DNA of 64,000 nucleotides from positions 256,001 to 320,000 of the forward strand of contig JBIJDH010000005.1 of the NCBI GenBank assembly GCA_044344255.1, in the 5' to 3' direction. The notes below the pieces were generated by a model, which had not been told where the DNA came from, searched no databases, and worked only from the letters and a program-made list of their open reading frames with translations. The position numbers and the translations under genes are program-made. Source of the DNA: Myxococcota bacterium (GTDB lineage Bacteria; Myxococcota_A; UBA796; UBA2385). The stretch's first letter is position 1; the number at the start of each line of letters is the position of its first letter. This document shows positions 1-64,000 of this stretch, piece by piece.

Positions 1-226
1 TCGAGCGCACCTCCTCGAAGTGCCACCACTGCCGCCAGAGCCAGCCGCCGAGCTCTCCGCCGCCGAGGATGACCCCGTCGAGGTGCCCGGCCACCGGCCA
101 GGTCAGCGCGACGGCCGCCGCGGCGAAGATCAGCACCGCCGCGGAGCCCTCGAGGGAGGCCCGCCGCAGCCGCAGCCGGGTGATCGGGTCCATCCGTCGC
201 AGATTCAGGGTGTCGCGCAGGGGCAT
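1..226 (-). CDS. Polytopic membrane protein, 5' part only (runs off the window); paralog of 227-1993
   Basis: Manual translation from ATG at 226: MPLRDTLNLRRMDP...AVALTWPVAGHLDGVILGGGELGGWLWRQWW. Shares the LTWP...W.WW N-terminal pattern with the adjacent gene, and its start abuts that gene's stop at 227. Confidence 0.7.
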   Translation of the reverse strand, partial: MPLRDTLNLRRMDPITRLRLRRASLEGSAAVLIFAAAAVALTWPVAGHLDGVILGGGELGGWLWRQWWHFEEVRS

Positions 227-1993
227 CTAGGGCGCCCCCCCGGCGCCGGGCGCGGTGAGGGTGTAGACGCGCAGCCCATCCTCGGGCCAGGGCCGGGCGC
301 CGCCGATGGCGCCGTCGAGCACGGCGAGCAGCTGCTCGAGCTTCCAGGCGGGGTACAGGCGCTCGTGGACCACGAGGTAGCGGTAGCCCTGTCGGGCCAA
401 GGCGCGGGCGCTCACCACGATGTCGAGCTCCGGTAGGCGGGCTGGCAGGGTGCGGGCTCGGCTGGCCTCCATGCGGATGAGGGTGGTGGTGAGCCGGTTG
501 CGGAGCAGCGCGGCGGGCATGGGGTCGTTCAAGCCCCACGGGGCCGGCCGCTGGTGGGCGGTCTGGTACCAGGAGTAGACGGCCCGCTCGAGGTTGGGGA
601 TCGTGAGCGGGAGGTCGAGGACGGCGCCGGGCGTGGGGTCGTCGGCCATCTCGAGGTAGGCCTGCGGGATGTGGGCGTCTCCGGCCGGGACGGGCAAGGT
701 GGCCGGCGAGCCGAGGCGCACCTCGACGAGGACGGCGAGGCAGAGCGCCAAGATGACGAGGCCCCGCCGCTGGGGCGACTGTCCGCGCAGCAGGTGGCGG
801 GCCCCCTGCGCGGCGAGCAGCCCGAGGCAGAGCATCACCCCGGTCACGAAACGAAAGGGGTGGGAGATGCGGTCGAAGAGGGGCAGCCCCTCGAAGAGCA
901 GCAAGAAGGGGAGGGGGATTCGGTGCCCAGCCAGCTCGACGTAGCGCCCGCCCGCGTGGAGGTAGGGGCCGAGGCTGAACAGGAAGAACATGCCGCCGAT
1001 CCACAGCCAGGGCTGATTCTCGCGGCCTCTACGGGTGGCGAGCAGCGCCGCGGCCGACAGCCCGAGGGCGATCCAGCCGAGGTAGATGATGATGACCAGC
1101 TCCTCACCGTAGAGGGTGAAGAGGTCGGGCCGCGGCGTCTTCCCGGGGATGAGCAGCGCGTAGACGTCGGTCATGTTGTGGTTGAGCAGGGAGCCCCACA
1201 CGAAGTCGGGGTCGCGGGTGACGAGGGCGTCGTCGGCCTCGAGGGAGGCGCGGAAGCCGAGCAGCATCGGCCCGACGAGGGCGCCGGCCAGGAGCCCCCC
1301 GCCGCCGAGGGCGAACAGCCAGCGGCGGGCGCTGACCACCTCGGTCTGCTGGGCGAGGGTCCAGAGCAGCAGCACCACGCCGGCGATCGCGGTGAGCAGG
1401 CCGTAATACCAGCTCGTGAGCACGCAGGCGGCGGCGGCGAGGCCGAGCAGGGCGCCCCGCTTCAGGCTGGGGCGGTCGATGACCCGCACGAGGGCCCAGA
1501 GGGTGAGCGGCATCCAGCCGGCGCAGACGGTCTCGGAGATGCCGTTGTAGGCCTGCCCGAGGAGCTGGGGGGAGGCGCCGTAGATGAGGGCGGCGAGGGC
1601 GGCGGTGAGGTCGTCTCCGCTCACCCGGCGGGCGAGGAGCCAGGCGGCGAAGGCGGAGAAGGCGACGCCGCTCATCATCACGACGTTGAACGCGAAGGCG
1701 GGGCCGAGCGTGAGGGTGAGCGGGGCCACCGCGACCGCTTGGACCGTGTCGATGAAGTAGAGCGTGCCGCCGTCGGGAAAAGCGAGGAGGTCGGTGTGGG
1801 CGGGCCAGCGGCCCTGGCGGAGCTCATCGGCGACCCACCAGTAGCCCCAGGCGTGGTTCCAGGTGTCGTTGCCCGGGTGGCCGAGCAGGCGGTCGACCGG
1901 GTGCAACAGCACGGGCCACGTCAGCAGGACGGCGAGGCCGATGGCGCCGAGCGCGGCCAGGAGGGTGGGGGATCGGGACGCGGCGGGGCCCAT
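227..1993 (-). CDS. Polytopic membrane protein, GT-C/YfhO-like putative glycosyltransferase
   Basis: Many TM segments; LTWP, 'LAFPDGGTL', 'FSLGP', 'PFRF' and 'GAVLDLP..YQTAHQRP' motifs. Start taken at MGPAAS. Confidence 0.6.
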   Translation of the reverse strand: MGPAASRSPTLLAALGAIGLAVLLTWPVLLHPVDRLLGHPGNDTWNHAWGYWWVADELRQGRWPAHTDLLAFPDGGTLYFIDTVQAVAVAPLTLTLGPAFAFNVVMMSGVAFSAFAAWLLARRVSGDDLTAALAALIYGASPQLLGQAYNGISETVCAGWMPLTLWALVRVIDRPSLKRGALLGLAAAACVLTSWYYGLLTAIAGVVLLLWTLAQQTEVVSARRWLFALGGGGLLAGALVGPMLLGFRASLEADDALVTRDPDFVWGSLLNHNMTDVYALLIPGKTPRPDLFTLYGEELVIIIYLGWIALGLSAAALLATRRGRENQPWLWIGGMFFLFSLGPYLHAGGRYVELAGHRIPLPFLLLFEGLPLFDRISHPFRFVTGVMLCLGLLAAQGARHLLRGQSPQRRGLVILALCLAVLVEVRLGSPATLPVPAGDAHIPQAYLEMADDPTPGAVLDLPLTIPNLERAVYSWYQTAHQRPAPWGLNDPMPAALLRNRLTTTLIRMEASRARTLPARLPELDIVVSARALARQGYRYLVVHERLYPAWKLEQLLAVLDGAIGGARPWPEDGLRVYTLTAPGAGGAP

Positions 1994-2036
1994 GGTCGGG
2001 CAGTCTACCGGAGCGAGCGGTGGTAGGCTCGGCCGG

Positions 2037-2945
2037 ATGCGCTGGTCCACACTCTTCGCCTGCCTGCTCGGCGGCCTGCTCGGATGCCTCGCCGCCTGTG
2101 GCGGGGAGCCCACCCCTCTGCCCACGGAGGCCGCCGTCGCCGAGCTCGACCGCAGCCTGGAGCCGCCGCTCTACCAGCTCCTCTACGACGCGCCCCTGCT
2201 GCCCGATCTCCAGCACGACGCCGCCAAGGTGCGGCTGCTGATCTGGCTCCGGCACATGCAGCTCAGCGCCGAGCAGCTCCAGCGCCTCGCCGGCCTCCGC
2301 GCCACCGCGATCGAGCGTAAGGCCCGGCTCGACGCCGCCGAGGCGCAGGTCACCTCGCGGTACGCCGGGGAGGAGAGTCGGGTCTACGCCGAGCTCTGGG
2401 GGGCGATGTCGAGGGGGGCGCCGACGGACGCCCCCGAGATGACGGACCTCACCGAGCAGCTCCGTGAGCTCCGGGCTGGCGGCGCGCGGGAGCGCGAGCT
2501 CCTGACCCTCCGCCTCGAGGGCATCCGCTCGATCCTCGACGCGGAGCAGGAGTTCCTCCGCTCGCTGAGCCCGCGCCAGGAGGCCCTGCTCGCCGACGCC
2601 CTCTTCTTTCTGCGCCACCGCCTCGACCCCGTCGCCAACCCGGGCGACTTCCGCGCCCTCGCTGGGAGCGTCTACGAGCAAGGCCAGTACGCGATCCTCA
2701 CCCGCGGCACCGGCGACGTGGCGGGCGAGAACCTGAACATCGGCGCCCTGTGGTCAGAGGCCCCCGGCATCCAGGCCCATGAGCTGCACGAGGCCCGCCG
2801 AGAGGTCATCCTCTTCCTCGCGCTGCTCGAGCCGGGCCTCGAGGAGGCCGTCGCCGCGGCGCTGCCGCTCGCAGGGGTCCCCGCGGGGGGCGGAGCTTCA
2901 TCTTCTGCGCCGCCACCGTCGCAGCCGCAGCCGCCTGCGCCGTGA
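2037..2945 (+). CDS. Hypothetical lipoprotein
   Basis: Signal peptide ending in LAAC lipobox; helical body; stop overlaps the next start. Confidence 0.65.
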   Translation: MRWSTLFACLLGGLLGCLAACGGEPTPLPTEAAVAELDRSLEPPLYQLLYDAPLLPDLQHDAAKVRLLIWLRHMQLSAEQLQRLAGLRATAIERKARLDAAEAQVTSRYAGEESRVYAELWGAMSRGAPTDAPEMTDLTEQLRELRAGGARERELLTLRLEGIRSILDAEQEFLRSLSPRQEALLADALFFLRHRLDPVANPGDFRALAGSVYEQGQYAILTRGTGDVAGENLNIGALWSEAPGIQAHELHEARREVILFLALLEPGLEEAVAAALPLAGVPAGGGASSSAPPPSQPQPPAP

Positions 2946-3829
2946 CCCAGCGGGTGCAGGTGGTGCTGCCCCGCCACCTCGGGGACGCGGTGCTGACGCT
3001 CGGCGCGGTGGAGTCGCTGTTGGGCCTCGGGCCTGTCTGGCTCTCCGGGGGCGGCTTCACCCGGGAGCTCTTCGGCCACCTCGACGTCCACTTCGGTTGG
3101 ACAGAGGCCGCAGACCTCGCGGTCCTGTTCAAGCCCTCGTTCAGCGCCGCCTGGCAGGCGCGGCGGGCGGCGCGGCGGGTGGGGCTGGCCACTGACGGGC
3201 GCTGGCCCCTGCTCGACGTCGCCGTGGTGCCCGGTCGGGGGCATCGGATCGAGGACTTCGCGGCGATCGTAAGGGCCGCTGGAGCGCCGACACCGCGCCT
3301 GCCTCACCTCCCGACCGCCGTCGGCCCCTCCCTCGCGGGGCACCAGCTCCTGCTGCCGGGGAGCCGGAGCGGCGTGACCGTTCGGTGGCCGGGCTACCGG
3401 GCCCTGGCCGATCGCCTCGCAGGGGAGGGGGTGCGGGTGCTCTTCGCGGGCGGCCCCGACGAGGAGGCCGACGTGGCCGCGATCGCCGGGCCTCACCCCC
3501 GGCTCGGCTCCACCGCGCTGCACGACATCGCCTCGGCCGCCGCGCGGGTCGATCGGGTCATCGGCAACGACGCGGGGCTCAGCCACCTCGCCGCTGCGGC
3601 GCGGCGCGGGGCGGGCCGGTCCGTCTCGGATGTGGTCGTGATCTGTGGATCGACCGCCCCGGATCGCACCGCGGCGCCGGGAGCGAGCGCCCTCCGAGCG
3701 CCTCGCCCTCCCCCCTGTTGGCCCTGCTACCGGAAGTCATGCCCGGTTGGACTGTCGTGTATGGACTTCGACCCCTTCGCCGGAGCCGACCCTGCTCAGT
3801 TCAGCGTCCCCGTCGTGGTGACCGAGTAG
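2942..3829 (+). CDS. Glycosyltransferase family 9 (heptosyltransferase-like)
   Basis: 'PRHLGDAVL', 'IGNDAGLSHLAAA' and C-terminal 'CWPCYRKSCP..C' motifs. Confidence 0.8.
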   Translation: MTQRVQVVLPRHLGDAVLTLGAVESLLGLGPVWLSGGGFTRELFGHLDVHFGWTEAADLAVLFKPSFSAAWQARRAARRVGLATDGRWPLLDVAVVPGRGHRIEDFAAIVRAAGAPTPRLPHLPTAVGPSLAGHQLLLPGSRSGVTVRWPGYRALADRLAGEGVRVLFAGGPDEEADVAAIAGPHPRLGSTALHDIASAAARVDRVIGNDAGLSHLAAAARRGAGRSVSDVVVICGSTAPDRTAAPGASALRAPRPPPCWPCYRKSCPVGLSCMDFDPFAGADPAQFSVPVVVTE

Positions 3830-4368
3830 GTGTAGTAGTAGCCGTATCCGTAGGCAGAGGCCTCGTAGGTGTAGGAGGTCCAGCTCAGCTCGTCCCCCGA
3901 CTTGTCAGCGAGGTAGACAGGGTACCACTGGTCATTGTACTCGTACATCATCACCTCGTAGGTGGTGTCATTGTACGGGTACTCGGCGACGTAGGCGAGG
4001 GTCTGTTCAAAATCTTCGGAGGGGCTGCAGGCGCCGTCGTTCAGGTCGCTCTTGCTCTCGTTGTACACATAGCGGAGGTCGAGCGAGAAGTCACAGTCGG
4101 GGCAAGCCTCCGAATAGCTGCCCTCGACGTCCCAGACCCAAGCGCAGAGGCCCTCGCTGGTGTCGCCCCCGACGAGGTTGACGTCGTCCGACATCTCTCC
4201 CTCGAAGTCCGCGCCGCCGCCGCCGCCGCCGCCACCTCCGTCACCGCCGCCTTCTTCTTCGCTGAGCAAGTCACCGACGGCCTTGTCAATACAACCCGAC
4301 ACCGTGGTGACGGTGAGGACGAGGAGGGCGAGGGGAGCAAAGCGCGCGAGCGGGGACTTGGAAGACAA
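3796..4368 (-). CDS. Hypothetical acidic lipoprotein with poly-Gly linker
   Basis: VSGC lipobox, Gly run, 'CPDCDF' motif, Tyr-rich C-terminus. Confidence 0.65.
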   Translation of the reverse strand: MSSKSPLARFAPLALLVLTVTTVSGCIDKAVGDLLSEEEGGGDGGGGGGGGGADFEGEMSDDVNLVGGDTSEGLCAWVWDVEGSYSEACPDCDFSLDLRYVYNESKSDLNDGACSPSEDFEQTLAYVAEYPYNDTTYEVMMYEYNDQWYPVYLADKSGDELSWTSYTYEASAYGYGYYYTYSVTTTGTLN

Positions 4369-4501
4369 GCGGACTCCAATGTTGCCGGAGCAGTATCGCG
4401 GAGCGGCGCCCGCGTCGGGGAGCGGGCGTGCGGCGAAGTCGTGAATTCGCGAGCGGCCTGCTGCGCATCAACCCGGACCGGCGGGTTAACCGGCGGACAC
4501 C

Positions 4502-4927
4502 ATGGCCCTCATCTCGATTACAGACCGCCTCTTCATCGACGAGGCTCACCTCCACGAGGACTTCGCGCGGGCCGGCGGTCCCGGCGGCCAGAACGTCAAC
4601 AAGGTAGAGACGGCGGTACAGCTCCGCTTTGACCTCGCCGCCTCCGCCCTCCCCGAGGAGGTGAAGCTCCGGGCGGGCGCCCTCGCGGGGAGCCGCCTCA
4701 CCGCCGAGGGGGTCATCCTCATCCTCGCGCGCCGCTTCCGCACCCAGGACGCCAACCGTAAGGACGCTCGCGAGCGGCTGATCGCCCTCCTCCGGGCGGC
4801 CTCGGTGCGCCCGGAGCTCCGCCGCCCGACCCGCCCCACCGCGGGCTCTCGTCGGCGCCGCCTCGCCGGGAAGGCCCAGCGTGGGGAGACGAAGCGGCTG
4901 CGCGGCAAGGTGGACAAGGGGGACTGA
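4502..4927 (+). CDS. arfB: Alternative ribosome rescue peptidyl-tRNA hydrolase ArfB
   Basis: '[11 protein letters not shown]' GGQ motif and basic tail 'RRPTRPT...RRL..K'. Confidence 0.93.
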
Positions 4928-4944
4928 ACAGAGTAGCAGGGTGT

Positions 4945-6966
4945 ATGGCCGACTTCAAGCTGCACCTGCCCTACCAGCCCGCCGGCGACCAGCCTGGCGC
5001 CATTCAGGCCCTCACCGAGGGGGTGCTCCGCGGAGACCGCCACCAGGTGCTGCTCGGCGCCACCGGCACCGGCAAGACCTTCACGATCGCCAACGTCATC
5101 GCGAACGTGAAGCGTCCCACGCTGGTGCTCTCCCACAACAAGACGCTGGCCGCTCAGCTCTTCGGCGAGCTGCGAAACTACTTCCCCGACAACGCGGTCG
5201 AGTATTTCGTAAGTTACTACGACTACTATCAGCCAGAGGCTTACGTCGCGTCGTCTGACACGTACATCCAAAAAGACGCGCTCATCAACGAGCGAATCGA
5301 CAAGCTGCGCCACAGCGCGACGCGCACCCTCCTCCAGAGAGACGACGTCATCATCGTCTCGAGCGTCTCTTGCATCTACGGCCTCGGCTCCCGCGAGGCC
5401 TACGACGGCATGCTCCTCGCCCTGCACGTGGGCCAGCAGATCGACCGACGCGTGATCCTGAGCAAGCTGACCGAGATCCAGTACGAGAGGAACGAGGCGG
5501 ACTTTCACCGTGGCACCTTCAGAGCCCGGGGCGACGTCATCGAGATCTTCCCCGCCCACGAAGACGAGCGGGCGATCCGGGTGGAGCTCTTCGGCGATGA
5601 GGTGGAGCGCATCAGCGTGATCGACGCGCTGCGCGGCCAGCGCCTCGAGCCGCTTGACCGCGTCGCCATCTACCCGGCCAGCCACTACGTCACCCCCGAG
5701 GCCGAGATGCGGCGGGCGGTGGCCGCCATCCGGGTCGAGCTGGGCGAGCGCCTCACCGAGCTCCGGGAGCGGAGCTGGCTGCTGGAGGCGCAGCGGCTCG
5801 AGGAGCGGACGATGTTCGACCTCGAGATGATCGAGCAGACGGGTCGCTGCAACGGCATCGAGAACTACTCCCGCCACCTCTCCGGCCGGGAGACGGGTGC
5901 GCCGCCGCCCACCCTCATCGAGTTCTTCCCGGCGCACCGGTGGTTGTTGGTGGCCGACGAGAGCCACGTCACGATGCCCCAGGTCTCGGGCATGTTCAAG
6001 GGCGACCGTTCGCGAAAAGAGACGCTCGTACGCCATGGGTTTCGCCTTCCGAGCGCGCTTGACAACCGGCCCCTGCGCTTCGAGGAGTTTGAGGACATCG
6101 TCCACCAGGCGATCTTCGTGTCGGCCACCCCCGCGGAGTACGAGCTGGCCGCCGCGGGGGGCGTGGTGGTGGAGCAGATCATTCGCCCCACCGGCCTGCT
6201 GGACCCTGTGATCACCGTGCGCCCCGCCGCCCAGCAGGTCGATGACCTCCTGGCCGAGATCCGCGCTACCATCGCCGCGGGGAACCGCGCGCTGGTCACG
6301 GTCCTCACCAAGCGCATGGCCCAGGAGCTGGCCGACTACTACCAGGAGCTCGGCCTCAAGTGCCGCTACCTCCACTCCGACATCGACACCCTCGAGCGGG
6401 TCGAGATCGTGCGCGACCTCCGCCTCGGCGTCTACGACGTGCTGGTGGGCATCAACCTCCTGCGGGAGGGCCTCGACATCCCCGAGGTGGCCCTGGTCGC
6501 AGTGCTCGACGCCGACAAGGAGGGCTTCCTCCGCAACGCCACCTCCCTCATCCAGACCATCGGCCGCGCCGCCCGAAACGTCGATGGTCGCGTCATCCTC
6601 TACGCAGACCGCCTCACCCCCTCGATGGAGCAGGCCATCGGCGAGACCGACCGCCGCCGGGAGAAGCAGGTCGCTTACAACCTGGAGCACGGCATCACCC
6701 CGGAGACCATCCGCAAGTCGGTGGAGAGCCCGCTGGCGATGCTGCTCGACGGCGAGCGGGTGCTGGCCCGCAAGGACGCCGGCCCGCAGCTCCCCCTCAC
6801 CGAGAAGGGGCAGGTCGACGCTCAGAGCGTGGGCAACACGATCAAGCGCCTCAAGGCCGAGATGAAGGACGCCGCCAAGCGCCTCGAGTTCGAGCGGGCC
6901 GCCGAGCTCCGAGACCGTGTCCGCGAGATGGAGACCTGGGCCCTCGAGGCCGGGGTGGCGGTGTAG
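4945..6966 (+). CDS. uvrB: Excinuclease ABC subunit B
   Basis: '[10 protein letters not shown]', '[14 protein letters not shown]', 'DESH', '[10 protein letters not shown]' and C-terminal UVR 'FERAAELRD'. Confidence 0.98.
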
Positions 6967-7018
6967 TCTCCGGGCGTCTTCCCCGGGGAGGCCGTCGCTC
7001 GGCCTCGCTCAGCCTCGA

Positions 7019-8179
7019 TCAGTGCCGCCGCTCGAAGTGGCCGCGAACGGTGGGCTTGCCGTCCTTCAGGAGCACCCTTCCGCCGGCGATGACGAGCTGG
7101 GGTCGCAGGTCGTGGTTGACGGCGACGATGTCGGCCCGGTGACCCACGCGCAGGCGCCCGCGGTCGTGCAGGCGGTAGAGGCTGGCCACGTTGGCGGTGC
7201 AGGGGGCGAGGGCGGCGGGCAGCTCGACGCCGCGGTCCAGCAGGGAGGCGACGGTCTCGAGCAGGTTGGCGCTGGAGCCCACTCCCATCTGCGTGAGCAC
7301 GCCGTCCTTGTTGAAGGTGGGCAGGCAGCCGCCTCCGTCCGAGGAGAGGGTGATGCGGGCGGGATCGAGGCCCGCCTCGAGGTACTCGGCGATCGCCTCC
7401 CCGGCGAGGAGGCCGTCCCCGTCGGCGTCAAAGGCGGTGACGTCGATGAAGCAGCCGCGCTCGGAGAGCGCCTTGGCCTCCTCCCACAGCCGGCGGTTGC
7501 GGTTGACGTGGGTGGGGTGGAAGACCCGGGGCGGCAGCTCGGTCTGGTCGAGCAGGCGCCGGATCGGGGCGAGGCCGCGGGGCCCGTCACCGAGGTGCAG
7601 GTGCAGGATGCCGGCCTTCTTCGTCATCATGCCGGCGACGTGCGCGTCGCTCGCGAGGCGGGCCAGCTCCTCGTCGGTGGGCTGAGAGCTCCGGTGGTCG
7701 GAGATGGCCACCTCGCCGACGCCGATGATGCGGTCGATGTGGACGATGTCGCCGCGGACAGAGCCCGTGAGCGTGGGCGGGGGCAGCATGTAGCCGCCGG
7801 TGAAGCAGAAGGCGCTGAGGCCGTAGCTCTCGAGGCCACGCGCGACCGCGAGGAGCTCGGCGATGGAGCGGGTGCTGCAGTCGGTCCCGAGCAGGCCGAT
7901 CGCGGTCGTGACGCCGGCGCGGCTGAGCTCGGAGAGCTGCACGGCGGGCACGCGGGTCTCGGCGCCGCCCTCGCCGCCGCCGCCGGTGAGGTGGGTGTGG
8001 CCGTCGATGAGGCCGGGCAGCAGCAGCATCCCGCTGAGGTCGATCTCGGTGACCGGCCAGTCGGCGGAGGGGGGCGACAGGTAGGGCGCCATCGCGACGA
8101 TGCGGTCGCCGCCGATCAGCAGGTCCTGCTCCCCGAGGGCGTCAGGGGCATAGACATCGGCGTTTCGGAGGAGGATCAT
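7019..8179 (-). CDS. iadA: Isoaspartyl dipeptidase (beta-aspartyl peptidase)
   Basis: 'PGLIDGHTHLTGGGGEGG', 'GEVAISDHRSS', 'PTHVNRN', 'SSDGGG'. Alternative GTG start at 8191. Confidence 0.93.
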   Translation of the reverse strand: MILLRNADVYAPDALGEQDLLIGGDRIVAMAPYLSPPSADWPVTEIDLSGMLLLPGLIDGHTHLTGGGGEGGAETRVPAVQLSELSRAGVTTAIGLLGTDCSTRSIAELLAVARGLESYGLSAFCFTGGYMLPPPTLTGSVRGDIVHIDRIIGVGEVAISDHRSSQPTDEELARLASDAHVAGMMTKKAGILHLHLGDGPRGLAPIRRLLDQTELPPRVFHPTHVNRNRRLWEEAKALSERGCFIDVTAFDADGDGLLAGEAIAEYLEAGLDPARITLSSDGGGCLPTFNKDGVLTQMGVGSSANLLETVASLLDRGVELPAALAPCTANVASLYRLHDRGRLRVGHRADIVAVNHDLRPQLVIAGGRVLLKDGKPTVRGHFERRH

Positions 8180-8239
8180 CGCGACGTCCACTGTTCATGG
8201 TCCACTGTTCATGTGCGCCCGGGTGGAGACCCGTGCAGG

Positions 8240-8845
8240 TCAAGGGTAGCGCGCGGGGGAGGCGAGCCAGGCGGCCTCTTCGGCGCTGATCTCGCGGCCG
8301 AGGGGCTCATTGCGGGTGGGGAAGCGGCCGAAGCGGCGGATGACCTCCCGGTGCTGGTGCGCGTGGTGCAGCATGTTCTCGATCACGGGCCGCTCGGCGG
8401 GGCTGGCGGCGAGGAGGAGGGCCTCGTACTCGGCCACGGCCCGGTCCTGGATCGCGGGGTCTTCGGTGTGCTCGAGGGGCAGGTAGAGGAAGGACCGCTG
8501 GAAGGTGCCCATCTTGCGGTCTTCGCCCGCCTCCAAGGCGTAGAGGGCCGCGGAGAGGCCAAGCGGGTTCCAAGCGAACGCGAGCGCCGTGCCGCGGTGG
8601 GCGTTCCGGGGGAGCTGGTCGACCAGCACCACGAGGGCGAGCAGGCCCGCCGGGCTCGCGAGCCAGCGCCCGAGCAGCCCCAGTCGGGCCGCCTCGAGGG
8701 TGTCGCTGAAGCGCTCCCGCACGAGCTGATCGAGGTCGGGCCCGCCGGCGAACCAACGGGCGAAGTTGGGGGGGACCGCGGCCGCGGGGTCGGCGGTGCC
8801 GAACCAGAAGTCCAGGAGCTCGTTGGGCGAGGCGATTCGGGACAA
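8240..8845 (-). CDS. DUF924 family protein
   Basis: 'LDFWF', 'DQLPRN', 'FLYLPLEHTED', 'FGRFPTRN'. Confidence 0.88.
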   Translation of the reverse strand: MSRIASPNELLDFWFGTADPAAAVPPNFARWFAGGPDLDQLVRERFSDTLEAARLGLLGRWLASPAGLLALVVLVDQLPRNAHRGTALAFAWNPLGLSAALYALEAGEDRKMGTFQRSFLYLPLEHTEDPAIQDRAVAEYEALLLAASPAERPVIENMLHHAHQHREVIRRFGRFPTRNEPLGREISAEEAAWLASPARYP

Positions 8846-8889
8846 TGGGGCCTCCAGGGCGCGTCAGGGGTGGGGATGCGGCGTCGCGC

Positions 8890-10833
8890 TCAGGGGGCCG
8901 CCCGCTGGAGCAGGAGCTGGACGACCTGCTCGGCCGCCTCCTCCGAGCTCATCTTCGTGGTGTCGAGGTGCAGCTCGGGGGACTCGGGCGCCTCATAGGG
9001 GCTGTCGATGCCCGTGAAGTTCTTGAGCTGGCCGGCGCGGGCCTTCTTGTAGAGGCCCTTGACGTCCCGGTCTTCGGCGACCCCGAGCGGGGTGTCGACG
9101 AAGACCTCGATGAACTCGCCCGCTGGGATGACCTTGCGCACCATCTCCCGCTCGGCCTTGAAGGGAGAGATGAAGGCGGTGAGCACGATGAGCCCGGCGT
9201 CGGTCATGAGCTTGGCCACCTCGCCGACCCGCCGGATGTTCTCGACGCGGTCCTCGGCGGAGAAGCCGAGGTCGCGGTTGAGGCCGTGGCGGATATTGTC
9301 ACCGTCGAGGAGGAAGCTGTGTCGCCCGAGGGCGTGGAGCTTCTTCTCGACGAGGTTGGCGATGGTCGACTTCCCGGCGCCGGACAGCCCGGTGAACCAC
9401 ACCACGGCTGGCCGCTGGCCCTTCTGCAGCGCGTGGGCCTCGCGGGTGACCTCGACAGACTGCCAGTGGATGTTCTGGCTGCGACGGAGGGCGAAGTGCA
9501 ACATGCCCGCGCCCACCGTGCCGTTCGTCATCCGATCGATGAGGATGAAGCCGCCCAGATCGTGGTTCTCGGCGTAGGGCGCGAAAGGGACGGCGCGGTC
9601 GAGCGAGAGGTTGCAGACGCCGATGCTGTTGAGCGCCAGCGGCTTGCCGGGGAGCTGCTCGAGGGTGTTGACGTTGACCTGGTATTTCTCCTTGGTCACC
9701 GTGGCCGACACCGTGCTGGTGCCGATCTTCATCCAGTAGGGCCGACCGGGCATCAGCCGCTCGTCGCTCATCCAGACGAGCGTGGCCTCGAACTGGTCGG
9801 CCACCTCGAGGGGGGCGTCGGCGGCGACGATGAGGTCGCCGCGGCTGCAGTCGATCTCGTCGGCGAAGGTCAGGGTCACCGACTGCCCGGTCACCGCGCG
9901 GGGGAGGTCGCCGTCCATCGTCACCACGCGGGTGATGGTGGAGGTCTTGCCGGAGGGGAGCACCCGAACGGCGTCACCTGGGGCCACCGCGCCGCTGCAC
10001 ACCATCCCGGAGAAGCCGCGGAAGTCGAGGTTCGGACGGTTGACCCACTGCACCGCCATCCGGAAGGGGGCCCGGCGCGCGCTGTCCTCTTCGAGGGGCA
10101 CCGTCTCGAGGTGCTCCATCAAGGTCGGGCCCGAGTACCAGGGCATGTGCTCGGAGCGGAACGAGATGTTGTCGCCCTTCAAGCCTGAGATCGGGATCAC
10201 CGTGAAGTCGCGGATGCCGATGCTGGAGGCGAACGTGCGGTAGTCCGCTACGATGGTGTCGTACCGATCCTCACTGTAGCCGATGAGGTCCATCTTGTTG
10301 ATGGCCAGCACGAGCCGCTCGATGCCCAGCAGGTGCACGAGGTAGCTGTGGCGCCGTGTCTGGGTGAGCACCCCCTTGCGGCCGTCGATGAGGATGACCG
10401 CGAGGTCGGCGTTGGAGGCGCCGGTCACCATGTTGCGGGTGTACTGTTCATGCCCCGGCGTGTCGGCGACGATGAACTTTCGCTTGTCGGTGGCGAAGAA
10501 GCGGTAGGCGACGTCGATCGTGATGCCCTGCTCCCGCTCGGCGGCGAGGCCGTCGACCAGCAGCGCGAAGTCGATGTCCTGCCCCTGAGTGCCGACCTTC
10601 TTCGAGTCGGCCTCGAGGGCGGCGAGCTGGTCCTCGAAGATCATCTTCGAGTCGTAGAGGAGGCGCCCGATGAGCGTGGACTTGCCGTCGTCCACGGAGC
10701 CGCAGGTGAGGAAGCGCAGCAGCGTCTTGTGTTGGTGCTGCAGGAGGTAGGCGTGGATGTCCTCACGGATGAGGTCATCGACCACATAGGAGGAGGAGGG
10801 GGCGGGCGCGACGCTGGTCGTGGGGGTAGACAT
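8890..10833 (-). CDS. cysNC: Bifunctional sulfate adenylyltransferase subunit 1 / adenylyl-sulfate kinase (CysN/CysC, NodQ-type)
   Basis: '[16 protein letters not shown]', 'EREQGITID', and APS kinase '[12 protein letters not shown]', 'LDGDNIR'. Confidence 0.96.
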
Positions 10834-10834
10834 C

Positions 10835-11755
10835 TTAGAAATAGCCCTCCTTCTTCTTCTTCTCCATGGAGGCAGACTGATCGTGATCGATCACCCGGCC
10901 TTGCCGCTCTGACGTCGTGGTGAGCAGCATCTCTCGGATGATGTCGGGCAGCGTGGCGGCCTCGCTCTCGATCGCGCCGGAGAGAGGGTAGCAGCCGAGC
11001 GTGCGGAAGCGCACGGAGCGCTGCATGGGCACCTCGCCGGGTTGGAGAGGGAAGCGCTCGTCATCGACCATGATCAGCAGCCCGTCCCGCTCCACCACCG
11101 GGCGGGGCGCGGCGAAGTAGAGCGGCACGATCGGGATGTCGTTCAAGTGGATGTACTGCCAGATGTCCAGCTCGGTCCAGTTCGAGATCGGGAAGACCCG
11201 GATGCTCTCGCCCTTGTGTTTGCGCGCGTTGTAGAGGCGCCAGAGCTCCGGCCGCTGGTTCTTCGGATCCCAGCGGTGGTTCGCAGAGCGGAAGCTGAAG
11301 ATGCGCTCCTTGGCGCGGCTCTTCTCCTCGTCTCGGCGGGCGCCCCCGAAGGCGGCGTCGAAGCCGTAGTGGTCCAAGGCCTGCTTGAGCCCCTCTGTCT
11401 TCCACAGATCAGTGTGCAGCGGGCCGTGATCGAAGGGGTTGATGCCCCGCGCCTTGGCCTCCGGGTTCTGGTAGACGAGCAGCTCCATCCCGCTCTCCTT
11501 CGCCATGCGGTCGCGGAGGGCGTACATGTCGCGGAACTTCCACGTGGTGTCGACGTGGAGGAGCGGGAAGGGAGGCTTCGAGGGGAAGAAGGCCTTCCGC
11601 GCGAGGTGCAGCATCACGGCGGAGTCTTTGCCCACCGAGTACAGCATCACGGGGTTCTCCACCTCAGAGACCACCTCGCGGAGGATGTGGATGCTCTCCG
11701 CCTCCAGTCGCTCGAGGTGGGTGAGGCGGGCGGCGGGGAGGGTGGGATCGCTCAT
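10835..11755 (-). CDS. cysD: Sulfate adenylyltransferase subunit 2
   Basis: '[11 protein letters not shown]', 'YSVGKDS', '[15 protein letters not shown]', '[11 protein letters not shown]'. Start at MSDPT after GAGG. Confidence 0.96.
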
Positions 11756-11863
11756 CGAGGGGGCCTCACGGGGGAGGAGCGCGCGGCGGGGACGGCCCAG
11801 GCGGTTAACATCGGCGGTTGATGGGCGCCGCCGGGGGAACCCAGCGCCGATCTGGTGGGTCCA

Positions 11864-12424
11864 ATGGGCATGCTCCAGCTGCTGTTCGCCGTCCTCTTCC
11901 CGGTCGCCCAGGCCGAGCCCACGCTGCGGGAGGCCACCCTGGCCGCCGGCCTCCGGTGGCCACCCCCCGATCTCAGCGTCCACATCGACAAGTCCGAGCG
12001 CCAGCTCACCGTCCGGAGCGGGGCCACCGCGGTCAAGCGCTACCCGGTGGCGCTCGGCGATCCGGCCGGCGACAAGCTCGTCCAGGGCGATCGCAAGACC
12101 CCCACCGGCACGCTCTACGTCGTCACCCGTAACGACAAGAGTCAGTTCCACCTCTTCCTCGGCCTCGGCTACCCGAACGGGGAGGACGCCGATCGGGGCC
12201 TCGCCGCCGGCCTCATCAACGCGGCCACCGCCGAGCGGATCCGTCAGGCCGAGCGGGCTCGCCGTCAACCCCCCTGGGAGACCGCCCTCGGCGGCGCGGT
12301 GGGCATTCACGGGGGCGGCACGGGCGGGGACTGGACGCTCGGCTGCGTGGCCCTCGAGGACGCCGCCATCGAGGAGCTCTGGGCCGTCGCCCCGATCGGG
12401 ACGAAGGTGATCATCGAGGAGTAG
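11864..12424 (+). CDS. L,D-transpeptidase (YkuD) family protein
   Basis: 'IDKSERQL', 'GDRKTPTG', 'IHGGG...WTLGCVAL' His/Cys motif; signal peptide. Confidence 0.88.
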
Positions 12425-12501
12425 TGATCGAGGAGTAGTGATCATCGAGGAGTCGGGCGGCGGCCGAGCGGCGGGCCGGCGCGCGCTTTAAGCCTCGGCC
12501 C

Positions 12502-14424
12502 ATGTCCACGGCCCCTTCGCCTCCCTCGCCGGCTCCGGCCCCGTCCGTCGCCCCGCCCCGCCCGCCCGCGGCGCGCTCCTCCCGGCTGCGGGAGGCCGGG
12601 CGGGTGCTCGGCCACGCTCGCACGGCGATGGGGATGGTCTACCGGCTCGATCCCCGGCTGCTCCTCACCCTCGTGCTCGGCGGCGTGCTCGACTCGGCGG
12701 GCCTCGTCGCGATCGCCTGGGTGGGCAAGCGCATCATCGACGCCGTCGTCCATCCCGTCCTCCACCCAGTCGTTGACCTCGGTGTGGGGGGAGAGGGCCT
12801 CGCGCTCGCCGCGCCGGCCCTCGGCTGGGTGGCGGCGGAGCTCGGCCTCGTCGCAGGCCGGGCCCTGGTGGGCCAGGCCACCGCCTACGCACAGCTCGTC
12901 CTGCGCAGCAAGCTCGGCACGCACGTCAACCTGCTCATCCTCGACAAGGCGGCCCGTGTCGCCTACGCGCGCTTCGAAGACCCCGCCTTCATGAACTCGA
13001 TGACCCAGGCCCGCCGGGAGGCGAGCGCCCGGCCGCTCGACCTCGTGAGCCAGGTCCTCGCCTTCTCGAAGCACGTATTCACGCTCTTCGGCTTCGGTGC
13101 GCTCCTCTGGTCACTCGGCCCCTGGGCGATCTTCGTGCTGGTGCTCACCGCCTTGCCGCCCTTCTGGGCCGAGGCCCGCTTCGCGAGTGAGTCCTTCACG
13201 ATGCAGCGGGCCCGCACGCTGCGCTCCCGCCGAAGCTTCTACCTCGAGTCCGTGCTCACCACCGAGGCCACGGTCAAGGAGGTGAAGCTCTTTCAGCTCT
13301 CGGGCTGGCTCCGAGATAAGTACAGGGACATCCTCGAGTCCTTCGCCGATGAGGAGGCCGAGCTCGCACGGCGCCGCTCGGCCGCCGCCTTCCTGCTCGG
13401 TATGCTCGCCACGGCCGCCCTGTACGGGACCTATGGCTGGATCGTCTTTCAGGCCGTGTCCGGCGCGCTGACCCTCGGCGCGATGACCCTGTACATGGGC
13501 GTCTTTCGACAGGGGCAGGACACCCTGCGGGCCGCCCTGTCCTCGGTCTCTCGGGCCTGGGAGGACGACCTCTATATGACCAACCTCGACGAGTTCCTCG
13601 CCGTGCCCGAGGAGGAGCCCGACGCCGCCGAGCCCCTGGAGGAGGGCGCCCCCGACGACGCGCCCCCCTCGCTCTCGCTCGAGGACGTGTCTTTTCGTTA
13701 CCCTGGCAGCGCCCACGAGGCCCTGTCCAACATCACCCTGCACGTCGCCCCGGGAGAGACCATCGCCCTCGTCGGGAAGAACGGCGCGGGCAAGACCACC
13801 CTCATCAAGCTGCTGGTCGGCCTCTTCCGCCCCACCTCGGGCACCATTCGGGTGGACGATGTCGATGTCTCCACCTTGTCGATGAGCGCGCTGCGGCGGC
13901 GGGTGGGCGTCATCTTTCAGGACTTCGCCCGCCTGCAGCTCTCGATGCGCGACAACGTGGGCCTCGGCTGGCTGCCCTCCCGCGAAGACGACGTGGCCAT
14001 CCGCGCCGCCATCCAGGACGGCGGCGCCGGCGAGATCGTGAGCCGGCTCCCGAAGGGCCTCGAGACCCCGCTCGGCAAGGCCTTCGGCGGGGACGACCTC
14101 TCCGGCGGCCAGTGGCAGCGGGTGGCCCTGGCCCGCGCCTTCATGCGAAAGAGCCGCATCCTCGTGCTCGACGAGCCCACCGCGGCGATGGACGCCGAGG
14201 GCGAGCACGAGATCTTCCAGCGCTTCCGCGACCTGAAGAAGGACCGCACCGCCATCCTCATCACCCACCGCTTCGGCACCGTCCGAATGGCGGACCGTAT
14301 CGTCGTGATCGACGGCGGGCGCATCGTCGAGGAGGGGAGCCATGAGGCGCTGATGATGTTGGGGGGGCTCTATGCCCGGATGTTCTCACTCCAGGCGGAG
14401 GGGCTCAAGGTGACGGCGGACTGA
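12502..14424 (+). CDS. ABC transporter, fused permease/ATP-binding protein
   Basis: N-terminal TMs, Walker A 'GKNGAGKT', signature 'LSGGQWQR', Walker B 'LVLDEP'. Confidence 0.93.
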   Translation: MSTAPSPPSPAPAPSVAPPRPPAARSSRLREAGRVLGHARTAMGMVYRLDPRLLLTLVLGGVLDSAGLVAIAWVGKRIIDAVVHPVLHPVVDLGVGGEGLALAAPALGWVAAELGLVAGRALVGQATAYAQLVLRSKLGTHVNLLILDKAARVAYARFEDPAFMNSMTQARREASARPLDLVSQVLAFSKHVFTLFGFGALLWSLGPWAIFVLVLTALPPFWAEARFASESFTMQRARTLRSRRSFYLESVLTTEATVKEVKLFQLSGWLRDKYRDILESFADEEAELARRRSAAAFLLGMLATAALYGTYGWIVFQAVSGALTLGAMTLYMGVFRQGQDTLRAALSSVSRAWEDDLYMTNLDEFLAVPEEEPDAAEPLEEGAPDDAPPSLSLEDVSFRYPGSAHEALSNITLHVAPGETIALVGKNGAGKTTLIKLLVGLFRPTSGTIRVDDVDVSTLSMSALRRRVGVIFQDFARLQLSMRDNVGLGWLPSREDDVAIRAAIQDGGAGEIVSRLPKGLETPLGKAFGGDDLSGGQWQRVALARAFMRKSRILVLDEPTAAMDAEGEHEIFQRFRDLKKDRTAILITHRFGTVRMADRIVVIDGGRIVEEGSHEALMMLGGLYARMFSLQAEGLKVTAD

Positions 14425-14434
14425 GCGCCGCTCC

Positions 14435-16345
14435 TCAGCCCTCAATCCAGACCTCGGCGTCATTCGGCGCGAGGCTGTGCGGCGCGGGGTCCGCCCCCTG
14501 TAAGACCTCCTCGCCCGCCGGCGGCACGACCTCAATCGGGCTGTCGCTCAGGTTGAGGAAGACGACGGCCCCGTCGGCCTCCCAGCGGGTGGGCACGGTG
14601 TCGTCACCCTGAGAGAGCTCAAAGACCGGGCTCCCGTCGATGCCGGAGACGAAGTCGAGGGGGGCCTGGGGCTCGAAGGCGACGCCCTGATAGGCGAGGA
14701 GGCGGGCGTCGAGGGCGAGGTTGACGCGCTCCTCCGAGGCGAGGGCGAAGCTGTCGCCGAGGAACCAGACGCCGCCGGCGACGAGGTTCGCGGCGATGGC
14801 CGCCCGGCCGAGGCCGTCGGTGGCAGGCGGGCGGAGGAGGATGGGGTCCGGGTCGTTCCACCACCAGAGGTCATTGACGAAGGACCGGCCGGCGGTGGCC
14901 CGGGCCTGCCAGCGGAGGAAGGCGGGGTCGGGGTCAGGGAGGGCGACGAAGCCGATGTCGGCCCCCGAGCGCCAGCCGTCGGCGAAGCCGAGGGAAGGGA
15001 GCATCGGGGCGCCGCAGGCGAGGATGAACGCCTCGTCGCCCACCGCCTCGCGGAGCAGCGCCGTGGCGCGGTCATAGGCCTGGAGCCCGGTGAGGGGCTC
15101 CTGTCGCAGCCCCTCCATCGCGCCCGCATAGAGGAAGTCAAACTTGAAGTAGGTGAAGCCGGCCTCCTTCATCGCCCGCACCTGCCCCACCATCCAGTCG
15201 GCGGCGTCGGGGTGGGTGACGTCGAGGACGTAGCGGCTGCCGTCGAGGAGGGGCCCGCCCCCCGCTTGCTGCACGAACCAGTCGGGGTGCTCGGTTACGA
15301 CGGCGGCCTCGGGGTCGGCGAGGAGGGGGGCCATCCAGAGGCCGGGGATCATGCCCTCGTCATCGATCGCGGTCGCCATCGCCGCCATCCCCTCCGGGAA
15401 ACGGTCATTCGCGGTCCAGTCCCCCCAGGCCACCTCCCAGCCGTCGTCGATCTGAAAGACATCGAGCTCGAGGTGCTGGCCGGCGCCGTCGAGCTCAGTG
15501 AGCAAGACCGCGCTGGAGATGGCGCCATAATACTGGTACCAGTCATTCCAGCCGACCGGCGGCGAATAATAGGCGAGGCGCGGCTCCCGCCCCTCATTGC
15601 CGACCTTCTGCGCCCACGCGATCAGCGCCGGCCGCACCTCTTCGGGGGCGGCCGGCGCGGAGAGGGTGAGGGGAGAGAGCTCCAGCGAGCCGCCGGCCTC
15701 GATCTCCACCGCCTCTCCGCGGGTGCCCCACACCGCGGCGAGCTCGTCGTCGTCGGCGGCGATGAAGAACTTGAGGTCACCCGGCGAGAGGGCGCCGACG
15801 ACGAGCCCGCCGCCGTCTACATGGCCGACGTAGCCGCCCCACCAGGAGCTGCCCGCCGTCTCGAGGATGGAGGCGAAGCCGTCCTCATCTCCGCCCACCA
15901 CCGGCACGCCCCGGTCATCGCGCGCGAGGTCACCGGGCTCCGTGACGCCGCTCCAGGCCCAGGACTGATAACCCTGTCGCCACAGGCGGACGCCGCCCTC
16001 GCCGTTGGCGGACCAGTCGCCCTCCAGGATCACCCCCTCGAGGGTGCCGCCGTTGTCGCTCGACACGGTGACCGCCACCACCGGCGTGGGGCTGTTGATC
16101 TCGCTCGTGAGCGCGAGCTGGACGGTCAGATCACCCTCTCCGATCGCCCGCGCCTGGAGCGTGACGGTGGCCGCCGCCTCGCCGCCGCTCGGGCGGGGGA
16201 AATTGCAGGACAGGCCGTCCCCTCCCTCCACGGTGCAGCCGGTCGGGGCGAAGACCGCCTTGTCCCGACAGGCGATAGACATCAAACCTATCGACATCAA
16301 ACCTATCGACGTCCAGCAGGCGGGGAGGGTGACGAGCGGGCGCAT
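14435..16345 (-). CDS. Glycoside hydrolase family 36 (alpha-galactosidase-like), probably exported
   Basis: 'PVGWNDWYQYY', 'FQIDDGWE', 'FKFDFL', 'ILACGAP', 'NDPD'. Start uncertain. Confidence 0.8.
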   Translation of the reverse strand: MRPLVTLPACWTSIGLMSIGLMSIACRDKAVFAPTGCTVEGGDGLSCNFPRPSGGEAAATVTLQARAIGEGDLTVQLALTSEINSPTPVVAVTVSSDNGGTLEGVILEGDWSANGEGGVRLWRQGYQSWAWSGVTEPGDLARDDRGVPVVGGDEDGFASILETAGSSWWGGYVGHVDGGGLVVGALSPGDLKFFIAADDDELAAVWGTRGEAVEIEAGGSLELSPLTLSAPAAPEEVRPALIAWAQKVGNEGREPRLAYYSPPVGWNDWYQYYGAISSAVLLTELDGAGQHLELDVFQIDDGWEVAWGDWTANDRFPEGMAAMATAIDDEGMIPGLWMAPLLADPEAAVVTEHPDWFVQQAGGGPLLDGSRYVLDVTHPDAADWMVGQVRAMKEAGFTYFKFDFLYAGAMEGLRQEPLTGLQAYDRATALLREAVGDEAFILACGAPMLPSLGFADGWRSGADIGFVALPDPDPAFLRWQARATAGRSFVNDLWWWNDPDPILLRPPATDGLGRAAIAANLVAGGVWFLGDSFALASEERVNLALDARLLAYQGVAFEPQAPLDFVSGIDGSPVFELSQGDDTVPTRWEADGAVVFLNLSDSPIEVVPPAGEEVLQGADPAPHSLAPNDAEVWIEG

Positions 16346-16346
16346 C

Positions 16347-17543
<1,197 letters not shown>

Positions 17544-17606
17544 GACCGCTCCGGATGAGGAGAGAGGGGATAGGCGCGTTGGCCGGCGGGCGGGGAGGCT
17601 AACCGC

Positions 17607-18776
17607 TCAAGGGCAGCAGGCGGCGAGGGCCGCGCCCAGCAGGTTGGCCTCCGGGTGGCGGAGCAGGGTGAAGGGGCGGGGGTGGAGGGCGCCGAGCCAG
17701 GCGGACACCGCACCGGCGTAGCGCGGGTCGCCCCAGAAGAGGCCCCCCTCGGCGAGGACGCCGACGGGCCCGTCACCGTCGAGGTGGTCAAAGACGGCGG
17801 CGAGCCCGGCGGCGACGAGGCGGGCCGAGCGTGACAGCAGGGCGGCCGCGGCCACCCCACCAGGGCTGTCCGGGTCGGACTCGCGGAGGGTGACGAGCCC
17901 GCCCGCGTCTTCGCAGGGGGGAGCCTCGGGCTCGAGGAGGGCGAGCAGGCGGGGCAGGTAGAGGCCGGAGATGGCCTTCTCGTAACGTTGGGCGCCGGGG
18001 TTCACCGAGCGCGCGTCGACGAGCGCGTCGGCGGCCCCTCGCTCGGGAAGGTCGAAGGCGCCGGACTCGAGGTTCACCGCCCAAGCGCCGGGCCCCTCCG
18101 GCAGCTTCGGGGCCGCGCGGTGGTCGAAGAAGGCGGCCATGTTGGTGCCGGTCCCGACGATGAGCCCCACGGTGTCGCGAGGGCGGCCGGCGTGCAGGGC
18201 GGCCCCGCAGAGGAGCGCCGCCACCGTGTCGTTGAGCACGGTGACCCGCGGCGGCCGGAGCCCCTGTCGCTCCAGGGCCGCCCGCAGCCCCGCCCCGACG
18301 GAGCGGCCGACCACGTCCGGGAGCTCGACCCCCTTGGTCCAGTGGATGAGGGTGGCGTCGCGGTCGGCGGTGACGGCGGTGGGGTAGGAGAAGACGTAGC
18401 CGACGGGCAGGTCGAGGGGGCCGCCGGTCTCTCGGAGCAGGGCGGCGGCGAAGCGGGCCTGGAGGTCAAAGAAGCCGTCGTGATCGAGCCCGTCGAGCTG
18501 CAGGCGCGCGCTCCGGACCTCGCCCACCACCGCGGGCGAGGGGCCGAGGCGCACCCGCGCCGCCCGCAGGTTGGTGCCGCCGAGGTCGAGGACAAGGGCC
18601 TCGCCCTCGAGGCCCACCGGCGGTTCGGGGAGCCACGCGTGGATCGCCTTGATCTCCTGGCCCTCCTGCGCGAGCCCCTCTCCGATGCGGGCGGAGAGGA
18701 GGGCGCGGGTGGCGGCGGTAGCCGGGAGCTCGGCCGCGGGGAGATCGAAGCGGGTCGGGGTCGAGCGCGCTCTCAC
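17607..18776 (-). CDS. Hexokinase family protein (Hexokinase_1/2 type)
   Basis: 'LDLGGTNLR', 'GYVFSYP', 'WTKG', 'LNDTVA', 'GLIVGTGTN', 'NLESG', 'EKAISG.YL'. Confidence 0.88.
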   Translation of the reverse strand: MRARSTPTRFDLPAAELPATAATRALLSARIGEGLAQEGQEIKAIHAWLPEPPVGLEGEALVLDLGGTNLRAARVRLGPSPAVVGEVRSARLQLDGLDHDGFFDLQARFAAALLRETGGPLDLPVGYVFSYPTAVTADRDATLIHWTKGVELPDVVGRSVGAGLRAALERQGLRPPRVTVLNDTVAALLCGAALHAGRPRDTVGLIVGTGTNMAAFFDHRAAPKLPEGPGAWAVNLESGAFDLPERGAADALVDARSVNPGAQRYEKAISGLYLPRLLALLEPEAPPCEDAGGLVTLRESDPDSPGGVAAAALLSRSARLVAAGLAAVFDHLDGDGPVGVLAEGGLFWGDPRYAGAVSAWLGALHPRPFTLLRHPEANLLGAALAACCP

Positions 18777-18823
18777 GGGAGCCTCGGGCGGGGAGTGAGC
18801 GGGGGGCGCGCGGCCGGGCGCCC

Positions 18824-20365
18824 TCAGACGGCGGCGGCGACGAAGTCGGCGGCGCGGTGGGCGAGGCCGTAGATCGTCTCGCTCGGGTTCACGCCGAGGG
18901 AGGTGGGCAGCACCGAGCCATCGACGACGAAGAGGTTGCCGATGTCGTGGTGGCGGTGATCGGGCCGGACGACGCTGCGCTTGGCCTCGGTGCCCATTCG
19001 GCAGCCGCCCATCTGGTGGGCGGTGAAGATGCTGTGCTGATGGGCCCCGTAGGCGCGGGTGTCGAGGAGGGGGAGGTCGGCCTTCGACTTCAGGATCAGC
19101 GGGTCTTTGTGATTGGTGTAGGCGGCCTTGGCGCCGGCGGCCAGCGTGATCTGCGCCAGCACCTCGTGGGAGGCCCGCATCGCCTCGATGAGCGCCGGGC
19201 GGATCGGGTAGTCGATCTTCACCCGCCCGTCGGGGCGGAGGCTCACGGTGCCGCCCTCGTCCCCCTCGACGAGGCCGTCGACGTGCAGCCCGAGCAGGCC
19301 GCCGAGGTGAGGGAGCTTCGGCAGGAATTCGCCGAGGCGCTGCCCGAAGGCCGGGGTGGCGACGGTGGCGATCATCGGGTGCAGCGGGGCCGACTCGAGG
19401 AAGAAGCCCACCTTGTCGGCGCCGCGGTCGATGAACTGGTGCGAGCCTACCGACTGGGGGGCCCCGCGATAGCCGGCCACCTCGTTGTCGTACTCGCCCA
19501 CCACGGCGATGACCGGGTGGAGGAAGGTGCGGCGCCCGACGAGGCCGCCGGAGTCGAGGCCCGAGCGCAGCAGCAGGGCCGGGCTGTTGATCGCGCCGCC
19601 GCAGAGCGCGACGACCTTCGGCCGGATGTGCAGGCTGCGGGGGCCGGCGTGGACGGTGCGCGGGATCATCGACCGCGCCTCGACCGCCGTCACCGCGCTG
19701 CGCTCGAGCACGATCCGCTCGGCCCGTGTGTCACTGTACAGGCGGAGGCCGTCTCTCAGCGCGTCCTGGATACAGGTCACCTGCATGGCCTGCTTGCCAT
19801 CCACAGGGCAGCCCATCGAGCAGTACCCGCTGTCCGCGCAGCCCTTCACGTTGCGGCGCAGGGCCTTGGCCTCCCAGCCGAGGGCGCGGGCGCCGTCGAG
19901 CAGGGCGCGGTTGTTCGGGTTCGCCCGTGCCTCTGGCCACTCGGCGATCGAGAGGCGGGCCTCCATGGCCTCGAAGTGAGGGGCGAGGGCGGCGGCGCTG
20001 AGCTCCCCGAGGCCGTGGTGCTTTGCCCAATGGTCGAGGATCCGCTCGGGGGTGCGAAAGCAGGTGGTCCAATTGACCGTGGTGGAGCCGCCGACGCTGC
20101 GCCCCTGCATGATCGAGATGGCGAGGTCAGCCGTCGCGCGGGCGCCGCCGTCCTGATAGAGCATCGGATAGGCGTCGGCCTCTCGGAGGGTGAAGTCTCT
20201 CCGGGTGTGCCAGCCCCCCTCCTCGATCATCACCACGTCTCTCCCCGCGGCGCAGAGCTCGGCGGCGAGCACGGCCCCGCCGGCGCCGGAGCCGATGATC
20301 AGCACCTCACAGCTGAGCTCCTGGTCAGACTGGAGCTCAGTCCCGCGGGTGAGTTGTCCGCTCAT
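18824..20365 (-). CDS. GMC family oxidoreductase
   Basis: 'IIGSGAGG', 'GGSTTVN', 'AHQMGGCRMG', 'NLFVVDGS..PTSLGVNP'. Confidence 0.9.
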   Translation of the reverse strand: MSGQLTRGTELQSDQELSCEVLIIGSGAGGAVLAAELCAAGRDVVMIEEGGWHTRRDFTLREADAYPMLYQDGGARATADLAISIMQGRSVGGSTTVNWTTCFRTPERILDHWAKHHGLGELSAAALAPHFEAMEARLSIAEWPEARANPNNRALLDGARALGWEAKALRRNVKGCADSGYCSMGCPVDGKQAMQVTCIQDALRDGLRLYSDTRAERIVLERSAVTAVEARSMIPRTVHAGPRSLHIRPKVVALCGGAINSPALLLRSGLDSGGLVGRRTFLHPVIAVVGEYDNEVAGYRGAPQSVGSHQFIDRGADKVGFFLESAPLHPMIATVATPAFGQRLGEFLPKLPHLGGLLGLHVDGLVEGDEGGTVSLRPDGRVKIDYPIRPALIEAMRASHEVLAQITLAAGAKAAYTNHKDPLILKSKADLPLLDTRAYGAHQHSIFTAHQMGGCRMGTEAKRSVVRPDHRHHDIGNLFVVDGSVLPTSLGVNPSETIYGLAHRAADFVAAAV

Positions 20366-20961
20366 GGGCGCACCTCAGGGGCGATGGGGGGCGGGCAGTC
20401 GGCAGGGGGCGGCGTGTCTGTCCAGGGGTCGAGGGCGCAGCGCTGCCCGAAGTCGGGCGGGCCGGGGTAGCCGACCGGGCCCTCGATCGCCCGCATGGTG
20501 CCCCAGGCCCCGCAGAGGAGGCCGCGCAGGGCCCGAAAGGCGACGCGCACCTGCTCGACCGGGCTGTCGCGGAAGCCCAGCAGCGCGAGGTCCGCCGCCT
20601 CGGGGTCAAGCGTCGAGAAGGGGCGGGTCCGCCCGCCGAGGAGCGTGGCCAGCAGCGCGTTCTCGAAGAGGAAGAGCGCCTGCTTGAGCTCGGCCTGGTC
20701 GGCCGGGTGCATGCCGGCGGCGACGGCGTCGACGGCTGTGGCCACCTCCACCCGCAGGTCGGGCATCGGCGGCGCGTGCGGGGTGAGCCCCGAGGCGAGG
20801 GCGAAGAGGATCGCCATCTCGTCGGCCGAGAAGACGAGGCCCTTCGGGAGGGGGACGGCGGGACGCGCGCCCGGGCGGAGGAAGAGCGCGACGCCCCCTC
20901 CTGCGAGCAGGGCCGAGAGTCCGCCGAGGCCGAGGAGGATGGAGCGCCGGGTCGTCGCCAT
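20362..20961 (-). CDS. Tat-signal partner subunit of the GMC oxidoreductase (gluconate 2-dehydrogenase subunit 3-like)
   Basis: 'TRRSILLG' twin-Arg signal, 'GYPGP' motif, 4-bp overlap with the GMC gene. Confidence 0.7.
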   Translation of the reverse strand: MATTRRSILLGLGGLSALLAGGGVALFLRPGARPAVPLPKGLVFSADEMAILFALASGLTPHAPPMPDLRVEVATAVDAVAAGMHPADQAELKQALFLFENALLATLLGGRTRPFSTLDPEAADLALLGFRDSPVEQVRVAFRALRGLLCGAWGTMRAIEGPVGYPGPPDFGQRCALDPWTDTPPPADCPPPIAPEVRP

Positions 20962-20999
20962 GGCGGCAGCTTACCGCGCCGCTGGGGGCCGCGCCGCGC

Positions 21000-22397
21000 T
21001 CAGCGCGTGTCCATCGCGGGGGCGGGATCGGCGGGGTTCACGGGCTGGCCGGCGCGCCACACGGCCACGATCTGCTGCGTGGCGCCGATGTCCTCGAGCG
21101 GATCGCCGCGGATGAGCAGCAGGTCGGCCGCCTTGCCCACCTCGACCGTCCCGTACTCGGTGTCGCCGTAGAGGGCGGCGGCCCGGGAGGTCGCGCCCAG
21201 GAGCACGTCGGCGGCGGGCACCCCCATTCGGTGCAGCCAGGCGAGCTCGGCGTGGATCGAGCTGCCTGCGAGGTCGGCCGGCAGCGGGCTGTCGGAGCCG
21301 GCGAGGATGACCACCCCAGCGGCCTGTGCGCGGGCGACGTTGCCCGGCCAGGCCTCCCGCCAGCGGTTGACCTCGCGACCGAAGTCGCCCACGACAGGGG
21401 CCTCTCCGAAGGCGAGGCCGGCACCCCCCTCCATCGTGGCGATGAGCGAGGCGGGGTGCAGCGCCCGGTCGAGCGCGCTCGGCGCCCAATGGCCCAGGGC
21501 GAGCCGGCCGGTGTTGTCATACGCGGCGCCGGTCCAGACCACCGGCACGCGGGCGGCGGCGATGAGCGCGGCCCCCTCGGCCGACAGCTCGCTCGTGAGC
21601 ACGCCGTGGACGAGGGCGTCGGCCCCGGCGGCGATGGCCATCCGGGCGTCCTCCTCGCGGCCGATGTGCACGAAGGCGCGCCGATCGTGGGCGTGGGCGG
21701 CCTTCACGAGGGCGTCGAGGCGGGCCTCGTCGATGTGGGCGGCGCCGGGCGGCAGCGAGTCGCAGATGATCTTGATGGCGTCCGCACCGTCAGCGATGGC
21801 CTGCAGCACGATGCCTTCGGCGTCCTCGGGGCGCTCGATCACCGGCACGAGGCGGCGGACGGCGCTCGACAAGGGCCAGGGCAGCAGGGCCTCGGCGGCG
21901 GGGATGGGGTGGCCTTCGGGGACGGTGATCGGCGAATTGGTGCGGCGCACGCGGGGCCCGAAGTCCTCGCCGCTCGCCAGCTTGGCGAGGGCGCGGTCCT
22001 GCATCCCGGCGGGGCCGCCCATGTCGAAGACGGTGGTGACCCCGGCGGCGAGCCAGGCCTGGAGCGAGTGCCGCGGGTCGGGTGTGGTGAGGGTGCCGGG
22101 CATCGCGACCGGCGCCGTGAGGTGGACGTGCGCGTCGACGAGGCCGGGGAGGAGCGTCAGGCCCGCCCCCTCGATGACCCGGCCCTCCGGTGGGGATTGC
22201 CCGGTCGGCCCCACAGCCGCGATCTTCCCGTCGCGGAGGGTCACGTCTTGGTGCGCGAGCAGCGCAGGACCGGTGGCGGGGAAGACCGAGACGTCGTGGA
22301 CGGTGACGGTCTCGACGGGGCCGAGGGTGACGAGGTCCGGGGCCTTCTTCCCCCCGCAGGCGAGCGCGGTGAGCAGCAGGTAGGCGGGGGTCATCAT
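21000..22397 (-). CDS. Amidohydrolase family lipoprotein
   Basis: ALAC lipobox, 'PGLVDAHVH', 'AGSD', 'GTVEVGKAADLLL'. Confidence 0.88.
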   Translation of the reverse strand: MMTPAYLLLTALACGGKKAPDLVTLGPVETVTVHDVSVFPATGPALLAHQDVTLRDGKIAAVGPTGQSPPEGRVIEGAGLTLLPGLVDAHVHLTAPVAMPGTLTTPDPRHSLQAWLAAGVTTVFDMGGPAGMQDRALAKLASGEDFGPRVRRTNSPITVPEGHPIPAAEALLPWPLSSAVRRLVPVIERPEDAEGIVLQAIADGADAIKIICDSLPPGAAHIDEARLDALVKAAHAHDRRAFVHIGREEDARMAIAAGADALVHGVLTSELSAEGAALIAAARVPVVWTGAAYDNTGRLALGHWAPSALDRALHPASLIATMEGGAGLAFGEAPVVGDFGREVNRWREAWPGNVARAQAAGVVILAGSDSPLPADLAGSSIHAELAWLHRMGVPAADVLLGATSRAAALYGDTEYGTVEVGKAADLLLIRGDPLEDIGATQQIVAVWRAGQPVNPADPAPAMDTR

Positions 22398-22638
22398 GTC
22401 GCCAGCTCGCAGCCAGAGAGAGGGTGGGTGTCGCGACGAGCGGGGCGCCCGAGCCCCGCGGGGGGCCGCGGGAGTGGGCCATCAGCGCAGGTTAACGGCG
22501 CTCGGTGGTGCCTTCAAGCGGCCACCGACCTGCCGGCGCTGCGCTGGCGCTCGTGTGGGTCCGCTCGACCGCCGGGCCGTCACCTCGCCCCGCTCGGTTA
22601 TGGCGGTCCGGCCCTCGCCCCTCCTGCCTGAGCCCGCC

Positions 22639-23829
22639 ATGCCCGCCCTCAGCCGCCGCTTCTTCAACACCGCCGGCCCCTGTCGGGCAGAGGATCATTA
22701 CATGCTCCCGCCGCTGCGGCGGCTGCCGGAGCTGCAGCGCCTCGTGGCGGAGCGCCAGTTCTACTCGCTACACGCGGCGCGACAGACTGGAAAGACCACG
22801 GCGATGCTGGCCTTCGCCGAGGAGCTCCGCACGAATGGCGCGGTCGCCCTTCACACATCCCTCGAGACCGCGCGCCAGACCCCCGCCGTCGAGGCGGCTG
22901 AACCGCGTTGGCTTCGAGCGATCTTCGACAGCGCGCGGTGGGCCCTCGTGCCCGGCGAGCGCCCCCCTCCGCTCGCCGAGGTCCTCGGCGGAGAGCCTGG
23001 CACGAGGCTCGGCACCTATCTGAGCGATTGGGCGGCGGCCCTCCACCCTCGCCCGCTGGTGCTCCTGTTCGACGAGGTGGACTGCGTCGAGGGTGAGGCG
23101 ATGGTGAGCCTCCTCGGTCAGCTTCGGGCCGGGTTCTCCCTTCGCCCGAGGGCCTTCCCCTCCTCCATCGCCCTCATCGGCATGCGCGACCCGAAGGACT
23201 ACCTTGTGGAGTCCAAGGGTGGAGCGCCGCCAAACCCCGGCTCCCCCTTCAACATCAAGGCGGCCTCTCTCACGTTGTCGAGCTTCACCCTCGAGGACGT
23301 GGCCGAGCTGTATGGGCAGCACGCGGGCGACACCGGCCAGCCCTTCACCGACGCCGCGATCGATCGGGCCTATCAGCTCAGCCAGGGGCAGCCCTTCCTG
23401 GTCAACGCGCTGGCCTATCACCTGACCCGGGAGCAGCCTGTCCCGACGCCCACCCCGATCACGGCGGCGGACATCGACCGCGCGAAGGAGCACCTCGTCC
23501 GCGCCCGCACCACCCATCTGGACAACCTGTCCCACCGCCTCTACGAGCCACGTGTGGCCGCGATCCTCCGGCCGATCCTGATGGGAGACCCTGTCCCCTC
23601 GGGCCGGGACGAAGACGTCGAATATTCGATTGACCTCGGCCTCATCCGACGGGAGTCGGGCGGCCTCGCGCTGGCGAACCCGATCTATCGGGAGGTGCTG
23701 CCGCGGGCCCTCTCGGCGACCCGGGAGATGTCGCTCGCCGATCCGTGGTGGCCCTGGCGCAGGGCGGGCGGGGGGCTCGATCTCCCCGCCCTGATCGATG
23801 CCCCTTCAGACGACGATCCCGCGGGGTAA
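22639..23829 (+). pseudogene. AAA-like (AAA_35-type) ATPase, apparently C-terminally truncated
   Basis: 'RFFNTAGPC', Walker A 'AARQTGKTT', Walker B 'LLFDEVD', 'SPFNIK', 'NPIYREV'. Family-like sequence stops after 'LDLPALIDA', followed by a short unrelated tail. Confidence 0.6.
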
Positions 23830-23845
23830 TATGTGGGTATGGAGG
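23827..23845 (+). promoter_or_regulatory. Putative -10 element (TAATAT) and RBS (GGAGG) of the TA operon
   Basis: TAATAT at 23827-23832, which also supplies the ATPase TAA stop; GGAGG at 23841-23845 upstream of ATG 23851. Confidence 0.45.
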
Positions 23846-23850
23846 TGCCC

Positions 23851-24099
23851 ATGGAGCTCGACCACCGAACCACCATCCTTCTCCCGCCTGGCGTACATCG
23901 GCGGCTCCAGCGCATCGCCGCGCGTCGCGGCACCAGCATGGGGGCCCTCATCCGTGAGGCCATCGAGAAGCAGTACGCGAGCGACGACGTCGAGCTGCGC
24001 CTCGACGCGCTCAAGGCCCTCTCCGAGCTCTCGCTGCCCGTGAGCAGCGTGGAGGGGATGAAGCGGGAGAGCGTCGAGCCGCCGATGGAGCTCCCTTGA
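23851..24099 (+). CDS. CopG/RHH-family antitoxin (VapB-like)
   Basis: 'RTTILL....HRRL..IA..RGTSMGALIREAI' ribbon-helix-helix; overlaps the PIN gene. Confidence 0.8.
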   Translation: MELDHRTTILLPPGVHRRLQRIAARRGTSMGALIREAIEKQYASDDVELRLDALKALSELSLPVSSVEGMKRESVEPPMELP

Positions 24100-24509
24100 T
24101 CCTCATCGACACGAACGTCTTCATGTACGTCGCGGGTCGTGAGCACCCGCACCGGGCGCCGAGCCGGCTCTTCTTGGAGCGCGTGGTGAAGGGTGAGATC
24201 TCCGCGGTCATTGACGCGGAGGTGCTCCAGGAGATCCTCCACCGCTACCGGGCCGTCGGGCGGTGGGAGGATGGGCGACGCGTCTACGACCTCGTCCGGA
24301 CCGTGGTCCCCGACGTGCTCGATGTGGGCGCCGAGATGATAGACCGCGCCCGCGCCCTGATGGAGCAGTACCCTGCGCTCCTTGCCCGGGACGCTGTCCA
24401 TGCGGCGGCGGTGATAGAGATCGGCGCCGAGGCCCTCTGCACCTGGGACAAGGACTTCGCGGTCATCCGCGAGATTCGGGTCGTCCAGCCCACCGAGCTG
24501 CTCGGATAG
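24096..24509 (+). CDS. vapC: PIN-domain toxin, VapC family
   Basis: 'ILIDTNVF', 'EVLQE', 'RDAVHAA', 'TWDKDF' acidic PIN motifs; TTG start coupled to the antitoxin stop. Confidence 0.9.
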   Translation: MILIDTNVFMYVAGREHPHRAPSRLFLERVVKGEISAVIDAEVLQEILHRYRAVGRWEDGRRVYDLVRTVVPDVLDVGAEMIDRARALMEQYPALLARDAVHAAAVIEIGAEALCTWDKDFAVIREIRVVQPTELLG

Positions 24510-24575
24510 AGGGTGGCCTCGCCCCGCTTTCGACCACCGGCGAGCCACTCTGCGTCCCCACTGCGTCCCCCACTG

Positions 24576-24630
24576 CGTCCCCCTCCGCCGCCGCTGCGGC
24601 GGCACCTCCCCCATAAGATGGGGGAGGATG
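24576..24630 (-). repeat. Palindromic REP-like element, inverted copy
   Basis: Reverse complement reads CCTCCCCCATCTTATGGGGGAGGTGCCGCCGCAGCGGCGGCGGAGGGGGACG, matching the copies at 24685 and 27218. Confidence 0.85.
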
Positions 24631-24684
24631 TTCGAGTTGATTCGATAGGTAGTAGGCGCGTTCGGGTGTGTCGCTCTTCACGAT

Positions 24685-24737
24685 TGTCCTCCCCCATCAT
24701 ATGGGGGAGGTGGCGCTCTGAGCGCCGGAGGGGGACG
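24685..24737 (+). repeat. Palindromic REP-like element opening tandem unit 1
   Basis: CCTCCCCCAT-CAT-ATGGGGGAGG hairpin followed by GGCGCT-CTG-AGCGCC hairpin and GAGGGGG. Confidence 0.85.
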
Positions 24738-26025
24738 CTGGGAGGCGCCCCGAATCGCGGTGAGTGAGCGTAGTCGCGGCCCGGTATGTAGAGGTAAGAT
24801 CGCGCCCCGGGATCTCTCGGGCCCGATGAGATAGTCTCGGCCGCCGAGGCCCGCACCATGACCGATCGCATCCGCTGGATCCAAGACGGGAGGGCGATGG
24901 ACCTCACGCTGGTCGGCCGCCTCCTCGCGCCCGAGTCGGTGGCGGGAGACGCGCACTGTCGGATTGGCGGTCAGGCGCACCTGTACCGGGTGCGGACGCC
25001 GACGGGCGAGGTCCGCGCGTGTAAGCTCGCGATCGACCCCGAGAACAACAGCCTGCTTCGTCGCGAGCACGACCACTACCAGCGCCTGCACCGGGACAGC
25101 GCGCGGGCCGCGGAGTGGCTGCTCCGCTGCCATGGGCAGGGAGAGCACGGGGGCCGCGCCTTCCTCGTGCTCGACTGGGTCGAGCAGAGCCTGCGGGACC
25201 GCTTCCCGACCGCCTCTGGCGCCCAGAACCTCGCGTCCGGCCCGGGCCCTACCCTCCGGGAGCGCCTCCGCTGGGCGGCGGCGGCCTGTGACACGATCGC
25301 GGCCTTCCACGCCGCAGCGGGCTCGACGATCATCCACCAGGACATCAAGCCGGGGAACTTCCTCGTCGCTGCCGAAGATCCCCCGCGCCTCCTGCTCTCC
25401 GATCTCGCCGGTAGCCGCGGCCTCCTTCGCAAGACCAATGGCCGCTCGACCACGCGCCCCGGCGCGGTGACGGAGGGCTACGCGCCGCCGGAGCTGGAGC
25501 TGCCCCAGGGCGTCCGCCGGCCCACCGTGCAGGTAGACCGCTTCTCACTGGCGGTGACGGTGTACGAGGTCGTGACCGGCCAGCGCCCGCTCAAGGCGGG
25601 CCTCAGCGGGGCCTTCAGCTCGGACGGCAAGCGCCTTCACGAGCTGCACAAGGAGGTGGTGCTGGGGGAGGGTCTGCCGAACGAGGAGGAGGAGGAGTAC
25701 CGGGTGCTCGGTGAGCGGGCCCTCCCCGAGCTGCTGCACATCAAGGGGACGCTGCTCGGCCCGCGCTTCGGGGAGCACCTCGTGCGGGCCTTCGGCGAAG
25801 GAGCCGAGGCCGAGCGGCGGGCGAAGCGCCTCGGCGACAAGCTGAAGGAGGCCCTCGCGGTGTCCCCGGAGGACCGGCGGGTGTCCCCGGACTCGCTGGC
25901 CGATCTCTGTCGGGACCTCGCCGACGCGGTGGGGGTCGAGCCCCCGAAGGTGGTGGAGGCGCCGCGGCCGCGCCCACTGCCGAGGCCGAATCAGGCGGGC
26001 TCAGTGGGGGTGCGCCGGGGGCCGC
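24685..26025 (+). repeat. Direct repeat copy 1 (1341 bp; REP + upstream region + kinase domain)
   Basis: Matches 27218-28558 at constant offset 2533. Only 3 mismatches noticed, all in REP loops; several alternative-frame ORFs in the track are identical between the copies. Confidence 0.95.
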
Positions 26026-27131
26026 CCTCGCCCGTGGAAGGGGCGGCGCCCTCTCCCGTTTCTTTGGATGCCGACGAGACGCCTGCAGCGGGGCCGGAGC
26101 CCCGGGAGTCTACGTGGGTCGCTCCGGAGGAGAGCCCGGCCCCAACACAGCCGCCCACCTATTCACCGCCGCCGCCGCCGCCGCCGCCGCCGGAGAACGC
26201 GCCGCGTCGTCCCTCGAACGACAAAGGTGAGGTGCCGCAAACGCAGGAGGGGCGCCCTGTCGGGGCCTCCGCTTCTGGCATCGGCGGCTCCGCGCTCTTG
26301 GGCGCCCTGGCGGCCTTTGCCGCGGTGGCGGGGTTGATCGTGTGGGCTTTGGGCGCGAGCGCCCCCTCTGGCGCGGAGGGGGACCTCACCTGGGTGACGG
26401 TGCCCGCCGGCGAGGGTGTTATCGGCGATGATGGTACCTTCGACGTGCAAAGCGACGAAAAACCGCGATTCCGGGTGAAGTTTGCGCGGTCTTTCAAGAT
26501 GTTGGAGACGGAGGTCACTAACCGACAGTACGCGGCGAAGAACCCAGACCACAGCCCGGTGGATGACAAGCCTGTCGTCAGTGTCAATTGGAATGATGCC
26601 AGGGCGTATTGTGCCGCGATTGGCGCGAGGCTGCCGACGGAGCTCGAGTGGGAGTTCGCCGTGCGGGCCGGCGGTGAGGGCGCGTACGGCCTCGGCGCAG
26701 AGGGCGTAGAGGTTACGGAGACCAACCTCCAGAGCTACGCTTGGTTGACGACCAACTCTGGCTAGAGGGTGCACGATGTGAGGCAGAAGAAGGCCAACGC
26801 CTGGGGCCTCTATGACCTCTGGGGTAACGTCTGGGAGTGGGTTGAGGATGGGTACTCGAAAAGAGCCTGGGCGGCGCTGTCGGCCGCAGGGACGTTGTTG
26901 ACCACTGGAGCGCGCTTGGTGACAGATCCACGCGTTGTTGACACGATTGATGACGAGGATGCGAACACGCCCCCCGCCCTCCGTGTCTTCCGCGGGGGCT
27001 CCGCCTGGTTCGGGCCCACATGGTTGCGCTCAGGGTACCGGCGCTGGGACGCGCCCGCGGTCTCGGACGCGAACCTCGGTTTTCGTTGCGTCTCGGCCCC
27101 CGCGCCCCGGCCCTTGAACCTTGCGCCTTGA
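24858..27131 (+). pseudogene. Ser/Thr kinase-Pro-rich linker-TM-FGE-sulfatase (SUMF1/CLec) protein, copy 1, interrupted by in-frame TAG at 26763-26765
   Basis: Kinase 'GGQAHLY', 'ACK', 'HQDIKPGN', 'GYAPPE'; TM; FGE 'TEVTN.QY', 'PVVSVNW', 'RLPTELEWE', then after TAG in the same frame '[15 protein letters not shown]', 'RGGSAW', 'LGFRCV'. Confidence 0.88.
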
Positions 27132-27180
27132 TCCTTGTGGTCTGGCCGGCAGAATGCGTACAGCGCTCGCGGAAATTGTC
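27009..27180 (+). other. Candidate DGR variable region 1 with 3' cis elements
   Basis: 22 codons (27009-27074) hypervariable relative to copy 2; conserved CCTTG-repeat tail 27111-27137 and 20-mer 27161-27180. Confidence 0.6.
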
Positions 27181-27217
27181 ATGAAGGGTCGGCCGGGGGG
27201 ATCCCTGCGGCTGTCCC

Positions 27218-28558
27218 TGTCCTCCCCCATCTTATGGGGGAGGTGGCGCTTTTAGCGCCGGAGGGGGACGCTGGGAGGCGCCCCGAATCGCGGTGAGTGA
27301 GCGTAGTCGCGGCCCGGTATGTAGAGGTAAGATCGCGCCCCGGGATCTCTCGGGCCCGATGAGATAGTCTCGGCCGCCGAGGCCCGCACCATGACCGATC
27401 GCATCCGCTGGATCCAAGACGGGAGGGCGATGGACCTCACGCTGGTCGGCCGCCTCCTCGCGCCCGAGTCGGTGGCGGGAGACGCGCACTGTCGGATTGG
27501 CGGTCAGGCGCACCTGTACCGGGTGCGGACGCCGACGGGCGAGGTCCGCGCGTGTAAGCTCGCGATCGACCCCGAGAACAACAGCCTGCTTCGTCGCGAG
27601 CACGACCACTACCAGCGCCTGCACCGGGACAGCGCGCGGGCCGCGGAGTGGCTGCTCCGCTGCCATGGGCAGGGAGAGCACGGGGGCCGCGCCTTCCTCG
27701 TGCTCGACTGGGTCGAGCAGAGCCTGCGGGACCGCTTCCCGACCGCCTCTGGCGCCCAGAACCTCGCGTCCGGCCCGGGCCCTACCCTCCGGGAGCGCCT
27801 CCGCTGGGCGGCGGCGGCCTGTGACACGATCGCGGCCTTCCACGCCGCAGCGGGCTCGACGATCATCCACCAGGACATCAAGCCGGGGAACTTCCTCGTC
27901 GCTGCCGAAGATCCCCCGCGCCTCCTGCTCTCCGATCTCGCCGGTAGCCGCGGCCTCCTTCGCAAGACCAATGGCCGCTCGACCACGCGCCCCGGCGCGG
28001 TGACGGAGGGCTACGCGCCGCCGGAGCTGGAGCTGCCCCAGGGCGTCCGCCGGCCCACCGTGCAGGTAGACCGCTTCTCACTGGCGGTGACGGTGTACGA
28101 GGTCGTGACCGGCCAGCGCCCGCTCAAGGCGGGCCTCAGCGGGGCCTTCAGCTCGGACGGCAAGCGCCTTCACGAGCTGCACAAGGAGGTGGTGCTGGGG
28201 GAGGGTCTGCCGAACGAGGAGGAGGAGGAGTACCGGGTGCTCGGTGAGCGGGCCCTCCCCGAGCTGCTGCACATCAAGGGGACGCTGCTCGGCCCGCGCT
28301 TCGGGGAGCACCTCGTGCGGGCCTTCGGCGAAGGAGCCGAGGCCGAGCGGCGGGCGAAGCGCCTCGGCGACAAGCTGAAGGAGGCCCTCGCGGTGTCCCC
28401 GGAGGACCGGCGGGTGTCCCCGGACTCGCTGGCCGATCTCTGTCGGGACCTCGCCGACGCGGTGGGGGTCGAGCCCCCGAAGGTGGTGGAGGCGCCGCGG
28501 CCGCGCCCACTGCCGAGGCCGAATCAGGCGGGCTCAGTGGGGGTGCGCCGGGGGCCGC
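27218..28558 (+). repeat. Direct repeat copy 2 (1341 bp), starting with a REP-like element
   Basis: Matches 24685-26025. Confidence 0.95.
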
Positions 28559-29720
28559 GTCGCCGGTCGCGGAGGCGCCGTTACCCCGGTCGCCGGTGTC
28601 TCCCGGAGTCGCCGCGGCGCCAACTGTGGGGCCAGAGCCGCAGGATTCCGCGTGGGTCGCGCCGGAGGAGAGCCCGACCCCCAGGCGACCGCCCGCCGAG
28701 GCGCCGTCGCCTCCCCGTCCGCGCAAGGAAGCGGTCCGGGGCGTACCAAAGACTCCGCCTCGTGCCTTGCCGGACGCCAAGGCGGGGCGGTCCAGTGGCC
28801 TTCCTTGGATGGCAGCCCTCGTCGGCCTGGTGCTCGGGTCAGTGTCGATCATCGGCTGCCTTGGGTTTGTCGGCAGGCAATTGGAGGGCCTATTTGAAGC
28901 GACTGGTGATGCCATCGACCCCAGGCCCGTCTCGTTGGGGAGCGAGGTCCCCCCCTCCGTTGCGGTGGGGAACCTCACCTGGGTGACCGTACCCGCGAGC
29001 GAGGGTGTCATCGGCGATGATGGTACCTCCAACGTGGAAAGCGACGAGAAGCCCCGCTTCCGGGTGAGGTTCACACGGTCCTTCCAGATGCTGGAGACGG
29101 AGGTCACCAACCGACAGTACGCGGCCAAGAACAGCGGCCACAGCCCTGTCAATGACAAGCCTGTCGTCAAGGTCAACTGGAGTGACGCCCAGACGTACTG
29201 TGCCGCGATTGGCGCGAGGCTGCCGACGGAGCTCGAGTGGGAATACGCCGCGCGGGCCGGCGGCGAGGGCGCTTACGGCCTCGGCGCAGGGGGCGTGGAG
29301 GTCACCGAGGCCAACCTTCAGAGCTACGCCTGGTTGACGACCAATTCTGGCGACACAGTGCGGGATGTGAGGCAGAGGGAGCCCAACGCTTGGGGCCTCT
29401 ACGACCTCTGGGGAAACGTCTGGGAGTGGGTGGAGGATGGGTACTCGGGCGAGGCCTGGGCGGCGCTGTCCGCCTCCGGGACCTTGTTGACCAGCGGTGC
29501 CCGTTTGGTGACAGATCCGGGCTTCGTGGCTACGATTGGTGACAATGGTGCGAACACTCCCCCTTCTCACCGTGTATTCCGTGGGGGTTCCGCGTGGGGC
29601 GGGCCCAAGTGGTTGCGCTCGGGCGACCGGCTCAGGAACGAGTCCACGTCCTCGGGCGTGCTCCTCGGTTTTCGTTGCGTTTTGGCCGCTGCGCCCCAGC
29701 CCTTGAACCTTGCGCCTTGA
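27391..29720 (+). pseudogene. Ser/Thr kinase-linker-TM-FGE-sulfatase protein, copy 2, 1-bp frameshift near 28558
   Basis: Kinase frame (27391) and FGE frame (ORF 28596-29720) differ. Adding one base at ~28558 restores G-P-P-S-P-V as in copy 1. Confidence 0.88.
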
Positions 29721-29778
29721 TCCTTGGTGTAGGGGTTGTCCGGCGGGCTGAACGCGCGCAGCGCTCGCGGAAATTGTC
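29598..29778 (+). other. Candidate DGR variable region 2 with 3' cis elements
   Basis: 22 codons 29598-29663; tail 29700-29726 and 20-mer 29759-29778 identical to copy 1. Confidence 0.6.
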
Positions 29779-29815
29779 GTGGATGGTCGTCCGGAAGGAC
29801 CTTCGTAGCTTGCTC

Positions 29816-29970
29816 TGTCCTCCTCAATGTAGGGGGAGGTGGCGCTCTTCGTGCCAGAGGAGTGGGTGCGTGGCCCCTCATCCGGCGCCGATGCGGCGCC
29901 ACCTTCTCCCAGGGGAAGAAGGGAAGGAGCCTCAGCCTCTCCATTAGAGGGGAGGGGATGGCGGTCGGTC
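29816..29970. repeat. Degenerate REP-like palindromic cluster closing unit 2
   Basis: TGTCCTCCTCAATGTAGGGGGAGGTGGCGCTC at 29816, then CCCCTCATCCGGCGCC..GGCGCCACCTTCTCCCAGGGGAAGAAGG and CCTCTCCATTAGAGGGGAGGG. Confidence 0.7.
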
Positions 29971-30126
29971 GCCCCGGAAGCCGAGGGCCGAGTATGCGGG
30001 AGTATGTGGCGCTCCCTCGTCGCTCAGAACCTCCCTTTTCGGACGCTTCGTTCGCCAGCGTCCGGGGGAGCGACCTACCCGGCCCGGGCTCGCCCGGCTT
30101 AGTGTTGAGTCGGGAGGTCACCCACC

Positions 30127-31035
30127 ATGTCTGATTCGCTCCACGATCCGGCCCATAGCTCCATCCTCGACAGCGTCCTCGGCGCCATCCCGGGGCTGGG
30201 CGGCGCCTCCGAGCGGGAGGAGGCCCGCGCGGAGGCGCAGGCCATGCTCGCGGAGCTGCGGGCCGAGCGGGCCCTCATCGCCCACGACGCCGCGGCCGCG
30301 CGGGCGGCCATCGAGGCGGACACGCTGGCGGCGAAGGCGGAGCTCCAGGCGGAGGCGGAGGCCGCTCGGCAGCTCATCGAGGCGGAGCGGGTCGCCGTCA
30401 CGGCGGAGCTCAACCAGGCTCGGGTCTCCTTTGAGCACGAGCGCGAGCAGGCCCTCGCGGCGCTGCACCACGAGCGCGCCGCCCTCGAGCACAAGGCCGA
30501 GCAGATCGAGCAGCGGGCGACCGAGCTCGAGCAGCGCGGCGCGCACTTTGTGGAAGAGGCGGAGGCGGCGTCCACGCGCCTCCATGAGCAGTCCGAGGCC
30601 GCCCTCCGCAGCGCCGCCGAGCACCTCGATCAGGCCGCCGCGCAGGCCGAGGGGCGCTTGCGGCAGGAGGCCGAGTCAGCGGGGCGTGACCTCGAGGGGC
30701 GGCTGCGGGACCACCTCCACGCGCTCGAGTCCGAGGCGCGCGGGCAGCTCGACCGCCTGGAGCTCGCCGCAGACCAGGGGCGTGGCCTCTTCGAGCGGGT
30801 GGGAGAGGAGCTCCGCGACCGCCTCCACGGCGAGGCGGAGGGCGGCCTCCACCTCCTCCGCGATGGGCACCGACAGGGCAAGGACGAGCTCGACCAGGAG
30901 CGCGGTCGTCTGCGTGACCAGGTCTTCAACCTGCGCGAGGCGGTGCGCGAGGTCGCCGAGCACCTTGTGGCGCAGGTGCCGGTCGTCGGGCACGCGCTCG
31001 CCTCAGCGGCGCACAACATCCACCTGGACGCCTGA
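30127..31035 (+). CDS. Coiled-coil protein with apolipoprotein-like ~11/22-residue periodicity
   Basis: GGAGG RBS; Ala/Glu/Arg/Leu-rich amphipathic helices throughout. Confidence 0.75.
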   Translation: MSDSLHDPAHSSILDSVLGAIPGLGGASEREEARAEAQAMLAELRAERALIAHDAAAARAAIEADTLAAKAELQAEAEAARQLIEAERVAVTAELNQARVSFEHEREQALAALHHERAALEHKAEQIEQRATELEQRGAHFVEEAEAASTRLHEQSEAALRSAAEHLDQAAAQAEGRLRQEAESAGRDLEGRLRDHLHALESEARGQLDRLELAADQGRGLFERVGEELRDRLHGEAEGGLHLLRDGHRQGKDELDQERGRLRDQVFNLREAVREVAEHLVAQVPVVGHALASAAHNIHLDA

Positions 31036-31036
31036 C

Positions 31037-32272
31037 ATGCCGCTGTCTGCAAAGAGCCAGCCCATCCAGTCGGCGGCCCGCACCCTGCTCGGTCGATTGG
31101 CGGGGAAGGCGCGGCCCCAGGGGGTGGTCGCCCTCTCGGAGGCGACAGAGGACGCCACCGTGGAGCGGGCCCAGGGCCGGGCTCGGAGCGAGATCGAGGT
31201 GATCCGACGGGAGCTCGTGGCGCGGAGAGAGGAGGTGGAGCGGGAGCAGGGGCGGCGAGAGGTCGCGCTCGGCGCGGCTCAGTCCGAGCTGGAGCTCGCC
31301 ACCCGACAGGCCCAGGCGGGGCGAGACACAGACGCCCTGCTCCAGCGCTTTGACCCCGGCCGCCGCATCGACGAGCTGCGGCAGGCCCTACTCCGCGACC
31401 GCCTCGACCGAGAGCTGCGCGGCCTCGTCCGCCTCACCGAGCGGACCGAGGGCGATCACCTCGTCTATTCACTCGATCCGGCCGTCGCCCCAGCGGTCGC
31501 GGGCCTGCTCGGTCAGGCCTTCGTCGACGGCCCCGACAGCTGGGCCCGCGTGGCGGCCGAGAGCCTCAACGCAGATCTCGGCATCCAGCTCCACCAGCAA
31601 GGGATGGGCCTCGAGCACGACGTCGAGACCCCGCTGCGGCCCGACAGCAGCCTGCCCCCAGAGCTGCGCTTCGGGCCGCCGGAGGGTGAGGGCCGCCCGT
31701 GGTGGCGAGAGCACCAATTGCCGCCGATGGAGCGGCGTCGGCCCATCCAGGCGCTGTGGCGGGAGGTTCTCTCCACGCTCCGCACGCAGACCTTCCTCGT
31801 CGCCAGCCTCGTCGGGCTCGCCCTGTCCAACGTGAAGTCCGGCACAGACGCGGCGATCGGTCGGGGTGGGATCTTCTTCGGCACCGCCCTCGCGATCCTG
31901 CCCGTGGTCATCTTGGAGACCGGCCGGCAGCGGCGGCAGCATGTCCTCCAGCAGCGAGAGGAGGTGGAGAAGCAGGTCACCGCCGAGCTCATCGCTTGGG
32001 CGGAGGGGCGGGTGATCCGCGGCGCGGCGCGGCTCAAGGACGACCTTGAGTGGCAGGTCCGTGTGCGCGCTCGGGCGGCCTTCATCCAGTGGTGGCGAGA
32101 GACACACGCCGCCCGCCTCCCGGCAGCGATCGAGCGAAAGAGGGAGCGAGAGGGTGCGCTCATCGCCAAGAAAGACGAGCTCCGCGCGCTCCAGTCCGAG
32201 CAGCGGGGGGTGTTCGAGTCTATCGACGCCCTCTCGGTGCTCCTCCGCCCGCGGGCGATCGACGGTGAATAG
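31037..32272 (+). CDS. Coiled-coil protein with central two-helix hydrophobic hairpin
   Basis: ATG just after the upstream stop; coiled coils flank 'TFLVASLVGLAL' and 'GIFFGTALAILPVVIL'. Confidence 0.7.
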   Translation: MPLSAKSQPIQSAARTLLGRLAGKARPQGVVALSEATEDATVERAQGRARSEIEVIRRELVARREEVEREQGRREVALGAAQSELELATRQAQAGRDTDALLQRFDPGRRIDELRQALLRDRLDRELRGLVRLTERTEGDHLVYSLDPAVAPAVAGLLGQAFVDGPDSWARVAAESLNADLGIQLHQQGMGLEHDVETPLRPDSSLPPELRFGPPEGEGRPWWREHQLPPMERRRPIQALWREVLSTLRTQTFLVASLVGLALSNVKSGTDAAIGRGGIFFGTALAILPVVILETGRQRRQHVLQQREEVEKQVTAELIAWAEGRVIRGAARLKDDLEWQVRVRARAAFIQWWRETHAARLPAAIERKREREGALIAKKDELRALQSEQRGVFESIDALSVLLRPRAIDGE

Positions 32273-32303
32273 GGTGGCCCGGACAGACGGACAGGAGTGA
32301 GCG

Positions 32304-33233
32304 ATGTCTACCTTCGCGGCGGCCCGCCTTCGAGCCCTCCCCGACGGTGAGCCGACCGCCGTGCTGCCCGGCGGCTTGATCGGCCGCCTGTCGAGCGCGG
32401 CCCTTCGCCTGTCGGACAGCGGCGTGTCGGAGGCGCACGCGATGGTCAGCCTGCGCGGCGGCGCGCTCTGGCTCCTCGGCCTCCGCGGCGCCCTCTCGCT
32501 GCGGCGGGCCGGTGGGGCGTCGCACCCTGAAGAGTGGCGGCGGGTCGCGGAGCTCGAGCTCGCGCCCGGGCAGCGGGTCCGCCTCGGTGAGCGCGCGATC
32601 ATCGAGGTCCTGGAGGTGGCGCTCCCCACGGCAGAGCTCACGCTCTGTCTGCCAGGCGGCGAAGTGGTGCCGCTCTCTCCCGAGCTCGCCCTCGCCGCGA
32701 GCCTGCTCGGGCCGCCCTTTGAGGTGACGCCGGGCTTTGTGCCAGGGGCGGTGCTCCGCCTCTTCAACCCGGGGGACGGGTGGTGCGCCGAGCACGCCGA
32801 CGGCCGTCAGGAGGAGCTCATCCCTCACAGCCGCCTGGAGGTGGCGGGGGCTTCGGTCGTGATCGGAGAGCGCCCCTTCGGCGGCGGCGGAGCCCCGACC
32901 CGCTCGGCGGCGCCCTCGCGGTCTTGCACCGTCGACTGGGAGGGCACTGTGCTGCGTGAGCGGGGCGGAGCGCGGCTGACCCTCCGGGGCAAGGCGAATG
33001 AGCTCGTCTGTGAGCTGTCGCTCGAACGACAGGCGTGGTCCGACAGCGACACCGTGGCCACCGCGATCTGGCCTGACGAGGCCGACCCAAAGAAGCTCAA
33101 CCAGCGATGGCACAAGACCCTGTGGACCCTGCGCCAGGCCCTCGTGAGCGCGGGCCTCCCGGATGACCTCGTGCTCACGGATTACCGACACGGCTATCGG
33201 CTCAATCGACAGGGCTGGATGATCTCACCCTGA
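32304..33233 (+). CDS. FHA-like domain protein with C-terminal winged-helix
   Basis: 'LIGR...VSEAHA' FHA-like G-R/S-x-x-H pattern; C-terminal 'IWPD...TLWTLRQAL...VLTDYRHGYRL' resembles OmpR-type wHTH; AGGAG RBS. Confidence 0.65.
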   Translation: MSTFAAARLRALPDGEPTAVLPGGLIGRLSSAALRLSDSGVSEAHAMVSLRGGALWLLGLRGALSLRRAGGASHPEEWRRVAELELAPGQRVRLGERAIIEVLEVALPTAELTLCLPGGEVVPLSPELALAASLLGPPFEVTPGFVPGAVLRLFNPGDGWCAEHADGRQEELIPHSRLEVAGASVVIGERPFGGGGAPTRSAAPSRSCTVDWEGTVLRERGGARLTLRGKANELVCELSLERQAWSDSDTVATAIWPDEADPKKLNQRWHKTLWTLRQALVSAGLPDDLVLTDYRHGYRLNRQGWMISP

Positions 33234-33271
33234 GCGCCCCGCGCTCCGACCGGCCTCGGCCACCCCCTCCC

Positions 33272-34348
33272 TCACTTCGGGCCCGGGCCCGCCCGGCGGC
33301 TCGCCTTCCCCGCTCCGCCGGCCTTGTCCGCTCCGCCCGGCGCCGCGGGGCGGCCGAGGCCCTCGATCTGGATGAGGTCCATCGTGGTCTCGAGGTCTTC
33401 GTTGCCGATCTGCTCGGCCTCGAGCACGCGGTCCTCGGCCTCCCGGCGCTCGGTCTCGATCTGGTCGGGCACGCCGCGGAAGAAGGCGTCGAAGACCATC
33501 TCATTGGCGTTGGCGCGCTCGGCGGCCTGCTCGAAGCGCGCGGCGACCTTGCGCATGCGGGCCGAGAAGCGGAGGAGGGTCTCGTTCTGAGACTTGCGGT
33601 CGGCCTGCGCGCCGCGGACCGAGCTCGGCAGGTGCATCGCGACGGGGTCGTCCTTGGGGTTCTCGGTGGCGAGGAGCTTCGCCTCGGTGTCGCCGCGGTC
33701 GGCGAGGGCGCGGAACGTGGTGGCGGCCTCGGTCATCCGGGCGGCGAGGTCGGGGCCGGTGCCGATCGCGCCGGGCTCGGCGACGGGGATGGCGCCGATG
33801 GGGGCAGGCACCGCCGAGGGGGTGATCGCAGGCGGGCTGTGGTCGCCGGGCGGCGGGAGCGCGGCGTCGGCGAACTCCGCGGCGGTCGCGGCGGCGGCGG
33901 CGGCGGCGGCGCGGGCCTGGGGGCCGGCCATCGGCAGGTCGCCGGAGGGGGGGACCCTGCGCTGCAGGATGACCATCGGCAGGTGGCCGCTGAGCACCAT
34001 CCGGCGCTGCCAGACGCGGTCGAGGTGGCGGCGGATGTCCTCGGTGCGACGGATGTTCTCGCTGCGCTCCAGGCGCCGCTCGAGCGTCTCTTGCGCGCTG
34101 TTCTTCTCCATCCGCAGCTCTTCGATCCGGGCGTCGAGCTTGGTTCGCCGCGCGGCCAGGGTCTTGCCGGCCACGAGGAGCTTCTGCTCGGCCTCGCGGT
34201 AGCGGCTGATCCAGCGGCGGATCTCGGTGCCGCCGTCGGCGTTCTCGCGGCCGAGGCGGGGGAGGACACCCCGGCGCAGGGCGACGCCGAGGCCGACGAC
34301 GGCCGCCAGGCCCGCTGCACCGATCAGGAGGAGGAGGGGGGTGTTCAC
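33272..34348 (-). CDS. Hypothetical membrane-anchored coiled-coil protein
   Basis: N-terminal TM, coiled coils, Ala/Pro linker; overlaps the kinase stop. Confidence 0.65.
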   Translation of the reverse strand: MNTPLLLLIGAAGLAAVVGLGVALRRGVLPRLGRENADGGTEIRRWISRYREAEQKLLVAGKTLAARRTKLDARIEELRMEKNSAQETLERRLERSENIRRTEDIRRHLDRVWQRRMVLSGHLPMVILQRRVPPSGDLPMAGPQARAAAAAAAATAAEFADAALPPPGDHSPPAITPSAVPAPIGAIPVAEPGAIGTGPDLAARMTEAATTFRALADRGDTEAKLLATENPKDDPVAMHLPSSVRGAQADRKSQNETLLRFSARMRKVAARFEQAAERANANEMVFDAFFRGVPDQIETERREAEDRVLEAEQIGNEDLETTMDLIQIEGLGRPAAPGGADKAGGAGKASRRAGPGPK

Positions 34349-36150
34349 GGGCCCTCGCCGAGGGGGAGCTCCAGGTGGAAGGTGCTCCCCTGGCCGGGCG
34401 AGCTCTCACAGGAGAGCGTCCCGCCGACGTCCTCGATCTCCTGCCGGCTTATCGCGAGGCCGAGCCCTGTGCCGTAGGCCTTGGTCGTGTAGAAGGGCTC
34501 GAAGGCGCGCCGGGCCTCGTCGGCCCCGAGGCCAGGGCCGTCGTCGTGGACATCGATGTAGACGCGGTCGGCCTCGCGGCGGTGATGAATGCGCAGGGAG
34601 GTGGCCCCGGCCTCCATCGCGTTGCGGATGAGGTTGTGGAGCGTGCGGCGGAGGGCCTCGGCGTCGATCTCCACCACGCCGACCCGGCCCTCGACCGCGG
34701 CGCGCACGCCGGCCCTGCGGAGGGCCTCCTCCTCGAGGCGGAGCAGCTCGCGGCTGATCTCGAGGGGATCGGCGAGGCCGAGCTCGGGGCGCCGCCCCCG
34801 GGAGAGCTCGAGGTAGCGGCCGGTCAGCGCCTCGAGGCGCCGGATCTGAGCGGTGATGATCGCGAGCATGTCGCGGTGCTCGCCCTCCTTCAGCTCCTCG
34901 GTGAGCAGCTCGGCGTGCAGGCTCATCGCGTTCAAGGGGTTTCGGACCTCGTGGGTGATCTGCGCCAGCATCTGCCCCACGACGGCGAGGCGCTCGCTGC
35001 GGGCCAGGCGGTCCTGGTCGCGGAGGCGCTCGGTGACGTCCTCGCCCACGATCAGGGCGCCGCGCTCGCCGAAGGGCACGACCTCGACGTCGAAGCGGCG
35101 GTCGCCGTCGGGCAAGGAGTCGGCCCGCCCGGGGCTCAGCGAGGCGAGCAGCGGCGGCAAGGGCGCCCCCTCCTTCACGCCCCAGAGGCGGGCCGCGGCG
35201 GGGTTCGACATCGCCGCCACGCCCTCCTCCACCACGACGAGGCCGGCGTGGATGGTGTCGAGCACGCGGCGGAGGCGGAGGGAGAGGTGGTCGAGCGCCC
35301 GGGCGCGCTCGGTGAGCCTGCGGTCACGCTCGGAGACCGCCTCGGCCATCGTGTTGAACTCGCGGGCCAGCAGGCTCAGCTCGCCCGTGCCGCCCACGTC
35401 GAGGCGACCGGCGGTCTGACCGGCGGCGAGGCGCTGCACCTGCGCGGTCAGGAGCCCGATCGGCCGCAGCGAGAACAGCGCCACCGCCGCCATCGCCCCC
35501 GAGAGCAGGGTGGCCAGCGCCGCCAGGGCGCCGCTCCCGGTGTAGGCCCGCCCCTGCGCGCGGGCGGTGGCGGCGGACACCGTCTGGATGCGCCCCTCGA
35601 CGAGGTCCGAGAGGTGACCGACCTGCAGGAGGAGCTCGGCACGACGGGTGTCGAGCGCGGCCTGGGCGCGCCGGTCTTCGGGGCGGTGCCCCTCGTCAGC
35701 GCTGTGGCTCGAGGCGTCGAGCCAGCGGCCGAAGGCCTCCTCGTAGGCGGCGCGGCGGGCGTCGATGTCGGAGAGCACGAGCGCCAGCGAGCTCAAGGCC
35801 TGCTGCTCGTCCGTGTCGGTGAGCTGGGCCTGCGCCCCCTCGAGGGTGAGGAGCCCCTGCTCGACCGCGTCGTGGACGGCCGCGCTGTAGAGGGCGGCGT
35901 TGCTGCGGTGGCCGGAGAGGGGGCGGGGCTCCTCGCGGGCGATGCGGTCGTGGTCGCGGTCCATCTGCCGCACCACCGCCTCGAGCTCGGCGGCGGTGCG
36001 GGCCAGCGGCAGGTAGCCGGTGTCGAGCGCGGCGAGGCCGTCGCCGATGTGCCGCAGCTGCACGAGGCCGTAGCCGAGCGAGCCCGCGAAGGCGGACAGC
36101 GAGAGGACGAAGGCCCCGAGGATGCGGGTGCGGATGGTGGGGGAGCTCAC
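34345..36150 (-). CDS. HAMP-domain sensor histidine kinase
   Basis: 2 TMs, HAMP, H-box 'THEVRNPLN', 'NLIRNA', 'DDGPG', 'FEPFYTTK..GTGLGL'. Confidence 0.93.
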   Translation of the reverse strand: MSSPTIRTRILGAFVLSLSAFAGSLGYGLVQLRHIGDGLAALDTGYLPLARTAAELEAVVRQMDRDHDRIAREEPRPLSGHRSNAALYSAAVHDAVEQGLLTLEGAQAQLTDTDEQQALSSLALVLSDIDARRAAYEEAFGRWLDASSHSADEGHRPEDRRAQAALDTRRAELLLQVGHLSDLVEGRIQTVSAATARAQGRAYTGSGALAALATLLSGAMAAVALFSLRPIGLLTAQVQRLAAGQTAGRLDVGGTGELSLLAREFNTMAEAVSERDRRLTERARALDHLSLRLRRVLDTIHAGLVVVEEGVAAMSNPAAARLWGVKEGAPLPPLLASLSPGRADSLPDGDRRFDVEVVPFGERGALIVGEDVTERLRDQDRLARSERLAVVGQMLAQITHEVRNPLNAMSLHAELLTEELKEGEHRDMLAIITAQIRRLEALTGRYLELSRGRRPELGLADPLEISRELLRLEEEALRRAGVRAAVEGRVGVVEIDAEALRRTLHNLIRNAMEAGATSLRIHHRREADRVYIDVHDDGPGLGADEARRAFEPFYTTKAYGTGLGLAISRQEIEDVGGTLSCESSPGQGSTFHLELPLGEGP

Positions 36151-36159
36151 GGGGCGAGC

Positions 36160-36783
36160 TTACTCCGCCACCCTCCAGGCGTTGGCCGTCCCGGTGGCCG
36201 TCGGCGCGCGCCCCTCGTTGAGCACGAGGGTGACCGAGTCGCCACCCGCCAGGGTGAGGGTGCCGCGGTTCCAGATGTTCTGGAGGTCGCCGCTGCGGAT
36301 CTCGACCGCGTGCGCACCCACGGGGACGCCGTCGAGGCGCACGGCGTAGGTGGGGCCCACGGCGAGGAGCCGCTTTCCATCGAGGAGGATCGCGAAGCGC
36401 TGCCCGGGGGTGGGCTTGAGCTCGACCACCGGCGCGGCCTCCTCGCCCTCGGCGGGGGCCGGCGGCACGAGGACGTCGGTGCTCAGCTTCTTGTCGGCGA
36501 CCAGCAGGCGCAGGTTCCCGGTGGAGGGGAGGTTGAAAGAGTGCTCCCGCTTGTCCTTCTTCTGGGTGACCTGGGCGACATGAGGCCCCGCGGAGAGGCC
36601 CTCGACTGCCACCATCATCGGCGCCCACAGCGTGAGCAGGGGCTCGTCGTCGAGACGGACCTCCGCCGGGCCGAGGGCGTCGACGATCAGGGTGCCCGCC
36701 TCGGCGGTGCCGACCGGCGCGGAGAGCGCCACAAGGAGGACGGTGAGGAGGGCACGGGAGAGAGGGGCAGGGGCGAGAAGCAT
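36160..36783 (-). CDS. Secreted beta-rich protein (two PEGA-like repeats)
   Basis: Signal peptide 'AEA'; repeated 'LDD/LDG...GLSAGPH/GVPVGAH'. Confidence 0.55.
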   Translation of the reverse strand: MLLAPAPLSRALLTVLLVALSAPVGTAEAGTLIVDALGPAEVRLDDEPLLTLWAPMMVAVEGLSAGPHVAQVTQKKDKREHSFNLPSTGNLRLLVADKKLSTDVLVPPAPAEGEEAAPVVELKPTPGQRFAILLDGKRLLAVGPTYAVRLDGVPVGAHAVEIRSGDLQNIWNRGTLTLAGGDSVTLVLNEGRAPTATGTANAWRVAE

Positions 36784-36919
36784 GGGCGCTCCGAGGGCGG
36801 GCCTCGTAATCCCTCCCCGTAATCCCTCCCGCCGCGCCGGCCACGGGCGCCCGCCCGCCCGCGCCTCGGGGTGCCTGGGTGAGCGAGCGGGATATCAGGC
36901 CCTACCTTTTGGGAGCCTC

Positions 36920-38197
36920 ATGGCCTCGTCCGCCCCGTCTGTCTCTTCCGGTTCTGTTCAGGCGCTCGTCGAGCATCGTCTCGGCAACGGGCTCCGCCTC
37001 GTCCTCCAGCCGGACAAGAGCGTGCCGATCGTCGGCCTCGCGCTCTACTACGACGTGGGCAGCCGCAACGAGGAGCCGGGCCGCACGGGTTTTGCTCACC
37101 TCTTCGAGCACATGATGTTCCAGGGGTCGGCGAACGTGCCCAAGAACGGGCACTTCCAGCACATCCTCGGCTGGGGCGGGCAGGTCAACGGCACGACGAG
37201 CCAGGACCGCACCAACTACTACTGCTCGCTGCCCTCGCACCAGCTCGGGCTCGGCCTCTGGTTGGAGGCCGACCGGATGCGCACCCTCGCCGTCACGCCG
37301 GAGAACGTCGAGAACCAGCGACAGACGGTGATGGAGGAGCGCCGCCAGCGCGTGGATGACGCCCCCTATGGGCAGGCCTCTGTTCGGATCGGCGAGCTCT
37401 CGTACCGCTGCTTCGCTTACGCCCACCCCGTCATCGGCTACTGGGATGACCTCCACGCCGCCACCCTCGACGACGTGGTCGCCTTCCACGCGCGCTGGTA
37501 CCGCCCCGACAACGCCGTGCTTGCGCTCACCGGAGATCTCGACCCCGACGAGGCGATCGCGCAGGTGGAGGCCCTCTTCGGCGACATCGCCCCCGGCGGT
37601 CCGCGCCCCAGCCCCGACCTCGGCGAGCCCCTGCGCACCAGCGCCGTGAAGGAGCGGATCACCGACCCCCTCGCGCGCCTCCCCGCCGTGATGGTCAACC
37701 ACCTCGCGCCGGACTTCGACCACCCCGACTTCTACACCTACGAGCTCATCGAGACGCTGCTCTTCCAGGGCACCTCGAGCCGGGTCCATCGGCGCATCGT
37801 GCTCGAAGAGGCGGCGGCCGTGCAGGTGAGCGGCGGCTACGACTGCCACCGCGGGCCGAGCTCCTTCGGCCTCTTCGCGGCGGTCGCGGCGGGCGGGGAT
37901 CTGGATCGGGTGGTCGCGCTCTACCAGGAGGAGCTCGACCGCATCGCCACCGAGCCCGTCCCCGACCGCGAGATCGAGAAGGCCCTGAACCAGCTCCGCT
38001 CGGGGCGGGTCTTCGGGCTGGAGAACGTGCTCGGTCGGGCGTTACAGCTCGGTCGTTCGGTGCTGTACCACCAGGACGCCGCCTGGGAGGAGCGCTACCT
38101 CGACCGCGTGGCGGCCGTCACCCGCGCCGACATCCTCCGCGTCGCCGCCCGCGACTTCTCCGCTCCCCGGGTGGAGCTCCAGGTGGTGCCCGCATGA
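36920..38197 (+). CDS. M16 (pitrilysin-family) zinc peptidase, catalytic subunit
   Basis: 'GFAHLFEHMMFQG' HxxEH, 'EADRM', 'WYRPDNA'. Confidence 0.93.
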   Translation: MASSAPSVSSGSVQALVEHRLGNGLRLVLQPDKSVPIVGLALYYDVGSRNEEPGRTGFAHLFEHMMFQGSANVPKNGHFQHILGWGGQVNGTTSQDRTNYYCSLPSHQLGLGLWLEADRMRTLAVTPENVENQRQTVMEERRQRVDDAPYGQASVRIGELSYRCFAYAHPVIGYWDDLHAATLDDVVAFHARWYRPDNAVLALTGDLDPDEAIAQVEALFGDIAPGGPRPSPDLGEPLRTSAVKERITDPLARLPAVMVNHLAPDFDHPDFYTYELIETLLFQGTSSRVHRRIVLEEAAAVQVSGGYDCHRGPSSFGLFAAVAAGGDLDRVVALYQEELDRIATEPVPDREIEKALNQLRSGRVFGLENVLGRALQLGRSVLYHQDAAWEERYLDRVAAVTRADILRVAARDFSAPRVELQVVPA

Positions 38198-39585
38198 GCC
38201 TGTCCTCCTCCGAAGCCCGCCCCGCCCCGCCCTTCCCGACCTCCCCGCCCGAGGGCGGCTCGCCGCGCCCCTGGTCCTTCCCTGCGCTCAGCCGCCGCAT
38301 CCTCGACAACGGGCTCGAGCTCTGCGCCGTGCGCATCCCCACCCTGCCGATGGTGCAGGTGCGGTGGACCTTCCGAGGGGGGCGCCTCCAGGAGCGCCCC
38401 TCGCCGCCGGGCACGGCGCGGCTGCTCGGGCAGCTCGCCCGTTACGGCACGCCGCGTTGGACGGCCCATGAGCTGGCCGATCACCTCGACTTCCTCGGCG
38501 TGCGGCTCCGCTGCTCGGTGACGACGGACAGCCTGTCCAACACGGTCACCGCCCTCTCGCACCAGTTGGAGGAGGCCCTCGACGTCCTCGACGAGGTGAC
38601 GCTCCGGCCCACCATCCCCGAGGGGGAGCTTCAGCGCGAGCGGGCCAAGGCCCTCGAGCTGCACCGCCACGACCTCTCCGAGCCCGATCACCTCGTCAAC
38701 CTGTGGCTCTCCCACCTCGTCTTCGGTGACCACGCCTACGGTCGCCCCAGCGCGACGGCGGCCGGCCTCGCCGCCGTGAGCCGGGAGGACATCCTCGGCT
38801 TGCTCGGGCGGGTGCTGCGCCCGGATCAGGGCATGCTGCTCGTCGTCGGAGACATCGATCCAGACGCCGTCATCGAGCGGCTCACCCTGCGCCACGCGGG
38901 CATGGCGCGCCCCACGACGCCGCTCCCGGTCCCCGGCGCCTGGCCGGCGGCGGGGCGCCGCGTGCTGGTGGTCGACCGCCCCGGCTCCGAGCAGGTGAGC
39001 ATCGGCTTCGGGAAGACCTCGATCTCCCGGTTACACCCCGACTACCTCGCGCTGCGCCTCGCCAACCAGGTGCTCGGCGGCGGCGCCTCCTCGCGGCTCT
39101 TCCTCGAGCTCCGGGAGCGCCGCTCGCTCACCTATGGTGTGTATTCGAGCTTTGAGCCCGGCCTCTACGGGGGTGAATTCACCGCCTCCTTGTCCACCGC
39201 CCCCCAGAAGGCCGCCCTCGCGGTGAGCAGCCTGATGGGCGAGCTCGAGCGCTTCGTCGCCGAGCCCATCCCGGCGGCGGAGATCGAGGAGGCCCGACGC
39301 ACGCTCATCGGGTCCTTCCCGCAGCGGGCCACCGGCGTGAGCGGCGTGGGCGGCCTCGTCGCGGGGGCCTGGCTGCACGGCCTGCCGGCGACGGTCTGGT
39401 CGACCTACCTCACCGAGATGGACGCCGAGCCCGTGGAGTCGGTGCAGGCGGCGGCCCGGGCCTGGCTCCGCCCCGATGACGGCTGCCTCGTGCTCGTCGG
39501 CCCCGGTGAGCTCTGTCGGGAGGCCGCGGCCCCCTACGGCGCGGTGGAGGAGCGGACGGCCGAAGAGCTCGGCTTCGAGGGCTGA
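38194..39585 (+). CDS. M16 family peptidase, non-catalytic partner subunit
   Basis: 'LDNGL', 'LGGGASSRLFLELRERRSLTYG'; lacks HxxEH; ATGA overlap. Confidence 0.88.
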   Translation: MSLSSSEARPAPPFPTSPPEGGSPRPWSFPALSRRILDNGLELCAVRIPTLPMVQVRWTFRGGRLQERPSPPGTARLLGQLARYGTPRWTAHELADHLDFLGVRLRCSVTTDSLSNTVTALSHQLEEALDVLDEVTLRPTIPEGELQRERAKALELHRHDLSEPDHLVNLWLSHLVFGDHAYGRPSATAAGLAAVSREDILGLLGRVLRPDQGMLLVVGDIDPDAVIERLTLRHAGMARPTTPLPVPGAWPAAGRRVLVVDRPGSEQVSIGFGKTSISRLHPDYLALRLANQVLGGGASSRLFLELRERRSLTYGVYSSFEPGLYGGEFTASLSTAPQKAALAVSSLMGELERFVAEPIPAAEIEEARRTLIGSFPQRATGVSGVGGLVAGAWLHGLPATVWSTYLTEMDAEPVESVQAAARAWLRPDDGCLVLVGPGELCREAAAPYGAVEERTAEELGFEG

Positions 39586-39595
39586 CCGCGCGGCC

Positions 39596-40723
39596 ATGCG
39601 CATCCTGCACCTCTACCGGCCGCGCCTCCCCGGACAGCGGGCGCAGGCCATCCAGGTGGTGCACGCCTGCGAGGCCTTCGCGCGCCGGGGCCACACGGTC
39701 ACCCTGCTCGCCGACCGCGGGGAGGGCGACCTCGCGGAGTGTGTCTTCGCGGAGGCGGCCACCCCCTTCGGGCTCACGCTGCCCGAGGGCTTTGAGCTGC
39801 AGATCGCGCCCACCGCCCACCCGGGCCTCGCCGGGCTCTGGTTCCGCGCCGGGGTGGCCCGCTGGTGGTGGGGGCCGCCCGGCGGGGTGGTCTACGCGCG
39901 GGACAAGCGGCGCCTGCGCGAGCTCCTCCGCTTCGCCGCCGCGACCGGCAGCCGCGGGCGCCACCGGGTCGTCCTCGAGGCCCATGAGCTCGACCAGGCC
40001 CTCGCGGCCGAGGGTGGGCGGCCCACCGCTGACATCGCGGCGCTGGAGCGCGACGTCCTCAGCGGCATCGACGCCCTCGTGACGAACTGTGGCGGCACGA
40101 TGCGGGCCTGGGAGGTGGCCTGGGGCCCGCGGCTGCCGGCTGCGCGGCGGGTGGTCCACAACGCCACGGCCCCCTCGCGCCGGCGGGAGGCGGTGGCCGA
40201 GCCAGAGCCGGTCGTGCGCTGCGTCGGCGGGCTCCGCCGCTACAAGGGCCCCGATCTGCTGCGGCTCGCCGCCGCCACGCTGCCCTTCCCGGTCGAGCTG
40301 GTGGGCGGGGATGAGGCCGAGCGGAGCGCGGTGGGGGAGGGGCCGGGCGGCCTGCGCCTGCGCCCGCCGGTGGCCTTCACGGCGGTCCCCGACCTGCTGG
40401 CCCGGAGCCGCGTCCTCGTGCTGCCGCTCAAGGACAACCTCTTCGGGCGAGAGCTCACGAGCCCGCTCAAGCTGTGGGACTACCTCGCGACGGCCGTGCC
40501 CATCGTCGCCCCCGACCTCCCCACCGTGCGCGAGATCGCGGCGCTCACCGGGGCCCAGCTGCACACCCACCGCCCGGGTGACCCCCTCGACCTCGCTCGG
40601 GCGATCATGCAGGCCTGGTCAGCGTCCCCGCGGAGCCCGACGCTGCGGAGCTGGGGTGAGCGGGCCACCGAGATCGAGGCCCTGCTGGGGATCGAGCCCC
40701 TGCTCGAGGGTGAGGCCCCGTGA
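39596..40723 (+). CDS. Glycosyltransferase family 4
   Basis: 'MRILHL', 'YKG', 'TSPLKLWDYLA...PIVAPDLP'. Confidence 0.85.
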   Translation: MRILHLYRPRLPGQRAQAIQVVHACEAFARRGHTVTLLADRGEGDLAECVFAEAATPFGLTLPEGFELQIAPTAHPGLAGLWFRAGVARWWWGPPGGVVYARDKRRLRELLRFAAATGSRGRHRVVLEAHELDQALAAEGGRPTADIAALERDVLSGIDALVTNCGGTMRAWEVAWGPRLPAARRVVHNATAPSRRREAVAEPEPVVRCVGGLRRYKGPDLLRLAAATLPFPVELVGGDEAERSAVGEGPGGLRLRPPVAFTAVPDLLARSRVLVLPLKDNLFGRELTSPLKLWDYLATAVPIVAPDLPTVREIAALTGAQLHTHRPGDPLDLARAIMQAWSASPRSPTLRSWGERATEIEALLGIEPLLEGEAP

Positions 40724-41829
40724 AGGTCCTGTACCTGCTGCGGTACTACCCGACGCTCACGGAGACCTTCGTGAACGGCGAGCTGGCGCTGCTGCGGGAG
40801 CGCGGCCTTGACCTCACCGTGGCCAGCCTCGGCGCCCGCGCGGACGGGGCGCTGCAGGACGAGCTTCCGGACCTGCCGGTGTGGGCGGTGCCGCGGCGCA
40901 GCCTCCGGGGCTGGCTGTCCACCCCGAGCGCGGGGGCCCGCTGGCTGGCTGCCTGGCAGCGACCGAAAGATGTTCGACGTTACACCTGGCTGCTCTCGGA
41001 GGTCGCCCGCGACCGTCCGGACCGGGTGCATGTCCACTTCGCCGGGGAGGCCGCCGAGTGGGCCTTTGCCCTCTCCCTCGACCTCGGGCTCCCCTTCACG
41101 GTCACGGTCCACGCCGTCGACCTCTTCAAGCCGAGGCCCGCGCTCGGCGAGGTGCTGCGCGGGGCCGCTGCCGTGGTGACCGAGTCCGCCTTCCATGTGC
41201 GAGCGCTCGCGGTGCACGGCGTCTCCGCGGTGGTCGTGCGCTGCGGGCCCGATCTTGATCGCTTCGTGCCACGCCCCCTGCCCGACGGCCCCCTCCGCGC
41301 CCTCTTCGTCGGGCGGGACGTGCCCAAGAAGGGGCTCGACACGCTGCTCCAGGCCTGGCCCTCCGCGCCGCAGGGCTCGACGCTCTCGCTCATCACCGAC
41401 GCGCGCGCCGCGTTGCCGGCGGGGGTCGAGCGCCTCGGCCTGCTCCCCCCGGCCGGGGTGCGGGCCGCCCTGGCCGCGGCCAACCTCTTCGTGCTGCCCT
41501 GCCGGCGCGCCGCGGACGGCGACATGGATGGCGTGCCGCTCGCGCTCATGGAGGCGATGGCGATGGGGCGGCCGGTGATCAGCACGGCGCTGTCGGGCAT
41601 CCCCGAGCTGGTGGATGAGCGGGTGGGGTGGCTCTTGCCTGCCGACGACGCCCCCACCCTCGCCCAGGCCCTCGTCGGGGCGCTCGGCGCCGCCGCTGAC
41701 CCGGTTGAGCGGGCGCGGCGCGGCGCGGCCGGCCCGGCGAGGTTGGTCGAAGGTGGCTTCTCTCGCGAGGCGCAGGCGGAGGGTATGATCCGCGTCTGGC
41801 AAGGCAGAAGCCTGCGGCCCGTTGCCTAA
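40720..41829 (+). CDS. Glycosyltransferase family 4 (WcaL-like)
   Basis: 'YPTLTETF', 'HVHFA', 'KKG', 'DGVPLALMEAMA', 'SGIPEL'. Confidence 0.88.
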   Translation: MKVLYLLRYYPTLTETFVNGELALLRERGLDLTVASLGARADGALQDELPDLPVWAVPRRSLRGWLSTPSAGARWLAAWQRPKDVRRYTWLLSEVARDRPDRVHVHFAGEAAEWAFALSLDLGLPFTVTVHAVDLFKPRPALGEVLRGAAAVVTESAFHVRALAVHGVSAVVVRCGPDLDRFVPRPLPDGPLRALFVGRDVPKKGLDTLLQAWPSAPQGSTLSLITDARAALPAGVERLGLLPPAGVRAALAAANLFVLPCRRAADGDMDGVPLALMEAMAMGRPVISTALSGIPELVDERVGWLLPADDAPTLAQALVGALGAAADPVERARRGAAGPARLVEGGFSREAQAEGMIRVWQGRSLRPVA

Positions 41830-41939
41830 AGTTTACTTGCAGGACCGCGCCGATTCTGGGATACCTTGGGCCGTCGTCATGGCTCGCTACGGGCGCCTCT
41901 CGAGAGGCTTCGCTCCTCGCGTGCCGCTTAGGAGTCAGC

Positions 41940-42869
41940 ATGGGGCGTTCTTCCGGTCTTGTCATCGCGCTCTTCTTGGTGTCCTGCGGCACCGACTACA
42001 ACGTCGCTGGCGAGAAGCCCGAGGAGCACCCCGGGCGCGACGAGGACACCTCCAAGCCGGTGGTCGACACCGATGATCCGATCCCCGAAGAGACGGGCGA
42101 TCCCATCATCGACTCGGGCGGCACCACCGTTGACCCTGAGGCCCCCGTCGCCGTCTGCGCGGTGAACCCCACCTCGGTGCACCCCCCCTACGAGTCCGCC
42201 CAGTGGCTCGGCACGGGCTCCTATGACCCCATGGGCCAGGAGATCACCGGCTACACCTGGACGCTCGTGAGCCAGCCCTCTGGCTCCTCCGTCACCATGC
42301 CCTCCTGCAGCTCCTCGGTCTGCTCGGGCTTCAAGCCCGACCTCGCGGGCACTTACACGGGGCGCCTCGTGGTGAAGACCGCCGACGGTCGCACCTCCCC
42401 CCCCTGTGAGACCGATCTCGAGGCCGTGCCCACCGAGGACTTCTGGGTCGAGATGTACTGGACCCACGCCAACGACGACATGGACCTCCACCTCCTCGCG
42501 CCGGGCGGCACCTTTCAGGACATGTGGGGCACCGACTGCTACTACATCAACTGTACGCCCTCGATGGGCTCCGTGGACTGGGGCGTGATGGGGGACAGCA
42601 GCGATGACCCCACCCTCGACCTCGATGACATCCCGGGCGTCGGCCCCGAGAACATCAACATCCAAGACCCTGGAAACGGCGACTACACGGTCATCGTTCA
42701 CGACTACACGGGCAGCACCCCCGATTACACGGGCGGCAACAGCGTCACCGTCAACATCTACGTGGGCGGTTCGCTCGTGTGGACCGACACCCGCTCGATC
42801 AGCGGCGACGGCTCGGCCGAGTACTTCGCCAAGGTGAGCTGGCCCTCCGGCACCGTCACCTCCCTCTGA
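41940..42869 (+). CDS. Lipoprotein with PKD-like and YfaP-like beta domains
   Basis: LVSC lipobox, 'SYDP.G..ITGYTW', 'DMDLHL', 'LDLDD..G.GPENI'. Confidence 0.7.
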   Translation: MGRSSGLVIALFLVSCGTDYNVAGEKPEEHPGRDEDTSKPVVDTDDPIPEETGDPIIDSGGTTVDPEAPVAVCAVNPTSVHPPYESAQWLGTGSYDPMGQEITGYTWTLVSQPSGSSVTMPSCSSSVCSGFKPDLAGTYTGRLVVKTADGRTSPPCETDLEAVPTEDFWVEMYWTHANDDMDLHLLAPGGTFQDMWGTDCYYINCTPSMGSVDWGVMGDSSDDPTLDLDDIPGVGPENINIQDPGNGDYTVIVHDYTGSTPDYTGGNSVTVNIYVGGSLVWTDTRSISGDGSAEYFAKVSWPSGTVTSL

Positions 42870-42896
42870 GGGGGCCGCGGGAGGGGCGAGCTCGGG

Positions 42897-44405
42897 ATGG
42901 ATCCCCGCCCCCTCCGCGCCTGGCTCGAGGTCGCGGCGGCTACCGGTGACCGCGTGTTGGCCGCTGAGGCGGCAGCGCGCGCGGTTCGAGGAGACGGCTG
43001 GGACGTCGTGACCCGCGCCGGACCGCTCTCGCGGGCGTCCTTGGCGGTCGCCGACGTGGACCTGGGGCTCGACCACCGCCTGGAGGTCCGCCCGATCTCC
43101 ACGCCCTCGCTGATCGCGCAGGTGCCCGCCGGGGCGCCCTACCCGGTCTGGGACGCCGGCGACCGCAAGCGGCGCGGCGCCTGGGACACGCCGCCCGAGC
43201 TGGTCCGTCGGGTGGTCGACCTCGCGCTCGCGGCCACCGCCCGGCGCCTCTCGCGGGGCGTCGACCCCGCCTGCGGCACCGGGGGCTTCCTCGTCGCCCT
43301 CGCCGAGCGTGGGGTGGAGCAGGTCGCTGGCGTGGAGCTCGATGCGGCCGCCGCCGCGGTGGCCCGGGTGGCGGTGCCCAAGGCTCGGGTCGTGGTGGCC
43401 GACGGCCTCACGCTCGACTTCGAGGCCGATCTCGTCGTCGGCAACCCGCCCTTCGTCGCCCCCGAGCACCAGGACAAGGCCAGCCGGGCGGCGACCCGCG
43501 CGGCGGTCCCGGGGCTGGTGGGGCGCTTTGACCTCGCCGTGCCCTTCGCGACCCGCGGCGTGGAGCGGCTGCGGCCCGGTGGGGGCCTCGGGATGGTGCT
43601 GCCAGCCTCGATCTTCTGCGAGCCCTATGCCCAGGCGCTGCGATCGGCCTGGCTGCGGGAGGAGGCGATCACCGGGCTCGTCGGCCCGCTCGACTTCCCG
43701 GGGGCCCGGGGGCGCGTGATGCTGCTCGGGCTGCGGCGGGGCGGGCCGCCGGTGCCCCTGCCCTCGGGCGCGCTGCCGACCGAGCTGCTCTCCCTGCAAG
43801 GCGCGCCGCTCGATCCGATCATCCTCCCCGGAGACGCCGAGCTGGTGCGGCGGATCCACGGTCGCAGCCTGCCGCTCGGCGCGCTCTGTGAGGTGGACAC
43901 GGGGGTGGTCTCTCACGGCCCGCGAGGCGGGAAGGCCGCCCTCCTCGAGGCCGCGCCGGGGCCGGGCCTCGTGCCTTATGTGGACGCCGCCGACCTCGGG
44001 CGGGGGGCGGTCCGGGGCCTCCGCTACGAACCGGCGCAGATGCACCGCGCCAAGCGGCCTGGGCTCTTCTCGGCGCCCAAGCTGCTCGTCCAGCGCATCC
44101 GCGGCGGGGGCCCGCTCCGTGTCTGGCTCGATGAGGCCGGCCTATTCGCAGGCCACACCCTGCTCGTGGTCCTCCCCCGCCCCGGCGCTCCGCCTTTGGC
44201 TCGGCTCCAGGCCCTGCTCCAGAGCCCGCTCGTCCAGGGGTTGCTGCGGCTCGACTGGGGCGCCCGCCTCGACCTCTACCCGCGCGACCTCGCCGCGCTG
44301 CCCGTCCCCGTCACCTGGCTGGAGGCGCCCTCGGCCCCCCTCGAGGTCGCCTGGGAGCTCAAGCCCGACGAGGTCCGCCGGCTCGAGGCCGTCGCGGCGG
44401 GCTGA
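42897..44405 (+). CDS. N6-adenine DNA methyltransferase (gamma class, TaqI/Eco57I-like)
   Basis: 'GAWDTP', motif I 'DPACGTGGFL', motif IV 'GNPPF', C-terminal 'FSAPKLLV' TaqI_C-like region. Confidence 0.8.
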   Translation: MDPRPLRAWLEVAAATGDRVLAAEAAARAVRGDGWDVVTRAGPLSRASLAVADVDLGLDHRLEVRPISTPSLIAQVPAGAPYPVWDAGDRKRRGAWDTPPELVRRVVDLALAATARRLSRGVDPACGTGGFLVALAERGVEQVAGVELDAAAAAVARVAVPKARVVVADGLTLDFEADLVVGNPPFVAPEHQDKASRAATRAAVPGLVGRFDLAVPFATRGVERLRPGGGLGMVLPASIFCEPYAQALRSAWLREEAITGLVGPLDFPGARGRVMLLGLRRGGPPVPLPSGALPTELLSLQGAPLDPIILPGDAELVRRIHGRSLPLGALCEVDTGVVSHGPRGGKAALLEAAPGPGLVPYVDAADLGRGAVRGLRYEPAQMHRAKRPGLFSAPKLLVQRIRGGGPLRVWLDEAGLFAGHTLLVVLPRPGAPPLARLQALLQSPLVQGLLRLDWGARLDLYPRDLAALPVPVTWLEAPSAPLEVAWELKPDEVRRLEAVAAG

Positions 44406-44408
44406 ATG

Positions 44409-45005
44409 TCACTTCTTGCTCTTGGCTCCGCCGCCCTTACCGCCACCCTTGCCGCCGCCTCCGCCTCCGCCGCTGCGGCCGCCGAAGCCGATGGACTGGA
44501 CGAGGAGCCCTGCGAAGGTCACCCCGCCGAGGATCCAGAGGTCGCCCTCGCGGCCGAGGGCCCAGGCCACGCAGAAGGCGCCGAGCACGCTCGTGATGGC
44601 GGGGAGGAGGCTCTGGTAGAGGTAGGGGAAGGTGAGCACGCCGACGGCCGCCCCCAGCGCCGGGATCCACCAGCGGTCCGGATTGCTGTGTAAGAACCAG
44701 GGCGCCAGCAGGCGCGCGGCCGCCCCGCCTACCGCCGCCCCCGTCCCGCGGATGGCGATGCGTTCGGCGAAGTGGAAGATCAGGGCCAGGGCGACCGCGA
44801 GGCCGACCATCAGCGCCAGCTCGACCAGGTCGCTCTGCCCGCGCCCGAGCGTGTGACCGGCCCAGCCGCCGATCGCCACGCCGGGCGCCACGACGGCGAG
44901 CCGGTAGACCCGGGAGCCTACGAGGGCGAGCACCGCGCCGGTGAGACCGACGAGGATGCGAGGGTCGAGGAGTCGTTCGAGGAGATCGTGGGCGTTCAGG
45001 CTCAT
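44409..45005 (-). CDS. Multi-TM membrane protein (DUF4203-like)
   Basis: About 7 hydrophobic segments; Gly/Lys tail. Confidence 0.6.
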   Translation of the reverse strand: MSLNAHDLLERLLDPRILVGLTGAVLALVGSRVYRLAVVAPGVAIGGWAGHTLGRGQSDLVELALMVGLAVALALIFHFAERIAIRGTGAAVGGAAARLLAPWFLHSNPDRWWIPALGAAVGVLTFPYLYQSLLPAITSVLGAFCVAWALGREGDLWILGGVTFAGLLVQSIGFGGRSGGGGGGGKGGGKGGGAKSKK

Positions 45006-45063
45006 CGGGGCACCGGGGGAGAGTGCGGGATGATAAGCACGAGGCTTCACCGAAAGGGTCCCC

Positions 45064-45702
45064 ATGGAAGCCATTTCGACAAGTCAGATCGTTGCCATGG
45101 CCGGCGGCCTCGTCTGTTGCCTCGGTGTGGCCCTGTTGATCGTCATCGTCGCCGTGTTCCTGCTGCGTCGAAAGAAGGGGCCCGGAGACGACTCTGCCGC
45201 GCCGGTGAGCCCGGCTGCCGTCGGTTCGGGTGGCGGCGCGCCCTTTGCGGTGGCGGGGAAGGGTAAGGCGGTTGATGCCCCGGTCCCGGTCCCCGATGAC
45301 CTCCCGGGTGACATGGGCGAGGTCGCGCCCAGCCGGCCCTCGGCGGCCAGCCCCGCCGCGCGTCCGCCGGCCCCGCCGCCGGCGGCCAAGCCGCGCTCCT
45401 CGGCCCCCGCCTCCCCCGACTCCACCATGCTCCCGCCGCCGGACATGCCGATCCCCCCGGACAAGCCTGTTTATACGGACGAGCCCGGCGTAGCGCGCAC
45501 CCCGCCGCGGCCTGCGGGGCGGCCGGCGGCCAGCACGGCGCCTCCCGCCTCCTTCCAGTCTGTGAAGCTCGACTCCCCCTCTGGCCGGCAGCTCAAGCCG
45601 GGCGCCACCATCGTCCCGGATGATGACTGGGTCGACGAGCAGGTGCCCGAAGGCGACGCCACCGTGCTCTTCCCGCGCGGCAGTCCGAAGAAGACGGACT
45701 GA
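45064..45702 (+). CDS. Pro-rich membrane-anchored hypothetical protein
   Basis: N-terminal TM followed by RRKK; disordered Pro/Ala body. Confidence 0.6.
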   Translation: MEAISTSQIVAMAGGLVCCLGVALLIVIVAVFLLRRKKGPGDDSAAPVSPAAVGSGGGAPFAVAGKGKAVDAPVPVPDDLPGDMGEVAPSRPSAASPAARPPAPPPAAKPRSSAPASPDSTMLPPPDMPIPPDKPVYTDEPGVARTPPRPAGRPAASTAPPASFQSVKLDSPSGRQLKPGATIVPDDDWVDEQVPEGDATVLFPRGSPKKTD

Positions 45703-45717
45703 ACGAACAGGACTCCG

Positions 45718-46839
45718 ATGAAGAAGACTCCGCTCTTCCTGCAGCACGTAAGCCGTGGGGCCGTCACCGAGGTGCACGGCGACTGGCTGCTCGCCGAGCG
45801 CTTCGCCGCTGTGGAGGCCGAGGTGGCGAGCGTGCGCGCGGGCGCCGGCCTCTTTGACCTCTGCGACACCGAGGTCTGGGAGCTCCACAGCCCCGACATC
45901 CGGCGCTGGGCCAACGGGATGTTCACGAACAACCTGAAGAAGCCCAAGGTGGGGGAGGGCAATCGTAACGCCCTCTGTGACGATCGAGGGAGGGTCCACG
46001 GCCTGATTGACCTCTACCTCCTCGCCGAAGACCGCCTGCTCGTGGTGGGCGACGGGGTCAGCCGCGCCGCCTTCGAGCAGCGCTACGAGATGTACCTCAC
46101 CCTCGACGACGTCGAGGTGGTGGACGTCGCAGGCGCGCCCTCCCTGCTCTCGCTGCAGGGGCCGGGCGCGGAGGCGGTGCTCGCCGCGGCGGGCCTCCCC
46201 ATCCCGTCGAAGGATCACGCCCACGGCTTTGTGGGGGGAGATCCGCTGGCGGCGGGGCTCCGGGTGATGCGACGCGACCGCCTGGGGCTCGGGGGCTTCG
46301 ATCTCCTCGTCCCGGCGAGCGCCCTCGGGGAGAGCTGGGAGGCCCTCCTCCGGCTCGGCGCGACCCCAGCCGGAGCGGCCAGCTTTGAGGTCCTCCGCGT
46401 GGTCGCCGGGCGCGCCCGCTGGCCCCAGGACGCCGTCGAGCGCTCGATGGTGCACGAGCTCCGCCTCGCCGCCGAGGTCTGTGCCTTCGACAAGGGTTGT
46501 TATGTGGGGCAGGAGGTCCTCAACCGCGTGGACATCAAGGGCTCGATCAACTGGAAGCTGATGGGCCTCGAGCTCGCGGAGGACGCGCTGCCGCCCGCAG
46601 GCGCCGCGGTGGTGGTGGCCGATGCGGACGGCGGGAGCGAGGAGGTGGGCAAGATCACGAGCGCCTGCCGCTTCGCCGGCCGGGTGTTGGCCCTCGGCGC
46701 GCTGAAGAAGATCGCCTGGACGCCCGGCGCCCCGGTGACCGTGGTCGCGGGAGATCGACGCGTCGCGGCGGTGGTCTGTGAGCTCCCCTTCCGTGGGGGC
46801 GTGGCGGAGCACCCTCAGGACGCCTCTGTCCTCGCCTGA
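45718..46839 (+). CDS. YgfZ/GcvT-family folate-binding protein
   Basis: 'KTPL', 'LSLQGP', YgfZ signature 'KGCYVGQE'. Confidence 0.88.
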   Translation: MKKTPLFLQHVSRGAVTEVHGDWLLAERFAAVEAEVASVRAGAGLFDLCDTEVWELHSPDIRRWANGMFTNNLKKPKVGEGNRNALCDDRGRVHGLIDLYLLAEDRLLVVGDGVSRAAFEQRYEMYLTLDDVEVVDVAGAPSLLSLQGPGAEAVLAAAGLPIPSKDHAHGFVGGDPLAAGLRVMRRDRLGLGGFDLLVPASALGESWEALLRLGATPAGAASFEVLRVVAGRARWPQDAVERSMVHELRLAAEVCAFDKGCYVGQEVLNRVDIKGSINWKLMGLELAEDALPPAGAAVVVADADGGSEEVGKITSACRFAGRVLALGALKKIAWTPGAPVTVVAGDRRVAAVVCELPFRGGVAEHPQDASVLA

Positions 46840-48226
46840 GTCGGCGTCGCTGTCGTCGCTGTCGTCGGCGCGGCCGGGCGGAGGGGAGGCCACGGTCTCT
46901 GCGGCCGTGCAGCTGCCGGGCACCGTGGTCGAGACCTTCCTGCGCCGGGCGGCGGCGCGGGGGGAGCGCTCCCTGGCCGGGATCCGGATCGGGATCTGCC
47001 TCATCGGCATCGCCAACTTCCTGATCGTGGCCCAGGGCTGGGAGCCCCTCCTCCGCGGGGAGCCGAAGCAGGTCATCATCGTGACGGTGATGTCGTCGGG
47101 GGTGCTCTTCTCGTTGGGGGTCCGTCGGCGCCTGCGCGACCACCCGGCGACGCCCTTCCTGCTCGACCTCTCGGTGCTCCAAGACGCGCTGCTCACCCTG
47201 GTCGTGATGACCTGCTCCGTCGTGTGGCCTGTCGAGCACTACTCCGGGATGATGGGGCTCCCCAACCAGACGATGCTGTCGCTGGCGCTCGTGGGCTCGG
47301 GTTTCCGCCTGTCTCCTCGCGCGGTGTGGGTGGGGGCGGCGGTGATCTGGAGCTGGACGGTGGTGCTGCTCGTCTACGACACCACCTACCAGCTCGTCCC
47401 CTCCACCACGCCCGATGACTTCGGTGTCTTCGGGCTGCTCATGGTCTCGGCGGGGCTGCTCGGCCTCGGCGTGGCCACCCGCACCCGCAGCCTCGTGAGC
47501 GAAGGCGCCCAGGCCGTGGTCCAGGCCGAACGGGCGCGACAGCGACTCGGGGTCTACGTCTCGGAGGCGGTGGCCGAAGAGGTGATGGCGAGCGAGGTGC
47601 TCTCCCGGGGCGGCAGCCGAAGGAGGGTGGCCGTGCTCTTCTCCGACCTCCGCGGCTTCACCCAGTACAGCGAGAAGCTCGATCCTGAGCAGCTCGTCCG
47701 CGAGCTGAACGCCTACCTCGAGGCGATGGGCACGGTCATCCGCGAGGAGGGTGGGGTGGTCGACAAGTACATCGGCGACGCCATCATGGTGGTCTTCGGC
47801 GTCCCGCTGACGCGGGGCGACGAGGCCGAGCGCGCCATCCGCACGGCGGGCCGGATGCAGGAGGCGCTGGAGGCTCACAACCGCGACCGGGCCGCCCGCG
47901 GGCTCGCAGGGCTCCAGCAGGGCGTCGGCGTGCATTGGGGTGAGGCCGTCGCCGGCAACATCGGCACCGAAGATCGGCTCCAGTACACGGTCATCGGCGA
48001 TGTCGTGAACCTCGCGAGCCGGCTCGAAGGGGCGACCAAGGAGCTCAAGCTCCCCGTCCTGCTGTCTGCAGACGTAGTGCAGGCCGCGCGGGCCAGCGGT
48101 GGCGCCATCCCCGCGCTCCACTCGGCTGGTCGGCTGTCGGTGCGAGGGCGGGAGGGGGCGCTCGAGGTCTTTGGCCTCTCCGGGCAGGGCGGCGTCCCCT
48201 CGCCGCCGCCGACCCCGATGGGCTGA
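46778..48226 (+). CDS. Membrane-bound class III adenylate/guanylate cyclase
   Basis: Several TMs; 'VLFSDLRGFT', 'DKYIGDAIM', 'YTVIGDVVNLASRLE'. True start may be nearer 46907. Confidence 0.9.
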   Translation: MSSPSVGAWRSTLRTPLSSPESASLSSLSSARPGGGEATVSAAVQLPGTVVETFLRRAAARGERSLAGIRIGICLIGIANFLIVAQGWEPLLRGEPKQVIIVTVMSSGVLFSLGVRRRLRDHPATPFLLDLSVLQDALLTLVVMTCSVVWPVEHYSGMMGLPNQTMLSLALVGSGFRLSPRAVWVGAAVIWSWTVVLLVYDTTYQLVPSTTPDDFGVFGLLMVSAGLLGLGVATRTRSLVSEGAQAVVQAERARQRLGVYVSEAVAEEVMASEVLSRGGSRRRVAVLFSDLRGFTQYSEKLDPEQLVRELNAYLEAMGTVIREEGGVVDKYIGDAIMVVFGVPLTRGDEAERAIRTAGRMQEALEAHNRDRAARGLAGLQQGVGVHWGEAVAGNIGTEDRLQYTVIGDVVNLASRLEGATKELKLPVLLSADVVQAARASGGAIPALHSAGRLSVRGREGALEVFGLSGQGGVPSPPPTPMG

Positions 48227-48259
48227 AGGCGCTAGGCGGACGGCGGCGCGCGGCGGCGA

Positions 48260-48826
48260 TCAGCGGCTCGTGTTCATCTCGGCGCTCAAGTAGGCCCAGT
48301 CGAAGTCCTGTTCGATCGAGATCAGCGACGTGCCGCCTTCGACGCCGCCCTCGAAGGGGACGTCCATCGAGTCCCAGCCGAAGTCGATCGTCCAGGAGCC
48401 GCTGATCGAGCCGAATTCCGCCTTGCCGCTGAGGTCGCCCTCGAAGCCGCGGCCCCAGTCGGGGTCGATGCAGGCCGCGTAGCCGGAGAGCGAGCCGTCT
48501 TCTTGGATGGTGAAGGAGACCTCCCCGTTACAGGAGCCGGTCCCGCCCTCCCAGCCGCCGCCGCCCGAATACTCGATGGTCCCGAGCATCTCCCCGTTGT
48601 ACTCGCCGGCGTCCGAGGGCGGGTCAGCGTCGCTGTCGGCGTCGCTGTCGGAGTCGGCGTCACTGTCGGAGTCGCTGTCGGAGTCGGCGTCGCTGTCGGA
48701 GTCGGCGTCGCTGTCGGCGTCCGACTCGTTAGCGCCGTCGGCGCCGTCCTGGTTCACGGACCCGGTGTCGCCGCCGAGGACGACCTTGCCTGCGCCACAG
48801 GCGATGAAGAGTAGGGTGAGCAGCAT
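48260..48826 (-). CDS. Lipoprotein with Ser-Asp/Ala-Asp repeat linker
   Basis: FIAC lipobox; 'SDADSDADSDSDAD...' tract at ~48625-48727. Confidence 0.75.
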   Translation of the reverse strand: MLLTLLFIACGAGKVVLGGDTGSVNQDGADGANESDADSDADSDSDADSDSDSDSDADSDSDADSDADPPSDAGEYNGEMLGTIEYSGGGGWEGGTGSCNGEVSFTIQEDGSLSGYAACIDPDWGRGFEGDLSGKAEFGSISGSWTIDFGWDSMDVPFEGGVEGGTSLISIEQDFDWAYLSAEMNTSR

Positions 48827-48943
48827 CGAGCCTCCAAGTGGGGCGATGCCCGTCGACCCACCAGACCGATCGCGGCGGCGCCACGATCCCTCTGGCTCCG
48901 TACTCAGCCCCGTCCACAGCCGCCGGGCTACCTTCCGGCCCCC

Positions 48944-50638
48944 GTGGTGGAGCTCCCGCTGTCCCGTTGGTTGTTCCGACTCGCGCCCCTCGTCCTGCCC
49001 GCGATCTGGCTCGCACAGGCGCGCGGCCTCGCCCTCGGCCGGCGCACCGGCGACCTCGTGAGCCACGTCTGGGCGGTCTGGAACGGCCTCCAGGGGGACC
49101 CCACCCGCAGCGCGCTCGTCGGCTTCCCGGCGGGGGTCGATCTCCTCACCATCTATGGCGGCTGGCTGCACACCTTCGTCGGGGTGCTCCTGGCCCGGGC
49201 CGGCCTCTCGCCGGTGCTCGCTTACTCTGCGGCGCTCGCGCTGATGCTCGCCGGGACGGGGCTCGGGGCCTATGTCCTCGCCCGGTCGGTGGGCCTCGGG
49301 CGCCCGGCCGCGGCCCTCGCGGCCCTCCTGCTCGAGCTCGACGGCTGGGTGCTCTACAACGCGATGGACGGGCGACCGGAGCACGCGGGCTTCGGCCCCC
49401 TCTGCCTCGCGCTGGCCGGGGCGGTGGTCACCGCGCGCGGAGACGGCCCGCGCTGGGCGCCTGTCGCCACCGGGCTCGCCGGGGCCCTCGTCTTCGTGGT
49501 GGGCTGGGAGCAGGCCCTCTGGCTCTTCCTCGCCATGCTGTGGTTGCTCCCGGCCCTCGTGGGGGGCGCCCCCGATCGGCGAGGGGCCGTTCGGCGCCTC
49601 GGCCTCGCGGCGGGCGTGGCCCTCCTCGCCGCCGCTCCCTGGGTGGGCCTGTTCTTCTCGCGCGCGCTCGGCGCCCGACACCTCTCTGAAGGCGCGGCGA
49701 TGCTCGGGTACGCGCGCGACCAGAGCCTCGTCCTCGAGCAGTGGGCGGTCGGCTTCGGGCGGCAGCCCGCTCGCGCCGGCCTGCTCCTGCTGCTGGCCTC
49801 ACCCATCCTCGTCCCCCGCGGGGAGCGGGGCCGCGCCCTCTGGCTGCTCGTCGGCCTCGGCCTCTCTCTCGTGCTGGCGCTCGGCCCCGCGCCCGGGCTC
49901 CGCCGCGTGGGCGACCTCGGCCTCACGGGCCCCTACGCCTGGATGCAGGTCACGCCGGTCCTCGGCTGGTTCCACTCTCCGGCCCGCCTCGCCATGGGGC
50001 TCTCCTTCGCCTCCACCCTCGCCGCCGCCTTCGCGGTCGAGCGCCTCGCGGGCTGGCTCCGCGCTCGAGGGGCCCCGCGCACGGCCGGGATCGCGGGCGC
50101 CCTCGTCGGGCTCGGCCTGCTCGGGGCGTCTGGCTGGGAGCTCGCTCAGGCGCGAGACTGGCCCCGCGGCGGCTTCAGCCTGCCCGAGCGTCCGGAGGTG
50201 ACGGCCGTGGGGGAGCGCCCCGGGGCCGGCGTGGTGGTCGACCTGCCGGTGTCTCGCCAGGGGGTGCACGCGCAGGACAACCAGCTCAATCAGCTCCTGC
50301 ACCAGCGGCCGATCCCCGGCCACGCCTGGCTCCCCTGGCTGGCCTCCGATCGCACGGCCGACGCCTTGGCCTTGGCGCCCCTGCTGCGCTGGGCCTCCGA
50401 CAGCACCACGCTCGAGGCCCCCCCCTTCTCGGAGGCCGATCGACAGGCCCTCCTCGCCGCGGGCTACCGCTTCATCGGCCTCACCCCTCGGTACCTCGGC
50501 CGCGATCGGGCGGCGGCGGTGAGCGAGGCGATGCAGGAGGCGCTGGGGCCGCCGATGACGGGCCGCTCGGCGCGCTGGCTCTGTTGGGATCTGGAGGGCG
50601 TGCGGCTGCGGCCGGCGGATCAGGGCGCGGCGCAGTAG
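48944..50638 (+). CDS. Polytopic membrane protein, GT-C/YfhO-like
   Basis: 'GFPAGVDL', 'LALGP', 'PARL', 'VVDLP', 'QLLHQRP' parallel the motifs of 227-1993. Confidence 0.6.
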   Translation: MVELPLSRWLFRLAPLVLPAIWLAQARGLALGRRTGDLVSHVWAVWNGLQGDPTRSALVGFPAGVDLLTIYGGWLHTFVGVLLARAGLSPVLAYSAALALMLAGTGLGAYVLARSVGLGRPAAALAALLLELDGWVLYNAMDGRPEHAGFGPLCLALAGAVVTARGDGPRWAPVATGLAGALVFVVGWEQALWLFLAMLWLLPALVGGAPDRRGAVRRLGLAAGVALLAAAPWVGLFFSRALGARHLSEGAAMLGYARDQSLVLEQWAVGFGRQPARAGLLLLLASPILVPRGERGRALWLLVGLGLSLVLALGPAPGLRRVGDLGLTGPYAWMQVTPVLGWFHSPARLAMGLSFASTLAAAFAVERLAGWLRARGAPRTAGIAGALVGLGLLGASGWELAQARDWPRGGFSLPERPEVTAVGERPGAGVVVDLPVSRQGVHAQDNQLNQLLHQRPIPGHAWLPWLASDRTADALALAPLLRWASDSTTLEAPPFSEADRQALLAAGYRFIGLTPRYLGRDRAAAVSEAMQEALGPPMTGRSARWLCWDLEGVRLRPADQGAAQ

Positions 50639-51309
50639 TCCTGCGTCTTGCTGACCGAGGCGACCCGGACGGTGGCCCCCTTCCGAATGACGAGCTCGCT
50701 CGCCCCCACCTCCGACCGCGGGTTGCCCCAGTCGTAGGTGTATCCGAGGCGGGTCCAAGGGTAGCCCTTGGCGCTGTAGCTCTGCGCCTGGAGCGCCTGC
50801 ATCCAGGCGCGGTGCTCGGGCGGGGTGTCGTCGGGGAAGGTGAGGGAGCAGCGCGGGTCGGTGATCTCGGCGTCGGGGCAAGGGCGGAAGAGATCGACCG
50901 GGGCGGCCTCAAGGACCACGAAGCGGTCCTTCTGGTCCTCCGGCGGCAGGCCGAGGAGCTGCTCCAGCCGCGTGTTGAGGGCCTCGCCGGTGAGGCCCCA
51001 CTTCTTGCATCGATCGTGGGTCTCGGGCACGACCGTCACCCAGACCTCTCGCGAGAGGGTGGTCTCCGCGCCGACCTGGCTGTCGTAACCATCCCAGTCT
51101 GTCCAGGTGACGAGCCGCACCCTCCCCGACTCGCCGACCCACTGCACGCGAGCGTCGTCGTGGGTGATCGCGACCAGCTCACCCGAGACCTCCCCGGGCT
51201 CGGCCACGGCGGCGTCGGCGATGGCCATCGCGTAGAAGGCCCGAGGTTCGGGGCGGCTCTTGCGGAGAGAGGGCTCTGGGTGTGCGCAGGCGAGGAGGAG
51301 GATCAGCAT
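50620..51309 (-). CDS. Hypothetical lipoprotein
   Basis: LLAC lipobox; 'RLEQLLGLPP', 'LFRPC', 'YPWTRLGYTYDW'. Confidence 0.7.
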   Translation of the reverse strand: MLILLLACAHPEPSLRKSRPEPRAFYAMAIADAAVAEPGEVSGELVAITHDDARVQWVGESGRVRLVTWTDWDGYDSQVGAETTLSREVWVTVVPETHDRCKKWGLTGEALNTRLEQLLGLPPEDQKDRFVVLEAAPVDLFRPCPDAEITDPRCSLTFPDDTPPEHRAWMQALQAQSYSAKGYPWTRLGYTYDWGNPRSEVGASELVIRKGATVRVASVSKTQDYCAAP

Positions 51310-51371
51310 GGGCGGGAGCATATCCCGCCGCCGCCCGCCGCCGCCCGCCGCCCCTCTCCGGCTGGAGCCCC

Positions 51372-52523
51372 TCAGGGGCGGAGCCGCTCGACGACGGCGG
51401 CGAGGGCGTCCACGGCGGACTCCCCGCATCGGGAGCAGCGCTCCGGTGACCACCCCTGCTCGGGGTCCGGGGCGTCGGCGTTGTCCTTGAACGGCATCTC
51501 GAGGGTGAAGGCGAGGGCGTCGAAGCGCTGGCTCACCTGGCTCGTGCACATCGTGAGGTTGGCCTGTCCGGGGGCGTCCGGCGGGTAGCCGTGGGCCCGC
51601 TGGACGTCGGGGCAGGCCCGCTCGTAGGCGTCGCGGAAGGCGAGGTCGAGGGCGGCGAGGCGGGGGCTCCAGCCCGGAGTGCCCTCTGCGCCGGCGAGGA
51701 ACACGTAGGGCAGCTCTTCATCGCCGTGGATGTCGAGGCAGAGGTCGAGCCCGGCCGCGTCCATCGCGTCGCGGACGTGCAGCACCTCGGGGCTCCGCGA
51801 CAGGGTGGGGGTCTCCCACTCGCGGTTGAGGTTGGCGCCCGCCGCGTTGCAGCGGAGGTGGCCGAGATAGCTGCCGTCGGGGTTCATGTGGGGGACCACA
51901 TGGAGCACCGCGCGGGTGAGGAGCCAGCGGGACAGGCTGTCGGTCGGGTCGAGCAGGCGGGAGAGGAAGCCCTCCATCCACCAGGAGGCCATGCTCTCGC
52001 CGGGGTGTTGGCGCCCGATGACCCAGATGACCCGCTTCCCCGCGCCGGGCTCGCCGATCACCACCCGGTCGAGGTCGCGGCCCTGCACCGTCGCGCCGAG
52101 GCGATCGACCCGGGCGCGGTCCGAGCGCTGGACCTGCCCGAGGAGCTCGGTGCAGCGGTCGAGGGAATAGGGGGCGAAGTAGCTGTACCAGACGACGTCG
52201 GCGGTGGGGGTGTCGCTGAAGATGAGCTCACCGCCCACGTACTCGGTGTCGACGCGGGTCCAGGTCTCGCGGTCGTCGGTCACACAGGCCCGATAGCCGG
52301 CCCAGGCGGGGGGATAGGAGCAGGCCGCCGCGTTCGTGAGGCGAAAGACGCAGGGGCGGCCTCGGGCCCCGGACACGCGGAAGTGGAACCACTGGCGGTG
52401 CTCCTCCCCGGCGTCCCAGCGGATGGCGAGGCGAAGCTCGGCGGGGGCGGTGCCCTCCGCGGGGAGGGGCTCGAGGACGTCGATGTTGCCGCTGTCGAAG
52501 GCGGTGGAGATGTGGAGGGCCAA
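51372..52523 (-). CDS. M14 family cytosolic-type zinc carboxypeptidase
   Basis: 'FDSGNI', 'QWFHF', 'YFAPYS', 'RQHPGE', 'NPDG', 'NLNR', 'DIHGDE', 'TLEMPFKD'. TTG start inferred. Confidence 0.9.
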   Translation of the reverse strand: MALHISTAFDSGNIDVLEPLPAEGTAPAELRLAIRWDAGEEHRQWFHFRVSGARGRPCVFRLTNAAACSYPPAWAGYRACVTDDRETWTRVDTEYVGGELIFSDTPTADVVWYSYFAPYSLDRCTELLGQVQRSDRARVDRLGATVQGRDLDRVVIGEPGAGKRVIWVIGRQHPGESMASWWMEGFLSRLLDPTDSLSRWLLTRAVLHVVPHMNPDGSYLGHLRCNAAGANLNREWETPTLSRSPEVLHVRDAMDAAGLDLCLDIHGDEELPYVFLAGAEGTPGWSPRLAALDLAFRDAYERACPDVQRAHGYPPDAPGQANLTMCTSQVSQRFDALAFTLEMPFKDNADAPDPEQGWSPERCSRCGESAVDALAAVVERLRP

Positions 52524-52692
52524 GAGGGCTCCAGGGCGGGAGGAGGAGACCAGGGGGGAGGCGCGGCGAGGGTGGAGGGTACACCCCGCCCCGCGGTTCC
52601 GGCAAGGGAGCCGACGGTGGCGAGCTCGTTCCAGTCGGGTAGAGCGAGCGCCAGTCTCGTGTCCCACGCCTGCTGCTCCGCTGGATGTCCCG

Positions 52693-53502
52693 ATGCCGCT
52701 GCTCCTCCCGCTGCTCCTCCCGCTGCTCCTCTCCCTGGTCACCGAGAGCCTCGCGGCCCCGGCCGCCCCGGCCGTCCCTGCAGCTCCCCCGGCGACCGCC
52801 GCGCCTGCCCTCTCCTCGGAGCCTGTCCGCCTCGCCGGTGCGACGGGCCCTATCGTGGTCACTGTCGTCTATCACGGCACCGTGCGCATCGAGGCCGGGG
52901 GGAAGGTCCTGTGGATCGACCCTTGGATCAAGGGCAATCTCGAGGGCCCCAAGGCCGACCTGCTGCTCATCACCGACATCCACGGTGATCACCTCGACAT
53001 GGACGCCATCGCGAAGGTGCGCAAGCCCGAGACCCTCGTGGTCGCCCCCGCCGCGGTGGCCGCCGCCCAGCCTCCGCTGAAGGTGGACCGTCCGTTGGCC
53101 AACGGCGAGTCCGCGGACCTCCTGGGCGTTCACATCGAGGCCGTGCCGATGTACAACCTCACGCGCGGGCCCTCGGCGGGGGCGCTCTTCCACGACAAGG
53201 GCCGCGGGGACGGCTATCTCCTCACGATCGACGGCAAGAAGATCTACATCGCAGGCGACTCCGAGTGTACGCCCGAGATGAAGGCCCTCCGGGGGGTCGA
53301 TCTCGCGCTCATCCCCATGAACCTGCCCTATACGATGCCCCCCGAGGAGGCGGCGGCCTGCGTGGCGGCCTTCAAGCCGCGTCAGGTGGTGCCCTATCAT
53401 TATTCAGGGAGTGACCTCAGCCTCTTCACCAAGGGCCTCGCGGGGGTCTCCGGGGTGGAGGTGGTGCTCCGAGAGGCCTATCTGGGCGGCCTGCCCTGGT
53501 GA
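52693..53502 (+). CDS. Secreted MBL-fold metallo-hydrolase
   Basis: Signal peptide; 'IDP', 'TDIHGDHLD', 'YIAGDS', 'PYHY'. Confidence 0.85.
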   Translation: MPLLLPLLLPLLLSLVTESLAAPAAPAVPAAPPATAAPALSSEPVRLAGATGPIVVTVVYHGTVRIEAGGKVLWIDPWIKGNLEGPKADLLLITDIHGDHLDMDAIAKVRKPETLVVAPAAVAAAQPPLKVDRPLANGESADLLGVHIEAVPMYNLTRGPSAGALFHDKGRGDGYLLTIDGKKIYIAGDSECTPEMKALRGVDLALIPMNLPYTMPPEEAAACVAAFKPRQVVPYHYSGSDLSLFTKGLAGVSGVEVVLREAYLGGLPW

Positions 53503-53567
53503 TGGCGCGCCCGGGTGACGGCGCAGGGGTCCGGCCCGTCGCGCGGCGGCCGGGTTAGCCTCGGCCG

Positions 53568-54242
53568 ATGAACGAGCTCATGCAGGCCATTGGCCCCTCG
53601 ACCTTCCTCTGGCCCGTGGCGGCCCTCGGCTTCCTCTCGGTGGCCATCGCGGTCGAGCGCTTCTTGTACCTGATCTTTCGGGCGTCGCTCTCCGCCAACG
53701 CCTTCATGGCCTCTGTGCAGAAGCTGGTGATGGCGGGCCAGATCGACCAGGCGATGGTGCTCTGCTTGAACGCCCCCGAGGCTCCCGTGGCCAACGTGGT
53801 GCGCGCGGCTTTGCTGCACGCCGACGGCTCTCGGGAAGACCTCCACCTCGCCGTCGATCAGGCCGCCGCGGAGGCCGTCCCCGCCGTTCAGCTCCGCCTC
53901 GGTTGGCTCACGACCTTCGCCAACGTGGCCACCCTCTTCGGCCTCCTGGGCACCATCGTGGGCCTCATGCAGTCCTTCGAGGCCGTCTCCCACGCCGAGG
54001 CCTCCCAGCGCCAGGAGCTCCTCGCGGGCGGCATCTCGCTGGCCATGCAGACCACCGCCAGCGGCATCGCGGTCGCCATCCCGGCGCTCCTCGCCTACTC
54101 CTTCCTCGCGCAGCGGGCGAACGGGGTGCTCGATGACGTGGAGCGCTGCGGGCTCAAGATGGAGATGCTGCTCCTCAGCCGGCAGCAGACCCTGCGCGAG
54201 GGCCGATCCGCCTCGCCGCCCGCGGCCGCCGAGGCGGAGTGA
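53568..54242 (+). CDS. MotA/TolQ/ExbB proton channel protein
   Basis: 'ANVATLFGLLGTIVGL', 'GISLAMQTTASGIAVAIP'. Confidence 0.92.
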   Translation: MNELMQAIGPSTFLWPVAALGFLSVAIAVERFLYLIFRASLSANAFMASVQKLVMAGQIDQAMVLCLNAPEAPVANVVRAALLHADGSREDLHLAVDQAAAEAVPAVQLRLGWLTTFANVATLFGLLGTIVGLMQSFEAVSHAEASQRQELLAGGISLAMQTTASGIAVAIPALLAYSFLAQRANGVLDDVERCGLKMEMLLLSRQQTLREGRSASPPAAAEAE

Positions 54243-54712
54243 TGTCGGGCCGCTCCCGACTCAACGTCGCGCCCGCCGAGCTCATCCTCGTGCCGCTGCT
54301 GGACATGATCTCCCTGCTCGTGCAGGTGCTGCTGCTCAACATCCAGTTCGGGGTCTTCGCCGAGCTCCCGGCCCGACAGGCCGGTGCGGGCGGCGCCGAG
54401 GGCGAGGCCGACCTGGCGCTCACCATCGACATCGAGGCCCGCGGCTTCGCGCTGCGCTGGAATGAGGCGGGGGGCGCGCGCGCCGAGCTCCTGCCCTGTG
54501 TCGATCCCTGTCGGGCGGTCGAGCACTTCCCCTACGCCCGCCTGGGGGAGGTCCTCTCGGCGATCAAGGAGCAGCACCCCGCCGAGCAGCGTGTGCTGGT
54601 GCGGCCCCTCGTCGATCTGCCCTTTGAGGTCATCGCCCGCACGATGGACGAGGCGCGCGGCGGCGGCGGCCAGGGGCGCTTCACCGACGTTGGGCTGGGG
54701 GGCCGGCCGTGA
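54239..54712 (+). CDS. ExbD/TolR family protein
   Basis: 'LVPLLDMISLL' TM with conserved Asp; 'FEVIARTMD'. Confidence 0.85.
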   Translation: MMSGRSRLNVAPAELILVPLLDMISLLVQVLLLNIQFGVFAELPARQAGAGGAEGEADLALTIDIEARGFALRWNEAGGARAELLPCVDPCRAVEHFPYARLGEVLSAIKEQHPAEQRVLVRPLVDLPFEVIARTMDEARGGGGQGRFTDVGLGGRP

Positions 54713-55203
54713 GCGCGCTGCGGAGCCGGCGGTCGGGGCGGCGCGGCCGCCGGATGGAGACCGACTCCGAGCTCCTGCTGGCCGCGATGGTCGACATGAT
54801 GGTCAACGTGCTTCTCTTCCTCCTCACGCTCTATGGCACATCGCCGGGCTCGGAGGCCGGTGAGCTGGAGCTGCCGGGGGCGCGGTCGGAGGCGCCCCTC
54901 GTGGCCACCGTGCACCTCACGGTCACGCCGCAGGTGGTCGCCGTCGACGGCAAGACGGCGCTCGCGCTCCGGGCCTCGCCGGAGGGCCCGCGCCTGCCCG
55001 AGCGGGTGGAGCTCGACACGCTGCTCAACCTGCTCGCCACGCGGCGCGGAGCGGGAGAGAGCCCGCCGCCCCTCGCCGTCGAGGTGGACCGCCGCGTGCC
55101 CTGGACCACGCTCGAGCCCCTGCTCGATGTGGCCGGACAGGCCGGCTTCTCGGACCTCCGCTTCGTCACCACCAGCCTGAGCGTGGTCGGCGCGCCCGGC
55201 TGA
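54709..55203 (+). CDS. ExbD/TolR family protein
   Basis: 'AMVDMMVNVLLFLL', 'LP', 'VDRRVPW', 'AGF'. Confidence 0.85.
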   Translation: MSALRSRRSGRRGRRMETDSELLLAAMVDMMVNVLLFLLTLYGTSPGSEAGELELPGARSEAPLVATVHLTVTPQVVAVDGKTALALRASPEGPRLPERVELDTLLNLLATRRGAGESPPPLAVEVDRRVPWTTLEPLLDVAGQAGFSDLRFVTTSLSVVGAPG

Positions 55204-55232
55204 GCGGCGGCCGGCCCTGTCCGGCGCCTCGG

Positions 55233-56588
55233 TTATTCGGCGGCGACCCAGGCTCGGATCTCATCGGGCCGCTGGGCCACCCACTCCCGCACGCAGTTGA
55301 CGTGTCGGTCATAGTCGCTGAGGCTGTAATATTTGTGGCTGTCGCTCTCGACCTCGGCGCGGAGCAGGTCATTGAGGAAGTCTACCTGCCCCACAGGGTC
55401 GGCCGCCTCCCAGACCTCGTTGAGACGGCTGAGCTCGGCGACGAAGTCGGCGCGGCAGGTGGCGCTGGCGAGGCACTTCTTGGCGAGCACCCCCTCGGTG
55501 TAGGTGCCGGGATCGACGCCGTGGCGGCCGCACTCGTCGTAGCTCCAGGGCCGCCAGCCGTAGTCGAGGTCCATCGACTGGGGGAGGAAGGTCCATCGGT
55601 CGGCGGTGGGGTCGTGATAGATGTGGTAATTGGAGCGGTCATAGGCGTATCCGTCCCAATGGGCGATGAGGGCGTCCATCGCCATGCTGCGGATGAACAG
55701 CTCCCAGTCGAGCTGCTCCTGCATCGCCGCCTCCCAGTCGGCCCCGCTGAGCTCGGAGGCGGCGACGAGGGCGTCAAAGGCGTCGTCGTGGCCCTCATCG
55801 TACTCCTCGGTCTCGAAGCAGCGGCTGTTGGTGAAGTCGCAGTCTTCGCCCCCGTTCTCGTAGAGGTTGCCGTTGGGATCTGCGAACCAGGCCTCGAGCA
55901 GGTCGTCGTTGATGGCCTCGACGGCGGTGTAGAGGCCGTAATCTTCGCCGTTGAGGGTGAGGCGGACGTAGCCGGCCCGGGAGGCGGGGAGGCCGGCCTC
56001 GCGGAGGGTGCGATAGGAGCGCACCTCGGACATCATGCTGGGGTCGATGAGCTGGTTGTGCAGGTTGAATTTCTTGTGCCCCATGAATTCCTGGCCGGGC
56101 ACATAGAGGTTGACGTCGACCTTGAGGGAGGGCTTGTCGTCGATGCTGGACGAGGTGCTCGAGCCCTTGATGTGAATGGCCACGCTCCAGCGCTGATCGC
56201 CGTAGAGGAGCTCGGCGGGCACGTAGCTGTCGGGGTCGTGGCGGAGGTCGGACCAGGCGTCACCGTCGAGCTCGAAGGCGAGGGGGGTGATGGTGTCTTC
56301 GGAGAAGAGCACGTCGGGGACGTCGTCGGTGGCCACGAAGGGGGACTCGGGCAGGGCCTCGAGGGGGGAGTCGGTGGCGACCGCGCTCCCGTCGCTGCCG
56401 TCCGTCCCGTCGGCGCCGTCGCCGGTGCCGCCGTCTGTGCCGCCGTCTGTGGCGCCGTCTGTGCCGCCATCCGTCCCGGCGTCCCCTCCCGCCTTCGAGC
56501 CGCCCAGCGACAGGTGGCCGCTGGAGCAGGCGGAGAGGGCGAGCGCCGCGCTGAGGAGGGGGATCAGGGGGACGGTGCGGAGGAACAT
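55233..56588 (-). CDS. CotH kinase family lipoprotein
   Basis: LSAC lipobox, DGGTDG linker, 'IKGS', 'KPSLKVD', 'YGLY..VE', 'HWDGY', 'NY.IY', 'DLDY'. Confidence 0.82.
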   Translation of the reverse strand: MFLRTVPLIPLLSAALALSACSSGHLSLGGSKAGGDAGTDGGTDGATDGGTDGGTGDGADGTDGSDGSAVATDSPLEALPESPFVATDDVPDVLFSEDTITPLAFELDGDAWSDLRHDPDSYVPAELLYGDQRWSVAIHIKGSSTSSSIDDKPSLKVDVNLYVPGQEFMGHKKFNLHNQLIDPSMMSEVRSYRTLREAGLPASRAGYVRLTLNGEDYGLYTAVEAINDDLLEAWFADPNGNLYENGGEDCDFTNSRCFETEEYDEGHDDAFDALVAASELSGADWEAAMQEQLDWELFIRSMAMDALIAHWDGYAYDRSNYHIYHDPTADRWTFLPQSMDLDYGWRPWSYDECGRHGVDPGTYTEGVLAKKCLASATCRADFVAELSRLNEVWEAADPVGQVDFLNDLLRAEVESDSHKYYSLSDYDRHVNCVREWVAQRPDEIRAWVAAE

Positions 56589-56668
56589 CGGGGCTCCGGG
56601 CGCGTTCGGCGCCGAGCGCACACTCTACCGCTCTCGGGCGCGCCTGCGGGGCCCGCGGGCGGGCGGGG

Positions 56669-57145
56669 TCAGGAGGGGCCGCCCTCGCGGTAGATCGGCA
56701 GCCCGCGCCGGCTGTGGTGCTCGAAGATGATCGCCGTCTCGATGTGGCCGACCTCGGGGCGGGAGGCGATTCGGTCCCAGGAGAGGTCGCGGAGGTGGGC
56801 CACGTCGCGGACGGCGACGTGGACGAGGAAGTCGTCGGCCCCCGACACGTTGTAGAAGGCCACCACCTCCTCTTGCAGCACGAGGAAGTCGCGGAGGGAG
56901 CGCGCGGCGCTCTGGCCGTGGTCGCGCATCCGCAGGGAGATCATGGCCTGGATCCCCACGCCGATGGCCGCAGGGTCGAGCAGGGCGTGGACGCCGCGCA
57001 GGACCCCGGCCTCGCGCAGGCGCCGCACCCGCGTCAGGCAGCTCGACGCGGCCAGGCCGACATCCGCGGCGAGCTCCTTGTTGGACAGCCGACCATCCTT
57101 CTGTAGAGCGTCGAGGATGGCGAAGTCGATTCGGTCCAGGTCCAT
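56669..57145 (-). CDS. Lrp/AsnC family transcriptional regulator
   Basis: 'LDRIDFAIL..LQKDGRLSNKELA..VGL..SSCL.RVRRL'; divergent from the exporter. Confidence 0.93.
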   Translation of the reverse strand: MDLDRIDFAILDALQKDGRLSNKELAADVGLAASSCLTRVRRLREAGVLRGVHALLDPAAIGVGIQAMISLRMRDHGQSAARSLRDFLVLQEEVVAFYNVSGADDFLVHVAVRDVAHLRDLSWDRIASRPEVGHIETAIIFEHHSRRGLPIYREGGPS

Positions 57146-57211
57146 CGTGGGGGGCTCCTTCCGCAATCAATTCGGTTGCCGGCGGGTGGCTGGGAATCCT
57201 ATGGATATAGC

Positions 57212-58468
57212 ATGGCAAAGTACCCGAACATCCTGCTGATGGAAGACCGGTCGAAGGCCGAGGCCCTGCTCGTCGAGCTCGGCCGCGCCCTGCACGCGGC
57301 GGGGGCCTCTTCGGGGCGGGTGGAGGCGGCGGTGACCGAGGTGGCGGCCGGCTGGGGCCTCCCCGTCGACGCGCTCGCCACGCCCACCTCGCTCCAGCTC
57401 GCCTTCGGGGCGCCCGGGCCGCAGCGGCTCAACCTCTCTCGGCTCCAGCCGGGGGGGATCGCCCTCGGTCGGCTCGTCACCCTGGAGGCGCTGGTGCGGC
57501 GGGCGGCGCAGGGAGAGGGGCCCCAGGCGCTCCGTGCCACGCTGGACCGCCTCCACGCCCAGCCCGCGCAGTGGGGAGCCCTCGCCTCCCTCCTCGCCGC
57601 CACGGTGCTCGGCGGCGCGGCGGCGGCCTCCTTCGGGGCCAGCCTGCCGGGGGTGGAGCTCGGCGCCGGGGTGAGCCTCGCCGTGGCCGCGCTCGAGCGC
57701 CTCGCCCAGCGTCGGCCCGCGGCCGCCCGCCTCACCCCCCTCGCGGGCGCCGCGCTGGCCACGCTGCTCTCCGTGCTCGGGGCCCGCGCCCTCGGTCTGC
57801 CCACAGCCTGGCCCTCGCTGCTCGGCGGCCTCATTCAGCTCGCGCCGGGCTACACCTTCACGGTGGCGGCCACGGAGCTCGCCGAGTCTGAGCTCGTCGC
57901 CGGCACGGCCCGCCTCGGCGCCGCCCTCTCCACCTTTCTCCAGCTCAGCGTCGGCCTCGCGGCCACCGCCTCGGCCTTGGAGGCCTGGCCGCTGCTCTCG
58001 CCGGCCGGCCCGGCGGCGGCGGGCGTGGCTTGGGGGGCGGCGGCGGCCGTGGGCCTCGCCTATGGGGTGCTCCTTCAGGCGGCGCCGCGGGACACGCGCC
58101 TCGTCTTCCTTGGGGCCTTGGGCGGGCAGGCCGCCTCAGAGCTCGGTGACTGGATCGGCTCGGGCGCCTGGGCCCCCTTCGTGGCGGCGGCCGGCCTCTC
58201 CCTCGGCAGCGAGCTCGCCGGGCGGCTCACCCGTCGGCCGAGCGCCCTCTTCCTCGTCCCCTCGCTCCTCGCGCTCGTCCCAGGCGGCGCGGGCATCGGC
58301 GGCCTGTCGCGGGTGCTGCACGCCGAGCCGGGCGGGGGCGCCGCCGCGATCGGCGCGGTGGTGGCCGCGATCTCCCTCTCGACGGGGGTGCTCCTCGGGC
58401 AGCTCCTCGCGGGTGGGCTGCGGGGTGGCGCGCGGCCGCCGCTTGACCTCTCGGGGGAGCGTGTCTAA
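57212..58468 (+). CDS. Threonine/serine exporter (ThrE) family protein
   Basis: 'LGRALH..G....RVE', 'LAPG', 'GTARL', 'LVPG'; about 10 TMs. Start may be 57239. Confidence 0.8.
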   Translation: MAKYPNILLMEDRSKAEALLVELGRALHAAGASSGRVEAAVTEVAAGWGLPVDALATPTSLQLAFGAPGPQRLNLSRLQPGGIALGRLVTLEALVRRAAQGEGPQALRATLDRLHAQPAQWGALASLLAATVLGGAAAASFGASLPGVELGAGVSLAVAALERLAQRRPAAARLTPLAGAALATLLSVLGARALGLPTAWPSLLGGLIQLAPGYTFTVAATELAESELVAGTARLGAALSTFLQLSVGLAATASALEAWPLLSPAGPAAAGVAWGAAAAVGLAYGVLLQAAPRDTRLVFLGALGGQAASELGDWIGSGAWAPFVAAAGLSLGSELAGRLTRRPSALFLVPSLLALVPGGAGIGGLSRVLHAEPGGGAAAIGAVVAAISLSTGVLLGQLLAGGLRGGARPPLDLSGERV

Positions 58469-58551
58469 GCCTTGAAGGTCCCTGCCTGTGTCTGTCCGGG
58501 CAAGGAGTCGGTCTTCAACAGGCCCGGGGAATAGCCCGGAAAGGACGCGCC

Positions 58552-60951
<2,400 letters not shown>

Positions 60952-60959
60952 GGCGTTGG

Positions 60960-60992
60960 GCGCAGGGGACGGGCGGCGCCCATTCCCTGCGC
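60960..60992 (+). terminator. GC-rich hairpin after lon
   Basis: GCGCAGGG..GGGCG/CGCCC..CCCTGCGC inverted repeat 9 bp after the stop; no U-tract. Confidence 0.4.
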
Positions 60993-61215
60993 GTCGTCAT
61001 GCGAAAGGGGGGCTCCTCCGCATGTTCTGGTTGGACCGGCCCACCGGTCTGGGCTAATCGGTTGGCCGGATCGGAGGTAGACGGAGAGGGAGACCTCGCC
61101 CGTTGCCTCGAGGTCACCCTGTGCCGCGGAACGTCTCCCCTGTCGCTGGTCCCTGTCGGACGGCTCAGCGCCCCCTCTCGGGGCGACCGTCCTCGTGTGC
61201 TCGGATCGGAGACAG

Positions 61216-62520
61216 ATGCGATCATTCGGGCTCGGCTCCCTCTTGCTGTCCTGCCTGCTGGGGGCCGGCCCCGCCCGGGCCGAGGCCCCCCTCGAGGTTC
61301 GGCGCTCTCCCGCGCGGCTCAACGTGCGGGCCACCGCGGCCCTCGACGGCGCGCTCATCGGTCAGATCGAGCTCGGCGTGCCCTTCAGCGTCTTCGCGCG
61401 CGTGGCGGGAGAGGGCTGCGGGGGCGACGGCTGGGGGCGCGTCGAGGCCGGCGGCTTCGCCTGTCTGGACGGCGCGGGCTTCGCGCTCGACGCCCCGGCT
61501 GACCTCCCGGCGCTGATCGACTTCAACGCGCCCTCCCCCTCGGAGATCGAGGCCTATGAGGAGACGGGTCAATACTCTGGGCGCACCCGCTCACCGATGT
61601 TGCCCTACATCTACGGCAAGCGCGCGGGCCGCTGGGGCGGCGCGGTGTGGGCGAGCGAGGCGGACTGGCTGACCGGGGCGCCGTCGGTCGATCGGCTCGA
61701 CGCTCGGCACGCCTACAGCTTCGTCTCGGTCATCGAGACGGTGAAGGGGCGGGCCTTCCTGCGGGCGAACGGGAGCCTCGTCCCCGAGGCGGAGCTCTAT
61801 CTCTTCCCCCTCACCGAATTTCACGGGCGTGACCTCGCCGCGCGCCCCATTCGGGAGGGCACGGTGGCCGCCTGGGTGGTGGCCGAGAGCGGGGCCCGCC
61901 TGCGGGACAAGCCCTCGGTCATGGGCGAGGAGATCGGGCGGCTGCCTTATCAGAGCGAGCTCGAGCTGGAGGCGCGGCCGGTGGGCGAAGGCCGGTGGTG
62001 GGAGATCGCCGAGGCCCTCGGCCCGGGTCGCTCCGGCTACGTGAGCGGGATCGGCCTCGCGCGGATCCACGCCGCCCCGCGGCCGGCCGAGGTTGGCCCG
62101 GAGGAGCGCTGGGTCGACATCAACCTCGATCAGCAGACGATGGCGCTGATGCGCGGCGAGGTCCCCCTCTTCGTGACCCTCATCTCCTCGGGGGTCACCG
62201 CCCATGACACGCCGCGGGGCACCTTTCGGGTGACCGACAAGCAGGTCACGAATGACATGAGCAGCCTGAGCGGGTCGCGAGAGCGGTACATGGTGGAGGA
62301 TGTGCCGTGGGTCGTCCACTTCAAGCCCCGGTACGCCATCCACACCGCCTTCTGGCACTGGGATCTGGGCCACAAGACCAGCCATGGCTGCGTGAACCTG
62401 TCCCCAAAGGACGCCCGCACCGTGTTCAACTGGGTCGAGCCGGTCTTACCGCCCGGCTTTCACAGCGTCCAGGCCTCACCGGACTCGCCGGGGATGGTGG
62501 TGCGGATCCGAGCCCGGTGA
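61216..62520 (+). CDS. L,D-transpeptidase with SH3-like domains
   Basis: Signal peptide; 'LNVRA', 'RLRDKP'; 'DINLDQQ', 'TPRGTF', 'AIH...SHGCVNL'. Confidence 0.88.
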   Translation: MRSFGLGSLLLSCLLGAGPARAEAPLEVRRSPARLNVRATAALDGALIGQIELGVPFSVFARVAGEGCGGDGWGRVEAGGFACLDGAGFALDAPADLPALIDFNAPSPSEIEAYEETGQYSGRTRSPMLPYIYGKRAGRWGGAVWASEADWLTGAPSVDRLDARHAYSFVSVIETVKGRAFLRANGSLVPEAELYLFPLTEFHGRDLAARPIREGTVAAWVVAESGARLRDKPSVMGEEIGRLPYQSELELEARPVGEGRWWEIAEALGPGRSGYVSGIGLARIHAAPRPAEVGPEERWVDINLDQQTMALMRGEVPLFVTLISSGVTAHDTPRGTFRVTDKQVTNDMSSLSGSRERYMVEDVPWVVHFKPRYAIHTAFWHWDLGHKTSHGCVNLSPKDARTVFNWVEPVLPPGFHSVQASPDSPGMVVRIRAR

Positions 62521-64000
62521 GCCGCGTCGGCGGCGCAGGGCGAGGAGGCCGACCAGCGCGGCGGCGGGCAGGGCCGCCCCGGGAGCGGGGCTGGCTGAGC
62601 ACGCGCAGGCCTTGAAGGGAACATCCTCGTTGGCGGGGGTGAAGCCGGTGTCCTGCCCCGTCTCGCCGCCCCCGTCGCCGCCCGCCCCGGAGCAGTCCTC
62701 GGCCACCGCGGGGTCGGTGTCGTCACAGTCTGCGTCGAGCGGGGTGCCGTCGCCGTCCTGGTCGTCGTCGTTGCCGTCGCAGTCCTGATCGATGCCGTCG
62801 TACCAGACCTCCTCTGCGGTGCTGGCGACAGCGGGGTCGAGGTCGTCGCAGTCCCCACCCCCGTGCTCGGCGGCGGGGTCGCCGTCGCCGTCCTGATCGT
62901 CGTCGTCGTCGCCCGCGCAGTCCGAGTCCACCCCGTCGTACCAGGCGTCGGCGGCTCCGGGGAAGACCGCGGCGTCGGTGTCGTCGCAGTCGTCTCCGCC
63001 CGCCTCGACGGCGGCGTAGCCGTCGCCGTCCTGATCGTCGTCGTTGCCGTCGCAGTCCTGATCGACGCCGTCGTACCAGACCTCGGTCGCGCCGGGGTAA
63101 ACCCCGGGCTCGGCGTCGTCGCAGTCGTCTCCGCCGCAGGTGGCGCCGCCGTGGCCGTCTCCGTCTTCATCGCAGGTCCCGCATTGGTCCTGCCCACCGG
63201 TGTAGAGGTCTTCTGCGCCGACCTCCGTCTCGCTCGCGAGGATGAGGAAGCTCGTGCCCAGGCTGCCGAGGGCGGGGAGGCTGTCGGGGCTCGTCCAGCG
63301 GAGGGCCATCGCGTCGTCGGTGGTGGCGGCGGCCTCGTCGGTCAGGGTCGTGTCGGCGTCGGTGTCGGAGTTCGACCACCCGGCGTAGTGGCCGAGGGCG
63401 GAGTTGTCTTCGTCACAGGCCCCGAAGGAGAGGGTCACCCCGGAGGAGGCGCCCACGCTCTCTGCGTAGTCGGAGGCCGTGCCGCCCCCCGTGTTCTGGA
63501 CGTTGTTCTTGGTGGTGTAGATCCCGTAGCTGGCGGAGTCCTGATCGGGGTCGACCGCGTAGAGCAGGCGGAGGTTCGTGATCTCCTGGTCGGTCTTGTT
63601 GGTGACCCCGAAGCTCACCACCACAAGGCTCTCGTCGAGCGCCCAGCGCTCCACCTTGGTGATGATGACCTGGTCGTCTTCGAAGACGTGCGTGGCGATG
63701 GCGTGAGTGAGGGTGGAGTCGTCCCGCTCGTCGGTGAGGAGGAGGTTAGTGCCGCTGCCGGAGCCCGACCAGGCCTCGTACGACTCGTCGCCGATCTGGT
63801 ATTCGACGGCGAAGCGCTGCCAAGGGTAGCCCCAATAGGAAAATTCGACCCAGGCGCCCACGATGAAGGCCTGGAAGCCAGCCGCGGCGCCCGTGTCATT
63901 CCAGGTGCCATCGTCGTTGTAGTAGATCTGCACGAGGTCGCCGGCCACGAGCTCAGCCCCGACCGCGGGGCGCGCGCCGAGGAGCGCGAGCAGGGGGACG
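62476..64000 (-). CDS. Surface protein with MopE-related (putative metal-binding) repeats and MYXO-CTERM-like tail; start lies beyond the window
   Basis: Repeats 'DCDD..P...PGA.E.WYDG.DQDCDG.DDDQDGDG'; 'CACSAS...LVGLLALRRRR'; frame stays open to 64000 with signal-like 'VPLLALLGARPAVG'. Confidence 0.82.
   Translation of the reverse strand, partial: VPLLALLGARPAVGAELVAGDLVQIYYNDDGTWNDTGAAAGFQAFIVGAWVEFSYWGYPWQRFAVEYQIGDESYEAWSGSGSGTNLLLTDERDDSTLTHAIATHVFEDDQVIITKVERWALDESLVVVSFGVTNKTDQEITNLRLLYAVDPDQDSASYGIYTTKNNVQNTGGGTASDYAESVGASSGVTLSFGACDEDNSALGHYAGWSNSDTDADTTLTDEAAATTDDAMALRWTSPDSLPALGSLGTSFLILASETEVGAEDLYTGGQDQCGTCDEDGDGHGGATCGGDDCDDAEPGVYPGATEVWYDGVDQDCDGNDDDQDGDGYAAVEAGGDDCDDTDAAVFPGAADAWYDGVDSDCAGDDDDDQDGDGDPAAEHGGGDCDDLDPAVASTAEEVWYDGIDQDCDGNDDDQDGDGTPLDADCDDTDPAVAEDCSGAGGDGGGETGQDTGFTPANEDVPFKACACSASPAPGAALPAAALVGLLALRRRRGSPGSDPHHHPRRVR

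Follow-up and report, generated by a model that had tools for sequence, protein, structure and literature searches.

We find that the last variable codons of two tandem, paralogous receptor-type Ser/Thr kinase genes, within the 64,000-nucleotide stretch of DNA analysed here (the window), were very probably written by a diversity-generating retroelement (DGR) in an ancestor, after which the cassette was lost, the variable regions (VRs) were left frozen or drifting, and both genes were broken; the two genes would then be orphan leftovers of DGR targets. In a DGR a template repeat (TR) is reverse-transcribed with random bases placed opposite its adenines, and the cDNA homes into the 3' end of a target gene, a process of adenine-specific mutagenic retrohoming. 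The codon statistics, the overlap of the changes with the adenines of a homologous template (L097) and the TTG-repeat tails downstream suggest that both genes were once targets, and since the assembly lacks the element, neither gene is intact and the VRs no longer vary, they look like leftovers. The assembly to which the window belongs (G000) is of 8.18 Mb in 83 contigs and is 95% complete.

The two genes each carry one hydrophobic helix. Their features are as follows.

24858–27131, forward strand: copy 1, a Ser/Thr kinase – Pro-rich linker – transmembrane (TM) – FGE/CLec gene, broken by an in-frame TAG (open frame of 635 aa, last base 26765)
27391–29720, forward strand: copy 2, of the same architecture, with the kinase and the linker–TM–FGE part in different frames
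26295–26351, forward strand: transmembrane helix predicted for copy 1 (residues 480–498, mean hydropathy 2.4)
28815–28871, forward strand: transmembrane helix predicted for copy 2 (placed by way of residues 476–494 of protein P0131, hydropathy 2.1)
26391–27092, forward strand: FGE-sulfatase/C-type-lectin-fold domain of copy 1 (PF03781)
28980–29681, forward strand: FGE-sulfatase/C-type-lectin-fold domain of copy 2 (PF03781)
24721–26025, forward strand: stretch of 1305 nt (upstream region and kinase) exactly identical to 27254–28558
27221–27243, no strand assigned: REP-like palindrome, lying upstream of the duplication, with further copies at 24605–24627 and 24688–24710
26763–26765, forward strand: premature TAG within the FGE domain of copy 1, 5' of VR core 1
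28558–28559, forward strand: frameshift of copy 2, precisely at the end of the identity with copy 1

The kinase domain matches PF00069 (E = 7e-11); its catalytic-loop, APE-like and lysine motifs are recognisable, with DLA in place of DFG, and we take it to be a putative kinase. Among solved structures the FGE domain has as its top match the Treponema DGR variable protein TvpA (PDB 2y3c, E = 1.3e-14). Outside the identical 1305 nt the two copies are ~82% identical, and the REP-like palindrome has 23 BLAST matches over 13 contigs. Copy 2 would have acquired its copy-1-identical kinase half by recent duplication or gene conversion, and an off-frame junction would account for the frameshift.

With the TAG lying ahead of VR1 and copy 2 frameshifted, translation in G000 does not join either VR to a kinase. 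The initial annotation had noticed neither lesion. Neither window copy encodes the kinase, the TM helix and the whole sensor domain in a single chain; such a chain is present in P0131, an intact 776-aa copy-2 allele from a relative, and in the related contig L109. A parent protein of kinase–transmembrane–FGE/CLec receptor type is supported, and this part of the initial annotation, which had proposed membrane receptor kinases with a hypervariable external face, stands; present variation is not supported, the VRs being unchanged in the contigs described below and both window genes broken. The intact allele would act as a ligand-gated kinase with its lectin domain outside and a fixed, formerly DGR-written binding face. 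A TM–FGE protein could be made from copy 2 by way of an internal start (compare the database protein P0002). Recoding of TAG was considered and rejected, an internal stop being found in just 1 of 48 FGE matches. A linker frameshift is seen in another related contig, L002, and is absent from L109.

The variable regions themselves are short.

27009–27074, forward strand: variable-region core 1, 22 codons
29598–29663, forward strand: variable-region core 2, 22 codons

Residues change at 13 of these 22 codons, compared with 40 of the other 228 in an alignment of 250 codons without gaps (Fisher p = 5e-5). The ratio of mismatches at codon positions 1 and 2 to those at position 3 is 16:3 in the VR as against 45:59 elsewhere (p = 0.001). 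Our recount bears out the initial annotation in that 12 of the 13 changed codons keep position 3, and the codon pairs that it listed match the sequence. Its caveat that high GC3 alone could preserve third positions was well placed: GC3 is 0.91 and 1.0 in the two VRs, and the conservation of position 3 by itself (12/13 against 25/40 changed codons elsewhere) is not significant (p = 0.08). The flanks, described there as mostly silent in their differences, are so upstream, where 209 codons have 44 silent and 37 residue changes; downstream this fails, with 1 silent and 3 residue changes in 19 codons.

As a control we took 123 distinct FGE domains (from the DGR loci examined and from G000, with duplicate loci removed), which gave 149 pairs at <30% divergence, 36 of them divergence-matched, and scored each pair over the same 22 codons as the mismatches at positions 1 and 2 minus those at position 3. 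The copy 1/copy 2 pair scores 13. Other matched pairs scoring at least 8 are a second pair of G000 genes, C24/C28 (16), and three L123 paralogue pairs (16, 13 and 8) that are themselves VR-like; the remaining 31 of the 36 score at most 4, but they are drawn from a handful of related clusters and are not independent, so that the matched-pair control is a rough null. Among all 149 pairs the extra high scorers are two more distant ones, at 13 and 8, with third positions saturated in both.

The adenines of the best-fitting template, L097, underlie 16 of the 19 differing VR bases (15 of 16 at codon positions 1–2; p = 1.5e-4). The 3 other core differences miss them, and the flanking parts of the 108-nt segment contain 5 further changes, all silent. 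The other eight templates place 11–14 of the 19 on adenines and all nine have p < 0.025; these nine are homologues rather than cognate templates, were picked by likeness and are not independent, and the best has 17–20 non-adenine mismatches. Because the true template was not found, adenine specificity is judged here from homologous templates.

That these templates belong to DGRs is clear from the loci themselves. Matches to bAvd, found in 9 of the 41 genomes searched and in 2 of 21 from the same family, adjoin RTs, templates and FGE targets, and over 18 template–VR pairs (from the bAvd loci and nine loci found by pattern) 259 of 274 mismatches are at adenines; the loci are therefore real DGRs. 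The window VRs share their register with the 20 VRs of the DGR loci examined, and in both copies an FGE-type CLec domain carries the VR at its 3' end. Across 154 genomes of the order, the FGE domain has matches at E ≤ 1e-45 only in G000, G003 and G025. The one in G025 belongs to target 1 of a DGR, beside an Avd-like gene, a template and an RT. Closer homologues (P0003, P0005 and P0021, 56–62% identity, all on one 16,953-bp contig) vary, as judged from the proteins alone, at the same codons and around the same fixed residues as the window VRs. G003 has a kinase-bearing orthologue without a TTG tail, and an RT gene at L195.

Downstream of the VRs, each copy has a tail of the kind found after DGR targets.

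27112–27177, forward strand: DGR-target-type 3' tail 1, with CCTTG repeats, a decayed hairpin and GCGGAAATT
29701–29775, forward strand: DGR-target-type 3' tail 2, with CCTTG repeats, a 4-bp stem with GCA loop (29754–29764) and GCGGAAATT

With 4 and 6 TTG per 70 nt, the window tails take the first two ranks among 42 FGE ends of G000; 17 of 18 real VRs have at least 3, and such a TTG-repeat tail is typical of real targets and not of templates. The hairpin has at most 4 bp and lies outside the predicted minimum-energy fold, whereas stems of 6–10 bp occur in 9 of the 20 VRs of DGR loci. In a survey that covers IMH, inverted repeats and the kinase class of DGR targets (PMC5758913), a GC-rich inverted repeat is given downstream of 34% of DGRs, so it is not universal. 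Taken with the codon bias, the 16 of 19 differences on template adenines and the homologous G025 target, the tails uphold the earlier proposal that the VRs were written by DGR-type adenine mutagenesis. In the course of events that we propose, about 22 last variable codons of the two paralogous kinase genes would have been rewritten in an ancestor, the Avd–template–RT cassette would subsequently have been lost, and the VRs would then have frozen and begun to drift while the 3' hairpin decayed.

The initial annotation saw no RT, Avd or template in the window, and this holds across the whole of the 95%-complete assembly. No DGR-clade RT was found in G000, where the sole RVT_1 match is retron-like and was rejected as a DGR RT; tblastn with 19 DGR RTs gave no match at E < 0.01, and a profile of the same 19, applied to all six reading frames without halting at stops, returned only the retron (E = 1.5e-9; next 0.16). 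G000 has no match to PF22296 or PF05635, that is, neither bAvd nor IVP. BLASTn of the VRs against the whole genome with short words, the check that had been proposed, returned the two window copies only and no template. Together with the missing RT, this goes a long way towards the outcome that had been named as refuting the idea of DGR targets diversified in trans, the lack of a template and RT. An adenine-tolerant scan with 14 of the 48 FGE matches found no template in G000, the best non-self matches having at least 18 non-adenine mismatches, and the matches of a profile of 19 templates were all gene ends, none with more than 2 AAC. Pattern scans for a cognate template gave 9 and 1 loci in genome_contigs, none of them cognate (best, 17 non-adenine mismatches), and 0 loci in viral_contigs. 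At 95% completeness in 83 contigs the absence of the cassette is not proven. One contig, C8, breaks off inside a further FGE gene paralogous to C24/C28, a little short of the VR, and on both counts the cassette may be unassembled.

The two genes of that other pair, C24:798–1550 and C28:451–1158, differ at 22 of 108 bases, and 21 of the 22 differences fall on adenines of relatives' templates (L083 and L085) of a class unlike that which fits the window. G000 thus carries the scars of two templates and the cassette of neither.

At least half of the region's words are contained in 20 runs, all of them lake or freshwater metagenomes, with no RNA dataset among them; contigs of four were compared, none a flagged source. 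Contigs from these 2020–2024 samples show no VR variants, VR1 being unchanged in 4 of 4 runs and VR2 in the 3 of 3 that cover it, where contigs drop rare variants. Among the database copies of the copy-2 domain that were returned, P0001, P0002, P0129 and P0130 share VR2 (15 contigs, not independent). The allele P0131 differs from copy 2 at 16 of its first 386 residues, at 2 of 127 in the linker and at 21 of 138 in the first half of the domain, compared with 0 of the 69 that precede the VR and 1 of 22 inside it. The sole VR change, Pro to Leu, is at a non-adenine codon that is CCC in the window and in the templates. This conservation of VR2 fits a VR that would be frozen, though the mosaic pattern of the differences means that the sharing of the VR may be recent. 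Since the assembly yielded neither a template nor a DGR RT or Avd, the contigs examined show no variant VRs and neither VR is in frame with a kinase, the earlier suggestion that the VRs are being diversified in trans at present is not upheld.

The same data bear on the possibility that the lesions and the duplicate are assembly errors or a strain chimera. The exact identity over 1305 nt would be in keeping with such an error, one contig of run X5 joins 24720 to 27254 and so omits copy 1, and the linker frameshift of L002 is absent from L109. The TAG, however, is unchanged in contigs of 3 of the 4 lake runs examined; one X5 contig runs across the copy 2 frameshift with no gap, and two further contigs begin 30 letters before it; and among the pieces listed for run X16 the kinase contig has a depth of 10.4, about twice that of the unique pieces (2.5–6.4). 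X5 also has copy-1 pieces, its contig without copy 1 may reflect either a deletion or an assembly path through the repeat, and all copy-1 proteins in the database end at the TAG (10 contigs, the source sample possibly among them). We regard an artefact as extremely unlikely. Ordinary divergence of the paralogues, in a ligand-binding loop under relaxed or positive selection with high GC3 preserving the third positions, is very improbable. It would accommodate the non-significant position-3 comparison and the GC3 of the VRs, the template adenines are at exposed positions that could vary anyway, and no template is present in G000; but 31 of the 36 matched pairs do not reach such a score, and selection on residues gives no account of a non-coding DGR-type tail in both copies or of the kinship with a verified target.

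A rival that accepts the DGR is that the two genes are live remote targets, rewritten in trans by a cassette lying in an assembly gap or an unbinned contig and of use in strains with intact alleles. The target-side marks exist, the assembly is incomplete and C8 breaks before a VR, the C24/C28 pair is very clean, bAvd occurs within the family and an intact allele is known. Against this, no fragment of RT, Avd or template was found in G000, the 2020–2024 contigs cross both VRs unchanged with VR2 the same in the database copies returned, C24/C28 require the other template class, the window genes are broken and the hairpin is decayed; live targeting is thus unlikely. Quite improbable is the fuller form, in which a hidden cassette with at least two template classes rewrites in trans, in this lake bacterium, the external binding surface of receptor kinases that cross the membrane once, intact alleles being kept in some strains, as a form of adaptive-receptor signalling. 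If it were true, it would offer testable hypermutated transmembrane receptor kinases outside the cyanobacteria. Our preferred reading remains that of ancestral writing followed by loss of the cassette.

Kinase–CLec targets and orphan DGR leftovers are both published kinds, and no new mechanism is involved. Kinase–CLec targets, remote targets and remnants have been described in cyanobacteria (Vallota-Eastman et al. 2020, PMC7517822). The cyanobacterial proteins resemble those of the window in having a Ser/Thr kinase with a C-terminal CLec domain and 3' VR, recent duplication of paralogues, TM helices in some, and a paralogue with remnant TR–VR homology and no RT nearby; unlike G000, these genomes keep a DGR elsewhere, and most of the targets are predicted to be cytosolic. 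By the tests made, the window host is no close relative of the cyanobacterial hosts, and both of its genes are broken. Treponema denticola isolates in which the core DGR is missing keep leftover target genes (PMC4891356), and here too RT and TR are absent from the genome, most differences between the VRs and the templates of relatives fall on adenines and, as in G000, there are several orphan targets of FGE-type CLec fold. For these, other isolates of the species supply the cognate template, and the proteins targeted are lipoproteins, whereas the window has only order-level templates and its targets are membrane kinases. The clade-5 cellular DGRs of multicellular bacteria, such as that of Thiohalocapsa PB-PSB1, resemble the window in having CLec targets that carry kinase or TM domains, in showing changes at positions 1 and 2 of codons and in having loci diversified in trans, but these loci are actively diversified in natural populations, and their genomes contain both RT and TR (Dore et al. 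2024, PMC10907252). In sequence class, the PB-PSB1 template (L104) agrees with those that fit the window. We found no literature on DGRs in Myxococcota.

The window genes resemble DGR targets, but the RT, template and Avd of an active DGR were not found, and a VR signature by itself is no indication of a working DGR. They add one more case of orphaned targets, whose fate would be freezing, drift, gene conversion and pseudogenisation, in a cassette-less genome that bears the scars of two template classes. The nearest complete system is the two-target DGR of G025 (L089, L097 and L192, the first two being the same cassette). The domain of its target 1 is 52% identical to that of copy 2 and has the same VR register, and the target tail likewise has TTG repeats, a GNA hairpin and a CGGAA-TT motif; unlike the window, G025 has a complete cassette, 8-bp hairpins, 29 of 30 template–VR mismatches at adenines and non-kinase N-termini. 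The G025 DGR lies behind what we take, from its motifs, to be a MoxR-like ATPase.

A second orphan variable region (VR) pair is present in the genome that carries the window, together with a related gene of the FGE (C-type-lectin-fold) type:

Contig C24, 798–1550, minus strand: FGE gene, member of the orphan VR pair
Contig C28, 451–1158, plus strand: FGE gene, the other member of the pair
Contig C8, 7188–7783: FGE paralogue of these two, broken off at the contig end right before the VR

Of the differences between the C24 and C28 genes, 21 out of 22 fall on adenines of the templates of relatives, and the templates that fit belong to another class than that of the window; the two genes also have a repeat tail in common. 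The rest of the C8 paralogue beyond the contig end is absent from the assembly, and an unassembled cassette could adjoin this missing part. FGE-sulfatase domain matches number 48 in the whole assembly, many of them within long multidomain frames. The sole reverse transcriptase (RT) of the assembly is the following:

L001, 721–2508 (contig C2): retron-like RT, 595 aa

Its best matches are the retron Ec67 and St85 families, with scores below the family cut-offs.

DGR cassettes with FGE targets were found in two genomes of the same family, G002 and G019 (loci L082, L084, L091–L095), which have 6 and 1 bAvd matches, respectively. A genome of the same order, G025, holds a further system:

L097 (= L089, G025 contig C77): complete two-target DGR with an HTH-fused Avd-like gene, template and RT

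The ATPase ahead of this DGR we take, by motif reading, to be MoxR-like. An array of 7 FGE genes with VR-like ends and tails in common occupies 1100–10700 of L123, within 11.5 kb of a metagenome contig, and no RT was found in the DNA of this contig that was examined.

L109 carries the kinase-TM-FGE orthologue (50–54%) in intact form, and in L002 it has a frameshift:

L002, 2852–2953: stretch of the orthologue compared with L109

The VR-equivalent is two codons shorter and has no DGR tail, and two neighbouring codons within it are not the same in both assemblies.

In the metagenome run X5, one contig connects window 24720 to 27254, omitting copy 1; either the assembly traversed the repeat, or some members of the population truly lack this stretch. 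The surroundings of copy 1 contain:

Window 22396–23829: AAA_35-like ATPase frame
Window 24096–24509: VapC-like gene with a PIN domain, immediately upstream of copy 1
Window 24605–24627, 24688–24710 and 27221–27243: REP-like palindrome copies

Each duplicated kinase stretch has one palindrome just upstream; the family gives 23 BLAST hits spread over 13 contigs, with several copies at the end of C24. A short putative antitoxin gene precedes the PIN-domain gene, and the ATPase frame, which looks truncated, extends into this probable antitoxin region.
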